From Haliotis rufescens (lineage: Eukaryota): 64,000 bases of DNA. The translations under genes were made by a program, and so were the position numbers. Of the stretch, positions 1-64,000 are shown piece by piece; position 1 is the first letter of the stretch, and each line of letters starts with the position of its first letter. The DNA lies in the NCBI RefSeq assembly GCF_023055435.1, contig NW_025963779.1, forward strand, positions 21,638,001 to 21,702,000. The letters run 5' to 3'. A model generated the notes under the pieces. It was not told the DNA's origin. It searched no databases and worked only from the letters and a program-made list of their open reading frames with translations.

Positions 1-697
1 TGGCGTTATCTTGTTGGAACACCGTCCGTTGTTGACGCTGGATGAAAGGAAGAACCACTGGCCGTAAGATATTGTCAATGTAGCGTTGTGCTGTCAGATT
101 GCCTTCGATGATGACAAGTTCCGTCTTCTCGTCCCCGCAAATGCCGCCCCAGACCATCACACTTCCGCCCCCGTAAGGTTCCACCTCCTGGACACAACAA
201 GGAGCCGTACGTTCACCACGTCGTCGATAATCTCGCGTCCGCCCATCAGGTTTGATGAGTTGGAACCTGCTCTCGTCACTAAACAGCACTCGCCGCCATT
301 CCCTTTGTTGCCATCGCTGAGTTTGCCTGCACCACGTCAATCTGGCACGTCGATGTTGACGGGTCAAGGTCATGAAAGGGCGATAAGCCCGGAGACCATA
401 ATGTCGTAGTCGTCTGGTCACTGTTTGTCCTTAGCTGTTGGCAGCTGATGACGTCACAGTGAGAAATCTGTTCCTCAGATGAAGTGCCCGTAAAAAGCGG
501 TCATCCTGCGGGGTCGTGACCTTTGGTCTGCCACTCCGTGTTCTGTCTGCGGTTCTGCCAGTCTGTCGGAGACGTGCGACCAGTCTGGTAATGGTCATCT
601 TGGAGCAGTTCATGTTAATGGCAACCGCTCTCTGTGTCGCTCCTATCTGCAGCATACCTATGGCTCTCTCCCTCTGGACAGCGGCCAGTCTTGGCAT
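1..697 (-). pseudogene. Tc1-family transposase, one in-frame stop (431-433), runs off the window edge
   Basis: The ORF MPRL...RAIGML...GRPKVTT (paired-type HTH) continues in the same frame after the TAA as ...WRRVLFSDESRF...GGGSVMVWGGI...YIDNILRP...FQQDNA, giving the first two catalytic Asp motifs of Tc1 DD34E transposases. Confidence 0.93.
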
Positions 698-748
698 GTT
701 CGTTGGTGTTAATCATCGCAACCATTGATAGGGAACAGATCCGTGCGT

Positions 749-756
749 TATTTATA
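749..756 (-). promoter_or_regulatory. Candidate TATA box of the Tc1 transposase
   Basis: TATAAATA on the minus strand about 50 bp upstream of the transposase ATG. Confidence 0.5.
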
Positions 757-2162
757 CCCGGAAATTGCACGATAATTTGGGAAAGAATGTTTTAAAAAAT
801 TGCTGTAAAAACACCAATATTTCCCTAAATCCGCAAAGCACGTGCAAAGAACGACAGAGAACATGAAGGCTGTATTCGTGAAATGTGTTCTTTACTGTTT
901 TTGAACAGGTTGGCATCTTTGTTTCAAAGTGGCAAATCAGTTAATGTTGGTAACGTTTCTTTTGGCCCTCAGCTTATAACCATCTGGGGTATTTCCAAAT
1001 AACGACATCCGATGAGCTTCCATCATTCTTTTTGTCCGTTTGTTTAGGCTGAAGAAATTAATTAACATGCGCCCTTTGTCTGAGATTCAGAGATTACAGG
1101 TAACCAATCAGTGTTCTTGAACACGGTAGTCCAGTCTCTTGTCACGCTCAGTTGCGTCAGCGAGCAAATCGGCAGATAGTGAGCCCCAGCTGGCAGTGTT
1201 AGACAGCCGAGAAGAAGATTAGTGCCCCTTTAAACCGACAAGCCGGGATATAACTGAAATATAAATACTGTGCAAAGCAGTGTTAAGCCAAACTCACTCA
1301 CTTATTCAGAGCCATGCCGGTCCCCCAGGATGGATATTGGGGGTACTTTTCCGCAATAAATTAATAGTTACAGTTTGATTGTTTTTTTAAAATCATGGGA
1401 GACAGGAGGCATTTTATTTTTTACGTTTAATTTTGTTCTTATAGACCTACTTTAGGCATATGTGTACAATTGCTGTCGACGAGTGCGATTCACATGCATC
1501 ATGTGTGTTCAGTAGGGCTACGTGTACGGAGTATTTTATCAGATAAAGAAAGTAGGAACACTCATATTAACGATACTTCTATTTCTAGGAATTTAAGGGC
1601 ATTAGAATAATGTTAGACAGGATGTTTTGTTTTTAGGCGGTAGCGGATGAAAATCTATTAATTAAAGTAGCGAATATGGTATCGTATAAAATAACCAACA
1701 ACAACATCGGACAATATCATTTTATCCGAATGCTACAAATTGGTCTGTGAGAATTTTATTTTAATGAATATTCTAGCCGTGTATAGAATTGCCTCATTGA
1801 GAAACTCACTGGCTTGTGATTATATCTGTAACTGACAGTGTAGCCGCGAATAGCTGAAATACTGCTGATGCGGCTTTTAGCAATATTACTCACTCACTGA
1901 CGGTGATAGTTTTGTTTCCAGCTTTCGGACACATTAATGTTTTCACTATCATTGGACATTCATGTACACAATTTCTTTTGTTAAATTATATTGAGCATGT
2001 TGAGGGTTTTATTATAAAGTACATAGGAAACTGTAACAACGGGAGATGACTCAGACTTTGTGTATGTAAATTACATAGCATTTTCAAGCTCAAGTCATAA
2101 GTTTGCTAAATGCTACTTGGAGAATGAAGAGCATGAAAGAAGCATGACCAAAGGACTACTAA

Positions 2163-2547
2163 CGTGCGCATGCGCTTGACCTTATGATATTACGCATGCG
2201 CACGGACAGCGTCTAAAACGCGAGAACACGAGAACGCGAGATCGCGAGAAAATGAAATGTCGCATTCTCGCGTTCTCGCGATTTCGTTATTTTGTGGCCT
2301 AATTTGACAAGTCGAGATTGCGAGATTGCGAGATTTTGCATCAAGTCAAAATGTCGCATTCTCGCGTTGTCGACTTTTGACAAAAAGTGCTATGTACCAA
2401 AAACACGAGAATGCGAGATCGCGAGAACGCGAGATTTTGGCCAAATCTCGCGTTCTCGCGATCTCGCATTCTCGTGTTTTGGGCATATTTACCTCGTTTC
2501 CAAAGGTCGAGATCGCGAGAATGCGAGATCGCGAGAATGTCCCTTAC
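2163..2547. repeat. CpG-rich palindromic (foldback/MITE-like) element built from GCGAGATCGCGAGAA units
   Basis: Near-perfect palindrome at 2397-2482 centred on TGGCCA; further inverted CGAGA/TCTCG blocks; CGTGCGCATGCG inverted pair at 2163-2204. Confidence 0.7.
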
Positions 2548-2562
2548 AGTATTCCATACATA

Positions 2563-2726
2563 ACGGCGTGTCAGCTTGGTGTTGAAGGAAAGCACGAAAG
2601 GATGTTTTCCTCTGTTGAAACTCACGGGTATGGCTGTGACAGACAAAGGATTTAAAATAAGAGTGAATGTTGGAATCAAAACCACAATCTTCGGGTAAAA
2701 GCAGCGAATGGTGGCGCCTTAGACGA
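2563..2726 (-). mobile_element. SINE family C, degenerate fragment
   Basis: CGGCGTGTCAGCTT, CACGGGTATGG and GGCGCCTTAGACGA match the family C copies. Confidence 0.6.
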
Positions 2727-3377
2727 TTGCATTGAAGGGGGACATTCATGTGCATTTGCATGCTGCAATGCATGCATATGCTATCCCAAGATAGGAATGA
2801 TGTGACCAATACAGGCAACTTGCAAATTCACAACACGATAAAGAAATACCTGTCCATTTTGTTTGCAGCGTTTATTATTATGTCAAGGTAATTCATGTAA
2901 GCTTTACAGGGATGTTTGTTCGTGGATACACTTCACAAAGTGGGATGGCTTTGACTGCGCTTGGAACTTATCTAAGCTATCACGCGAGTCTGCTTAATGT
3001 GGACAAATATATATACAAACAAAGACTTCAGACGTAAACCAGAGTGATTTAGGCCTTGAGGATGGGTACTGTGGCGACGGCAAAGGTCACACAATCTGGG
3101 GAATCTGGGACCCACGTCAATAACATGGAGCAGATGATGGCACAGTCATCACTGCTAGGTGCGCCTCCTTTGACCATGAGAAACATGACGACCCCCATCC
3201 TCCGCCACACACGCACGTCGGCACGCACGCACACATAAACACGGGAGACCCCATACATTGGACACCTGTCTTGACTTGAGGGACTATGTATCCATCGAGC
3301 AAACTCGGCTAAGAGATGTTTAATGCATTCTGTCCATAAGAGAAATTAATAGCCAAAGGATTCTATGTTTCATACAA

Positions 3378-4850
3378 ATGTGTATGACGGAGTACTTGTG
3401 TATGACTGAGTACCTGTGTATGACTGAGTACCTGTGTATGACGGAGTACCTGTGTATGACGGAGTACTTGTTTATGACTGATTACCCGTGTATGGCTGAG
3501 TACCTGTGTATGAAGCAGTACCTGTGTATGACTCGGTACTTGTATATGACTGATTACCCGTGTATGACTGATTACCCGTGTATGACTGAGTACCTGTGTA
3601 AGACGGAGTACCTGTGTATGACTGAGTACCTGTGTATGACTGAGTACCTGTGTATGACGGAGTACCTGTGTATGACTGAGTTCCTGTGTATGACTGATTA
3701 CCTGTGTATGACGGAGTACCTGTGTATGACGGAGTACCTGTGTATGACTGATTACCCGTGTATGACGGAGTACCTGTGTATGACGGAGTACCTGTGTATG
3801 ACTGAGTACCTGTGTATGACTGAGTACCTGTGTATGACTGAGTACTTGTGTATGACTCAGTACCTGTGTATGACTCAGTACTTGTATATGACTCAGTACC
3901 TGTGTATGACTGAGTACCTGTGTAAGACGGAGTACCTGTGTATGACTGAGTACCTGTGTATGACGGAGATCCTTTGTATGACGGAGTACCTGTGTTTGAC
4001 TGAGTACCCGTGTATGACTGAGTACCTGAGTATGACTGAGTACCTGTGTATGACTGAGTACCTGTGTATGACTGAGTAGTTGTGTATGACTCAGTACCTG
4101 TGTATGACTCAGTACTTGTATATGACTGATTACCCGTGTATGACTGAGTACCTGTGTAAGACGGAGTACCTGTGTATGACTGAGTACCTGTGTATGACTG
4201 AGTACTTGTGTATGACGGAGTACCTGTGTATGACTGATTACCCGTGTATGACGGAGTACCTGTGTATGACTGAGTACCTGTGTATGACTCAGTACCTGTG
4301 TATGACTGAGTACCTGTGTATGACTGAGTACTTGTGTATGACTCAGTACCTGTGTATGACTGAGTACCTGTGTATGACTGAGTACCTGTGTATGACTGAG
4401 TACTTGTGTATGACTCAGTACCTGTGTATGACTCAGTACTTGTATATGACTGATTACCTGTGTATTACTGAGTACCTGTGTAAGACGGAGTACCTGTGTA
4501 TGACCGAGTACCTGTGTATGACGGAGATCCTTTGTATGACGGAGTACCTGTGTTTGACTGAGTACCCGTGTATGACTCAGTACCTGTGTATGACTGAGTA
4601 CCTGTGTATGACTGAGTACTTGTGTATGACTCAGTACCTGTGTATGACTCAGTACTTGTATATGACTGATTACCCGTGTATGACTGAGTACCTGTGTAAG
4701 ACGGAGTACCTGTGTATGACTGATTACCTGTGTATGACGGAGATCCTTTGTATGACGGAGATCCTTTGTATGACGGAGTACCTGTGTATGACTGATTACC
4801 CGTGTATGACGGAGTACCTGTGTATACTGAGTACCCGTGTATGCCAGTAC
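3378..4850. repeat. Minisatellite, 18-bp unit TGTATGACTGAGTACCTG, about 80 copies
   Basis: Direct tandem repeat; source of the CMTEYL ORFs. Confidence 0.98.
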
Positions 4851-5549
4851 ATGTAGGTAATCACCAGCCCACTGTTGACAACATAGTGCACTTAATCACA
4901 AGTTCTGCACAAGTTCTACTTGAGTTACACACACGTTATACACCGTTGACGACAAACATGAGGTTGCATCCCTGGCATATGGATTCGGATACTTCGATCA
5001 AAAGTTTCATTTAATCTAAAGCGAAAATACCTGTGGTAATAAATCATGAATAACTGAAAAGTGGTGATACTGATTGACCATATGAACTATATGTCTGTAC
5101 AGATTCATTAATCGTCTTTGTGTACAAGACAAGACAAATCACACAACAGTGATATAGAAAGTCACACATACAATCGTCTTTCCCATTCTCAGACTCTCAA
5201 ACTACCTCCGTGTTGCACCCTTGCGTAAAGAACACAGCATTAATATTGTTTGGAAGATTTTGTATTTTTAATGTTTAACTAAGCCTGCGGGGGTCCGACA
5301 TCAGCTCAGTTTATATACAAACCCACTTTTAATCTTCAAAGAACACGGGATGAAGTTGTTTTTATGAGCTAATAAAAAAGTTTACAACACGAAAATAAGA
5401 TCATGAACGAGTATAACTTTGGTCTTTGAGAACAATTACAACGTGCCTGAAGGATGTGATGAACTACTGTTTTGAAGAACATGACTCACGCACAAGAGAG
5501 GAAGATGTTACAGGCGCGGTGAGATATCGCCTTCAGGATTATTGCACTA

Positions 5550-7085
5550 ACGAGGAGTGAGTGATAAGTTCTGATCCCCACATGGGTGAGGTGAGGTGAG
5601 GTGTGGTGAAATGGGGTTTAACGTCGCGTCCAACATTATTGCACTTACATAGCGACGTGCATGCACGTGTGTGTGTGTGCTTGTACTAGTCCGGACTGAT
5701 GCCGATTTATCGTGCTCGCCCACTGACACAGTATACTGACTCCGAGCCGACCAGTCCTTGTTTTGGCCCCTTAATGTCAAGTAACAGACAGGCAGGGCAA
5801 CACTAAGTACCATCTTGTAACGTCTTTCGGGAAGACGCGGACGGGGATCGAATCCGGACCCTCCACTCTCCGGGCGGACGTTCTACCACCAGACCTGAGG
5901 AGGTCTGAGCCTAAAATAGAAAGACTTGACCTAAACATATTAGATATATTTCTAAAAATAATCCGCTTCCACGTTGATACACTTCTGCCAACGATTTGGA
6001 GGGACTTTATCCGAGTTTCGTTGAAGTCCTTCTTCTGGCTTTCCACAGTTCTTTACAGCTGCTATGACGCCATCGTTCGAACCGAAATTGATTCCGGATA
6101 GAGCTTTCATCATGTTTTGGAACAGATGACGAATAAGGTGGGTGCTGAAGAAGTTCATGGAAACACTCGTGGATTGTTGCGATGGTTATTTGTGCACTGG
6201 AGCATTGTCCTTGAGGAAGAGCACACCTTTTTCAGCTTCCCACGTCTGATAGTCTTACTTTCGTCCCGTAATTGCCTCAAAGGTGCAGTATACTATGCTC
6301 AGTTTGTTATTTGGCTCTTTGAAAGACAATCAACCATGATGACACCCTCGGCTCCCCAGAACACGGAGTCCATAACTTTTCCAGCTGATGGGACATTATT
6401 TGCCTTCTTTGATGGTGTTGATGTCAAATGCTTCCACTATTTTGATTGATGTTTGGACTCAGGCAGGAAGTGGTGAACCCAGGTTTCAACCATTGTCACA
6501 AATTGCTGCAAGAACCTTTCTGGATCAGCTTCAAACAGAGCAAGATTGTCACGAGAAATGTTGTGCCGGGTGCTTTGTTTGTCAGAGGCTTTGGAAACCA
6601 GCGAGCTTCATTGCCAAAGTTTCTGTGTTTATTGAGTGTACTCTCTCCTGGGACATGCCTACTGAACTAGCAATATGACGCCCAGTCATTCGCCGGTCAG
6701 ACATAACCTTATAGTGTACCTGACAGGCAGTCCAGGACGGAGGTCGTCTTCAAGGCTCTCCCTGCCACATTCGGACTCTGCTGCCCACACCTTTACGGTG
6801 ACACAGGGGCATCCTTCCCAAGTGTTGTGGTATCTTCATGGATGGTTTTGGTGTAAAGCCCTTTTTCTGCAAGTACTTGATCAAGTACGTTCCTCAAGAT
6901 TGTCAGTTTTCCATAAGTCACAGATCCCTGCTTATTTGACTGACTTGACAGTGAAACAATTTGATCAAGTGATTTAAGGTTTTGCGGATAGACCTCTATA
7001 CCATGTTATCTCCACGACAAAAGGTTTCACTAATATTACGCAATTTCTTCTATGTGAGGCTTAGAACTTATTAATCAACCGTCGT
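5550..7085 (-). mobile_element. Decayed mariner transposon
   Basis: Minus-strand fragments IKYLQKKGFTPK, TVKVWAAE..GRESLEDD, FLQQFVTMVETWVHH, HLFQNMMKALSG and RWQKCINVEADYF* at 6914-5952. TIRs: ACGAGGAGTGAGTGATAAGTTCTGA..GCCT versus AGGCTTAGAACTTATTAATCAACCGTCGT. Confidence 0.88.
5584..5906 (-). mobile_element. SINE family D, inserted in the mariner TIR
   Basis: tRNA-like head, shared body and (CACCT)n tail; matches the copy at 31432-31768. Confidence 0.9.
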
Positions 7086-7380
7086 TTAAGCGACGTGCAT
7101 GTGCGTGCGCACGTGTGCGTGTATGTGTGTGTGTGCGTGCGTGCGTGCGTGCGTGCGTGCGTAATGTCTCCATACCATGCTGCAGTTTAACATGGATACC
7201 CCAATCAGACACAGTATACTGACTCCAAGCCGACCAGTCCTTGTTTTAGCCCCTTAATGCCAAGCGGCAGGCAGGGTAACAACGTGTACCATGTTTTAAC
7301 ATGTTTGTTGTGACGCGGCAGGGATCGAACCACCGAGCACTTATCAGACAGACGCTCTATCCACTACACCAGGAAGGCCC
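7086..7380 (-). mobile_element. SINE family D, older copy whose tail remnant lies at about 5515-5549
   Basis: AGCGACGTGCATG, CAGTATACTGACTCC and GGGATCGAACC match family D. Confidence 0.8.
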
Positions 7381-8925
7381 CAGGCGTTAGAGCACAGTAG
7401 CGACAAGATATCACTAACTTTAGGAACAGAAATAGATCACTAAACATCGCGATACCATATATATATATATGTATATGTACCATACTGACGGTGTTAAATA
7501 AATTATGATAAAATCTTAAAACGCGTTGAACGAATGTTTCACTCGCGTTCCGCTCTGATGTCTGCTTCTATATAAATGTTAAAATCTTAAAAAAGACTTA
7601 CCCTAATACATAACATGGTAGGGATGCTCTCACGTCAACTTCATCAACGGTACTGAGCACACGGTTTAGACCAGAAGTAAAGCCAGCCTACTTAGAGCCG
7701 TGTCTGTAACAAGTACACTCTCTGGGACAGAGCAGCCATCGTGTAGATATATATACACATGCACACTGTCACCAACCAGTGACGAAATATCACGGAAGAG
7801 TAGGTCCCGAGGTTCAGTGTGGCTCTGTCCATTAGCAGGATATAACCTGTATATCTACAGACTCAGTTGTCAATGTGCCATATTCTGTCTGCGGAATCTT
7901 GCCAACGTTAGGGATGATATAGGGACTCCCGAGTTATATGGTTATAACACGTGGTGATACCGCCATCGATTGTTATACATAATCCGAACACCTTACACAT
8001 CTTTGTGATGCATGTATATGCTCGCTTTCCTGTAAGACTATCGGTTACTTGTAGACAAAAAGCTGAACCACAGACTATGGAGACGCAGTTACGGGCCGGG
8101 TTGTTGCGTCTTAATATCACTGTCACCGACCGATTTTTTAAAACCAATCACTTACGAGGGACCTGTTATATCGACCACGTATGTCGCAAAAGAAACGAAA
8201 AATATATAACAGTGAGCAACAAAGCAACTTTGGTCATTACGGGAGCAGTTCGTAAGTTCGACGTCGGATGAAAGTTTTAATTAATTAAGGAATTAACGGT
8301 TACCCTTCACTGCACTTTTGACCTACACAGTAACTGCACCCACCGAGTACATTTAATGACAATTAAATATGAATTGTAGTTTTGCTGATACGGAGTCAAT
8401 GGCTTGCAAGAAATCTTGCAAGAAATCATTCAGCTGTGCACTCATTCGTTAAGACAGATCTTGCTTCTGTGAAGTTATTGTCAATATTAAATCGTATTGG
8501 GGAAGAAAGAGTATTATCACTGCAAAATATATTTTCCCTTCCTGCTGTTGTGCATTGCAATTTGCAAATCTGATTTGACAATAATCAGAAAATTAACCAT
8601 GACGTGTGCCCATAACATCGCCAGATATCATGTATCATCAATAGTAAAGTTTGAATTTTATAATGTGTATCTAGTGATATTTTAAATCCCATCTTGAAGC
8701 CCATCTTCAAGCCAGAGAAACACCAACATTATTAACATCTTCAAGAACATGAGGAGGTGTGAGTAAAACAATGAATGTTGTATAACGCCGCAGTCATCAA
8801 TTGTTCTGGCTACAATAACGATGGCATGTATATAATCATAATCATGAACAACGGTGGCGCTATCGGGTTCGAAGATCAGCCAGACTGACCCCCAGTTCCC
8901 ATTTTAATTGGCTCTTTCGAAAACC

Positions 8926-9392
8926 GACCCGTGAAGATGCGGGCTAGAATTGGTCTCCAGGAACCCATGCTTGTCGTAAGAGGCGACTAATGGGATCGGG
9001 TGGTCAGGCTCGCTGACCTGGCTAATGCATGCCATGGTAACCCGTGGATCGATGCTTATGATATCAATCACTGGATTTTCTGGTCCAGACTTGATGATTG
9101 ACATAAAGCCTCCATATAGCTGGAGTACAATAGGTCTTCAGCAACCCATGCTTGTCGTAAGAGGCGACTAACGGGATCGGGTGGTCAGGCTCGCTGACTT
9201 GGTTGATGCATGTTATCGTATCCCAATTGGGTGGATCGATGCTCATGATGTCAATCACTAGATTGTCTGGTGTAGACACGACTTGTTTACAGACCGCCGT
9301 CAAATAGCTGGAAAATTGCTTAGTGCGGAGTTAAACACAAAAACAACAACAAACAATCACATAGCTGGAATATTGTGACAAAACAAACAAAA
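8926..9392 (+). mobile_element. SINE-like family B, tandem dimer
   Basis: Two consecutive B bodies (about 8926-9124 and 9127-9357) flanked by one CTTTCGAAAA duplication. Confidence 0.85.
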
Positions 9393-9998
9393 CTTTCGAA
9401 AATCATAAGGTAATAGATAATTATTCTAACCCGGCACAGGGAAAACTCAGTACGATAAGCATATTAAAATATGAATAGTTACTTTATTTCTTCAGTTTAG
9501 TGATGTCAACATAAAGACGGCGACTGTCACGTGTGTATTGATAAGATTGTCCTAAATGGAAATCTTTGAATTTAACACATTGCCCCGTCTAGTTGGTGAA
9601 ATTAGACTGCCGTCTGAGATATCTGCCGCGCCAGTTTTGTTTAATGTGGGATATCGAACCTAGCTGGACCGGTTCCTTCACGAGCAACAACTGCCCAAGT
9701 TGTAAAAAAAATTACAACAGCGAAAAAGCTCATCAACTCAGCAGGGTACGACATGTGGGCGGAACAGCGTAATGCAAGTGTCCAATTACCATTTGCCTCC
9801 GACCATTATGATGATATTAACACCTAACTAGCACGTTGCGTCGCCCGGTGAAACATTATCGTTTCCCATTACCTGTTGTCATGAGGCCAATAAGGGAGGA
9901 GACTTCCAGTCCCAATCGAGAAACGACAAGCTATCCATTCTCACTGTTACGTAATGGTCTTCAAGTCACCAACAGAAGCAACCTTTGCTCGTCCACAT

Positions 9999-10544
9999 CA
10001 TCTTCCCGAGGCAAGAGAGTTAACTGACCATAAAAGTCCAGTTTCCACCCTTGCCGAACTAGGCTGGTATTATGGAGTTACATTTTGGCTGGACTAACGA
10101 GTCTATGCATAGTCCAATCAAAATCGCGCAACGAAATCGAAATCCGGTTCGTCAACTGTCGTGCAGATTTCGGTCGATTGCAGGATTTGCAAAGCATGTG
10201 CACCGCCAACCCGTTGTCAACAGATATTTTCTTAATCTTTTCATGTTTCTAATCAAGGTGCTCACGTGATTTGATGCACTTTGCGATGTAAGACTTGTTT
10301 TATCACAATATAGATCTTGATTATCGATCATATCGTCTTGACTGGGCGCCGCCATTGTAATTGAAAAAAAATGCAAGTGATACGAGAGGTGGAATCTGAT
10401 TGGTCCATAGGAGAGGCTTAGAAGGGATATAACTGGTAAAAGCCACTGGTGGCGCTACGATCGAGCCCAGGAATTCCAGCCTAGTTCGGCAAGGGTGGAA
10501 ACTGGACTTTTATAGTCAGTTAACTCTCTTGCCTCGGGAAGATG
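9999..10544. mobile_element. MITE with 69-bp TIRs and 8-bp TSD (P- or hAT-like)
   Basis: CATCTTCCCGAGGC...AGGCTGG (9999-10067) is inverted at 10476-10544 with one mismatch; GTCCACAT lies on both sides. Confidence 0.93.
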
Positions 10545-10602
10545 GTCCACATTGGACGCTGTGACTTGTGTTCGTTTCTTTGGATATCCGAGTTCATACC
10601 AT

Positions 10603-10756
10603 ATATGTTTGTTGTGTAACGCCGCGCTCAGCAATATTCCAGTTGTATGACGGTGGTCTGTAAATAATCGAGTCTGGACAGACAATCCAGTGATTGACAT
10701 CATGAGCATCTATCTACGAAATTGGAATACGATGACATGCATCAGCCAAGTCAGCT
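10603..10756 (-). mobile_element. Family B, 3' half
   Basis: CAGCAATATTCCAG...GTCTGTAAATAATCGAGTCTGGAC matches the reverse complement of B. Confidence 0.85.
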
Positions 10757-11182
10757 GTGAACAATATTTCAGTTATATCACGCCCAGCGGCAAAATCGGG
10801 TTAGATAACGTCCTCAGCAACCTACGCTCGTCAAACATGGCGACTTAATGGATCCGTTGTCAAGGTCGGTGAACTGGTTGATTCCGTATGACGGCGTGTG
10901 ATGGCATGTGCCGTTGCTCATACTGTCGATCACCGGTTTGTGATTATCTGCTTTGTCCAGACTCGATTTTTTACACGCCGTTGTGATACCGCTGAAATAT
11001 TGAGTTAAAAAGGGGAAGAGACGTTTTACCATCCAAAACTGGTCTTTCGAAACGATATTAGGGATACGATTATCGTAAAGCTATCGTTAGAAAATTGTAC
11101 ACTGTCGTAGCCTATTTTCGAAACAAGTAAGATTATTTTCATTTTCATCCAAAATGGGGGCATACTTTGCGTTAGATGTATT

Positions 11183-11467
11183 GAGTGAGTGAGTGAGTGA
11201 GTTGGGTTTAACGCCGCTTTTAACATTATTCCAGTCATATCGCGGCGTGTCAGCTTAATGGGGGAGGAAAGCCCGAAGTGATGCAGGTTTTAGACGTTTA
11301 CCACTTCGGTGAAAGCCACGAGCACGGGTATGGTGCTGACAAACCTAGAAACATAATTGGGGCGAACCGGGATTCGAACCCACAATCATAGGTTTCTGGC
11401 GTGCCCAAGGGACGCAACTCTGCACAGCGAATCGCGGCGCCTTAGACGACTGGGCCACCCGTCCCCC
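11183..11467 (-). mobile_element. SINE family C, full length
   Basis: tRNA-like head, V-domain-like core, (CACT)n tail; TSD TTAGATGTATTGA. Confidence 0.92.
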
Positions 11468-13459
11468 CTTAGATGTATTGAATGATTATGATGGATTGAT
11501 AGGAAAACCACGACTATTCCAAGACTTAACACACGTATTTTTGGTATTACGCAGCAGGGATCGAACCACCGACCTTCCGCTTTGCGGGTAGACGTTCTAT
11601 CCACTACACAAGCTTTAGTTTGAAATCTGTGGAATCAAATACAGTTACGTCCCCTTAATCTCCACTAAATGGCTAAAGATGTATCTACGTCTTGTCTCAG
11701 TTGGAGGATCTGGAGAGAGTTACGTCTCCACAGTCTGCAGGTGCAAGCGATGGATCTAGACATCATACAGAACATCTGCTCGATTCACCTGAATTTCAAA
11801 CGCAAGATGTTTCTAATTACCTGGGGTGTTACATCGACGTATCAGTTCCAAACACTTCATGTTTTCACAAAGGGAACTGATCATCAGGGCGGCATAGAAA
11901 TATATACTATATATAGATTAATTACCTTGGAAAACAGAAAGGTACAAATGAAGCACATGTTTTACACGTGCTGTTGTTTACATCTGTCAAGCAGCTATCT
12001 GATTGGCAGGTAACTAGCAAGGGAGGTAATCGCTCCCAGGCGCGGGAAACTCGGGCATGTGGCGCTAACTCTTTTAGTGATTAGGTTCCAGCGTAGTTAC
12101 CATAGCTACGGTAAAACACTTCTGCTGGCACCTGTTTCTGAGAGCTGGGATCTGTATTGCTTCACTAAAATAACTCAATTTTACGGTTGAAGGGTATGGG
12201 TTGTAAAGCCCGTTATGAAGTGCGTTGATGAATACAATTCTTCCCGCACTGCCAACATCGCGATATATAGGCGCTTAACCTCAACCATTTCTTGGCAGAT
12301 GAGAGGTTGCCCCGTAAACTTGGGATTACAGGCTCCGCGAGTACACACTATATCATCTCCTATCAATATGAACCTTATCCAATCTGCGACACGGGTCGGA
12401 ATAAATTCAGTACACTCGTTAATACTGTCGTTGCTCCCTGACAGACTGTTCTCGTGTTGGACATATGATGTCTATTCATGCTACTAGATCTTCTGATGTG
12501 TGTCAATGAGGAAGCGCATGGTTTTACAGCACTAATAGCAGTAATACCATGGCAAGAACACCTAAAATAGGATTCACACGTGGTATCAATTTTAGGAATC
12601 GAACCTGGATTTTCAGCGCTCGGCAACGTCACGACTGTGATGTTCTGTGTGACTATCTGCAGAATCTTTGTGGTGCAAGTAGAAGCACCGTCATCAGTAT
12701 CGAACCATGCTGGTATATAATCTGTACGTCGTAGCCCAGTTCACACGTAATTTCCAACCACAACGCATTTGGGGCTGGTCTATGGTTCTGGAAACCATAG
12801 ATGTATGGAAAGACCTTAGCCATGCGCATTCGACAGTACCATAAAATAAACAAAAAACACCTAAATAATAGTTTATAGCCATTTGAAGTTATGAAAGAAA
12901 TCTTAATTTAATATAAATCTAAAATTGATTTTGAAATGTCTATCAGTAACCATTTAAACTTCTAGACCAATGTCGAAAACCCCTAACAGTATGGTATCTG
13001 CGGAAAGAGACCCTGGGCAATACAGACAAGGAAATGTAGGGGGAAATGTAACAAAGAATCCCCCTCCCCTACAAAAAAAGATAGAAAAGGAGAAAAAAGA
13101 AAAAAAAGTAAACGCGCATACATTTAACCGGGCATAAGAGTGCTCGGAAAACTTCCCCAAGTTCCCAAATTACATTTTGGAGATCCGTAAGGGTACTTCC
13201 TCTGTGTCTTCTAACTAGAAACGAGTGTTGTGAACTATTTCAAGGGATTTATCTGGGTACTTCCTAAACGACCCTAATTCCCAAAACATAGTTGTTGTTA
13301 TATGAGGCTGTCCTAAGGATATGATACGCACATGTCATATATTTTGTTTAAACTGAGACCTACAAGAATAATTCTACATCACAGAACACATTAATTATGT
13401 TGGTGACATGCCACGAAGGTCTAGCGCCGGACTTTGTAATTAATAGAATCCCGTATGAC

Positions 13460-13637
13460 TGAGTGAGTGAGTGAGTGAGTGAGTTTGGTTTTACGCCGCT
13501 TATAGCAATATTCCAGCAATATCACGGCGGGGGACACCAGAAATGGGCTTCACACATTGTACCCATGTCGGCATTCGAAGCCGGGTCTTCGGCGTGACGA
13601 GCGAACGCTTTAAGCGCTAGGCTACACGACCGCCCCC
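13460..13637 (-). mobile_element. SINE family A (tRNA-Asp-like head)
   Basis: Reverse complement of the copy at 38448-38612. Confidence 0.92.
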
Positions 13638-13644
13638 TGTATGG

Positions 13645-13848
13645 GTGAGTGAGCTTTGAACAGTATTCCAGTTATATCATTGATGTAGGTCTCAGACGTT
13701 TACCACTCCACGAGCACAGGTATGGTGCTGACAAACCAATAAACATAATTGGTGCGAACCGGGATTAGCACTCAAAACCATGGGTTTCTGGAGTGCCCTA
13801 GGGACGCAAATCTGCACGGCGAATTGCGGCACCTTAGATGACTGGGTC
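13645..13848 (-). mobile_element. SINE family C, degenerate and internally deleted
   Basis: GGTCTCAGACGTTTACCACT, GTATGGTGCTGACAAACC and GGGACGCAA blocks. Confidence 0.8.
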
Positions 13849-13863
13849 AACAATGTACTGTAT

Positions 13864-13981
13864 GGTTGTTTGTTTGTTTGGCCATCCGATCCCGTTAGTC
13901 GCCTCGTACGACAAGCACAGTCGCCTTTTACAGCAAGCATGGGTTACTGAAGACCCATTCTTCCCCGGATCTTCACGGGTT
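13864..13981 (-). mobile_element. Family B, head plus tail with the body deleted
   Basis: CCGATCCCGTTAGTCGCC...GGATCTTCACGGGT preceded by (TTTG)n. Confidence 0.8.
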
Positions 13982-14316
13982 TGTCCTGTTTGACACACCT
14001 CGAACAACACAATATGATATGCGGTTTAAAGAATTGATTCAGTCTCTTTCCGGTAGAACTAAAAGTTCTGCCAAGTTTGAATCACATACCATTCAGAGTG
14101 CGAAATCGGCACCATCGGAAGCGCCCCTACAATCTCAAATAGAGACAGGCTCACAGATAATATTCTACACATCAACATCCCTATCGCCCATACCATATAA
14201 ATCAATAACACACACACGTATGTTACGTAGACCTAGTTTAGCTCGCACACGGTGACATATTAACATAATTAACATATTTTCATAAGCATTTGTTAATAAT
14301 AAGGCAAAAAATGGGC

Positions 14317-14605
14317 GGTGAGGTGAAATGGGGTTTAACATAGCGTTCATGATTACAGGGACGTGCATGTACGTGTGTTTCTGCACGTATTAGTCCGCAC
14401 TTTATGCCGGTTTAATAGAGACAGCATGTGGCAGTAACATGACTACCCAACTGACACACAGTATATACTCCGAGCCGATCAGTCAGATCAGTCATCCCCA
14501 GTATGCCGCTAGTCAGGCAGGGCAACAACAAAAACGTGTTTGATATAATGTGGCAAGAGGTTCGACCCCCGACCTTTCGGGACGTTTTATCCACTACACC
14601 AAGGA
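14317..14605 (-). mobile_element. SINE family D, degenerate
   Basis: GGTGAGGTGAAATGGGGTTTAAC tail and head remnants. Confidence 0.7.
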
Positions 14606-14607
14606 GA

Positions 14608-14846
14608 GACCCATGAAGGTCCGGGGTAGAATACGTCTTCAGCAACCCATGCTTGCCGGAAAAGATGACTGATAGGATCGAGTGGTCAGGCTCACTGCCT
14701 TGGTTGATGCATGTCATCGATCACAATAGCGTGGATCGATGCTCATGGCATTAATCACTGGGTTGTCTGGTCCAGACTCGATTATTTACAGACCGCCGTC
14801 ATATAGCTGGAATATTGGTGAGGGTGGCGTTAAGCAACAAAAAAAC
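14608..14846 (+). mobile_element. Family B, diverged copy with a single head module
   Basis: GACCCATGAAGGTCCGGGGTAGAATA...GGCGTTAAGCAAC. Confidence 0.85.
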
Positions 14847-15450
14847 ATTAACAAGCTGTGTACACACTTCGATTGTTATTCAATCTGTAACCATATAATC
14901 CATGATATAATCATATCTATTCTTAATTTCCATCTATCGATAAATGCATATTTTTTAATGATAACGGTTACTTCTGCGTTCGAGTATAAACTGCTCTATC
15001 TGCCGCAGATTCGCGTGTTGCTCTGGGAGTCTTGTTGATGCTGATACTGCAAGGTGCATGTTGCTGTATCGTGATGAACAAAGTTGCACCTATCTTCAAC
15101 TCTGCCCTGCTGAAGCGAAAGTGATGACTAGACCCAGATAAACAGGCTTGGTTAACAGCAAGAATCTATACCCAGCATTGGTCACTGTACAAATACCCGC
15201 GTGTGTAGCTAAAGATAAACATGTGCACACACTGTGTTGTGAAAGAGGGATGGATGATCACAAGTGTGTTCCCGGGAAAAGGGCACAGAATCCCCATAGC
15301 TACACATTTAATAACGGAGCCATCCATCACAGATCATATAGAGATATCCAAGAACAATTGTTTACCCAACAGGCCGTCATGTCTGGATAGAGTTCTGAAT
15401 TAAGTTCTGAAAATATTGATGCTGTCAAACTTGTTATATTCAGACGTTAT

Positions 15451-15454
<4 letters not shown>

Positions 15455-15496
<42 letters not shown>
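15455..15496. repeat. (AG)n microsatellite
   Basis: About 21 perfect AG units. Confidence 0.98.
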
Positions 15497-15499
<3 letters not shown>

Positions 15500-17151
15500 A
15501 CGCGACTGCGGGTCAATGTTTCATTTCCGCTCTTCTATGAGTAAAAGAGACGAATCACGTCAACTGCTCTCCCCTTTATCAACTCGGGAGTTATGGAAAG
15601 AAACAGTTCACGAGTACTGGGCTAATTAGATCATTCCCGTGGTACAAAGCTGCAAATAGAGTTACCCCCACTACAACTGACACTTCTATCGGAAATCTCA
15701 AGAGATTCCAACGAAAAGTTGATGCCGTGAAACAGTTTGCTGACACCGTGACTGATGGAGGCGGGGGCTGACTTGCTACAGATGGCAGATCACCAAGACT
15801 GTCGTAACCGCTGTTGTCACGGCCTAGTAGCCCCGGTAGTAGCCGCAGTAGTAGCCTCACCTCACAAATCACACTGACAAAACTCCACAGTGGACATGAT
15901 CCTTGAAATGACATGACTAGGCATGTGTGTAATTGCATCATGCCTGGATCAAGCTCTCAAGGTAATCAAAAACAAAGCTACAATTAAGCTTATATTCATG
16001 TCTTCAGTTCAAACTTGCTGGACCAGCCTTGCAAAAAGGCTAACCATTTGATATAATCCTCAGCGGCGTTAAGATTTTGTAAAAAAAATAATTTGTTCCA
16101 GCAGAGACCATATAATATTATATTGTTTCTGGTTCCAGAAAATATTAGATTTTATCCCCTCCTCCATATAAATGTTCGCTGGACAGGATTGAAAGCCTGA
16201 TAAAAATGTAAAAAAAATAAGTTCGGCTCTTGAAACAGAGACTGTAATCAATATGCTGCTCTTCATCATCAAAAGTTAATTAATCAGCTAATTGGTTCCG
16301 TACCCCCGTCGTACTTGGCCGATTGTGTGATCGCCTGGCCCTGAATACGCCCCCTTGTACTGCCACTAAGATAGATGTTATGTCTGTTTGTATGAGGCCC
16401 TCCTTCAGAACACCGAGGGCTCCGATTTATTAATAAAGGACCTAAACCACTGTTACACAGCTCCGATTGAGATGCACCAGGAAAGACATCCAAATTACAA
16501 CCAAATCTGAGAAATAGATAAATTCGTAATCTTTTGGGAAACGAGTAATTCCGTGAATGAATGAATACATAGATGAATGAAAAGAACTTGCTAATCCAAC
16601 TCTGAAACAATGGGAAACCCATCATCATGGTGAAATAGAGTTGTGTCCCTTGGGAAAAAACAATGGCGGACGTAAGCGGTAGTTGACAAATGGTGGACAG
16701 ATGAAATTAGATGTAGTCTCGTGTTAGGCAAAGGCAAATCCCGCGAGAATTCGCTGCAGACATTTTCGATCACAACACAAGAGATCAACATTACGGATAA
16801 AGCAGTAGCCACACACTGCTACAGAAAAAAAGATTCTTGTGAAATTCTTAAAATGGTACTTTTTTTTCAGGCGACGAGCATGGCTATTATTTTGTACTTT
16901 CTTTCCCAACGAGTAACCAAGCAGAAGCGATGTATGCTCATTAATAGGGTGTTTTCCTTTCCCCATTTGCACACGGACGCATACATGCACGACTCTACAA
17001 TGCCATAGTATTTCAATGAAAGGTTATCTGAATCTCGTAGCCACAGTTAATGTTGACCTATCATTCGTAACATCAATAGCGTGGCTTTGAATCCCTAATT
17101 TCAACCCTATTGTGAGGACTAGTCTGTCAGTACGCGCTCGTGAGCTTCTCA

Positions 17152-17392
17152 TGAGTGAGTGAGTTGTGTTTAACGCCGTTTTTAACAGTATTCCAGTTAT
17201 ATCGCGGCGTGTCAGCTTAATGTGGGAGGAAAGCCCGAAGTCATGCAGGTCTCAGACGTTTACCACTTCGGTGAAACCCACTAGCACGGGTATGGTGCTG
17301 ACAAACCTAGAAACATAATCGGGGCGAACCGGGATTCGAACCCACAATCATAGGTTTCTGCAAAGCGAATCGCGGCGCCTTAGACGACTGCC
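17152..17392 (-). mobile_element. SINE family C with a head deletion, followed by a poly(C) tract to about 17423
   Basis: Matches the copy at 11183-11467. Confidence 0.9.
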
Positions 17393-19136
17393 CCCCTCCC
17401 CTCCCCCCCCCCCCCCCCCCCCCCACAACATATTTACGTCCAACGTCACTTCACTAAACTGATATATTGTGCGACTGAAATTGACATACTCACTCATTCA
17501 TTCTGTCTCTATGCCGACCTGCTGTAACTGAAATACTGCCCAAAGCGGCGATAAACCCAAGTCACTCACTCACTCTAAACGTCAATATTAAATCAATTCT
17601 ATGATCGGTTATTTCATTAAAGCAAAACCCTCCCAATGGCAGCCTCGACTAAACACGTCCATTGCACCGCTCCGGACATTCTTAGGTGGTAAGCAGGTCA
17701 GTATATAAAGTGACCAGTCAAGATACATCAGGAATGCCCTTTACAAAAACGAGTCTGATTTCCCCATGGACCACGGATCAGACTAAATCCAACCTTCCGC
17801 GCAGGCCTTCAAAGAAACGTAAAATGCAATTGTGTTCAAGCATAAGATGACATTATAAATATTTCTGAAGGAAGACACTTGATTGAAAACCTGTTTGATG
17901 TTATAAGAAAGAAAAAAGAAAAAGTGCATGTTCAAAGTACATTTAGTCATATTTGAGGAATCCTGGGCGAGAAAAAAAGTCTGTGTCCAATTAAGGTATA
18001 AAAGCAATGCTCAAAAGATACATTCAGCTAACAATAAAGACTGACAACAGAATTCCTTCAACAAAACGAGATATCTAAACATTTGTCTCCCGAAGTAATT
18101 GAATTCCTCTTTTAGGGGTTCAAATTCCAGGATAATGATTATTCAGGAGCAGAACATAATCTGGCCAGTAAAGACCGATCACTGCCGTTATATCACCACG
18201 AACACTTTCAATTTGAAGTTATTGTAGCGATAGTCACAAATTATATTTGTAAAAACACTCGGCAAATGAAATACACATCTGTAGGTGCTCGATGAGGGCG
18301 TTTTCAGCTAGTCTGTACGAAACATGGCTGTGTACCAACATTGTATAAATCCATCAATGAGCCTCAAGTAGAGTTCCTCATCAAGCTGGACAATTGCTTT
18401 TGAAGACCAAATCTTCATTAGGGCGGCTGGAGATATTGATCAGCGCGGACGATAGATCTATATGGTTAGTTTCAGGGTCTTTACTTTGTTCCTGCAAATG
18501 AGAACCCGCGATCCAAAAACCACGAATGCACGTTATTATGATACCCGACATATGGCGCTTGCCTCCCTTTGAATGCAGTCCATCCCACATTTGGTTCTTA
18601 GTGAAGGGCACATCTACAGGTCACATATCCCGCGAGAACAACAACATATTTCCTTGTGTTGCCAGATAAATCAAATTGCGTTTTTGTTGGTGCTTACACC
18701 CTTTGATCTTTATGTTGACCTGACAGAACAGGTCTGTAACGTATGCCCAACCTAACGCGCTCTCAAATTTCCAGCATAGTGTCATAACAACATTGAGAAA
18801 CGTTCTTTGAGGTTGCCAGGGCGCTGGGGGGATTCCTGGAGCATTAAAGACATGGTGCTGTCAAGTAGGGGGAGGTGTATTTTGGGACAAGGATGATCAA
18901 CCCTAGAGACCTGACTCCTGTAAGGATATATTCACGTTCATGTCAGTCACGTGCTCCTCACTGCGCATGTCAAGTCGACCCTTGCCACCATATACAAAAA
19001 TACAGACAGACAGGCAGGCATACACACATGTTAAGAAAGTAATTCAATCATGTCAATATTTTCTATATATAATTATGTCATTACCTTACAAGAAAGTTAA
19101 TCCTACGGAAGTCCTGTTTCGTTGCCTTGTTTCTGA

Positions 19137-19460
19137 ATGGGGGGTTTAACGTCGCGTCCAAGATTATTGCACTTATATAGCGACGTACATGCACGTGTGT
19201 GTGTGTCACTGCTTGTACCAGTCCGACTGATGCCGATTTATAGTGCAAGCTCACTGAGATACCATGCCGCAGTTTAACATGAATACCCCACTCAGACACA
19301 GCATACTGACTCTGAGCTGTCCAGTCCTTGTTTTAGCCCCTTAATGCCAAACACCAGACAGGGTAACAACAAGTACCATCTTTTAACGTCTTTTGGTATG
19401 ACGCGGCCGGACCTTCCGCTCTCCTGACAGACGTTCTACCATAAGACCACAGAGGCGGTC
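19137..19460 (-). mobile_element. SINE family D
   Basis: Full body; imperfect TSD TGTTTCTG(A/T)ATGG. Confidence 0.9.
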
Positions 19461-19595
19461 TGTTTCTGTATGGAGTCATTGAAGGAGTAAGTTTAGCTGT
19501 GTTTAATTAGGTAAAAGTTCAGCACTACTGGACTGACCTAGTGTTGGCCTTGAGATCGTCATACTGACCGCCAACTGGCCTTCACCCGGCCGAGA

Positions 19596-19918
19596 CTACC
19601 ATCTCACATCTGCTTGATTACAACACGCTAATATTGTGACTGTTTAGTCTCTCACCCCAATGGCTACCATCTCACATCTGCTTGATTAAAACACGCCAAT
19701 ATTGTGACTGTCTAGTATCTCACCCCAATGGCTACGATTTCATATATGTCTGGTTACAACACGCCAATATTGTGACTGTCTAGTATCTCACCCCAATGGC
19801 TACCATTTCATATATGTCTCGTTACAACACGCCAATATTGTGCCTGTCTAGTATCTCACCCCAATGGCTACCATCTCATATTTCTGGTTACAACACGCCA
19901 ATATTGTGGCTGTCTAGT
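19596..19918. repeat. Tandem repeat, about 67-bp unit, about 5 copies
   Basis: CAACACGCCAATATTGTGACTGTCTAGTATCTCACCCCAATGGCTACC recurs. Confidence 0.92.
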
Positions 19919-21000
19919 AACACACTTCAATCTGGCTGCTACAAGCCGGTGCTGTCAATACTTATACTAACTGATGGCAAATGGCAGGACGCTCCTGCGT
20001 GTAAACAGGATTTACCGTAACCTGGTTACCTTGCTAAGCAAACATTCCGACAGACCAAAAGGGCACTGTAATAATTCTTCCAAGTAATTTAGTATTCCAT
20101 TATGTCAAAAACACAACGTTATATTTAGAGGACAACATGCATATTTCTTCCCAAACCGCTGTAACATTTCTAGATATAAGTGAGCGCTGCATGTGAGAAC
20201 ATGTTACCTTGATTCCCGTGGAAGACCGTTTAACCCCTACAGCTGTTGTGGGAAACACACTACAAAGTTTCTTCTTGAGACGAGATCCAGCTGCCAACTA
20301 TAGAATGAACACCAAAAAACCCTGAACACGTTACCGGCCTAGATTAATACTATGGATGAATTTCTTAACACCTCGAGGTTCACTATTCCACTCTCAGAGA
20401 AGCGATATCGACAAAGATCACGAAAAACAAATACTTCATCGGAAGAAGAGTCCTTGTTCCATCGACCAACGAATAGATGAACTTCTAAGTTTTCATCCTC
20501 TCGCGGCTTAGGGCAAACAATGTTAGCAAATGAGTATCAGCTTCAAGTGGAACGAGAACAGGACGGTAGGGGTAGGGGTAGTCTTGTGGGAAATGGCAGT
20601 GGAAGTTACTATGGAACATGGGGAACTTGATCGGTTCTCTGGCGAATGTGGGAGAGTGTGGGCGAGTGTGGGCGAGTGTGGGCGTGCGTGGGCGAGTCGG
20701 TGATGGATGAGAAAAATATAACGAAGGAATGAACAAAGTTTGGAAAACCTTTACCCATACGTGAATAATTCGAGTTGGGATAACGGTGCTCTAAACATTC
20801 TGTTGGATCTATTTTTAGCTATATCTGTGTGGAAATGTCCATTTTTAACAGGCGGTATATTTGGGGTAAAAATTCAATTTTATTCTTTTCGGATTTGGTT
20901 ACAAGGGACTTTAAAACAAGTATATGTTTTGCTGGACGTGTGTGTATAATATGCATCCCTTGTAACAGAGAGGATAAAGAAACTCAGGACTTACGAACAA

Positions 21001-22723
21001 GTGGAAGATAGGGATATCAGCAATGGTAGAAGAACTGATCCAGGGTGTGGTGGAAGATAGGGATATCAGCAATAGTAGAAGAACTGATCCAGGGCGTGGT
21101 GGAAGATAGGGATATCAGCAATAGTAGAAGAACTGATCCAGGGTGTGGTGGAAGATAGGGATATTAGCAATGATAGAAGAACTGATCCAGGGCGTGGTGG
21201 AAGATAGGGATATTAGCAATAGTAGAAGAACTGATCCAGGGCGTGGTGGAACATAGGGAAATCAGCAATGGTAGAAGAACTGATCCAGGGCGTGGTGGAA
21301 CATAGGGAAATCAGCAATGGTAGAAGAACTGATCCAGGGCGTGGTGGAACATAGGGGTATCAGCAATGGTAGAAGAACTGATCCAGGGCGTGGTGGAACA
21401 TAGGGATATCAGCAATGGTAGAAGAGCTGTTCCAGGGCGTGGTGGAAGATAGGGGTATCAGCAATGGTAGAAGAACTGATCCAGGGCGTGGTGGAACATA
21501 GGGATATCAGCAATGGTAGAAGAGCTGTTCCAGGGCGTGGTGGAACATAGGGATATCAGCAATGGTAGAAGAACTGTTCCAGGGCGTGGTGGAAGATAGG
21601 GGTATCAGCAATGATTGAAGAACTGATCCAGGGCGTGGTGGAACATAGGGATATCAGCAATGGTAGAAGAGCTGTTCCAGGGCGTGGTGGAACATTGGGA
21701 TATTAGCAATGATAGAAGAACTGATCCAGGACGTGGTTGAACATAGGGGTATCAGCAATGGTAGAAGAACTGATCCAGGGCGTGGTGGAAGATAGGGATA
21801 TTAGCAATTGTAGAAGAACTGATCCAGGGCGTGGTGGAAGATAGGGATATTAGCAATTGTAGAAGAACTGATCCAGGGCGTGGTGGAAGATAGGGATATT
21901 AGCAATTGTAGAAGAACTGATCCAGGGCGTGGTGGAAGATAGGGATATTAGCAATTGTAGAAGAACTGATCCAGGGCGTGGTGGAAGATAGGGATATTAG
22001 CAATTGTAGAAGAACTGATCCAGGGCGTGGTGGAAGATAGGGATATTAGCAATTGTAGAAGAACTGATCCAGGGCGTGGTGGAAGATAGGGATATTAGCA
22101 ATTGTAGAAGAACTGATCCAGGGCGTGGTGGAAGATAGGGATATTAGCAATGATAGAAGAACTGATCCAGGACGTGGTTGAAGATAGGGGTATCAGCAAT
22201 GGTAGAAGAACTGATCCAGGGCGTGGTGGAACATAGGGATATCAGCAATGGTAGAAGAACTGATCCAGGGCGTGGTGGAAGATAGGGATATCAGCAATGG
22301 TAGAAGAGCTGTTCCAGGGCGTGGTGGAACATAAGGATATCAGCAATGTTAGAAGAACTGTTCCAGGGCGTGGTGGAAGATAGGGGTATCAGCAATGATT
22401 GAAGAACTGATCCAGGGCGTGGTGGAACATAGGGATATCAGCAATGGTAGAAGAACTGTTCCAGGGCGTGGTGGAAGATAGGGGTATCAGCAATGATTGA
22501 AGAACTGATCCAGGGCGTGGTGGAACATAGGGATATCAGCAATGGTAGAAGAGCTGTTCCAGGGCGTGGTGGAACATTGGGATATCAGCAATGGTAGAAG
22601 AGCTGTTCCAGGGCGTGGTGGAACATAAGGATATCAGCAATGGTAGAAGAACTGTTCCAGGGCGTGGTGGAACATAGGGGTATCAGCAATGATTGAAGAA
22701 CTGATCCAGGGCGTGGTGGAACA
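21001..22723. repeat. Minisatellite, 49-bp unit, about 35 copies
   Basis: GTGGAAGATAGGGATATCAGCAATGGTAGAAGAACTGATCCAGGGCGTG in tandem with no unique spacers. Confidence 0.98.
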
Positions 22724-23305
22724 AATAATTGACGGCATTGACCGACACGCTTCTCTACCGGTAACCGTGTTTACATCCAAATAGAATTTTTAAACAACTA
22801 TAAATTTGCCGAAAGTGGTTATAGTTATATATAAAATAGCTATGCGATAAATAGCAAAGAGCAATGAAGAACGAAGCATGGTTTATTTCACAATAGAACA
22901 TTTCTCTATCATGGCTTCATTTTTGGGGATTCGATTATGCGCTTGCAACATGATGACGTCAGATACTGGATTGGACGACGTTATTTTGAGAGGGAAGTGT
23001 TCAGTGAGTTGTTCCCCAGGTCGGGTAGGCTGATAATCGCAGTGGCCGAACGATCACATCCAAAAGTGGCGGTGATATGAAAGTCGATATTTGGAGAAAA
23101 GGTACACATAATTGACATGAGGATTGTGAGAATATACCGGTAAAACCAAACTTAACCTACTTTTTCATAAAATGGACTTGTCCGACATTGCAGAGGTCAG
23201 ATCTTATTCAGGGAGTCATCATTATTAAAATAAAGGTAACGATTTTTAAAGCTTGTACATTTTAATCAACATCCTCAAAGAGGCTGTACATAATGCTGAC
23301 ATCTT

Positions 23306-23880
23306 ATATAAGAAATAAACGACTCGTGGTCGTTGTGTATCGCTTATTCTACCATGAATTTAGAATTTACTCGATTGTGATGTGGAGCGAAAGCCTTGCA
23401 ATGCTTGCTTTGTTTTCTTTAGGGATGCCCACCTCATGTTAGCTTACCAAGTTGCCGTGCTTATATGCTTTCAATTTCTGTAATATGTTCGAGTGAAGTA
23501 TTACGGTGTAAACAAACTGCTTGAGTATATACAGCGACATATTTTGTTCGGTGATTCCGTAATTCAGATCGATAACCCACTCAAAACACTGGACTCAACC
23601 CATGCCGTTCCACTCAGTATATTTGCTAACACCAAAGAGTTCGCGTTTTATTTAGTCATGGCAGAATGGAGATAAACGTTATGTTCGGTTCCAAATTCAA
23701 TTTAGCGCGGTTAAATCTACAGGTAACCTAGCTCTACATTGAAAACACAGTATGTTTATCTCCTAAATATAACACTGCAGGAAGAATAAACTACTCGGGG
23801 CTACGCCCGTCATGGTCTGATCTCTCCCGCAGTGTTTATTATACCATACACAACTCCCACTTAGTATTTATTTCTCAAAT
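23306..23880. mobile_element. Possible non-autonomous DNA element (Crypton-like ends)
   Basis: Short imperfect inverted ends ATATAAGAAATAAA and TTTATTTCTCAAAT; no ORF. Family assignment is from recollection only. Confidence 0.3.
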
Positions 23881-25310
23881 AAGTATTCATAACAGACCTA
23901 GTAAAGATACACATGCGTCAGCAGAAGCCTTATAATGTCCTTTATTGTCTTTTACACATCAAAGGAATTATGGGTAACGTGGGTCACATGGGAAGCGTGT
24001 TCAATCATCGCTGACAAATCCCGGTTTCGAGTACCAATATGATCAAGATGGATTCACGAACTCGTTTACTCACACTTCCCGTATTGACTTTAAAACTCAA
24101 CAGCGGCGTCTGTATTCACACACGGCATACATCACTGTGTGGAGTTTACATTTTAGTTCGAGAAAAACCTTAAGACTCAACTCTGTCAAACTCATCTAGG
24201 CTCAATAAGTCTTCACAAAAGAAAGCAGTTGATGTCCAGAGTCTTAAAACGCCGAACTATACAAACAAGTGCGGTATTTAAAAGTCTTCTTAACATAACC
24301 TAACGACTTGATTAGTTATTGATGACAGGCTTCAGTAATACCTTCCTCCTGAAACCTGTGAAAGTACTTAGCATTGCTCCCATTCAGTACACAATCAATC
24401 CACGGTACTCTAAGTAGGCGCAACGATCTTTAGGTCACTTCCCCAAGGGAGCCATGCACGGAGAAAACAGACATATCTAATACAATATCAATACTATATT
24501 AACACAATATTAAATCATGAAACCTGATGCAAGCATAAGTTCATTATTTCCTCCACGTTGAGAAAGATGTGTTTGAAACCAGAACAGACAGACATATGGA
24601 ACAGCCCATGCCGTTCCCGAGAGGCCAGCTCCCTGGGAAATGCATAAAGAGCAATGGAAAGGAGTCTTACTTCTGTTTCTAGTATCACTAACACTCACCC
24701 TGACTGGTGATCAGATCCGGGTCAGGATTCACCCATAATCTCACCTTCACAGGATCATTACCTCCTGTCGTAAGTAGTTGTACTGAAGGAGTGTTAAGGA
24801 AAGATTTCACAATAGTTCAATACTATCTATTTCCAAAACAAATAACTGTCTCAATTGCTGCATCTGGAAAGGTTTCCCAGAGCTCATCAGACCGTACACA
24901 CAAGCTGATGATATTTCCTCAACGGACAGCTGGCCATGAAACCAAGTACTCCAAGAACAGCACATCGTTCAGGTAAAATAGGCTTTATGAAAGGTTGTGT
25001 GAGAAAATTCACTTGAACTTACTACTATCACATCTTGATGGAACATTGATTCACAGTGCTATAGATGTGGAAGACTGAATGTCTACAAACGCATGATTAT
25101 CATTTTAAATGGCATAAATAATTGCGATAGAAAATCAATATTGACTTTCATAAACAACGGTAAAATGTTGAATTTCACATACCAAGAATAATTATAGCAA
25201 ATGGTTGACTGTCACAGATTGAAGGTATTTAAGACAAAGGATTAACTTTCACAGACTAAAGATAATAAAGGTAAAGGGATGATTCTCATAACTAAAGTTA
25301 ATTGCAGTAG

Positions 25311-25504
25311 AGGATTGACTTTGATAGATTCATGGCAACCACGGAAAAGGATTGACTTTGATAGAATCATGGCAATCACGGAAAAGGATTGACTTTGATA
25401 GATTCATGGCAATCACGGAAAAGGATTGACTTTGATAGATTCATGTCAATCACGGAAAAGGATTGACTTTGATAGATTCATGGCAATCACGGAAAAAGAT
25501 TGAC
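25311..25504. repeat. Tandem repeat, 37-bp unit, about 5 copies
   Basis: AGGATTGACTTTGATAGATTCATGGCAATCACGGAAA. Confidence 0.95.
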
Positions 25505-26459
25505 GTTCATAACTAAAGGTAAACCTGGTTATCACGGTCGGGGTCCATCATGACATCGACGAGCTGTAGCCGTTGGACGAATGGATGTTATTTTACGCCG
25601 CAGCCAACAATATCCCATCAATATCACGACGACCTGCAATCAAGTCTGGCACAGCTGCACAAGGTACACCCGAGCCGACACACTAACAGGTCACACATTG
25701 TGATCACACGATGACACACCAAGCAGCGGGTCTCACATGGGGATAACATGAACCTAATTTTAGTCTTACCGACCCGCCACCTCACCGGAGATTTGTTTTG
25801 CACACTTTAAAAATAAGAACAAACTAACATTTCATAAACATGCATGCAATACCGCCTGTCAAATCTTTCTCTGTTTCTGTGTTATCTTGTAGAAGAGTCT
25901 GGAGTTCGTCGTATGCTCATCACACCATTTCCAACACTGACACATACGTTAGTTCTGGACTTGGAGGATGGGTATAACAATTACCAACCCAAACATTCAG
26001 GCGCGTTGGAGATGTAAGCAAACGCATCATTATCTAGCACAAACCATAACTCATCTCCAGCAAGCTGACAAATCCCCACATTCGTTAATGGCTGTTAAGA
26101 AGTTATTAACCCAGAAGGGCACACACTATCAGTTAGTGTTGTCGAAGTATCGGGAGTAGCAACACAGGGGATAGCTCAAGCCTGGGGTAGTGTTTCGGCA
26201 CAACACACACTGAACCATAAGTCTGGATTTCCTTGAGAATCAACACTTGCATGCTGTACTGATAAGGTTATTTAGTCAGCGTTATGTCACTTCCGGGTTC
26301 TGAAGTCTGCAGCCACTCGAGTCATTGGGTGCATTAACACCTGTGGATGAACCATTATTAATATCCAGTTGTGTTTATGTAATGTGTTTGATGTGAGCGT
26401 TCTGATCATGATGTTCCACCTTATGCCTGGCTTCATTAGAACATGTGTGCTTGGGTAGT

Positions 26460-26651
26460 NNNNNNNNNNNNNNNNNNNNNNNNNNNNNNNNNNNNNNNNN
26501 NNNNNNNNNNNNNNNNNNNNNNNNNNNNNNNNNNNNNNNNNNNNNNNNNNNNNNNNNNNNNNNNNNNNNNNNNNNNNNNNNNNNNNNNNNNNNNNNNNNN
26601 NNNNNNNNNNNNNNNNNNNNNNNNNNNNNNNNNNNNNNNNNNNNNNNNNNN
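26460..26651. other. Assembly gap
   Basis: Run of N. Confidence 1.
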
Positions 26652-27072
26652 TTATCATGGATAGCAAAAGATGAAATAGAATATCGCGAGACATTTCTAA
26701 AATATCTGATTTAAATCGTCAAAATACCTGAGTTAAATAAGTCATTATATCTAAATACGGCATGCCAAATACCATCCAAAAACCATCATTATGCCTGTAA
26801 AGCTACCGTAAATATATATTCCATAAATGTGGTCACGTCGACCTTAAGTTTGGTTATTACAGTGTGATTGCGTCTCTAGTACATACTGTGCGTGTAAGCG
26901 ATCTTTCGTAAACGCCGCCGGGAGGAAAGCACGACTACGCAGACAGGGATTGATTACCACGTGAGTGTAACCCAGAAACATGAGTATGGTGACGACAGAC
27001 TCCCTGGTATAATCGAGGTGTAACCACGACCTTTGGGTACCGCCACGGCAAAGAAACATTCACTCATGCCAA

Positions 27073-29365
27073 ATCTTACTACTCTACACAACCCTAATCT
27101 TACTCCTCTACACAACCCTTATCTTACTCCTCTACACAACCCTTATCTTACTCCTCTACACAACCCTTATCTTACTCCTCTACACAACCCTTATCTTACT
27201 CCTCTACATAACCCATATCTTACTCCTCTACACAACCCTTATCTTACTCCTCTACACAGCCCTTATCATACTCCTCTACACAACCCTTATCTTACTCCTC
27301 TACATAACCCATATCTTACTCCTCTACACAACTCTTATCTTACTCCTCTACACAACTCTTATCTTACTACTCTACACAACCCTTATCTTACTCCTCTACA
27401 CAACCCTTATCTTACTCCTCTACACAACCCTTATCTTACTCCTCTACACAACCCTTATCTTACTCCTCTACACAACCCTTATCTTACTCCTCTACACAAC
27501 CCTTATCTTACTCCTCTACACAACTCTTATCTTACTCCTCTACACAACCCTTATCTTACTCCTCTACATAACCCATATCTTACTCCTCTACACAACTCTT
27601 ATCTTACTCCTCTACACAACTCTTATCTTACTCCTCTACACAACCCGTATCTTACTCCTCTACACAACCCTTATCTTACTCCTCTACACAACTCTTATGT
27701 CACTCCTCCACACAACCCTTATGTTACTCCTCTACACAACCCTTATCTTACTCCTCTACACAGCCCTTACACAACCCTATCTTACTCCTCTACACAACCC
27801 TCATCATACTCCTCTACACAACCCTTATCTTACTCCTCTACACAGCCCTTATCTTACTTATCCACACAACCCTTATCTTACTCCTCTACACAGCCCTTAT
27901 CTTACTCCTCTACACAGCCCTTATCCTACTCATCTACACAACCCTTATCTTACTCCTCTACACAGCCCTTATCTTACTTATCCACACAGCCCTTATCTTA
28001 CTCCTCTACACAGCCCTTATCTTACTCCTCTACACAACCCTTATCTTACTACTCTACAAAACCCTCATCATACTCCTCTACACAACTCTTAACTTACTCC
28101 TCTACACAACCCTTATCTTACTCCTCTACACAACTCGTATCTTACTCCTCTAAACAAACCTTATCTTACTCCTCTACACAACCCTTATCTTACTACTCTA
28201 CACAACCCTCATCATACTCCTCTACACAACCCTTATCTTACTCCTCTACACAACCCTTATCTTACTCCTCTACACAACCCTTATCTTACTCCTCTACACA
28301 ACCCTTATCTTACTCCTCTACACAACCCTTTTCTTACTCCTCTACACAACTCTTATCTTACTCCTCTACACAACCCTTATCTTACTCCTCTACACAACCC
28401 TTATCTTACTCCTCTACACAGCCCTTATCTTACTCCTCTACACAACCCTTATCTTACTCCTCTACACAGCCCTTATCTTACTCCTTCACACAGCCCTTAT
28501 CTTACTACACTACACAGCCCTTATCTTACTCCTCTACACAGCCCTTATCTTACTCCTCTACACAGCCCTTATCTTACTCCTCTACACAACCCTTATCTTA
28601 CTCCTCTACACAACTCTTATCTTACTCACACACACAAGCCTTATCTTATTCCTCCACACAACTCTTATCTTACTCATACACACAAGCCTTAACTTACTCC
28701 TCTACACAGCCCTTTTCTTACTACTCTACACAGCCCTTATCTTACTCCTCTACACAACCCTTATCTTACTCCTCTACACAGCCCTTATCTTACTACTCTA
28801 CACAACCCTTATCTTACTCCTCTACACAACCCGTATCTTACTCCTCTACACAACCCTTATCTTACTCCTCTACACAACTCTTATCTTACTCACCTACACA
28901 ACCCTTATCTTACTGATCTACACTACTCTTATCTTACTCATCCACACAACCCTTATCTTACTCCTCTACACAACCCGTATCTTACTCCTCTACAGAACCC
29001 TTATCTTACTCCTCCACACAACCCTTATCTTACTCCTCTACACAACCCTTATCTTACTCATCCACAGAACCCTCATATTACTCATCCACACAACCCTCAT
29101 ATTACTCACCCACACAACCCTTATCTTACTCACCCACACAACCCTCATATTACTCACCAACACAACCCTCAACTTACTCATCCACACAATCCCCATATTA
29201 CTCACCCACACAAACCTCATATTACTCACCCACACAACTCTCATATTACTCACCCACACAACCCTCATATTACTCATCCACACAACCCTCATATTACTAA
29301 TCCACACAACCCTCATATTACTCACCTACACAACCGTCATATTTCTCATCCACAAAACTCTCATC
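27073..29365. repeat. Minisatellite, 24-bp unit TCTTACTCCTCTACACAACCCTTA, about 95 copies
   Basis: Direct tandem repeat with a nearly G-free strand; source of the 627-aa ORF. Confidence 0.98.
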
Positions 29366-30553
29366 CAGTTTGCAGCAGCTGAAGCTGTGTAGAGATGAAG
29401 CTCCACTCCCACCTGGCTACACGCCACACACGCCACACACCGGAGAAAAAGCTGTGCTTTTACATTCTGCGTCAATAGTGGTTTGTTATATCATGTTAGA
29501 TGCTAGTATTACAGGGACATCAGCGAGCAGGGAATTGACGGTGAAACACCAAGGACCATAATCGAGACGAAGTATCAGTGCATCCTGGCACGGGAAAGTG
29601 GCGCAACTCTGAACACAGAGCATCGGAACCTGAGACGACTTGACCACCATTGTGCCTTCTGCCTTACACGCTGATCACATCAATGCAAACCATATTAAAA
29701 TAATTTGAAGTGGTACAAACATTTTAAATAGCTCTAGCACAATAAATACTCTTAAAGAAAAACATTTGGTATATGAAGATCTACATTTGACGAAGGGGCA
29801 AACAGTACACCTTCGTCGATATACGACGGCATACAAATGGCATCCAACAGGTTACACTAAACTCAAGACAGAAAATATATATAGCATTTGAAGCGAGTAT
29901 GGTGGCGTCGGGTGGGGTTGGAGGTCCGGATTGGGGTCGGGTGGGGGTGCAGGGAGGCGCTGCTAGGGAGGGGTGAACGCTTTGAGGGGTCGGGCATGCT
30001 CAAACTATGACATAAATCAGTGAAGCAACAGGTCTGTATTTCTAATTTGCACTGAACCCGCAATTGACGAGTTCACAAAAATTGACTGGAATATGATAAT
30101 GAGGTCCGAATATGAAGCAATTGAAAGTATATTCTGCTATAAAGACGTGCTGCTCCACCATCTAGGTAATAGTAGCGTATACCTCCTCACTGGTGGGCCA
30201 ACACGGGCATCTGTACCCACGGCTCCGAGTAGAGTCACCCTACAATGAAATGGTGACAAATATGATTATTTCAGTTTCTGAAGGACGGTGTCTCCAACAA
30301 CATGGTGTGTAGCTCACGGCACAATCTACCCCTCACGACAACACGGCAACGGCAACGGCAATGCTGTGTGATCGTGTTATTGTAATATGTGGTACTGCTG
30401 CTAACATCATCAATATTTCGCTTTCGGCAATGGCTTACGTGTCACCCACTCGCTGTTTTTCGAGGTTATTCGGAAACTCTGCTTATCTGGAGATGCCTGG
30501 ACTGAACCTCAGTTACTTACTATCTCTGTGCGGGACATCGTTCCTTGTTTCCT

Positions 30554-30639
30554 GGGTGGTGGGCCTGGTGATTAAAGCGTTCGCTCGTCATGCTGAAGGC
30601 CGGGTTCGATTCCCCACATGGGTACAATGTGTGAGCCCT
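30554..30639 (+). mobile_element. SINE family A, head fragment
   Basis: AAAGCGTTCGCTCGTCA...GGGTTCGATTCCCCACATGGGTACAATGTGTGA. Confidence 0.8.
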
Positions 30640-31117
30640 ACTCACACATCTGTTAGTATCTACTTGGAAACTATACCGGAGATCTGCCCATTGCGCAGCG
30701 ACAGATTAAAGAACAAATGGTTACGCTATATATTACCGACATGTGCTGAAATGATCTCTTACAACCAAATCTGTTGTTAAACTTTACGCCTCTGAGCGCA
30801 GTTTTTCAGTCACCCCTGTGTTGGAGAAAAGCCCAAAATGACAGGCAAAACGCGTATCCTTTGGTAACAGTTGGGATGAAGATAACTGTCGAATCCTACA
30901 CAACACCTTAAGATGGCCATGTATCTCTGAAATAAAAGTGACAAACCCTTTCCATATTCATAAGAAGCCTCTGCTAAAAGCAGAGTTTATTATACGGTTC
31001 CGACTCTGTCATGAGCATATGTGTACGTACGGACTGTGGCGTTTTTCAGTCACCAAAGACACTCATACACATCTTAAGACATATATAACGGCAGAGACAC
31101 TTTCTCCTTCTACATGT

Positions 31118-31360
31118 GACCCGTGAAGATCCGGGGTAGAATAGGTCTTCAGCAAACCATGCTTGCCGTAAAAGGCGACTTTACTTGTCGTAAGAGGCGA
31201 CTAACGGGGTCGGGTGGTAGGGCTCGCTGACTTGGTTGAAGCATGTCATCGATCCCAATTGCGTTGATCGATGCTCATGACATCAATCACTGGATATCTG
31301 GTCCAGACTCGATTTTTTACAGACCGCCGTCCTTTAGCTGGAAAACAACAAATCAACCAA
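31118..31360 (+). mobile_element. Family B, intact 5' end
   Basis: Starts GACCCGTGAAGATCC; TSD TCCTTCTACATGT. Confidence 0.92.
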
Positions 31361-31431
31361 TCCTTCTACATGTCTTCTGCTATATATTTCTCTCAGTGTC
31401 TTGACCACAAATTTCAACTTCTGCGACTACA

Positions 31432-31768
31432 GACCGACTCCGTGGTCTAGTGGTAGAGCATCCGCCCGAAAAGCGGAAGGTCCGGGGTTCGATTCCCGGC
31501 CGCGTCATCTCAAAAGACGTTAAAAGATGGTTCTTGTTGTTACCCTGTCTGGCGCTCGGCATAAGGCACTAACACAAGGACTGGTCGCCTCATAGTCAGT
31601 ATACTGTGTCTGAGTGGGGTATATATGTTAAACTGCGGCATGGTATCTCAGTGAGCTAGAACTATAAAGTCCGGACTACTACAAACACCCACACCCACAC
31701 GTGCATGCACGTCGCTATATGAGTGCAATAATCTCTGACGCGACGTCAAACCAAATTTCACCTCACCT
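31432..31768 (+). mobile_element. SINE family D (tRNA head; central domain tentatively Meta/MESC-like)
   Basis: A box TGGTCTAGTGG, B box GGTTCGATTCC, GCGTCAT..CAAAAGACGTTAAAAGATGG core, (CACCT)n tail, TSD TGCGACTACA. Confidence 0.92.
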
Positions 31769-32892
31769 TTGCGACTACAGTGACCCAGGTGCCTTTCGTT
31801 CATATTACGCAACACAAAGCGAGTGAGACTATACTGCCCTTGACTCACGTATCAATTAGCCAGACGTAGCTAAGCTCCAAGTGCCAAATTACCGACTTAT
31901 ACGCTGCGAAAAGATTTACAAAGCGGTGAGGCCGCGGTGCCCCAACTCCGAACCTTGCAGGAGGACGCCAATCTGGTCACCTCATCACCAGCAGAAAAGA
32001 CACCTCCACGTGATACTGCCAGAACAGCCCCTGAGTGACAAATGGTAGCGTTAGATTGAATAACCAGTTGTTGCGACATTAACATGAGCAGCAGTTACAC
32101 CGAAGCAGTCGCTGTTCTGACGTAAGCAAGGTGTAAAACATTCACATAATTATTAAGTGGAGGATGAGGTGCTTGGTTCAGCGACATGCTTTGCTGTATG
32201 TTTTTTTGTGACTGGAAAATGTAGGCTAATGATACCGTATTCCCATAGATACCGTCACATGATAGGTGGTCTCAACTGTGTACTGCATAGTGAATGAGGG
32301 GATGTTGTTTTCCGTCGCGGACAGTAACGTTCAAGCGAAATCACGGCGGCCTGAAAATAATCGGTAAATCGGACTGAAAGTACTGTCACCAGCTGTGGAT
32401 ATAAATGACGTCCCATGCCCACTGGCACGACCCGATCCACAGTGTGTCTTTGTACGAACAACATTGCTGACATTTTTGTATTGCTTACACTGACTTTGAT
32501 GAAGGTGAAACAAAACGTTCAGTGTGTGTCGACGACGTTGATCGTTGCCGCCAACAGTTAATACAGGGCAAAATTATAGATCGCCATGTAATAATAGTAG
32601 TATTGCTGTATGTAGCGTGGACTAACGCTCACTCACTCACTGACACACACAAAAAGAATGCTTGACTCCAATACTCTGGTACAAAATGCCATTTTACATT
32701 CCGGTCAGATGAAACTACTCTTTAAAAACCAAGACGTCAAATCAAGAACATTTCAGGCAAGTAACCCGAGAATACCCAAAGAATCAAATTCTAATGATTC
32801 TTGTAACCATGTAATTACACCAGACTGCGCCCACAGATGCTGTGACCATGTCTCCTGGTGCCTCTGACAGTAGAACACTGTACGGTATGGGG

Positions 32893-33381
32893 TCATAGTA
32901 CTACCACACTGAAGGGCAATCTAAGGTTCTTTGGGACCTACGTAGACTGGAACCAAAGGGACGCAACTCTGCCCCGCGAATTGCGACGCCGTCATAGTAC
33001 TACCACACTGAAGGACAATCTAAGGTTCTTTGGGACCTACGTAGACTGGAACCAAAGGGACGCAACTCTGCCCCGCGAATTGCGACGCCGTCATAGTACT
33101 ACCACACTGAAGAACAATCTAAGGTTCTTTGGGACCTACGTAGACTGGAACCAAAGGGACGCAACTCTGCCCCGCGAATTGCGACGGCGTCATAGTAATA
33201 TCACACTGAAGGACAATCTAAGGTTCTTTGGGACCTACGTAGACTGGAACCAAAGGGACGCAACTCTGCCCCGCGAATTGCGACGGCGTCATAGTAATAT
33301 CACACTGAAGGACAATCTAAGGTTCTTTGGGACCTACGTAGACTGGAACCAAAGGGACGCAACTCTGCCCCGCGAATTGCG
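32893..33381. repeat. Tandem repeat, 99-bp unit, about 5 copies, containing SINE C head sequence
   Basis: The unit contains AAGGGACGCAACTCTGCCCCGCGAATTGCGACGCC. Confidence 0.95.
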
Positions 33382-34357
33382 ATGACGAAACCCCCGAGCC
33401 ACCATGTAAATATCTTGGTTCTTAATGCAAATAAACCTGCGAAACCCCATGGTGTATCTACATCATATTTATGAATATCGTTACCGTTCTTCAAAGTACA
33501 TTTGTATGTCGAATATGCCTTAATAATCAACTGTGAAAGTGATCTTTTACACCGTTTTCAGCAATATCCCAGCCACAAAGCGACCAAGAATGGGATAAAG
33601 TAAAGAGCCGTGAGAATTCGGGCTCTTTTATTACAAGGAAGATATTAGAAGATAACATAACGGCGACACATTATTGAATTCGGGTTACTTGCTGTCTGGC
33701 AAAGGTAAAAACATTGGACGATCTAAATTGTATATGTCGACAATGAAATGTTCATAGTTTCAATGTTTTTGCATAGCAGCCCACATTTCACTCTTCTTCA
33801 ACACCTTGGGCCTTCAATCTGAAGTACTGTATGTAGGCTGTTTGAAACTGCTCTTGAAGTAAATCGTGATAATATTATTTTAATTAATGTTCACCGAATA
33901 GAATAATTTAACCCCTGCTTTCCCCCCGGGCAATTGAGGGCGCCTGTGTTGTGACAGGTAGTTTTGTGACAAGCAGTTGTGTAACAAGTAGTACAGCATG
34001 ATGGTCTCAAAGAATTCTGCAGAGGATCAGTGTTTAACAGGAAGGCGTGGGGGTAGAGACACGTTCCGCGGGGGTGGTTGACTGCTCTTCTAGGGCATAT
34101 AATATGTACAAAAATGATAGTTTTACTGAAGGTCTGTTGAACGACTATGGTATGAAATGAAGCATCATTGAATCGTTATCCGAGTGTAGGTGGGGAAGGA
34201 AGTGCTACTTACCCAGCCTACATTGTGGCTTACTTTCTATTTATGTTGTGAAAAAATAACCATTGCTTAGATGGATCGGGTTTTGATATATCGTCAATTA
34301 ATTAATGTAAAAAGATCATTGGGTGATGTGTTGAAGTATTTATCCTAGTAAAAGGTT

Positions 34358-34677
34358 AGGTGAAATGGGGTTTAACGTCTCGTCCAAGATTATTGCACTT
34401 ATATAGCGACGTGCATGCTGTGGCTGCTTGTACTAGTCCGGACTGATGTTGATTTTATAGTGCCAGCCCACTCAGATACCATGCCGAGATTAATATAAAT
34501 ACCCTACTCAGACACACTTAGACTCAGAACCGGATAGCCCTTGTTTTATCCCCTAAATGCCTTGCGCCAGGCAGGGTAACAACTAGTACCATATTTTGTT
34601 TTGACGCGGCCGGGGATCAAACTCCGGCCTTTCCGCTCTCCGGGCGGACGCTCTACTACTAGACCACAGAGGCGGTC
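34358..34677 (-). mobile_element. SINE family D
   Basis: Full body; imperfect TSD TATCCT..TAAAAGG. Confidence 0.9.
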
Positions 34678-35001
34678 TATCCTGATAAAAGGCCGATGTA
34701 ATGTTCACCTAACGTGATGTGTCAGCCGCCAGGAAGGTGTTATCTAACGCTTGTGCCGTCACGTTGTATTTCTCTGGTTTATCGTTACGTTAATTTAGCA
34801 CGGATGTCATTACCTGAGAGTGAACTAGCGAATACTGTTATGTGTATTTTGGAGACACCCACGGGCAAACTAGAAGGTTAAGGATGTGAATGAGTTGGTG
34901 TCAAAGCCGCTGTGAACAGTTTTTAACACATGACGTGAGATATTGGTGTAGTTGGGTAATGCACCACCACCAACAGAAGTAATCTAACCGGCATACGCAC
35001 A

Positions 35002-35829
35002 CAACCAACATAAGACATATGAACAACAACATACATATAACCAAATAAGACATCTGGTCAACAAAGACTTCTAACCAACATAAGACATCTTATTTTAACT
35101 GACATAAAAAACTAACCAACGTAAGACAAATAATCAACATAAGACTTCTAACCAAATAAGACATCAAACCAAATAAGACATCTGATCAACATAGACTTCT
35201 AACCAACATAAGACATCTTATTTTAACTAACATAAGAAACTAACCAACGTAAGACAAATAATCAACATAAGACTTCTAACCAACATAAGACATCTAACCA
35301 AATAAGACATCAAACCAAATAAGACATCTGATCAACATAGACTTCTAACCAACATAAGACATCTTATTTTAACTAACATAAGAAACTAACCAACGTAAGA
35401 CAAATAATCAACATAAGACTTCTAACCAACATAAGACATCTAACCAAATAAGACATCTAACCAAATAAGACATCTGAACACATAAGACTCTAACCAACAT
35501 AAGAGCGAGTGAGTGAGTATGGTTGTACGCCGATTTTAGCAATATTCCAGCAATATCACGGCGGTCATAAGAAAAATTAAACATAACACTCTGACCAACA
35601 TAAGACATTTAACCAAATAATACATCTGACCAACTTAAGACACCTGATCAACATAAGACATCTGATCAACATAAGACATCTGACCAACATAAGACATCTG
35701 ACCAACATAAGACATCTGATCAACATAAGACATCTTACCAACATAAGACATCTGATCAATATAAGACACCCGTCCAACATAAGAACTCTGACCGACGAAA
35801 GACATCCAGCCAACATAAGACATCTAAAC
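35002..35829. repeat. Minisatellite, about 18-bp unit AACCAACATAAGACATCT, interrupted by a SINE A tail (35506-35565)
   Basis: Degenerate tandem repeat with higher-order blocks. Confidence 0.92.
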
Positions 35830-36924
35830 TACATGATCAGTCACCAACGTGAACTCTCTCACCGACATAAATACCTCATGAATTTCTGGAACTTAGACAA
35901 GGACACTTGCCAATATATACACAATGTTGGTTTAAGATCGGGCGACTCTCATTGCATCAGTACGTACAGGAATTAATGTTGTATACATATGCACTTTCAC
36001 AGCATATACATGTATGTCCCCCCCCCGAGTTAACACATATTTGGTGCAGCGACTGTTATCGATGTGTTTTTATGTGCCCGTGATTAGCAGAGTGCCCTTT
36101 ACCTGGTCTGCAAGCAGATGACATATGGTTGGTGTTTATTTGTGTAACAACGAGGCGTGTTCAATAACTCTCATCACGGAACGTGCTGTGAGAGTGCCTT
36201 AATTAACTAAAACACAGATAGCAAGGATAGATAAAACACATTTGCCTATTGCATGCTCAGTTTGTCAGATCTATCCTTAAGGAGATGGCAATTACACCAC
36301 GCAGAATAACACCATGGTTCTTAACAGCAAGATAACGGTATCTGGCACTTACTAGACGACGGATGGTTTTTACGTAAAGCGAGATCTTAAACAATATGTA
36401 TTGTGATTTTATACCCTTTAGACGAGAAGTGAATAATTTAAGACCCTTGACCGTGTTATAACGGAGCACAATATGAAATATTGAATATATATTTGCAACC
36501 GGTCCCAGAGCAGCTAACACGTCGCCCTGTAGTCTTTGACCTATACAATGAATTTGATATTGAAGAATTTGGCTGAAAATCGAATTCTCACAAAAAGTTT
36601 GTTCAGATTCCTTTCCGTCATGTGACCTTTAACATACATAACAGTGACTGATGTGGGTGATCTTTCACGAGTGATTATCTACAGACCAAATTTGAAAATG
36701 GATAGGTATGCCCAGAAACCGAAACCTTTGCAGAAACTATTTGTCTAGGATCCGTCAGTGACTTGACTTACCAAGGTTACCATCTGGTATCTGGCAGCTC
36801 CCCTTACAATAATGTTAGAGTGTGGTTGTTTTGTCGTTCAGTACATCACAACGAGTTAGCTTAATGTGAAGAAAAAAACACTTCACAGGGCACGTCTTCG
36901 ATGTTTTACTTCTTTGTCGAAACG

Positions 36925-37045
36925 CAAGAGGGAGGGTATGGTAATATCTGGATGAGACCTGGATTCGAACCAGCGACCATAGGATCCTGGCATGCCTTGT
37001 CTTCACAGCGAATTAAAGACGACTGGGCCACCCATGCCGCCCCCC
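36925..37045 (-). mobile_element. Old tRNA-headed SINE remnant related to family C
   Basis: GGATTCGAACC and GACGACTGGGCCACCC (B and A boxes on the minus strand). Confidence 0.6.
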
Positions 37046-37446
37046 CCCTCCTCCTCATGTATATTTGGAACCTATAGTTCTTGGAATACACTTGAAACAT
37101 GCTACGCTCATACAGCATGTTCCAAACACAGACGAGAATTAACACAAGTGTCCTGAAATGACGGTAGAATAAGAGGCTAAAACTCTTAACGGTTGCGATT
37201 TCAAGGAGAATCAGCTGTTGCACAAGCTGTTTGCGGTGTGCCTATATTTCCCTAATTATAAGGGATTCGTTAGTGGGCAGAGGGCCAGGGAAACTGAGTG
37301 ACGATCGCCATCCTTGTGAATAATGCATCAGCGAAGTGATGTCTAACATGTTACGACTTCATGTGTTATGATGGCATTTACTCTGCTATGGACAGTCAGG
37401 GGCAGACAACGGCAAACAACATGTACTGGTTAACTTCACCTGAATG

Positions 37447-37515
37447 TGTGAGTGAGTGAGTTTGGTTTAACGCCATTTTTAGCAATATTCCAGCAATATC
37501 ATGGCGGGGGACACC
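37447..37515 (-). mobile_element. SINE family A, 3' tail fragment
   Basis: (GTGA)n...AGCAATATTCCAGCAATATCATGGCGGGGGACACC. Confidence 0.85.
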
Positions 37516-37516
37516 T

Positions 37517-38321
37517 TGTGTAAGCATGTACAATGAGTTCGGCAGCTGATGGTGTAAGCATGTACTGTGAGATCAGCAGCTGATGGTGTGAGCATGTACT
37601 GTGAGATCAGCAGCTGATGGTGTAAGCATGTACTATTAAAAACAGCAGCTGATGGTGTAAGCATGTACTATGAGATTAGCAGCTGATGGTGTAAACATGT
37701 ACTATGAGATCAGCAGCTGATGGTGTAAGCATGTACTATGAGATCGGCAGCTGATGGTGTAAGCATGTACTATGAGATCGGCAGCTGGTGGTGTAAGCAT
37801 GTACAAGGAGATCAGCAGCTGATGGTGTGAGCATGCACAAGGAAATCGGCAGCTGATGGTGTGAACATGTACAAGGAGATCGACAGCTGATGGTGTAAGC
37901 ATGTTCAAGGAGATCGACAGCTGATGGTGTAAGCATGTACTATGAGATCGGCAGCTGATGGTGTGAGCATGTACTATGAGATCGACAGCTGGTGGCGTGA
38001 GCATGTACAAGGAGATCAGCAGCTGATGGTGTAAGCATGTACAAGGAGATCGCCAGCTGATGGTGTAAGCATGTACAAGGAGATCGGCAGCTGGTGGTGT
38101 AAGCATGTACAAGGAGATCGTCATCTGATTATGGCAGCATGTACTATGAGATCGACATATGATGGTGTACGCATGTACAAGGAGATCGGCAACTGATGGT
38201 GTGAGCATGTACAGGGAGATCGGGAGCTGATGGTGTGAGCATGTACTATGAGATCGACATCTGATGGTGTGAGCATGTACATGGAGATCGGCAGCTGATG
38301 GTGTGAGCATGTACTATGAGA
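37517..38321. repeat. Minisatellite, 34-bp unit, about 24 copies
   Basis: GGTGTAAGCATGTACTATGAGATCGGCAGCTGAT. Confidence 0.97.
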
Positions 38322-38447
38322 TACTAATAGATCCGGCATTTGTCCCTCTACATTATTCACTGTACCCAGTTTAGGAATCGACTCTGGGTATTCAGTGTGA
38401 GGTACCAGCGCCACCCCACCATCTCAAAACCACAGTCTGATAATCAG

Positions 38448-38612
38448 GGGGCGGTCGGGTAGCCTAGTGGTTAAAGTGTTCGCTCGTCACGCCGAAGACC
38501 CGGGTTCGATTCCCGACATGGGTACAATGTGTGAAGCCCATTTCTGGTGTCCCCCGCCGTGATATTGCTGGAATATTGCTAAAAGCGGCGTAAAACCATA
38601 CTCACTCACTCA
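38448..38612 (+). mobile_element. SINE family A, full length, young
   Basis: A box TAGCCTAGTGG, GTC anticodon-like loop, B box GGTTCGATTCC, (CACT)n tail, TSD CTGATAATCAG. Confidence 0.95.
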
Positions 38613-38805
38613 CTGATAATCAGTCTCAAAGTAGTATTCTCGGATAGTAGGGACAAGGTGTCATGCGTAGTACGCTTGGACAGGAGGACAATGTCAAAAG
38701 AGAATAGTTTTCTGATCAGAACTGTGTAACCAAGTCTGCCGTCATGTGGCATACCTGTGTGTGTGCCCTCCGTGGCCAGTTGCAGGTCCACAATCATGAA
38801 CGTTT

Positions 38806-39141
38806 GAACCTCAGCAAAAACAGTTGGAACTCATCAAGAACTGTTGGATCACACAAAAAGAACAATTGGACCTCAGCAAGAACAGTTGTTTTCTGCGAGA
38901 ACAACTAAATATTCACCAAAACAGCTGGGTCTCACCAAGAACTGTTAGATCGCAACAAGAACAATTGGCTATTAGCAAAAACAGTTGGATCTAAGTAAAA
39001 ATAGTTGGATCTAAGTAAAAACAGTTGGATCTAAGTAAAAATAGTTGGATCTAAGTAAAAACAGTTGGATCTAAGTAAAAACAGTTGGATCTAAGTAAAA
39101 ATAGTTGGATCTAAGTAAAAATAGTTGGACCTCACCAAGAA
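38806..39141. repeat. Minisatellite, 20-bp unit AACAGTTGGATCTAAGTAAA
   Basis: Homogeneous core at 38978-39129, degenerate to the left. Confidence 0.92.
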
Positions 39142-39448
39142 CCGTGGGTTATGGCGGTGTTGCAACAAACGGCGTTCTGCCTGAGACGAGCACTAGAGTT
39201 CTTCACAATGTTTATTTATAGAGTCATCTTCATAAATAATGGACTAATTGCACCCACGGCTAGGGAAATTGAAATTGCAGGCATTGATTTTCAGTTCAAA
39301 TTTAAGTTAAAAAATGCCCAGTGAAGATTTGAGGCGTGAAGATTTGTGGCGTGAACATCATTAAGGGAAATATACACTTCACAGCGAAAAGAGAACTTTC
39401 AAAGATTAGTCTGCGATACGTGATTTAACAAAGACATTCCCTGTTTCC

Positions 39449-39809
39449 CGCCCTTCACATAAATTTTAAATGTCTATTACATGTAGTTATTAACTACTGT
39501 GTTATTTTATAAATATATCATGTACCATTGTATACCAAAAATGAAAAATGCATCAGATGTTTATATGAGGATGTATGTGTGAGTGTATGTAGGTATATGT
39601 GTTTGTGTGTAATACTGTATATATATGAATATGTGTGTGTTATTATATTTTCTCATTACTTGCAATTCCTATGCACTTTACATTTATTCTGCACCACAGA
39701 ATTAACACACCACAATGTAATGAAATGTATATAGGAGAAGGCCTCGTAAGTGTGTCACTTGTGCCTAATCCATTTGGTTTTCCGCAATAAAATATGTTTA
39801 AATCAAAAG
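39449..39809 (+). mobile_element. 5'-truncated LINE 3' UTR (CR1/L2-like, tentative)
   Basis: Ends AATAAAATATGTTTAAATCAAAAG; flanked by the 10-bp direct repeat CCCTGTTTCC. Confidence 0.6.
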
Positions 39810-41264
39810 CCCTGTTTCCTTACTATTGTTTACTACATTGTAGCTTGATGTTTAGGGATATAGGCGACATCAGTCAAGGAGCTGTTATACCTAGCTTCAC
39901 AGAGGACTCAAGTAGGGTTAGGATGCTTTATGAAGTCTTTAGGATAATGCCGTACGAGGAGAGAGCCAAATACATCTAAGTTGCCAACGAGCGTGTCTTC
40001 GGAAAATATTCCCAATATTCATTAAGGTTAAAACCCATCGCAAAAAAACGTGCTGCATACGAATTGGTTATATGCAACTAGCTTAATCTTTACGCGTGTA
40101 TTCTAGGTTGAAATCAAGTGTAGCGAGTGATGATAGACGGATTGATGTTAAGTGTTTGCAATGAACTGACTACGTTGTATAGGCTGATGTTCTGACACTC
40201 ACAACATAACATTTGAAAGACCAGCGTTGTTGATTTCTGTAATCTTCATCTTTACATCCAATAACCGTTTTGATGAACATCAACGCAGAAGAGACTAATA
40301 CAGTAAGCAATTGAAAGTTGCTTGTTGAACTGCAAATATACTAACCTGGTTCATGATGTATACCCGGTCGTAGTCGGAGATGTTGAGATTATTCCATGGT
40401 GGAGAGGGAGAACGGCACTGCCAGGCACCAAGGAACGGCGGTAAATGTTTGTCAAATTGCTGCCAATTGCTGTATTCGAGGAGTGTTCACCGTCTATCTG
40501 TCATCTCGGGGCTATATATAACTGACCTAGAAGTGGACCGCCGGGAGATATTGATGGATGGATATTCCAGTACATCACCCATACTTTATTGTATTAGTAC
40601 AACTTGATATTAGAAACATATCTAGCTTTACCAAGACGCGCACGATGTGGTGAGTTTTATATACGATGGCACTGGGGAATTGTGACGATTATTGGCAGCG
40701 ATTAAGCGTATTTATTTATCAGTGGTTCAATTTCTAGCAAAAGACTGGATTATGGTAGCTCAACGGCTAGTATATTAGATCGGCATTATTTTAAGGGATG
40801 TGTTTGTAGTTAATGCTACAATAATGTCCAAATACATAGGCTAATATGGTTCAAACTCTTTATGAATTTCATTAGCCTGAGCAGGTAGATATCCTAACTT
40901 TTCGGTGAAAGAACATGGGCTTCCAGACAGCAGTGGAAGTGATACGATATTTATTTGTATTCCACTTTATGCCTTCAAATTGCAATACGCTATGCAATCA
41001 AGAAGCTTATGCTGAATGTCTCACAGGGGTCAAAGGTTAAGACTAGGTTTCACCTGGTATCAATACCATTTGATGTTTGAGAGGATCCATAAACACATAA
41101 ACACAATGGACTGTTTTGAGCAGAGATTACTTTTATTTTGTCACTTTTATTTATCTTTTTTATTAAGATGTAGATTGATAGCATTTAATAAGTTACCGAT
41201 AGTACCAGGGCACCGTAGCGCACCTGTTATACGAAGAATATGCTTGAATTGTTTGATAGGCATT

Positions 41265-41485
41265 GTGTGTTTGCGTGTGGCTGCTTGTACTAGTCCGGAC
41301 TGATGCCGATTTATAGTGCTAGCTCACTGAGATACCATGCCGCAGTTTAACATAAATACCCCACTCACACACAGTATACTGACTCCGAGCCGACCAGTCC
41401 TTGTTTTAGCCCCTTTATGCCGAGCGAACCCCGGCCCTTCCGCTCTCCGGGCGGACGCTCTACCATTAGACCACGGAGGCGGTCC
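41265..41485 (-). mobile_element. SINE family D, internally deleted
   Basis: CTTGTACTAGTCCGGACTGATGCC...CCACGGAGGCGGTC. Confidence 0.88.
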
Positions 41486-41546
41486 AGTTGGCGGATGACA
41501 ATGCAGAGACAATTTATGGATAACAACTTCTTTATTTACTGTGAAG

Positions 41547-41579
41547 GCGACGTTTCAGATCCTTATACCGTTGTCAGGC
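41547..41579 (-). ncRNA. Degenerate minimal hammerhead-ribozyme-like motif (Penelope-like element type)
   Basis: Minus strand reads GC-CTGACAA-C-GG..CT-GAAA-CG-TC-GC, followed by AATAAA; the core has A at position G8. Confidence 0.45.
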
Positions 41580-42420
41580 AAAGTTGACAAAAATCAAGAA
41601 TATGTTTGCAGGGAAAGATGAATACTCTACATTGTTACAACATTGAGCCAGCAATCTTTGGATTCAACGAAGATTTCAACACCAAAAGACGGCATATTTT
41701 GCAAATGACTGTTAACTTTAAATTTGCTATCAGGGTAAACAGTAATGTAAACATATTACATGTAAACAACAATTAACTTCTCACACCATAGTAGTAACCA
41801 CCACGAAAACACATAACAGGCTAAAAGGCTATGACGTTGTGAATTAACCCAGTTATGACAATCGAAATACTTTCATGTATAACTGCACGTGACAAAACCC
41901 TTTCCATAAATTATACAATGGTAACATCTGCAAAAAGCAGAGTCGATTGTACGATTTCGACCAGATCATGAACATTTGTTTATGAATCACTATCAAATAG
42001 TGATGAAACCAACCCGTTCGCGAAAAGGTGAGTGTATCCTGCCCCACCGGTGGCACCTGTCACACACACATGCAGAGGCAAATCAATTGTTCATCTGAAC
42101 AAACACGGAAACGTGTAGTGCAAGTCAAAATAGGGAATTGCATCGGACATCATTTTTGTCTGATGTGTACAATTTGGAAATGTCCTCAAAATGTCTACCA
42201 TAAAACTATTTTGAAAGCTTAACTGATGCCTTGAATGTTGTAACCTTGATCAAACAACAAACATAACCACGCCCTATTGATGGCATCATCCGATACACAT
42301 TGACACTAACAGATCTTCCGTGAAGGGATCATGGACGAATTGCACCACCCGGACAAAAAGGGAACAAGTGTTTATATTGGTGGCCATGTCAAGTTCGACT
42401 TCAGAGTACATCCTACCAAG

Positions 42421-42693
42421 GACCCGTGAAGATCCGGGGTAGAATAGGTCTTCAGCAACCCATGCTTGCCGTAAAAGGCGACTATGCTTGTCGTAAAAGG
42501 CGACTAACGGGATCGGGTGGTCAGGCTCGCTGACTTGGTTGATGCATGTCATCCATCCAAAATACGTGGATCGATGCTCATGATATTAATCACTGGATTG
42601 TCTTGTCCAAACTCGATTATTTACAGACCGCCGTCATATAGCTGGAATATTGTTGAGTGCGGCGTTAAACCACAAACCAACCAACCAACAACA
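42421..42693 (+). mobile_element. Family B, full length
   Basis: TSD ACATCCTACCAAG(G); (CAAC)n tail. Confidence 0.95.
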
Positions 42694-42951
42694 ACATCCT
42701 ACCAAGGCTCATAGTACAGATGATCTCATAAATAAAAGCAACACAACTCTTTCCGTAATCCTAAGATTAAACTGTACTTTGATGTAATTGGGTGTTTAGC
42801 ACAATTGGAGTTGGCGACCGTTGTGACGAACATGAAATTGGTCACTATGAGTTTGCAACTATATACACGCGCACTGTCAAATATTAACGTTAACTCCTCG
42901 TCATGGGCATCGTGATACCATCATCCAGCATACATGGTTACTCACAGGAGA

Positions 42952-43119
42952 GGGGCGGTCGGGTAGCCTAGTGGTTAAAGCGCTCGCTCGTTACACCGAA
43001 GACCCGGGTTCGATTCCCGACATGGGTACAATGTGTGAAGCCCATTTCTGGTGTCCCCCGCCGTGATATTGCTGGAATATTACTAAAAGCGGCGTAAAAC
43101 CATACTCACTCACTCACTG
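42952..43119 (+). mobile_element. SINE family A, full length
   Basis: Near-identical to the 38448 copy; TSD ACAGGAGA(GG). Confidence 0.95.
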
Positions 43120-44062
43120 ACAGGAGAGGTCACTGATAGGCCGGGATCGGCTGAGATCATGTTCCTAGTTACTTCAGCGCCATATATGCCCATTATCGCG
43201 GGTTATCAAAAAGTGGTAATTTAAACGTCTTGACCTGCATCACGTCCATCTTTCCCTTCACATGTGGAAGACAAGCCGTGGTATAACTGAAGTACTGTTC
43301 AAACTAAACACACTAAAGCTGCCTCGCTGTAGCACTAACGTGACTAAGACATTTATTTATTCGGCAGCGTGTTATCTATTTCCACCACCACTCTCAAGTT
43401 GGATTATTCTGAGGCATTTCACACGCAAAGAGATTGCGTCTCGGCAAGAATCTGCCATCATATAGTCCCTTGCCTTGTTTAGTATCCCCCGCCACTTATT
43501 CTGAAGTACTATCATTAGGACGGTGGAGATCACTGTTGCCACAAAAATGTGGAACATTCAAAGTGGTAAGACACAACTTAACTCGTCACTGATTGAGTTC
43601 GTGAATGTTGTTTTTCTAAAAACAAGGATAGCAATGTTCCAGCTACCTCGCGGCGGTTTATTAGTATGGCCCCCGCATAAACCAGTGATTGATAACATAA
43701 GCAACGATCATCACCGTCGAGGCACGACAATATATAAGCCTTGTCACATTTTAACCAATTTTTTTTCCAATTCTCCTTTTAGTCGGCTCTTACACACATA
43801 GGATGTTTGGAACCTATTGAGGCTGGTTTCAACATAGAGTTGCTTGCCCCTGACGCCAGAGAATAGTCAGTCTCGAGTATCTGCTGAAAGCGATTTCAAT
43901 AGGCGTAAACGTCATAATTATAGTGAAAATTTTACGACTGGATCACTGAGAATCAGTGATGACACCAGCTGATCGCGAAAAGTGTAAGCATGCCCTGCTC
44001 TACCGCTAGCATCCGCCACTCTAATTATCACAAAGAAAATGCTGAAGGACTTTTGATATTAT

Positions 44063-44312
44063 GTTTGTTTGTTTTTTGTAACACTCAGCAATAATCCAGC
44101 TATATGACGGCGGTCTGTAAATAATCATGTCTGGACCAGTGATTGACATCATGAGCATCGATCCACGCAATTGGGTAACGATGACATGCATCAACCAAGT
44201 CAGCAAGCCTGACCACCCGATCCCGTTAGTCGCCTCTTAAGACAAGCGGGGTCGCCTTTTCCAGCAAGCATGGGTTGCTGAAGACCTATTCTACGCCGGA
44301 TCTTCACGGGCC
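44063..44312 (-). mobile_element. Family B
   Basis: Reverse complement of the 42421 copy. Confidence 0.92.
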
Positions 44313-44469
44313 CTGAAGCATTTTAGTGGCACCAGGATGTGTGCATAGTGCGTAGGCAACGAATCAGGTGAAGGTAAATAACGCCGGTGGCAATCGTAGT
44401 GGAGGGGTGACCGCGCGGAAAGCGTCATCGCGCCTGAGCTTCAGAGTATGGTGCAGCATACTGAAACAT

Positions 44470-44720
44470 CGGCTAAGTTACATGTCTTATCTCTTTCGAC
44501 AACTGACTTAGTTCGAATTTTGGCAGTTCACCAGGTAGGAAATGGGTACCCGATAGGATTAAATGGACTTGTTAATGACGAATCTCCTATCGCCAGGCAG
44601 CTGAGGTTGTATACTCCTATGGAGTCGAGAAAGCAATTTGGTTGTAAACTGATCTGTTGACCGAGGTAAAAATTGCGCTGCTGTGGGTTGTGTGAGATTA
44701 TCGATACACACCTGTTCATA
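44470..44720 (+). mobile_element. Possible old Deu/Nin-domain SINE remnant
   Basis: B-box-like AGTTCGAATT, then TTCACCAGGTAGGAAATGGGTACC and TGTATACTCCTATGGAGTCGAG; assignment from motif recollection. Confidence 0.3.
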
Positions 44721-46026
44721 TTATTTTCATTAAAATTCTATTCCCACCGTAAATACATTTCTGAAATACAGTTTTCACAGGGAACAACACAATTGTTTTA
44801 GTGTTTCTTAATCAGTTAAACTTATCAACAAAAAAACAATATTACGACCTAATTCAAACTTACCTTATCAATCGTTCACCCGTTCGCGTAAAGCATTTAC
44901 TAGTCGTGTAGCCATCTAAATCCTATATTGTTTCTTTTAATAACAGAAAAATTTCAATTCAGCGATGCTGGGACTACGGCAAACAGGCGATTGATGCGGA
45001 TCAAGATGGCGATCATTCCAAGATCAAACGGATAGAAAAAACATAGATGTTGCAGCGAGAGCACATCGATAAATGTGCGCTTCTTGGATATTAATGTTAG
45101 AATCATCGCTCATGAGGAGGCCACGTGACTTTTTGTCTGTAGAGAATAATTGGGGAAGTCGTGTTTTGTCAATGTGGTGCCTGCGTGGGTGTGTGCGTGC
45201 GTGCGTGCGTGCATCTGTGTTCGTGTGTATGCGCCACACCACTGTCACCGATGAAAACACTAAATTATCCTTCAAAAGATAAAATACCACACGGTTAGCG
45301 TGCACGCATGCGTGCTTGTGTATGCGCGCTTTCAAAATGGAGACACGAGTTCATTTTCACCTCTAAAAAAGTGAATTACATTCCGAAAGAAATAAGGACA
45401 GACACGAATTATCTGTTAAAACTGGGCTGTGATATGCCATAACTATTATTCATTTTCTTCAAATCCATAGAAGACATATGGAATTACTTAGTTTCATGGC
45501 AGTATTCTTGGCAACAATACCATTTCTCCTACATGCGGTATCGATCGTGGAATTGCAAGCCCAAACTGATAATTCTCTTTGGACACTAAAAGCCATCATT
45601 GAAATCACTGACACTGCATTTTTTCAAAAATCGATAAAACTTTACGACGATGCAAGAGTCGGAATACCAGTCCATTCATAACTCCCACTGATTGCTGTAT
45701 TACCATGAATGGCACGAAATGCTGACTGTCTTCTTCATTCATTCAGGCAAACAACGTGACTGTCTACAACAATCAATAGGACGGAGCGTCTTCATTCAAG
45801 CCACTGACAAATAGCAAGTAGGTTCAGGACAGCATGGACGTGAATATTGGAAACCCCCACGGAATAGAAACCCTAATTTGATAACGCTGCTCATTGCTTG
45901 CTTAACAACACTGGTGACAGGATTAACCTCGCCTCGGAAGCGACATGGCTTCTACATCATCACGGCGGTGACGATGGTGTCATACTTGCTCCAGTATTGG
46001 CGACCAGTTTCTGTCACTATTAAACA

Positions 46027-46297
46027 GACCCGTGAAGATCCGGGGTAGAATAGGTCTTCAGCAACCCATGCTTGCCGTAAGAGGTGACTATGCTTGTCGT
46101 AAAAGGCGACTAACGAGATCGGGTGGTCAGGCTCGCTGACTTGGTTGATGCATGTCATCGATCCAAAATACGTGGATCGATGCTCATGATATTAATCACT
46201 GGATTGTCTGGTCCAGACTCGATTATTTACAGACCGCCGTCATATAGCTGGAATATTGCCGAGTGCGGCGTTAAATAACAAACGAACCAACCAACCA
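46027..46297 (+). mobile_element. Family B, full length
   Basis: Starts GACCCGT; TSD TATTAAACA. Confidence 0.95.
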
Positions 46298-46395
46298 ATA
46301 TTAAACATGACAAGCATGTCACTGAGGGACACTTTCCTCGTGTCAGGAACCCAGCATCGAAGCAGGGTTTTACCAGGCGCACTGTTAGAGTCACA

Positions 46396-46531
46396 TGGTT
46401 AAAGCGTTCGCTCGTCACGTCGAAGACCCGGGTTCGATTCTCGACATGTGTGAAGCCCATTTCTGGTGTTCCCCGCCGTGATATTGCTGGAATATTGCTA
46501 AAAGCGGCGTAAAACCTCACTCACTCACTCA
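46396..46531 (+). mobile_element. SINE family A, 5'-truncated
   Basis: B box, body and (CACT)n tail. Confidence 0.9.
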
Positions 46532-47694
46532 CAAACACATACAAATTAAAGATGGACGCAACTATTTTGGTTTGTGATGGCAGTTTGAATCATTAATTCA
46601 TCAACATTGTAGACTGCACGTTACTTTCAACAAAAACTTGTATTCTGGTAAAAGATACACGTTTATAGTTTGGCATGGTTGAGGTTCTGGAAAGTAACAT
46701 TGAAAACTCAATCAATAATAGGCACAAGGCCATCAATTCACTTATGTAAATTTGTTGGAAGTCAAGTGAAGCTTGCTTCTTGTCGCCAGCCTAAGAACCC
46801 CATATTCATATCGTGGCCATGTATTTCTGAGAGTCCCCTGAGCTTAAAACACAGGTGGACATAAGTGGACACAGGCAAGTCCCTTCATCATTGTCATCCA
46901 TCTTGATCATGTGTAAGGGTGTGACATTTTGTATCAAGAAATCAAGAGATTAATCGAATGTAACGAACATTGTTAGAGCGCACGCACGTATGCACGCATG
47001 CACGCACTCACACTCACACTCACACTCACTCGCACGCACACACATTGACCAGGCATTAAACATTTCGAGAACGGTCTTTTATACATTAAATATGAACGGA
47101 ATTCGTCTCCATTAGCTAAACTAATTAAAGTTGTGTGGGGGTAACGAGAAAAAGATTCATTTAGCCCATGTGAACTCCTTCGAGATCATACTGCTTTTAA
47201 ACATAAAGTAATATTTAACCTTTAAGGTAAACAGATTCCATGTCGGCTGTCTTGCGGAATAAATAATCAATATTTAAAACGATATATCACTCTGATCATT
47301 CAATCGCGGCTATCAGTCAAACATGAAATTCTGACAGGTCACGTGCTTTCTATCATTCATGCACAGAAAATATCAATGATTGCAAAATATGAATAATTCA
47401 TAGCGGGATCATTACTGGGCAAGTATGTTGAAATTGACATCCCTCGTGCTCCTCGGTCAAATAGACCATTATCAGTATTGGCACCGAGGTGATGCGACAC
47501 GATTGATGGTACGGACACTTGGCCGACCAATATTAAACCATCATTTCCTCAACGTGAGATAATGAGCGAAAATGGCGACTGGATAATCTCAAACTCATAC
47601 CCTCCACGCTCTCAGAAGTTCTGTGAACATACATCGGTGATATAAATGGCGAGTGACGCAATGCCCTATTTACCCGTGTTTTTTCAGGTGAACA

Positions 47695-47974
47695 GGGGGC
47701 ACGGGTGGCCCAGTCGTCTAAAGCGCCGCGATTCGCTGTGCAGAGTTGCATCCCTTGGGCACGCCAGAAAGCTATGATTGTGGGTTCGAATCCCGGTTCG
47801 CCCCGATTATGTTTCTAGGTTTGTCAGCACCATACCCGTGCTCGTGGGTTTCACCGAAGTGGTAAACGTCTTAGACCTGCATCACTTCGGGCTTTCCTCC
47901 CACATGAAGCTGACACGCCGCGATATAACTGGAATACTGTTAAAAGCGGCGTTAAACCCAACTCACTCACTCAC
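47695..47974 (+). mobile_element. SINE family C, full length (tRNA-Leu-like head, V-SINE-like core)
   Basis: A box TGGCCCAGTCG, B box GGTTCGAATCC, GTGGGTTTC...TTTCCTCCCAC, (CACT)n tail, TSD TCAGGTGAACA. Confidence 0.95.
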
Positions 47975-48208
47975 TCAGGTGAACATTTGGCTTGCCTTGG
48001 ATTGTGTTGTTGGTGTCACTGGTGGCAGAATACGCTCACCATTTCACAAACTCCTGGTGTCATCACTATTTGATAGTGATTCATAAACTCATGCTTAAGC
48101 TATAGTCGGAATTGTACACGGGGCTTGTGAATATGGAAAGGATTTTGTTGCTTTTGTTTACATCCCAGGCATAACACAGACACAGGTTCCTGGTTCCACA
48201 ATGACATG

Positions 48209-48452
48209 ATTTGTTTGTTTTGTTTGTTGTTTAACGCCGCACTCAGCAATATTCCAGCTATATGACGATGGTCTGTAAATAATCGAGTCTGGACCAGACA
48301 ATCCAGTGATTGACATCATGAGCATCGATCTACGCAATTGATGATGGTATGCATTAAACAAGTCAGCAAGCATGACCACCCGATCCCTTTAGTCGCCTTT
48401 TACGGCAAGCGTGGACTGATTGAGACCTATTCTACCCCGGATCTTCAGGGAT
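48209..48452 (-). mobile_element. Family B, diverged
   Basis: Reverse complement of B with a single head module. Confidence 0.88.
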
Positions 48453-48519
48453 CATAAGGACATGAACGTAGATGCCCTCATCGACAACACGCATGGATCT
48501 GATCATGTTCTCAAGCATT

Positions 48520-49065
48520 TACGTAGAAATATGTTTCAATCTGTACGATAACGCGCACAACTGTACATTGTCTTCCAGTTCTCTACGATAACACACATTA
48601 ATTTGTTTCAATCTCTACTGAAACGCGCACATATATGTACATTGTGTTCCTTTTCTCTACGATAATACGCATAATTCTGTTGTTCTCTACGACAAAACGC
48701 ATGAATCTGTTGTTCACTACGATAATACGCATGATTCTGTTGTTCTCTACGATAATACGCATGATTCTGTTGTTCTCTGCGACAAAACGCATGAATCTGT
48801 TGTTCTCTACGACAATACGCATGATTCTGTTGTTCGCTACGATAATACGCATGATTCTGTTGTTCTCTACGATAATACGCATGATGCTGTTGTTCTCTAC
48901 GATAATACGCATGATTCTGTTGTTCTCTACGACAAAACGCATGATTCTGTTGTTCTCTACGATAATACGCATGGTTCTGTTGTTCTCTACGACAAAACGC
49001 ATGAATCTGTTGTTCTCTACGATAATACGCAAATGTCTGTTTCTCTTCTCTACTTAGACGCATGA
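48520..49065. repeat. Minisatellite, 30-bp unit CTACGATAATACGCATGATTCTGTTGTTCT
   Basis: About 13 homogeneous units plus degenerate edges. Confidence 0.96.
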
Positions 49066-49347
49066 AGATGTTTTTGTTCACACACAAATTGTTTGATAAC
49101 TCACATTTATTTCGTACTCTCATTGTTACTGAGGAAGACTGTATTTTAGTCTCTCATTCAATATTATGAAGAGGCGTGCTACACGACAGGACTCATGAAC
49201 TATTTACACTACAACAGCGCGGCATTAATGTATCGCGATCCAATTTCCTCCATTGTATTCGTTGACTAGAAAGTTCACGCGGCCTTCAAAGGGGTGTCTT
49301 CAGGTATTCACGCAGTGAGGTATCGTATCGGAGTCAAAGAGCTGAAT

Positions 49348-49581
49348 GAGTGAGTGAGTTGGGTTAACGCCGCTTTTAACAGTATTCCAGTTATATCACG
49401 GCGTGTCAGCTTAATGTGGGAGGAAAGCCCGAAGTGATGCAGGTCTCACACGTTTACCACTTCGGTGAAACCCAAGAGCACGGGTTTGGTGCTGACAAAC
49501 CTAGAAACATAATCGGGGCGAACCGGGATTTGAACCCACAATCATAGGTTTCTGGCGTGCCCAAGGGACGCAACTCTCCAC
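49348..49581 (-). mobile_element. SINE family C, 5'-truncated
   Basis: Matches C up to GGGACGCAACTCT. Confidence 0.92.
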
Positions 49582-51211
49582 ATAACGTCAGGGGGCACCA
49601 AGAACGATAGTCCTGCACCATGACTGTGGAACATATTTATTTTATGAAGAGAAAACCCAATCTAGATATGTATACAAAACAAGTCTAGCCAGCTCTAGCT
49701 AGCTCTAATCCACATATGAAATCAGCATCGGGAAAATTATGTTTTTTAGAGTCGAGAAGGGTATTGTGTAATATAAAATTTCATAGACTAAATGTTAGAA
49801 TGAGTTTCATGCACAATAACCAAGCGGAGAAAAGAACCCGCTAGGACGGACGAACACTTTAACCACAAGGCCACAACACCGCTTATCATTTCAGAATTAT
49901 TTTGCTTTTTTACGCGGTTCAGACAGGATAAACAACATGTTAAATATATTTCATTACAATACTTGTATTCAATCAACTTGCATGTAGTCTATGTTTATAA
50001 AGATTCAAATAATTCATACCCTGTCGGCTCGGATAAATTGAATTTACTAATCATTTGGGTCAAGGTGACATGTAATTCCTGGTACGTAAGTTGATGGGTT
50101 TTATGAAGCCTGAGCGCTGTGTTCCGTCCGGTCACTGTCGCTCCCAGCTCAAGTAAATGCCATCTGTGGGACTGGGCTGTCATTAACTCCACATCGCTTC
50201 ATTAAACGGGCATCTGCTAATCAGCTAAAATGGAAGCGAGGAGGTCTGGTCGTCATTAAGGAATAGAGATCGTCTATTATATGGAACAATCCTGAAAATC
50301 AATGATCCCCGCTCGTTGCGTATAGGTATGTAGGAATTACTGTTAGTCCTGCTGTAGGGCGCTCATCATTTGGGCCAACAACGTGTTTTTATAAGCTATC
50401 CACATCCGCCAGACCAAATAGTTCCCGCTTCAAAGTGTTATGGTGTGGAATTAGCAGCGGGATTGGAATCTGGTCATGCGGTCCTGTCACGCGCATTGCA
50501 CGCGCTGCACGCGATCGTGACCACACAGTTGTCAATATGGTACTTGTAATTCTCCAGAGGGACGATCGCAATCACTTAATGGTTGTTCGTACACACAACT
50601 TGTCAGACGATATGATGCAGGTAGGGTTTGCAATCAACTAGCGCATGGGAAGAGGGTATTATTATACATTCAGCGCTCTGAAATGAGCAATAGAAATGAT
50701 TAAAAAAGTTTTCAAAACTCATCCCAAATGCAACTTATTTGACGTTTAGCAGACATGATCTGGTGATTGTGTGTTCCATGTAGAAACGTTTAGAAAGTGC
50801 AGCTGGACGATGCAATATAATAGGCACACGATGAAGTAAAAAACCCCATAAAAACAAATCGGACATAATGAATTTCCATTATAATTTCCGTGACGAACGA
50901 TCGCTATAATCTCCAGGCTAGCCCATCGTCAGGTTCAGTTTGTGTATCATTACGTGGCAACTTGATGCTGGAGTAACGTCTGACGTTTCCCACGGTTATG
51001 GCGGTGACAATGTCAAGAATGGTGCGAATCAGGAATCCAAGGTAGCGATCATCGGATTCTTGCGAGCCAAAGAGACGCAACTCTGTACAACGAATTTACG
51101 CGCCAAAGATACCCGTGTGTCATTTATAGCCACACATGCGTGACAAAATTCTTAACACAATACCGGGTACGCAGACATCATATGCGCCGTCGAGGTTTAT
51201 TTATCATATAA

Positions 51212-51247
51212 AGTGAGTGAGTGAGTGAGTGAGTGAGTGAGTGAGTG
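51212..51247. repeat. (GTGA)n microsatellite
   Basis: About 9 units. Confidence 0.9.
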
Positions 51248-51897
51248 TGTGATACGGAAAAATTGTATTCAGCACTCTATCGACCCCGGGACTTCAGCGT
51301 GAAAGCAATCGTTTTATAGCGTTTATGGGAGACCCAAACGCCACATACAAGGCAGTAATGCTTTAATACAACCTCATAAACTCCGTGACAGAGAACGTCA
51401 GAAGCACGGGAAGCTGACATGTCTGACTATCGCGACATCATTAACGCATAAATGGGATCAGAGCAAGGGAGATAACTGCAGCAGTCAACGATTCTCAGTC
51501 AACCCGGGCGGTTTTGCACGTGCATAATTCAGCAAGAATAATACGGAAAACACGTGCTTAACGTGATCCTCTATAAACTGAATGCGAAACAATGTCTTTG
51601 AATTGCTTCTCCCTCCTCCCAATGTGGGAGACAGTCGCATACCTCACTCAACAGGTGGGCGGTCGCGTAGGCCGACGTTGGCTAACGTGACCGGGAGGTA
51701 ATGTAATATGACATTTCAGTACATTCCAGAACATCATGGTGCCGTGGATAGCATTCGGGTCTAGGAGATGATATGTGGGAAATGTTTATTGCAGGTGGAT
51801 CCTGTTTGTGAAACCATCATTTATAAACATACCTCCACTCCACAATCCCCAGCAGATGACGAACATCACAGCGTACCAGTATGTTTCAAATATATCA

Positions 51898-52049
51898 GGG
51901 ACGGAGGGTAGCCTAGTGGTTAAAGGGGTTGCCCGTCACGCCGAAGACCAAGGTTCGAATCCCGACATGGGTGCACAATATGAAGCCTATTTATCGTGTC
52001 CCCCGCCGTGATATTGTTGGAATATTGCTAAAATCAGACTCACTCACTC
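51898..52049 (+). mobile_element. SINE family A, diverged
   Basis: GGTAGCCTAGTGGTTAAAG...GGTTCGAATCCC...CCCCGCCGTGATATTG. Confidence 0.88.
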
Positions 52050-52664
52050 ATATATATCCCATGGGTGCTTATACATATTCAACTTCAAACTTCAGGCCAG
52101 GGGAGTATTTGTAGGTTGGAAGAGTGGTTAAGACTGGGATTTAAAATCGGAAAATCTCATGCCAAAAACGAAAGAGAATATATCTTAAGGTTTTAACTAA
52201 AAAATATATCGTCCACTGGACATGCTGGATGTCATTAAATAGTATTGTGGATCAAAAAAATGCTTGTCTCCCCACTTCTAATAAAAAAAACATTGTTTGT
52301 CTTGAAGCGAGGCGTAAAAAAATATATTCTCAAGTGAAATCCCATCTTATCTGAACCTTGTGATTGGAACAAGATGGTGATTTCTTTAATCACTGGAATT
52401 AGTGATGCGTTCTTAAGCACTCATTTGATTCTATGTGTTCCATTGTAAAGGCACAGAATTGATGAAATCACACATACAGAATCTTGACAAGACGCGTACG
52501 TTCTTCAATGTAAGTAGACATGATGTCTGAGTATTTCAGGACCAACAAACATCGATAGCAATGCGACTTTGAGACTAATAGTAAATGATACGTGAAACGA
52601 CTGAAGGACTGCAAGAATGTTGTTTAACGCCCGTACGACGTGCGGTCCTTGTTCTCGCCCAGAT

Positions 52665-52815
52665 NNNNNNNNNNNNNNNNNNNNNNNNNNNNNNNNNNNN
52701 NNNNNNNNNNNNNNNNNNNNNNNNNNNNNNNNNNNNNNNNNNNNNNNNNNNNNNNNNNNNNNNNNNNNNNNNNNNNNNNNNNNNNNNNNNNNNNNNNNNN
52801 NNNNNNNNNNNNNNN
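52665..52815. other. Assembly gap
   Basis: Run of N. Confidence 1.
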
Positions 52816-52862
52816 GGACTGATGCCGATATACTACTACTCAAAAGTAGCTGAAGAACACAA

Positions 52863-52941
52863 AATTCTTTCATATTACTATAGTTAATCTGTCACGGCTT
52901 CTCATGGCTTGACAGATTAACTATAGTAATATGAAAGAATT
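52863..52941. repeat. Perfect 32-bp inverted repeat with a 15-nt loop
   Basis: AATTCTTTCATATTACTATAGTTAATCTGTCA pairs with TGACAGATTAACTATAGTAATATGAAAGAATT. Confidence 0.95.
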
Positions 52942-53752
52942 CGGTGTCCTTTAACTTCTTTCGACTGGAATACAAACTAAGTCTTGTTTCACAACACATG
53001 AAAAGAAATGTTTTCGATGGATAGTTTTCTTCTTAATTCAATAAAAAAAATCATTTTGATCACAACTGAACTTCTATTTTTTTATGCCTCCGAATCGAAA
53101 CTCGGATGAGATATGAACATGCAAATGTATAAACAATTACACGATGGGAAACAAGATGACTGTCTCGCATATCGATATTACTAAATGTCAGAGGGCAACT
53201 GGCATTCTCGGGTATATAGCAGCTACTAGCCACAGGACAACAGATACAGTGGATGGTTTATATCAGACACGATACACCGCTTCCTTGTAGCAACAAATGA
53301 TCTGCTGAAACAGCAAAATTAGGCGGAGACAAATCTGCAGCCCCCAAACCGAGATTAATCATCTCCGTGGTCTGACTTCATCAGTCCTATAACGGGAGCA
53401 GGTGGGTGATCCCACCTTGAGAGGAGCTGGAACAAACATAACAGAAAAAAATACCCAGCATCTCCTCGTTTATAGAAACATGATTCCTTTTGTGAAACGT
53501 GTTTATAGTAACTGTCTACGTGGGCAGGGTCAACAGGTAGGTGTTGTGCAAGCTGTATCTAACAGGTGATTGTTGTATAACAGACCTGTGCATAACACAC
53601 TGAACATACGGATCTTGTTCGTCAGATTGTTTTGTGATGAGTGAGGAGCTGTACGATGTGATGGGAACAAACTCCAGAGGGAATTATGTTAACAACGTAG
53701 ATGAACAGGTCTTATGTCGTTTGAAATCCCCTTCTCCTTCAATTATTTTATA

Positions 53753-54609
53753 TACTCAACCGCAAAAGAAACGTCACCATGGACAGATATATGAGAAATC
53801 TTATTTGTCCAAACACTGTAAACATACTTTGAGACATATTAAAAGGATGAAACTTGGCAAAACTGATCACCAAGGTTGAAATTAAAGTGTCAAATGCTCT
53901 TAAAGTGAAACACAACACTAGTCTCTGAGAAAATGTCATCACAAGTCAGTATCTCGTGTGTCTGCCATGTGCATTGAAGACTGCCGTGCAAAGTCGATAC
54001 ATGGAATGGATGAGGCGGTTGATGAAGGCCATAGGCACTAGAGCCCACACTCTGAGGAACGCCTGACGCAGTTCAGCTGCAGTTGTCGGCCTTGGTCGGA
54101 CGTCATTCAGCCGTCTTTGAATCTCGTTTCACAGGTGCTCAATGGTATTTAAATCGGGACTGAGGGCAGGCCACTGCATGGTTCTGATGCCATTCTGCTG
54201 GAGGAATTCTCGTGTTGCTCTCGCAGTGTGGGCACGGGCATTATCATGCTGAAACTCGTGGTTGAGGCGACGTGCCAAATAAGGTATGGCGTGTGGTCTC
54301 AAGACTTGATAAATGTACCGAGCTACTGTGACACTATTGCCTCTTCCTGGACCGATGTTCTGAAAGACCACAGGGCCGAGCCTCTGTGCAAGACCAATTC
54401 CACCCACACCATGATGTTCGGACCGCCCCACGAGTCTGTTTGGGTGATCGGTTTTATTGTCATCTGCTTTGTTTTTCTATCATCAAATTTCATTTTTCCG
54501 GACAAGGTAATGTTAAATTGTAGAAACTTTGACAAAAAGTACCCAGATATTTAAATGACAACTTTTCATGCAATGTTACTTTGGGTGACGTTTCTTTTGC
54601 GGTTCAGTA
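53753..54609 (-). mobile_element. Internally deleted Tc1 (DD34E) transposon
   Basis: 26-bp TIRs TACT(C/G)AACCGCAAAAGAAACGTCACC, TA on both sides; C-terminal transposase remnant HDNA-(34)-E with WPALSPDLNTIEHL, ending GRHTRY* near 53946. Confidence 0.95.
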
Positions 54610-54782
54610 TATCATTCAGGAGAAAGGAAGCTGCTATTCCGACGAACAATCAATTCGTTGTGGCCTATGACTTTTCTTATATGGAAGTTAATTTATAGTT
54701 AAACAATGATTGTAACTGCATTACATTGTTTCTGTTGAGATTAAGTAGAAGTTCATTTCATTGTATTTGGACAATGATTAAT

Positions 54783-55300
54783 TGTCAGGAATGTAATACT
54801 ATTTAATGTAAGCAGTGGCGAGGTAGTTATATTTAGATGCCGGAATTATCTATAAACTTCCGGAATAGCATGGATGGTTGTCATGCGTTATAGACACATG
54901 TGGAACATTTTGGGATGACTGGTCTGACACTTTGTAGAATGTGCTGGAAGCTGGTAAGTCTAAATAATTGGAACGGGCGCGTCCCTGTCTCATCTCACAT
55001 TTCATCTGACATTACATCGAGACCAGCTTTCGTGTGAAGATCACTTATCACCCGGATTCCCAGCCTAGGCCCATCTCGGAAACTTGACCACTGTTGCCGC
55101 GAGGTGATTATTATTAAACTTGTCATTGTCATGTCCACTGCTCTCACATTTTATACTGCCACTGAATATTGTACTACCACTCTATTGTGTACTACCATTG
55201 TAATTGCTGTGTAGTAATTTGTATTGATTTGTAAACCTAGTTCATTTTGGGATATAATTGTTGATTGTATACCATATGTTGGTTGTTTGTGGGTTTAACA
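54783..55300 (+). mobile_element. Possible solo LTR
   Basis: TGTCA...TAACA ends flanked by ATTAAT on both sides; 518 bp; no ORF. Confidence 0.35.
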
Positions 55301-55812
55301 ATTAATTATTTTACGTACAGATTTAACATATTGTTTCAATTAGGGAATCGACACATACTTTTGTATACAAGCATTGAACCGACGCCCTTAGTTTCCGGAG
55401 CGTGTGTTCAGTAAAGATGTTATCCAACGTGAGGTGAAACAGGTGCGCGGAGTGGAGAAGAGGTCATATTTACTTTAATTTCCGTTTAGTAGATATTGGT
55501 GTGGACGCTTATGTTGTGGTGCCTGTATTACGACGGAATGGCATCATTAGAGTATGTTGGTATAAAACCTTTACTTGGTGACTGAAAAACATAAATGCTG
55601 TATGGCAAGATGTTCAGACCTGAAGAAAGTATGGCAAGAGGTTGTTCAGATAGTATTGTTAGTGACGTTGTTCCGGCAGAGGAGTTGCATGGCACTATGT
55701 TGTTCAGACATCAGTGCTATATGACAAGATGTTGAGATATTACTGTTGTATGGCCAAATGTTGTTCAGACATTGGGGAAGTATGGCAAAATGTTCAGACA
55801 ATAGGGCTGTAA

Positions 55813-56096
55813 GAGTGTGTGAGTGAGTGAGTTGGGTTTAACGCCGCTTTTAACAGTATTCCAGTTATATCACGGCGTGTCAGCTTAATGTGGGAGGAAA
55901 GCCCGAAGTGATGCTGGTCTCAGACGTTTACCACTTCGGTGAAACCCACGAGCACGGGTATGGTGCTGACAAACCTAGAAACATAATTGGGGCGAACAGG
56001 GATTCGAACCCACAATCATAGGTTTCTGGCGTGCCAAGGGACGCAACTCTGCACAGCGAATCGCGGCGCCTTAGACGACTGGGCCACCCGTGCCCT
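55813..56096 (-). mobile_element. SINE family C, full length
   Basis: TSD AGGGCTGTAAGA. Confidence 0.95.
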
Positions 56097-56196
56097 CAGG
56101 GCTGTAAGACAAGAGGTCCGGATATTAGTGTTGTATGGTAAGGTGTTGTTCAGATAAAGCTGTATGGCAAGAGGTTGGTCAGGAATCAGTGGTGTG

Positions 56197-56287
56197 TGGT
56201 CCAGACTCGATTATTTACAGATTGCCGTCATATAGCTGGATTATTACTAAGTGCAGCGTAAAACAACAAACAAACAAACAAACAAAC
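56197..56287 (+). mobile_element. Family B, 3' tail fragment
   Basis: GGTCCAGACTCGATTATTTACAG...(CAAA)n. Confidence 0.85.
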
Positions 56288-57763
56288 CGTTATTAGAGCT
56301 TTTATAGCAAGAAAGTTGTTCAATTATTACTGTTGTATGACAGCATCTTGTTTGCACATTAGGAAAGTATGGCGAGATTTTCAGATGTAAGGGTTGGTTG
56401 CTAACATGTTGTTGAGACGTACCTGCTGTATTTCAAGATGTATAGAATATATGTAAAGCGGCGTCCTCGTTTTGGACAAGACTATCTTGAAGCGAGTCCC
56501 CTGTCCTGACGTTCATACCTTTACCTTATCATCTACATACACAGGAAACTAACTCAGTTAGAGCTACACGTAGGCGACCATGGCTCGCTGAGTAAGGACT
56601 GACGAAGGAATCTCTGACGTCAGCTGCATATATTATGTTGTGTGCGATCACAAAGAAATGAGAGATGTCTTTTCAATAGAAGGTATTTCGACAACGTCCG
56701 TTGGTTTTATGTGTTTGAACCAAGCTATAGAACCCGCGCCACAGAAGGAAAGGGGTCGACGACATTGTATTCGAGGCTATGTGATCTGTGACTGTCCCCA
56801 TGGTTCTGCTATTCAACAAGCTACGAGTATATAATTAAAATCTTTCTCTGAACACAAGTACAACACTGTTTATATTGACTCAGATGAAACAGTAATATAA
56901 AAACATTCACAGTTGGGTCAATAATATTAAACTCATGCGCATCTTCCCGCGTCTTATTCCCGGTGTCTGTTATGAAACAGGAGACTTTGTAATATAACTC
57001 AGATATTAAGTGCTTTAATAAGATCCTGGCACATTCAAGGGACGCAACTCTACACAGCGAATGTTGACCTTTCAGACGACCTGTATCAATTTGAAACCTG
57101 AGTGAGTTCGCTGACGGTGACTACGCAGACAGGTGTAACGTGAGCTGAGTCTGGGTTCTTACACGAGCAGAACCAACATCTAATTTATGCGTTATGAAAG
57201 ATGAAGGAATAATATTGCTTGTAAGAGTCATCAACTTAAAATGGCTGCTTTGAGGATCTAGTTTATGATGCTCCGCGCAACTGCAGCATCTACCGTGCCC
57301 TTCAACATCAAAAAGATACGGAAATAGATAACACAAGAAATGGCATGAACCAATGACGTTTTTTGAATGATATAGAATCATGTATACTATCAAAGATAAG
57401 ATAATGATAAAACTGCTAGTCGTTCCAGGATGACAGAGTGCCGATGTAATGGCGAATTTTAACTCATTCATTCACAGATTGTCTCATTTGAAAGGTGCTT
57501 AGGTAAATAATATTCAAAGCCATGTTTGACTTAAAATAGATAAACAAAAACAGTCCCCGAAAGGTCATCCGCGTTACCAAGTGCTCCGTACAGCATCCCC
57601 AACCTCGTCCAACTTCAATCGCTGTTCTCTCAAATGGATCCAGCTTCCTGCAGGAACATCAGTGCGAATTTTGAAAGCGAGGAGGCTCAGCGCAGCTTCA
57701 AGCCTTATTCTAACAATTTCACGACCACGGTTTTTTGAAATGATACATGTATAGAAAAAGATA

Positions 57764-58036
57764 TTGATTGATTGATTGATTTGTTGCTTAACGCCGCACT
57801 CAGCAATATTCCAGCTATATGACGGCGGTCTGTAAATAATCAAATCTGGACCAGACAATCCAGTGATTAATATCATGAGCATCGATCCACGCAAATGGGA
57901 TCGATGACATGCATCAACCAAGTCAGCGAGCCTGACCACCCGACCCCGTTAGTCGCCTTTTACGACAAGCATAGTCGCTTTATACAGCAAGCATGGATTG
58001 CTGAAGACCTATTCTACCCCGGCTCCTTACGGGGTC
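57764..58036 (-). mobile_element. Family B, full length, (CAAT)n tail
   Basis: Reverse complement of the 42421 copy. Confidence 0.92.
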
Positions 58037-58742
58037 CCTGGGTGACGTCAGAACGGTCACATGACGTCTAGCTTATCAATACCAATCTCAACTACCTGAC
58101 TGCCATTTTTAGGTGCCCAGGGCTCATCAAATATCGATCAACGTTGACCAGGTTGACATTTCCGACAGTGATTAAACCACTTAATATCTAGTTCCACATA
58201 TCAAACGAAATGAAGTTAATGAAAATGATTAAATCTGTTTCTTCCAACCTTAAAACACATTCGATGATATTCTAGCGCCCATGGCCGGGGGGTTAGTGCC
58301 CTGTCGGTCGCCGTGTTGCTGCACCGCCACAGCCGTTTCCGCTTTCACCTCACTCACGGAGGTTCCCTCAAGTCAGACTATATATAACTAACAGAGGCTA
58401 TAATAAGAACTCCATCAACACTGGGATGAGGAGGAATATGATAAGACCAAGGTCGAGGTCACAAACACCACAGCGCTGTTTGCTACAACTGTCATGATTA
58501 TCGCCATATTGAACGTAAAGGTAATTAGTCTATATGTGCTATGGCGATGATTGTCGTTATCATGTACGGTTTTAATGTATATGTCGTTCAGATATCTGCG
58601 ATTGTATAGCGGATCTTGCATGGGAACTCACAGCACAGTGTAAACATTCGACGTTTTCAAACTTTTTTTCACAGTGTCATGAATTGGGTCAGAGAAATAA
58701 CTAGCTTTCAGTGGCCAGGTGGACTCGTTTTACTTGTGAAGA

Positions 58743-58904
58743 CTGACTGAGTATGGTTTTACGCCGCTTTTAGGAATATTCCAGAAATATCACGGCAGGG
58801 GACACCAGAAATGGGCTTCACCCAATGTACACATGCCGAGAATCAAACCCGGGTCTTCGGCATTACGAGCGAACGCTTTAACCACCTGGCTACCCGACCG
58901 CCCC
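58743..58904 (-). mobile_element. SINE family A
   Basis: TSD TTACTTGTGAAGA. Confidence 0.92.
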
Positions 58905-59180
58905 TTACTTGTGAAGAGAAATATTTTAACCCGTGTGAGTAGAAAAAAAGCAAAGTCGGTAAAATGTGTTATTTTTTACTTTTTACCGGTTAACAAAATC
59001 ACAACTGTTAACGTGGTTGCAGTTCTTGTAATATGTGATTCCTGACATGTCACGGGTGTTTGGCAATGACACCATCACCTACCACTACGACTGCGTTGCC
59101 TTAAGGCATCCCAGGTGTTTCCGGGTGAGAAATGTCCCGAAAAACCCATACTTGCCGAACAAAGGAACTAACTGAATCGG

Positions 59181-59352
59181 GGGGCGGTCGGGTAGCCGAG
59201 TGGTTAAAGCGTTCGCTCGTCACGCCGAAGACCCGGGTTCGATTCCCGACATGGGTACAATGTGTGAAGCCCATTTCTGGTGTCCCCCGCCGTGATATTG
59301 CTGGTAAATCGCTAAAAGCGGCGTAAAACCATACTCACTCACTCACTCACTC
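59181..59352 (+). mobile_element. SINE family A inserted into an older family B copy (about 59115-59540)
   Basis: TSD ACTAACTGAATCGG; the flanks join into a degenerate B sequence. Confidence 0.92.
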
Positions 59353-59823
59353 ACTAACTGAATCGGTGCACAGGCTCGGTGACTTGGTTGATTGTATGTC
59401 ATCGTAGCCCGGAGCAACGTGACGTTGTTCATGATATCAATCACTGGTTTGTGTGGTCCTCGTATGATTATTTACAGGCCGCCGTGATATAGCTAAAATA
59501 TCGCCGAGTGCGGCGTTAAACAAAAAAACAAAGAAATAAACCTTAAGTAAGAAGGATATGGGATGTATAAGCTATAACGATGCATTTGCTTACCACTTAT
59601 TACTAAGCTGTCTCATCGTTTGATGAGAAATGAAAATGTTCAATTCACTGCAACACTCGTTCTAATCAGTCCGCCCCTCGTGGGAGGATCGACCACAGAC
59701 AATCAGCGTGGTAAGACGTCCGTAACCACTGAACTAAAACATACCCTTTATCGGAAACTACCTATAAAGACCACGTATGTTGCCACATACAGATAATGCA
59801 CTGGTATTCCAACGAACATAATC

Positions 59824-60106
59824 GAGTGAGTGAGTGAGTTGGGTTTAACGCCGCTTTTAACAGTATTCCAGTTATATCATGGCGTGGCAGCTTAATGTCG
59901 GAGGAACGCCTGGAGTGATGCAGGTCTCAGACGATTACCACTTTGGTGAAACCTACGAGCACGGGTATGGTGCTGACAAACCTAGAAACATAATCGGGTC
60001 GAACCGGGATTCGAACCCACAATCATAGGTTTCTGGCGTGCCCAAGGGACGCAACTCTGCACAGCGAATCGCGGCGCCTTAGACGACTGGGCCCCCCGGG
60101 CCCCCC
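59824..60106 (-). mobile_element. SINE family C, full length
   Basis: Matches the 47695 copy. Confidence 0.93.
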
Positions 60107-60153
60107 GAACGAAATCGAAACCGCAATATTGGTATTAACAAGTCTTTAATCTC

Positions 60154-60287
60154 AAACACTACGTAAACACTACATAAACACTATATAAACACTACATAAA
60201 CACTACGTAAACACTACATAAACACTACATAAACACTACATAAACACTTCATAAACACTATATAAACACTACGTAAACACTACATAA
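60154..60287. repeat. Minisatellite, 12-bp unit AAACACTACATA, about 11 copies
   Basis: Direct tandem repeat. Confidence 0.96.
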
Positions 60288-60326
60288 GCGATAAGAAGAC
60301 CAGCACGCACACATTATAAAAACAGT

Positions 60327-60402
60327 TGAGTGAGTGAGTGAGTGAGTGAGTGAGTATAGTTTGACGCCGCTTTTAGCAATATTCCAGCAATATCACGGTG
60401 GG
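60327..60402 (-). mobile_element. SINE family A, tail fragment
   Basis: (GAGT)n plus tail; flanked by AACAGTTGAGT repeats. Confidence 0.85.
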
Positions 60403-60497
60403 GAAGAACAGTTGAGTCACATGAAGAATTATGTAAATAAATCGAGATATATGTACTGTATCTTAGTCGGAGCAATGCTGATACAGTGTTGTTAACG

Positions 60498-60701
60498 TTG
60501 TTGTTCGTTTGTTGTTTAACGCCGCACTCAGCAATATTCCAGCTTTATGACGGTGGTCTGTAAATAATCAAGTCTGGTCAAGACAATTCAGTGATTGACA
60601 TCATGAGCATCGATCCACTCAATTGGGATACGATGCATCAACCAAGTCAGCGAGCCTGACCACCCGATCCCGTTAGTCGCCTCTTACGACAAGCATAGTC
60701 G
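60498..60701 (-). mobile_element. Family B, 5'-truncated
   Basis: Ends inside the duplicated head module. Confidence 0.9.
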
Positions 60702-62869
60702 ATACCGGTATTCCTCAGTGAGTTCCTTAGTCATAATACCGGCTCTGTCATTGTAGGGGATGAGCTACGTATACTTAAACGATGTGGACTGAAATTTCAA
60801 CACTATGTAACTGTACCTGGTAACTATGTAAGCAAGGATCTCTTGGAGAGCATGGGAGACAAACTATGCCTAACAACAATCAAAGCCATAAAGTTTGACT
60901 TCACAAAAAACATTTAAGACGCAGGAAAGAGTTAATTGGTTTCATATGAAGAATGGGGTTGATCATCTTCATATGATAGACTAACTTATATGTTGTGAAT
61001 TACATGATGTTTTAACGTCAAATGAGATCAAAGTGAAATTTGTCAAATATTAATCATGTCATGATGTGAAAAAATCTCAAACACGAATATAAATTGAATA
61101 AAACTGAATGTTTTCAAGAGCGTTGACAACCGTTTAACGACGGCAAGAAGAATTTCACTCACTAAATGAAGTAAAAGAAAACATATCGTTTTATGATCCT
61201 GTACAACAACACGCGTTGGAGGTTGGAGTACATAAGACGATGGTCCCTTCCTCCAGCCAGGCTTATCCCTGTTGGTGTTATGATTCCTTCTAACAACAAA
61301 GCAGTGTGGGTCTACCTTCATAACACGGAAGTACTGACGCACCAACTGTTTTTTTTCAGGTCACGAGGAACTAGAACCGACATACGAGGGACGACCTCAG
61401 CTTATAATGTTACCTCAGTACAAAAGCATGAACGTTGTTCTACCATTTAGAACATATCCACTTTGCATATACAATCTGTCAAAAGTATATGCCTACTTTT
61501 GATATTCTTGACAGCTAAACAATCGGGTTCTTCTCAGGGCATCATTTCCAAAATGAGAATTTCATTTTGTAAACAAAACAAACGGTGTTGTCCCCCTGTC
61601 AAGGTGATTTGACGCTTGGGTGCAAAAAGATAGAATTTTACTTACCATTATTGTACATATCCTAGATAGGTCCACAAGTTAGTAAATGCTTCAGACCCTG
61701 GTACAATCGGTAGTAAACAAGTGTTTAGGTGCCCTCTTCCCAACATCCAATCGCTACCTTATTTTTAGAGACGAGCAACCATTTGATCCTCTAGAAGTTC
61801 AGGCGCTCTGACGTAAATTGACGGAACAGTCTATTAACCGGCTAGGGGTGACGCATCACGCTCGGCTTCTAACGTTAATGTAGGCTTGTGTTTTGAAAAA
61901 AGAAAAGATGACGTAGGTTCTCTAGATGTTAAGCCCAATGTGTGAAGTCATTCATCTGCAACAGAGCCAGTGAAGAAACTTCACACTTGTTATCAGATAC
62001 AGTACCGAGTCCCCTACAATATTTATCGACTAGCTCATCTTTCCAGCGAACGATCAACTCAAAATTTCTCTTGGCTATTTATTACGAGCAGCGCGCCTAG
62101 CAACATGTTTTGGTATACCTCGAGGAAAACCTGTATCCAGTCTAACAGTTGATCCCCGCAGTCGGTAGAGACTTCTCACGGAGTCATGCCTTCAAACGAA
62201 ATACACTTTGATACGGCTCGACCAAAATGGGATTCCAGCGCTCCATGACCAGGGCTGATGACTTGGATTCCTGCGCCCTGACCAGGGACGTGTCTTATGC
62301 TGGTTTCTCTGTGTGGATGTTAATTGAATCTGGCTAAACAAATTTGTATTGATCTTCCCCAGTGCTGTTATCGTCAGGTTTTTTCTCAAGTTGTGGACGG
62401 CAAGGTTTGAAAATAACAGCCTAGTGTGAAATTAGGAACATTTAAACGGATCAGTGTTAGTTGAATTTACATTAAGTAGTGCACTTTAATTCGCTCTGAT
62501 AGGTATTTTTCCATTAGCTTATCTTCAGCAGATTGCGTATACAGTCCCCTTGCTATAAAGCTTAATATGTGAATGAGTGGTAACGCCCTCGTCTGTAATG
62601 GTTATATTTCAGCGCATCAAGTTCCCGATAATCTTGTTAATGATCAAATGACCGATTCGATTATTTTGTCTTCGATTCGACATGCATTAGTCAGACGCAT
62701 GCGTAATGAAGAGTTTTTTGTTGAGTGAATGTACTTTGACGCCCCCACAAGCAACAATAATACAATTATACTTATAAGTTATAAGGGCCGCCCGATGTTT
62801 TCACGTTGATAAGGACAATCTGTACTGGCAGCTGATACAAGTGACCTATGTACATCCTTGTCAACCGAG

Positions 62870-63094
62870 GCTTGCAGTGCAAGGCGACTATGCTTGTCGT
62901 AAGAGGCGACTAACGGGATCGGGTGGTCAGGCTCGCCGACTTGTTTGATGCATGTCATCGTATCCCATTTGCGTTGATCGATGCTCATGATGTCAATCAC
63001 TGGATTGTCTGGTCCAGACTCTTTTATTTACAGACCACCGTTATATAACTGGAATATTGCTGAGTGCGGCGTTAAACAACAAACAAACAAAACA
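62870..63094 (+). mobile_element. Family B, 5'-degenerate
   Basis: GGCGACTATGCTTGTCGTAAGAGGCGACTAACGGG...(CAAA)n. Confidence 0.9.
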
Positions 63095-63873
63095 ACCCTA
63101 TCATATATACATGTATGTCACAGTCGACGAGGTGACCAGGTTGTGTCACTATATACAGGTAACCAGGTGACCCATTGCCGTAATTATGTGTCTGGTACAG
63201 GTGTCAAACAAGTTGTTTTCCCCGGCATCTGATCTTGCTGCTCCCTGACGGGATATTGTCGTGCTGGAATATCCACTGGCCCGCGATGGCTCTACTGGGT
63301 ATAGTTGACACTTCTCAATTACATGATAAATAAGGATAATGTACCTCCGATGTATTCTGCGAGTGAAGATAGTTTTCCAAAGAAATTATGAATCCGTTCA
63401 ATCCATCACCTCTATCATCGTCTCACTATCAGAAGCCCTCCCGCTACACCAATGACATTTATGCAGTGCAAAGAAGTGTAACTATCATCACTCAAGATGG
63501 CAGACTTAAAACAGTTAACAGACCATGGAGTGACGCCCTACATCTACACTGTAGGTAATATCATCATACCAGGACGTGTCTCATTTCAAAGCATAGTTAA
63601 GCCAAAGTTACATGCAATCGCCTTGTCATTCTGTAATGAAACTTTAAGCAAAGCGCGTCCAATCCATTGGTCTGTCTTAAAGACCCTGATACAAATATAT
63701 CAAATACAGCCCATGCAAGTCTATAATGTTTGGCAAGTCTAGATTACTGCTGTAAAGAAGGGAGTCTCTGGGCTTCTTTTTATCATATTATTAAGATAAT
63801 TAAACAACTGTTTTTTTTGTACGATATGTTCATTTCAGAGACTAGATGTTAATCTACCGATCCATGTATAACA

Positions 63874-64000
63874 GGTGAGGTGAGGTGAAATTGGGTTTAA
63901 CGTCGCGTCCAAGATTATTGCACTTGCACGTGTATATGTGTGTGGCTGCTTGTACTAGTCCGGACTGATTTATAGTGCTAGCTCACTGAGATACCATGCC
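63874..64000 (-). mobile_element. SINE family D, cut by the window edge
   Basis: (GGTGA)n tail plus D body. Confidence 0.88.

What the first reader, a model, noticed from the sequence alone, without database searches (positions are those of the whole stretch)
46027..46125. Family B: a SINE-like retroposon with a structured non-tRNA head and a precise 5' end (candidate ribozyme or internal promoter)
Seen: about 14 copies. In the copies at 31118, 42421 and 46027 the element begins at GACCCGT immediately after the TSD, and it has no recognisable Pol III A/B boxes, unlike families A, C and D. The head folds by eye into a multi-way junction: GACCCGT pairs with ACGGG(A)TC; GAAGA(T)CC pairs with GGTCTTC around the loop GGGGTAGAATA, whose GGGT can pseudoknot with the downstream ACCC; and one or two GTCG-TAAGAGG-CGAC hairpins follow. 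Established: several non-LTR retrotransposons (R2, RTE, Ingi/L1Tc) define their 5' ends with self-cleaving ribozymes. Inference: this head is a captured LINE 5' module that either self-cleaves or acts as an internal promoter. It did not fit canonical HDV-like or hammerhead cores, so it may be an uncharacterised RNA motif. This is the best candidate for a new system in the window.
Basis: partly seen in the sequence, partly recalled or inferred. Interest (0 to 1): 0.7.

Follow-up and report, generated by a model that had tools for sequence, protein, structure and literature searches.

The report
RNA knot capping retrotransposons and viruses
This very common jumping element starts with a 70-letter stretch, predicted to fold into a double RNA knot, that also starts full-length LINE retrotransposons of the same genome and sits in the tails of unrelated RNA viruses; it is likely a roadblock against RNA-chewing enzymes that would set the element's exact start, not a self-cutting ribozyme or a promoter.

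Summary
In detail: about 16 family-B fragments lie in the window, 2,784 exact heads in the genome, with TSDs ending at G1 and no A/B boxes. The element is very likely the published abalone LP-SINE (Matetovici 2016), whose head was only presumed a promoter. Covariation supports two tandem pseudoknots plus an invariant hairpin; Rfam has no match. The same fold starts APE-RT-RNaseH LINEs here and lies in the 3' UTRs of five distinct RNA virus records, so it acts as RNA. Key new test: one LINE lineage keeps the fold directly behind an HDV-like ribozyme, and no copy starting at the fold was found among 877. That argues against self-cleavage or a start site fixed there. A sister lineage lacks the ribozyme and starts exactly at the fold. 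Best reading: exonuclease-blocking (xrRNA-like) cap, 0.45. Main rival: ribosome-binding translation enhancer with TCV-TSS topology, 0.25. No function was tested. The scan reached the RNA-knot reading before on other DNA (e1-10133478, e1-8075267).

The parts
46018..46026 (+). 5' target-site duplication of the focal copy
   Evidence: (L027)
46027..46121 (+). Structured head (LP head), two-hairpin form; predicted tandem double pseudoknot
   Evidence: CM hit 62.3 bits
46029..46044 (+). Pa: 46029-46032 pairs with 46041-46044 (pseudoknot 1, begins at the element's 5' end); nearly invariant, weak covariation
   Evidence: 27 of 2000 swaps; 86% paired, no two-sided change
46034..46059 (+). Pb: 46034-46040 pairs with 46053-46059; conserved AGAATA 46047-46052 in the loop
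   Evidence: 0 of 2000; 7 of 7 pairs with two-sided change
46060..46072 (+). Pc: 46060-46063 pairs with 46069-46072; loop holds the 5' strand of Pd (46065-46067)
   Evidence: (89% paired, 3 of 4 two-sided)
46074..46088 (+). First, degenerate copy of the hairpin (22-nt tandem duplication)
46096..46110 (+). Pe: conserved 4-bp hairpin with 7-nt loop, T-loop-like (label recalled, not tested)
46111..46117 (+). TAA linker and 3' strand of Pd (pseudoknot 2; one G>A mismatch in this copy)
   Evidence: 0 of 2000 swaps
46122..46233 (+). SINE body, origin unknown
   Evidence: no Rfam match
46234..46298 (+). LINE-like 3' tail and (ACAA/ACCA)n repeat; tail shared with family A and with APE-RT-RNaseH LINEs
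   Evidence: (36 nt, 88.9%, E 1e-6 to L387/L388)
46299..46307 (+). 3' target-site duplication
42421..42693 (+). Full-length family-B copy with TSD
31118..31361 (+). Full-length family-B copy with 13-nt TSD, tail partly deleted
8926..9351 (+). Two adjacent one-hairpin copies
13879..13981 (-). Head-only copy
14608..14846 (+). One-hairpin copy
44063..44312 (-). Family-B copy
48212..48453 (-). One-hairpin copy
57768..58035 (-). Family-B copy
60502..60721 (-). 5'-truncated copy
62855..63096 (+). 5'-truncated copy

Best explanation
Family B is a non-autonomous retroposon with a LINE-like tail whose first 70-95 bases are a mobile RNA module, predicted to fold into two stacked pseudoknots plus a hairpin, that likely blocks 5'-to-3' exonucleases, so that read-through host transcripts would be trimmed to its first base and then copied by a LINE. 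Shown here: copy number, TSDs, exact 5' ends, shared LINE head and tail, covariation of Pb, Pc and Pd, presence in viral 3' UTRs, retention behind an HDV-like ribozyme. Inferred: that the element has no promoter of its own, that Xrn1/Xrn2-type enzymes stall at the fold, that the viruses use it to make or protect a 3' subgenomic RNA, and that an APE-RT-RNaseH (I/Nimb-type) LINE mobilises the SINE.
For: RNA-level action: a model built from 25 retroelement heads only scores 7 viral loci at 39-66 bits against 16.8 bits for the seed hairpin alone; five distinct RNA virus records carry it 4-99 nt after the last stop codon and near the contig end, one in tandem; L032 and L034 show the same context in two records. 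xrRNAs lie in viral 3' UTRs, often in series, and need a pseudoknot (PMC8374639); Xrn1 stops at the base of P1 in plant-virus xrRNAs, and one lies 28 nt inside a subgenomic RNA (PMC6299227). 5' ends fall on the first paired base: LINE-alpha starts with T in 25 of 28 copies, random flank, TSD-confirmed in 4 of 4. LINE-beta keeps an HDV-like module upstream: 877 head matches, 817 ribozyme-core matches, and all 11 copies with an odd junction still carry it; only a conditional mechanism such as trimming lets the same fold set the end in one lineage and not in the other. The ORF1 tree places LINE-alpha inside the ribozyme-bearing lineages (support 94/93 and 91/91, not starred).
Against: No resistance assay and no RNA 5'-end data. 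The fold stays 89-100% identical among LINE-beta copies whose AT-rich UTR stretch is mostly 54-72% identical, although no LINE-beta copy starting at the fold was found; a roadblock that is never used should decay, so a second role (or module exchange between subfamilies) is needed. The loop next to the 5' end varies from 1 to 124 nt, which does not fit a fixed 15-16-nt ring built from that strand; no ring could be modelled. No three-way junction as in flaviviral xrRNAs. Pa covaries only weakly, and Pd is poor or absent in three viral examples (L032, L033, L263). The invariance of the hairpin is partly circular, since most homologues were found with it.
Confidence: 0.45

Rival explanations
1. 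The fold is a cap-independent translation or ribosome-binding element (tRNA-shaped, like the TCV TSS): LINEs use it to translate uncapped RNA, viruses as a 3' enhancer, and SINEs to sit on ribosomes near nascent LINE protein; exact 5' ends would be a by-product of trimming to a stable knot.
For: The TSS is two coaxially stacked pseudoknots plus a hairpin and binds 80S ribosomes (PMC5336357 passages); the helix order here looks the same (direction of the two TSS pseudoknots partly recalled). Explains retention behind a ribozyme that leaves no cap and the viral 3' UTR position.
Against: Does not itself explain exact 5' ends of LINE-alpha and SINE B. ORF1 starts about 550-650 nt downstream, behind a further conserved block that could be the translation element. 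No sequence likeness to the TSS was tested. The SINE encodes nothing.
Confidence: 0.25
2. The head is a new class of self-cleaving ribozyme that cuts just before G1.
For: Zero-base leader and single-base precision; conserved unpaired bases; ribozymes do occur in UTRs of linear RNA viruses (PMC13725137 passages); in LINE-beta the junction base lies in P2 of the HDV-like fold and could be masked.
Against: LINE-beta copies keep the upstream module: none found starting at the fold among 877. No HDV, hammerhead or twister descriptor match on either strand, while the HDV descriptor finds the upstream module. First base varies (G, T, A); the linker after the hairpin has no invariant C. A cut in the 3' UTR would sever a viral genome.
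Confidence: 0.15
3. The head is an internal DNA promoter (the LP-SINE proposal of Matetovici 2016).
For: Position at the 5' end; it is added to or replaces tRNA heads in bivalve SINEs; promoter and RNA function can coincide, as in the L1Tc/ingi 77-mer cited there.
Against: Compensatory base changes and presence in RNA viruses show selection on RNA. A start fixed at the head would yield LINE-beta copies without the ribozyme; none found. LINE-alpha starts with a pyrimidine, unusual for Pol II/III starts (recalled).
Confidence: 0.08

Closest known systems
LP-SINEs Hdi_LP/Hmi_LP and the shared 5' domain of Nimb-17_LMi, I-3_DR, RTE-9_CPB (Matetovici 2016, PMC4758252; section 10, passages, supplement search and part 1 of 5 of the supplementary PDF seen; Fig. 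3 alignment not seen)
   Same: About 255-bp TSD-flanked element with LINE-derived head of about 70 bp and LINE-like tail; the scallop 'Nimb-17 homology' block in Fig. S2 carries the same motif.
   Different: The paper proposes an untested promoter, gives no structure, no viral occurrence and no upstream ribozyme in the parts read.
Viral xrRNAs (flaviviral classes 1a, 1b, 2; Tombusviridae/Luteoviridae class) (PMC8374639 parts 1-2 of 5; PMC6299227 passages)
   Same: Compact pseudoknotted element in viral 3' UTRs, sometimes tandem; RNA 5' end at the base of the first helix.
   Different: Different secondary structure, no Rfam match, ring not shown, resistance untested; found at 5' ends of cellular retroelements.
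Turnip crinkle virus T-shaped structure, a 3' translation enhancer (PMC5336357 passages)
   Same: Two stacked pseudoknots plus a hairpin in a viral 3' UTR.
   Different: Much smaller third hairpin with a conserved 7-nt loop; conserved AGAAUA; also at element 5' ends; ribosome binding untested.
HDV-like 5' ribozymes of R2, RTE, L1Tc/ingi (cited through PMC13725137 and PMC11331408 passages; Ruminski 2011 not held, recalled)
   Same: Swappable 5' module that gives a promoterless element an exact, stable 5' end; double-pseudoknot fold proposed to shield against exonucleases.
   Different: The head lacks P3/L3/P1.1; a true HDV-like module sits separately, directly upstream of it, in LINE-beta.

Membership tests
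LP-SINE (Matetovici 2016) | LINE-derived 5' head of about 70 bp | tested here: met
LP-SINE (Matetovici 2016) | Variable TSDs, 3' tandem repeat, LINE-like tail, about 255 bp | tested here: met
LP-SINE (Matetovici 2016) | Sequence identity to the Hdi_LP consensus | not testable with these tools
   consensus is in a figure; text search of supplements for a head 10-mer found nothing
tRNA/5S/7SL-headed SINE | Pol III A and B boxes or small-RNA homology | tested here: not met
   (controls positive)
HDV-like ribozyme | Nested P1-P2-P3/L3-P1.1-P4 with catalytic C in J4/2 | tested here: not met
   descriptor (recalled) finds 0 in four heads, both strands, but fits the upstream LINE-beta module; Rfam
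Hammerhead / twister ribozyme | Conserved core motifs | tested here: not met
   (core patterns recalled, no positive control)
Self-cleaving ribozyme (any class) | Site-specific self-cleavage | not testable with these tools
   indirect evidence against:
xrRNA | At least one pseudoknot | tested here: met
   Pd 0 of 2000, Pa 27 of 2000 swaps
xrRNA | RNA 5' end at the base of the first helix | tested here: inconclusive
   met for DNA copies of SINE B and LINE-alpha; no RNA ends mapped
xrRNA | 15-16-nt ring encircling the 5' end | not testable with these tools
   no RNA 3D tool; variable loop length counts against
xrRNA | Blocks Xrn1 in vitro | not testable with these tools
   needs assay
xrRNA | Match to a described class | tested here: not met
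   no Rfam hit; no three-way junction
TSS-type 3' translation enhancer | Two stacked pseudoknots plus hairpin | tested here: inconclusive
   helix order matches; stacking and shape untested
TSS-type 3' translation enhancer | Ribosome binding and enhanced translation | not testable with these tools
   needs assay

The most novel reading that the evidence does not exclude
A new structural class of exonuclease-resistant RNA, the first encoded in cellular genomes, that moves as a module between LINEs, SINEs and unrelated RNA viruses and lets retroelements live with neither promoter nor ribozyme: host decay enzymes cut their RNA to size. One LINE lineage here lost its HDV-like ribozyme and now starts on the knot.
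Probability: 0.4. Interest if true: 0.9.

Novelty: new variant of a known kind. Interest (0 to 1): 0.74.

Why it matters
SINE heads are nearly always Pol III promoters and LINE 5' ends are set by promoters or ribozymes. A third route, trimming to a folded roadblock, would explain how a family with thousands of copies gets exact ends without either. A review of xrRNAs names cellular examples as still to be found (PMC8374639 abstract). Whichever function holds, this is an uncatalogued 70-nt fold shared by animal retroelements and RNA viruses, and the LINE-alpha/LINE-beta pair gives a natural control for a one-week in vitro test.

Tried and rejected
Rfam: window at gathering score (only a tRNA-like hit at 31436-31507), copy 42421 at E<=10, five viral loci, four LINE loci: nothing for the head. 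Single-strand folding: no excess stability. DNA search of G000 with the head returned nothing because common words are skipped. Looser viral patterns gave mostly chance hits: only L263 and L269 were new; L076 looked partial and failed the model. Prokaryote genomes: 3 of 10 hits carry the fold, all in symbiont assemblies with SINE/LINE anatomy, read as host DNA. Sequencing runs: no RNA holder listed; three small-RNA runs gave 35 reads on the SINE and 127 on the LINE-beta 5' end, the latter all antisense, so nothing on 5'-end chemistry. A LINE with exactly the SINE-B head was not found. TATA box upstream of LINE-beta: 2 of 29, no sign of promoter targeting. HDV-like reading of the head rejected (no P3/L3). 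Literature: the 15-nt core is in no searchable main text; searches found no paper on this fold other than PMC4758252. Repbase, Dfam and most subscription journals could not be searched; figures and bioRxiv supplements were not visible and could hold a description.

Full report
Observation. Family B is real. Sixteen fragments with E<1e-14 lie in the window and the first 48 bases occur 2,784 times exactly in the 1.33-Gb genome, reversed control 0. The three named copies start at G1 right after a TSD. To avoid selecting on the head I anchored on the tail in the window plus 40 neighbouring 10-kb pieces (copies near piece ends dropped): 36 of 66 copies begin at nt 1-4, 30 are truncated at scattered places. 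Of 10 full-length copies with a detectable TSD, 8 have no extra base before G1; in 30 head-selected loci 11 of 14. No A or B box was found in three copies while two controls were positive. Rfam has nothing for the head.

Known part. Matetovici 2016 (PMC4758252, section 10 read) describes LP-SINEs in Haliotis and other molluscs whose first 70 bases match the 5' ends of Nimb-17_LMi, I-3_DR and RTE-9_CPB, and proposes an untested promoter. Its supplement gives 255 bp for Hdi_LP and shows the same motif in the scallop 'Nimb-17 homology' block. I did not see the Hdi_LP consensus, so the identity is very likely, not shown; that the genome is an abalone is inferred from this.

Homologues. A 19-nt motif found 5 viral contigs; all have the upstream stem and AGAATA too and lie just behind the last ORF. 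Pfam gives Peptidase_A21, nodavirus capsid and RdRP_3 for three; L031 has no Pfam hit and is RdRp-like by eye only. L032 and L034 are near-identical. Looser patterns added L269 (RdRP_4) and a 212-kb DNA virus record, L263, where the fold lies between two ORFs. A covariance model from 25 retroelement heads was run on 100 of the 151 viral loci (left out: repeats of the same contigs, near-identical loci and L284-L302, judged chance by eye): 7 full hits at 39-66 bits, a cut-off tandem second copy in L039 at 24.7, next best 19.3, seed alone 16.8.

Structure. Families are related, so these are not probabilities. On the model-fitted alignment 11 of 15 nested pairs change on both sides. The model is two tandem pseudoknots (Pa/Pb, Pc/Pd), each with an A-rich crossing strand, and a 4-bp hairpin inserted in the second. 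The hairpin never covaries and most homologues were found with it; the LINE heads found by protein search keep it too, with loop position 3 free. Pd is weak in L032, L033 and L263.

LINE partners. ORF1 of L312 found 126 scored matches in G000; 23 of 25 fetched loci have the fold upstream in sense. Twelve longer stretches show 6-kb elements with two ORFs, 11-13-nt TSDs and (ACTC)n ends; ORF2 is APE-RT-RNase H and ORF1 has a zinc knuckle in one of two tested. The SINE tail matches the L387/L388 tail (36 nt, 88.9%). LINE-alpha begins on the first base of the fold (TSD in 4 of 4; T start in 25 of 28, the other three being one derived, duplicated copy). LINE-beta has a 58-nt module directly upstream that fits an HDV descriptor and Rfam RF02682 weakly (27.5 bits, E 0.12, below the gathering score); its TSD ends at the ribozyme G1 in 5 of 7 and 29 of 29 distinct copies have GG there. 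Of 877 LINE-beta head matches only 11 have a junction unlike the ribozyme end, and all 11 still carry the module, one of them cut; the test would miss a ribozyme-less copy whose flank happens to end like the ribozyme, roughly three in ten. Conversely 28 of 30 ribozyme loci have the fold by a strict pattern and the other two a variant of it. The fold is 89-100% identical among six LINE-beta copies whose AT-rich UTR stretch is 54-72% identical in 14 of 15 pairs. An ORF1 tree of 21 rows nests LINE-alpha among ribozyme-bearing lineages, with unstarred support and a long outgroup branch, so loss of the ribozyme is suggested, not shown.

Mechanism. RNA viruses and covariation say the module works as RNA. 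Cleavage or initiation at its first base would strip the upstream ribozyme from LINE-beta, which is not seen. A roadblock is conditional: it sets the end only if an exonuclease arrives, and an HDV fold with a 5'-OH is thought to bar that (PMC11331408 passages). Position in viral 3' UTRs, tandem copies and an end at the base of the first helix match xrRNAs. Against: selection on the fold in LINE-beta needs a second role, the variable loop does not suggest a fixed ring, and nothing was assayed. The helix order resembles the ribosome-binding TSS of turnip crinkle virus, which makes a translation role the main rival; the two are not exclusive. Reads did not help.

Novelty. The SINE family and the shared head are published; the structure, the viral occurrence and the ribozyme-plus-fold arrangement were not found in print (limits under Tried and rejected). 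Two earlier, unreviewed notes of this scan reached the same knot-and-roadblock reading on other DNA; I had written that reading down before seeing them and do not count them as support. Verdict: new variant of a known kind, interest 0.74.

Noticed in passing
L389:312-369 (+); 817 exact core matches in G000: Compact HDV-like ribozyme with minimal P4 at the 5' end of an APE-RT-RNaseH (I/Nimb-type) LINE; search for ribozyme + Nimb + retrotransposon found only PMC4758252.
   Followed up: partly
L361, L358, L312: about 200 nt after the head: Further conserved block in the LINE 5' UTR, shared with L312; candidate translation element.
   Followed up: no
L389:375-405 (-): 104 identical-start 31-nt antisense reads beginning with U over the fold in run X22, piRNA-like; may be copies of one molecule.
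   Followed up: partly
L263:1981-2055 (+): The fold between two co-oriented ORFs of a 212-kb DNA virus record, 119 nt after a stop and 143 nt before an ATG.
   Followed up: partly
L003; joints 42468->42423: Copies with a tandem duplication of the first 46-48 nt of the head.
   Followed up: no
L122, L191, L204: Metagenome SINE families with 60-124-nt low-complexity insertions inside the first pseudoknot loop.
   Followed up: partly
window 38468-38610, 42972-43105, 59201-59335, 13484-13613, 58751-58884: Family A tRNA-headed SINE shares the 3' tail with family B and the LINEs; one copy is nested inside an old family-B copy at 59123-59534.
   Followed up: partly
window 31436-31507 (+): tRNA-like SINE head, Rfam RF00005 42.9 bits.
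   Followed up: no
window 3324-4895, 27013-29389, 37705-38313: Long minisatellites giving spurious open frames.
   Followed up: no
L377, L363, L387: LINE-beta copies inserted inside other LINE ORF2 sequence; copies cluster in the genome.
   Followed up: no
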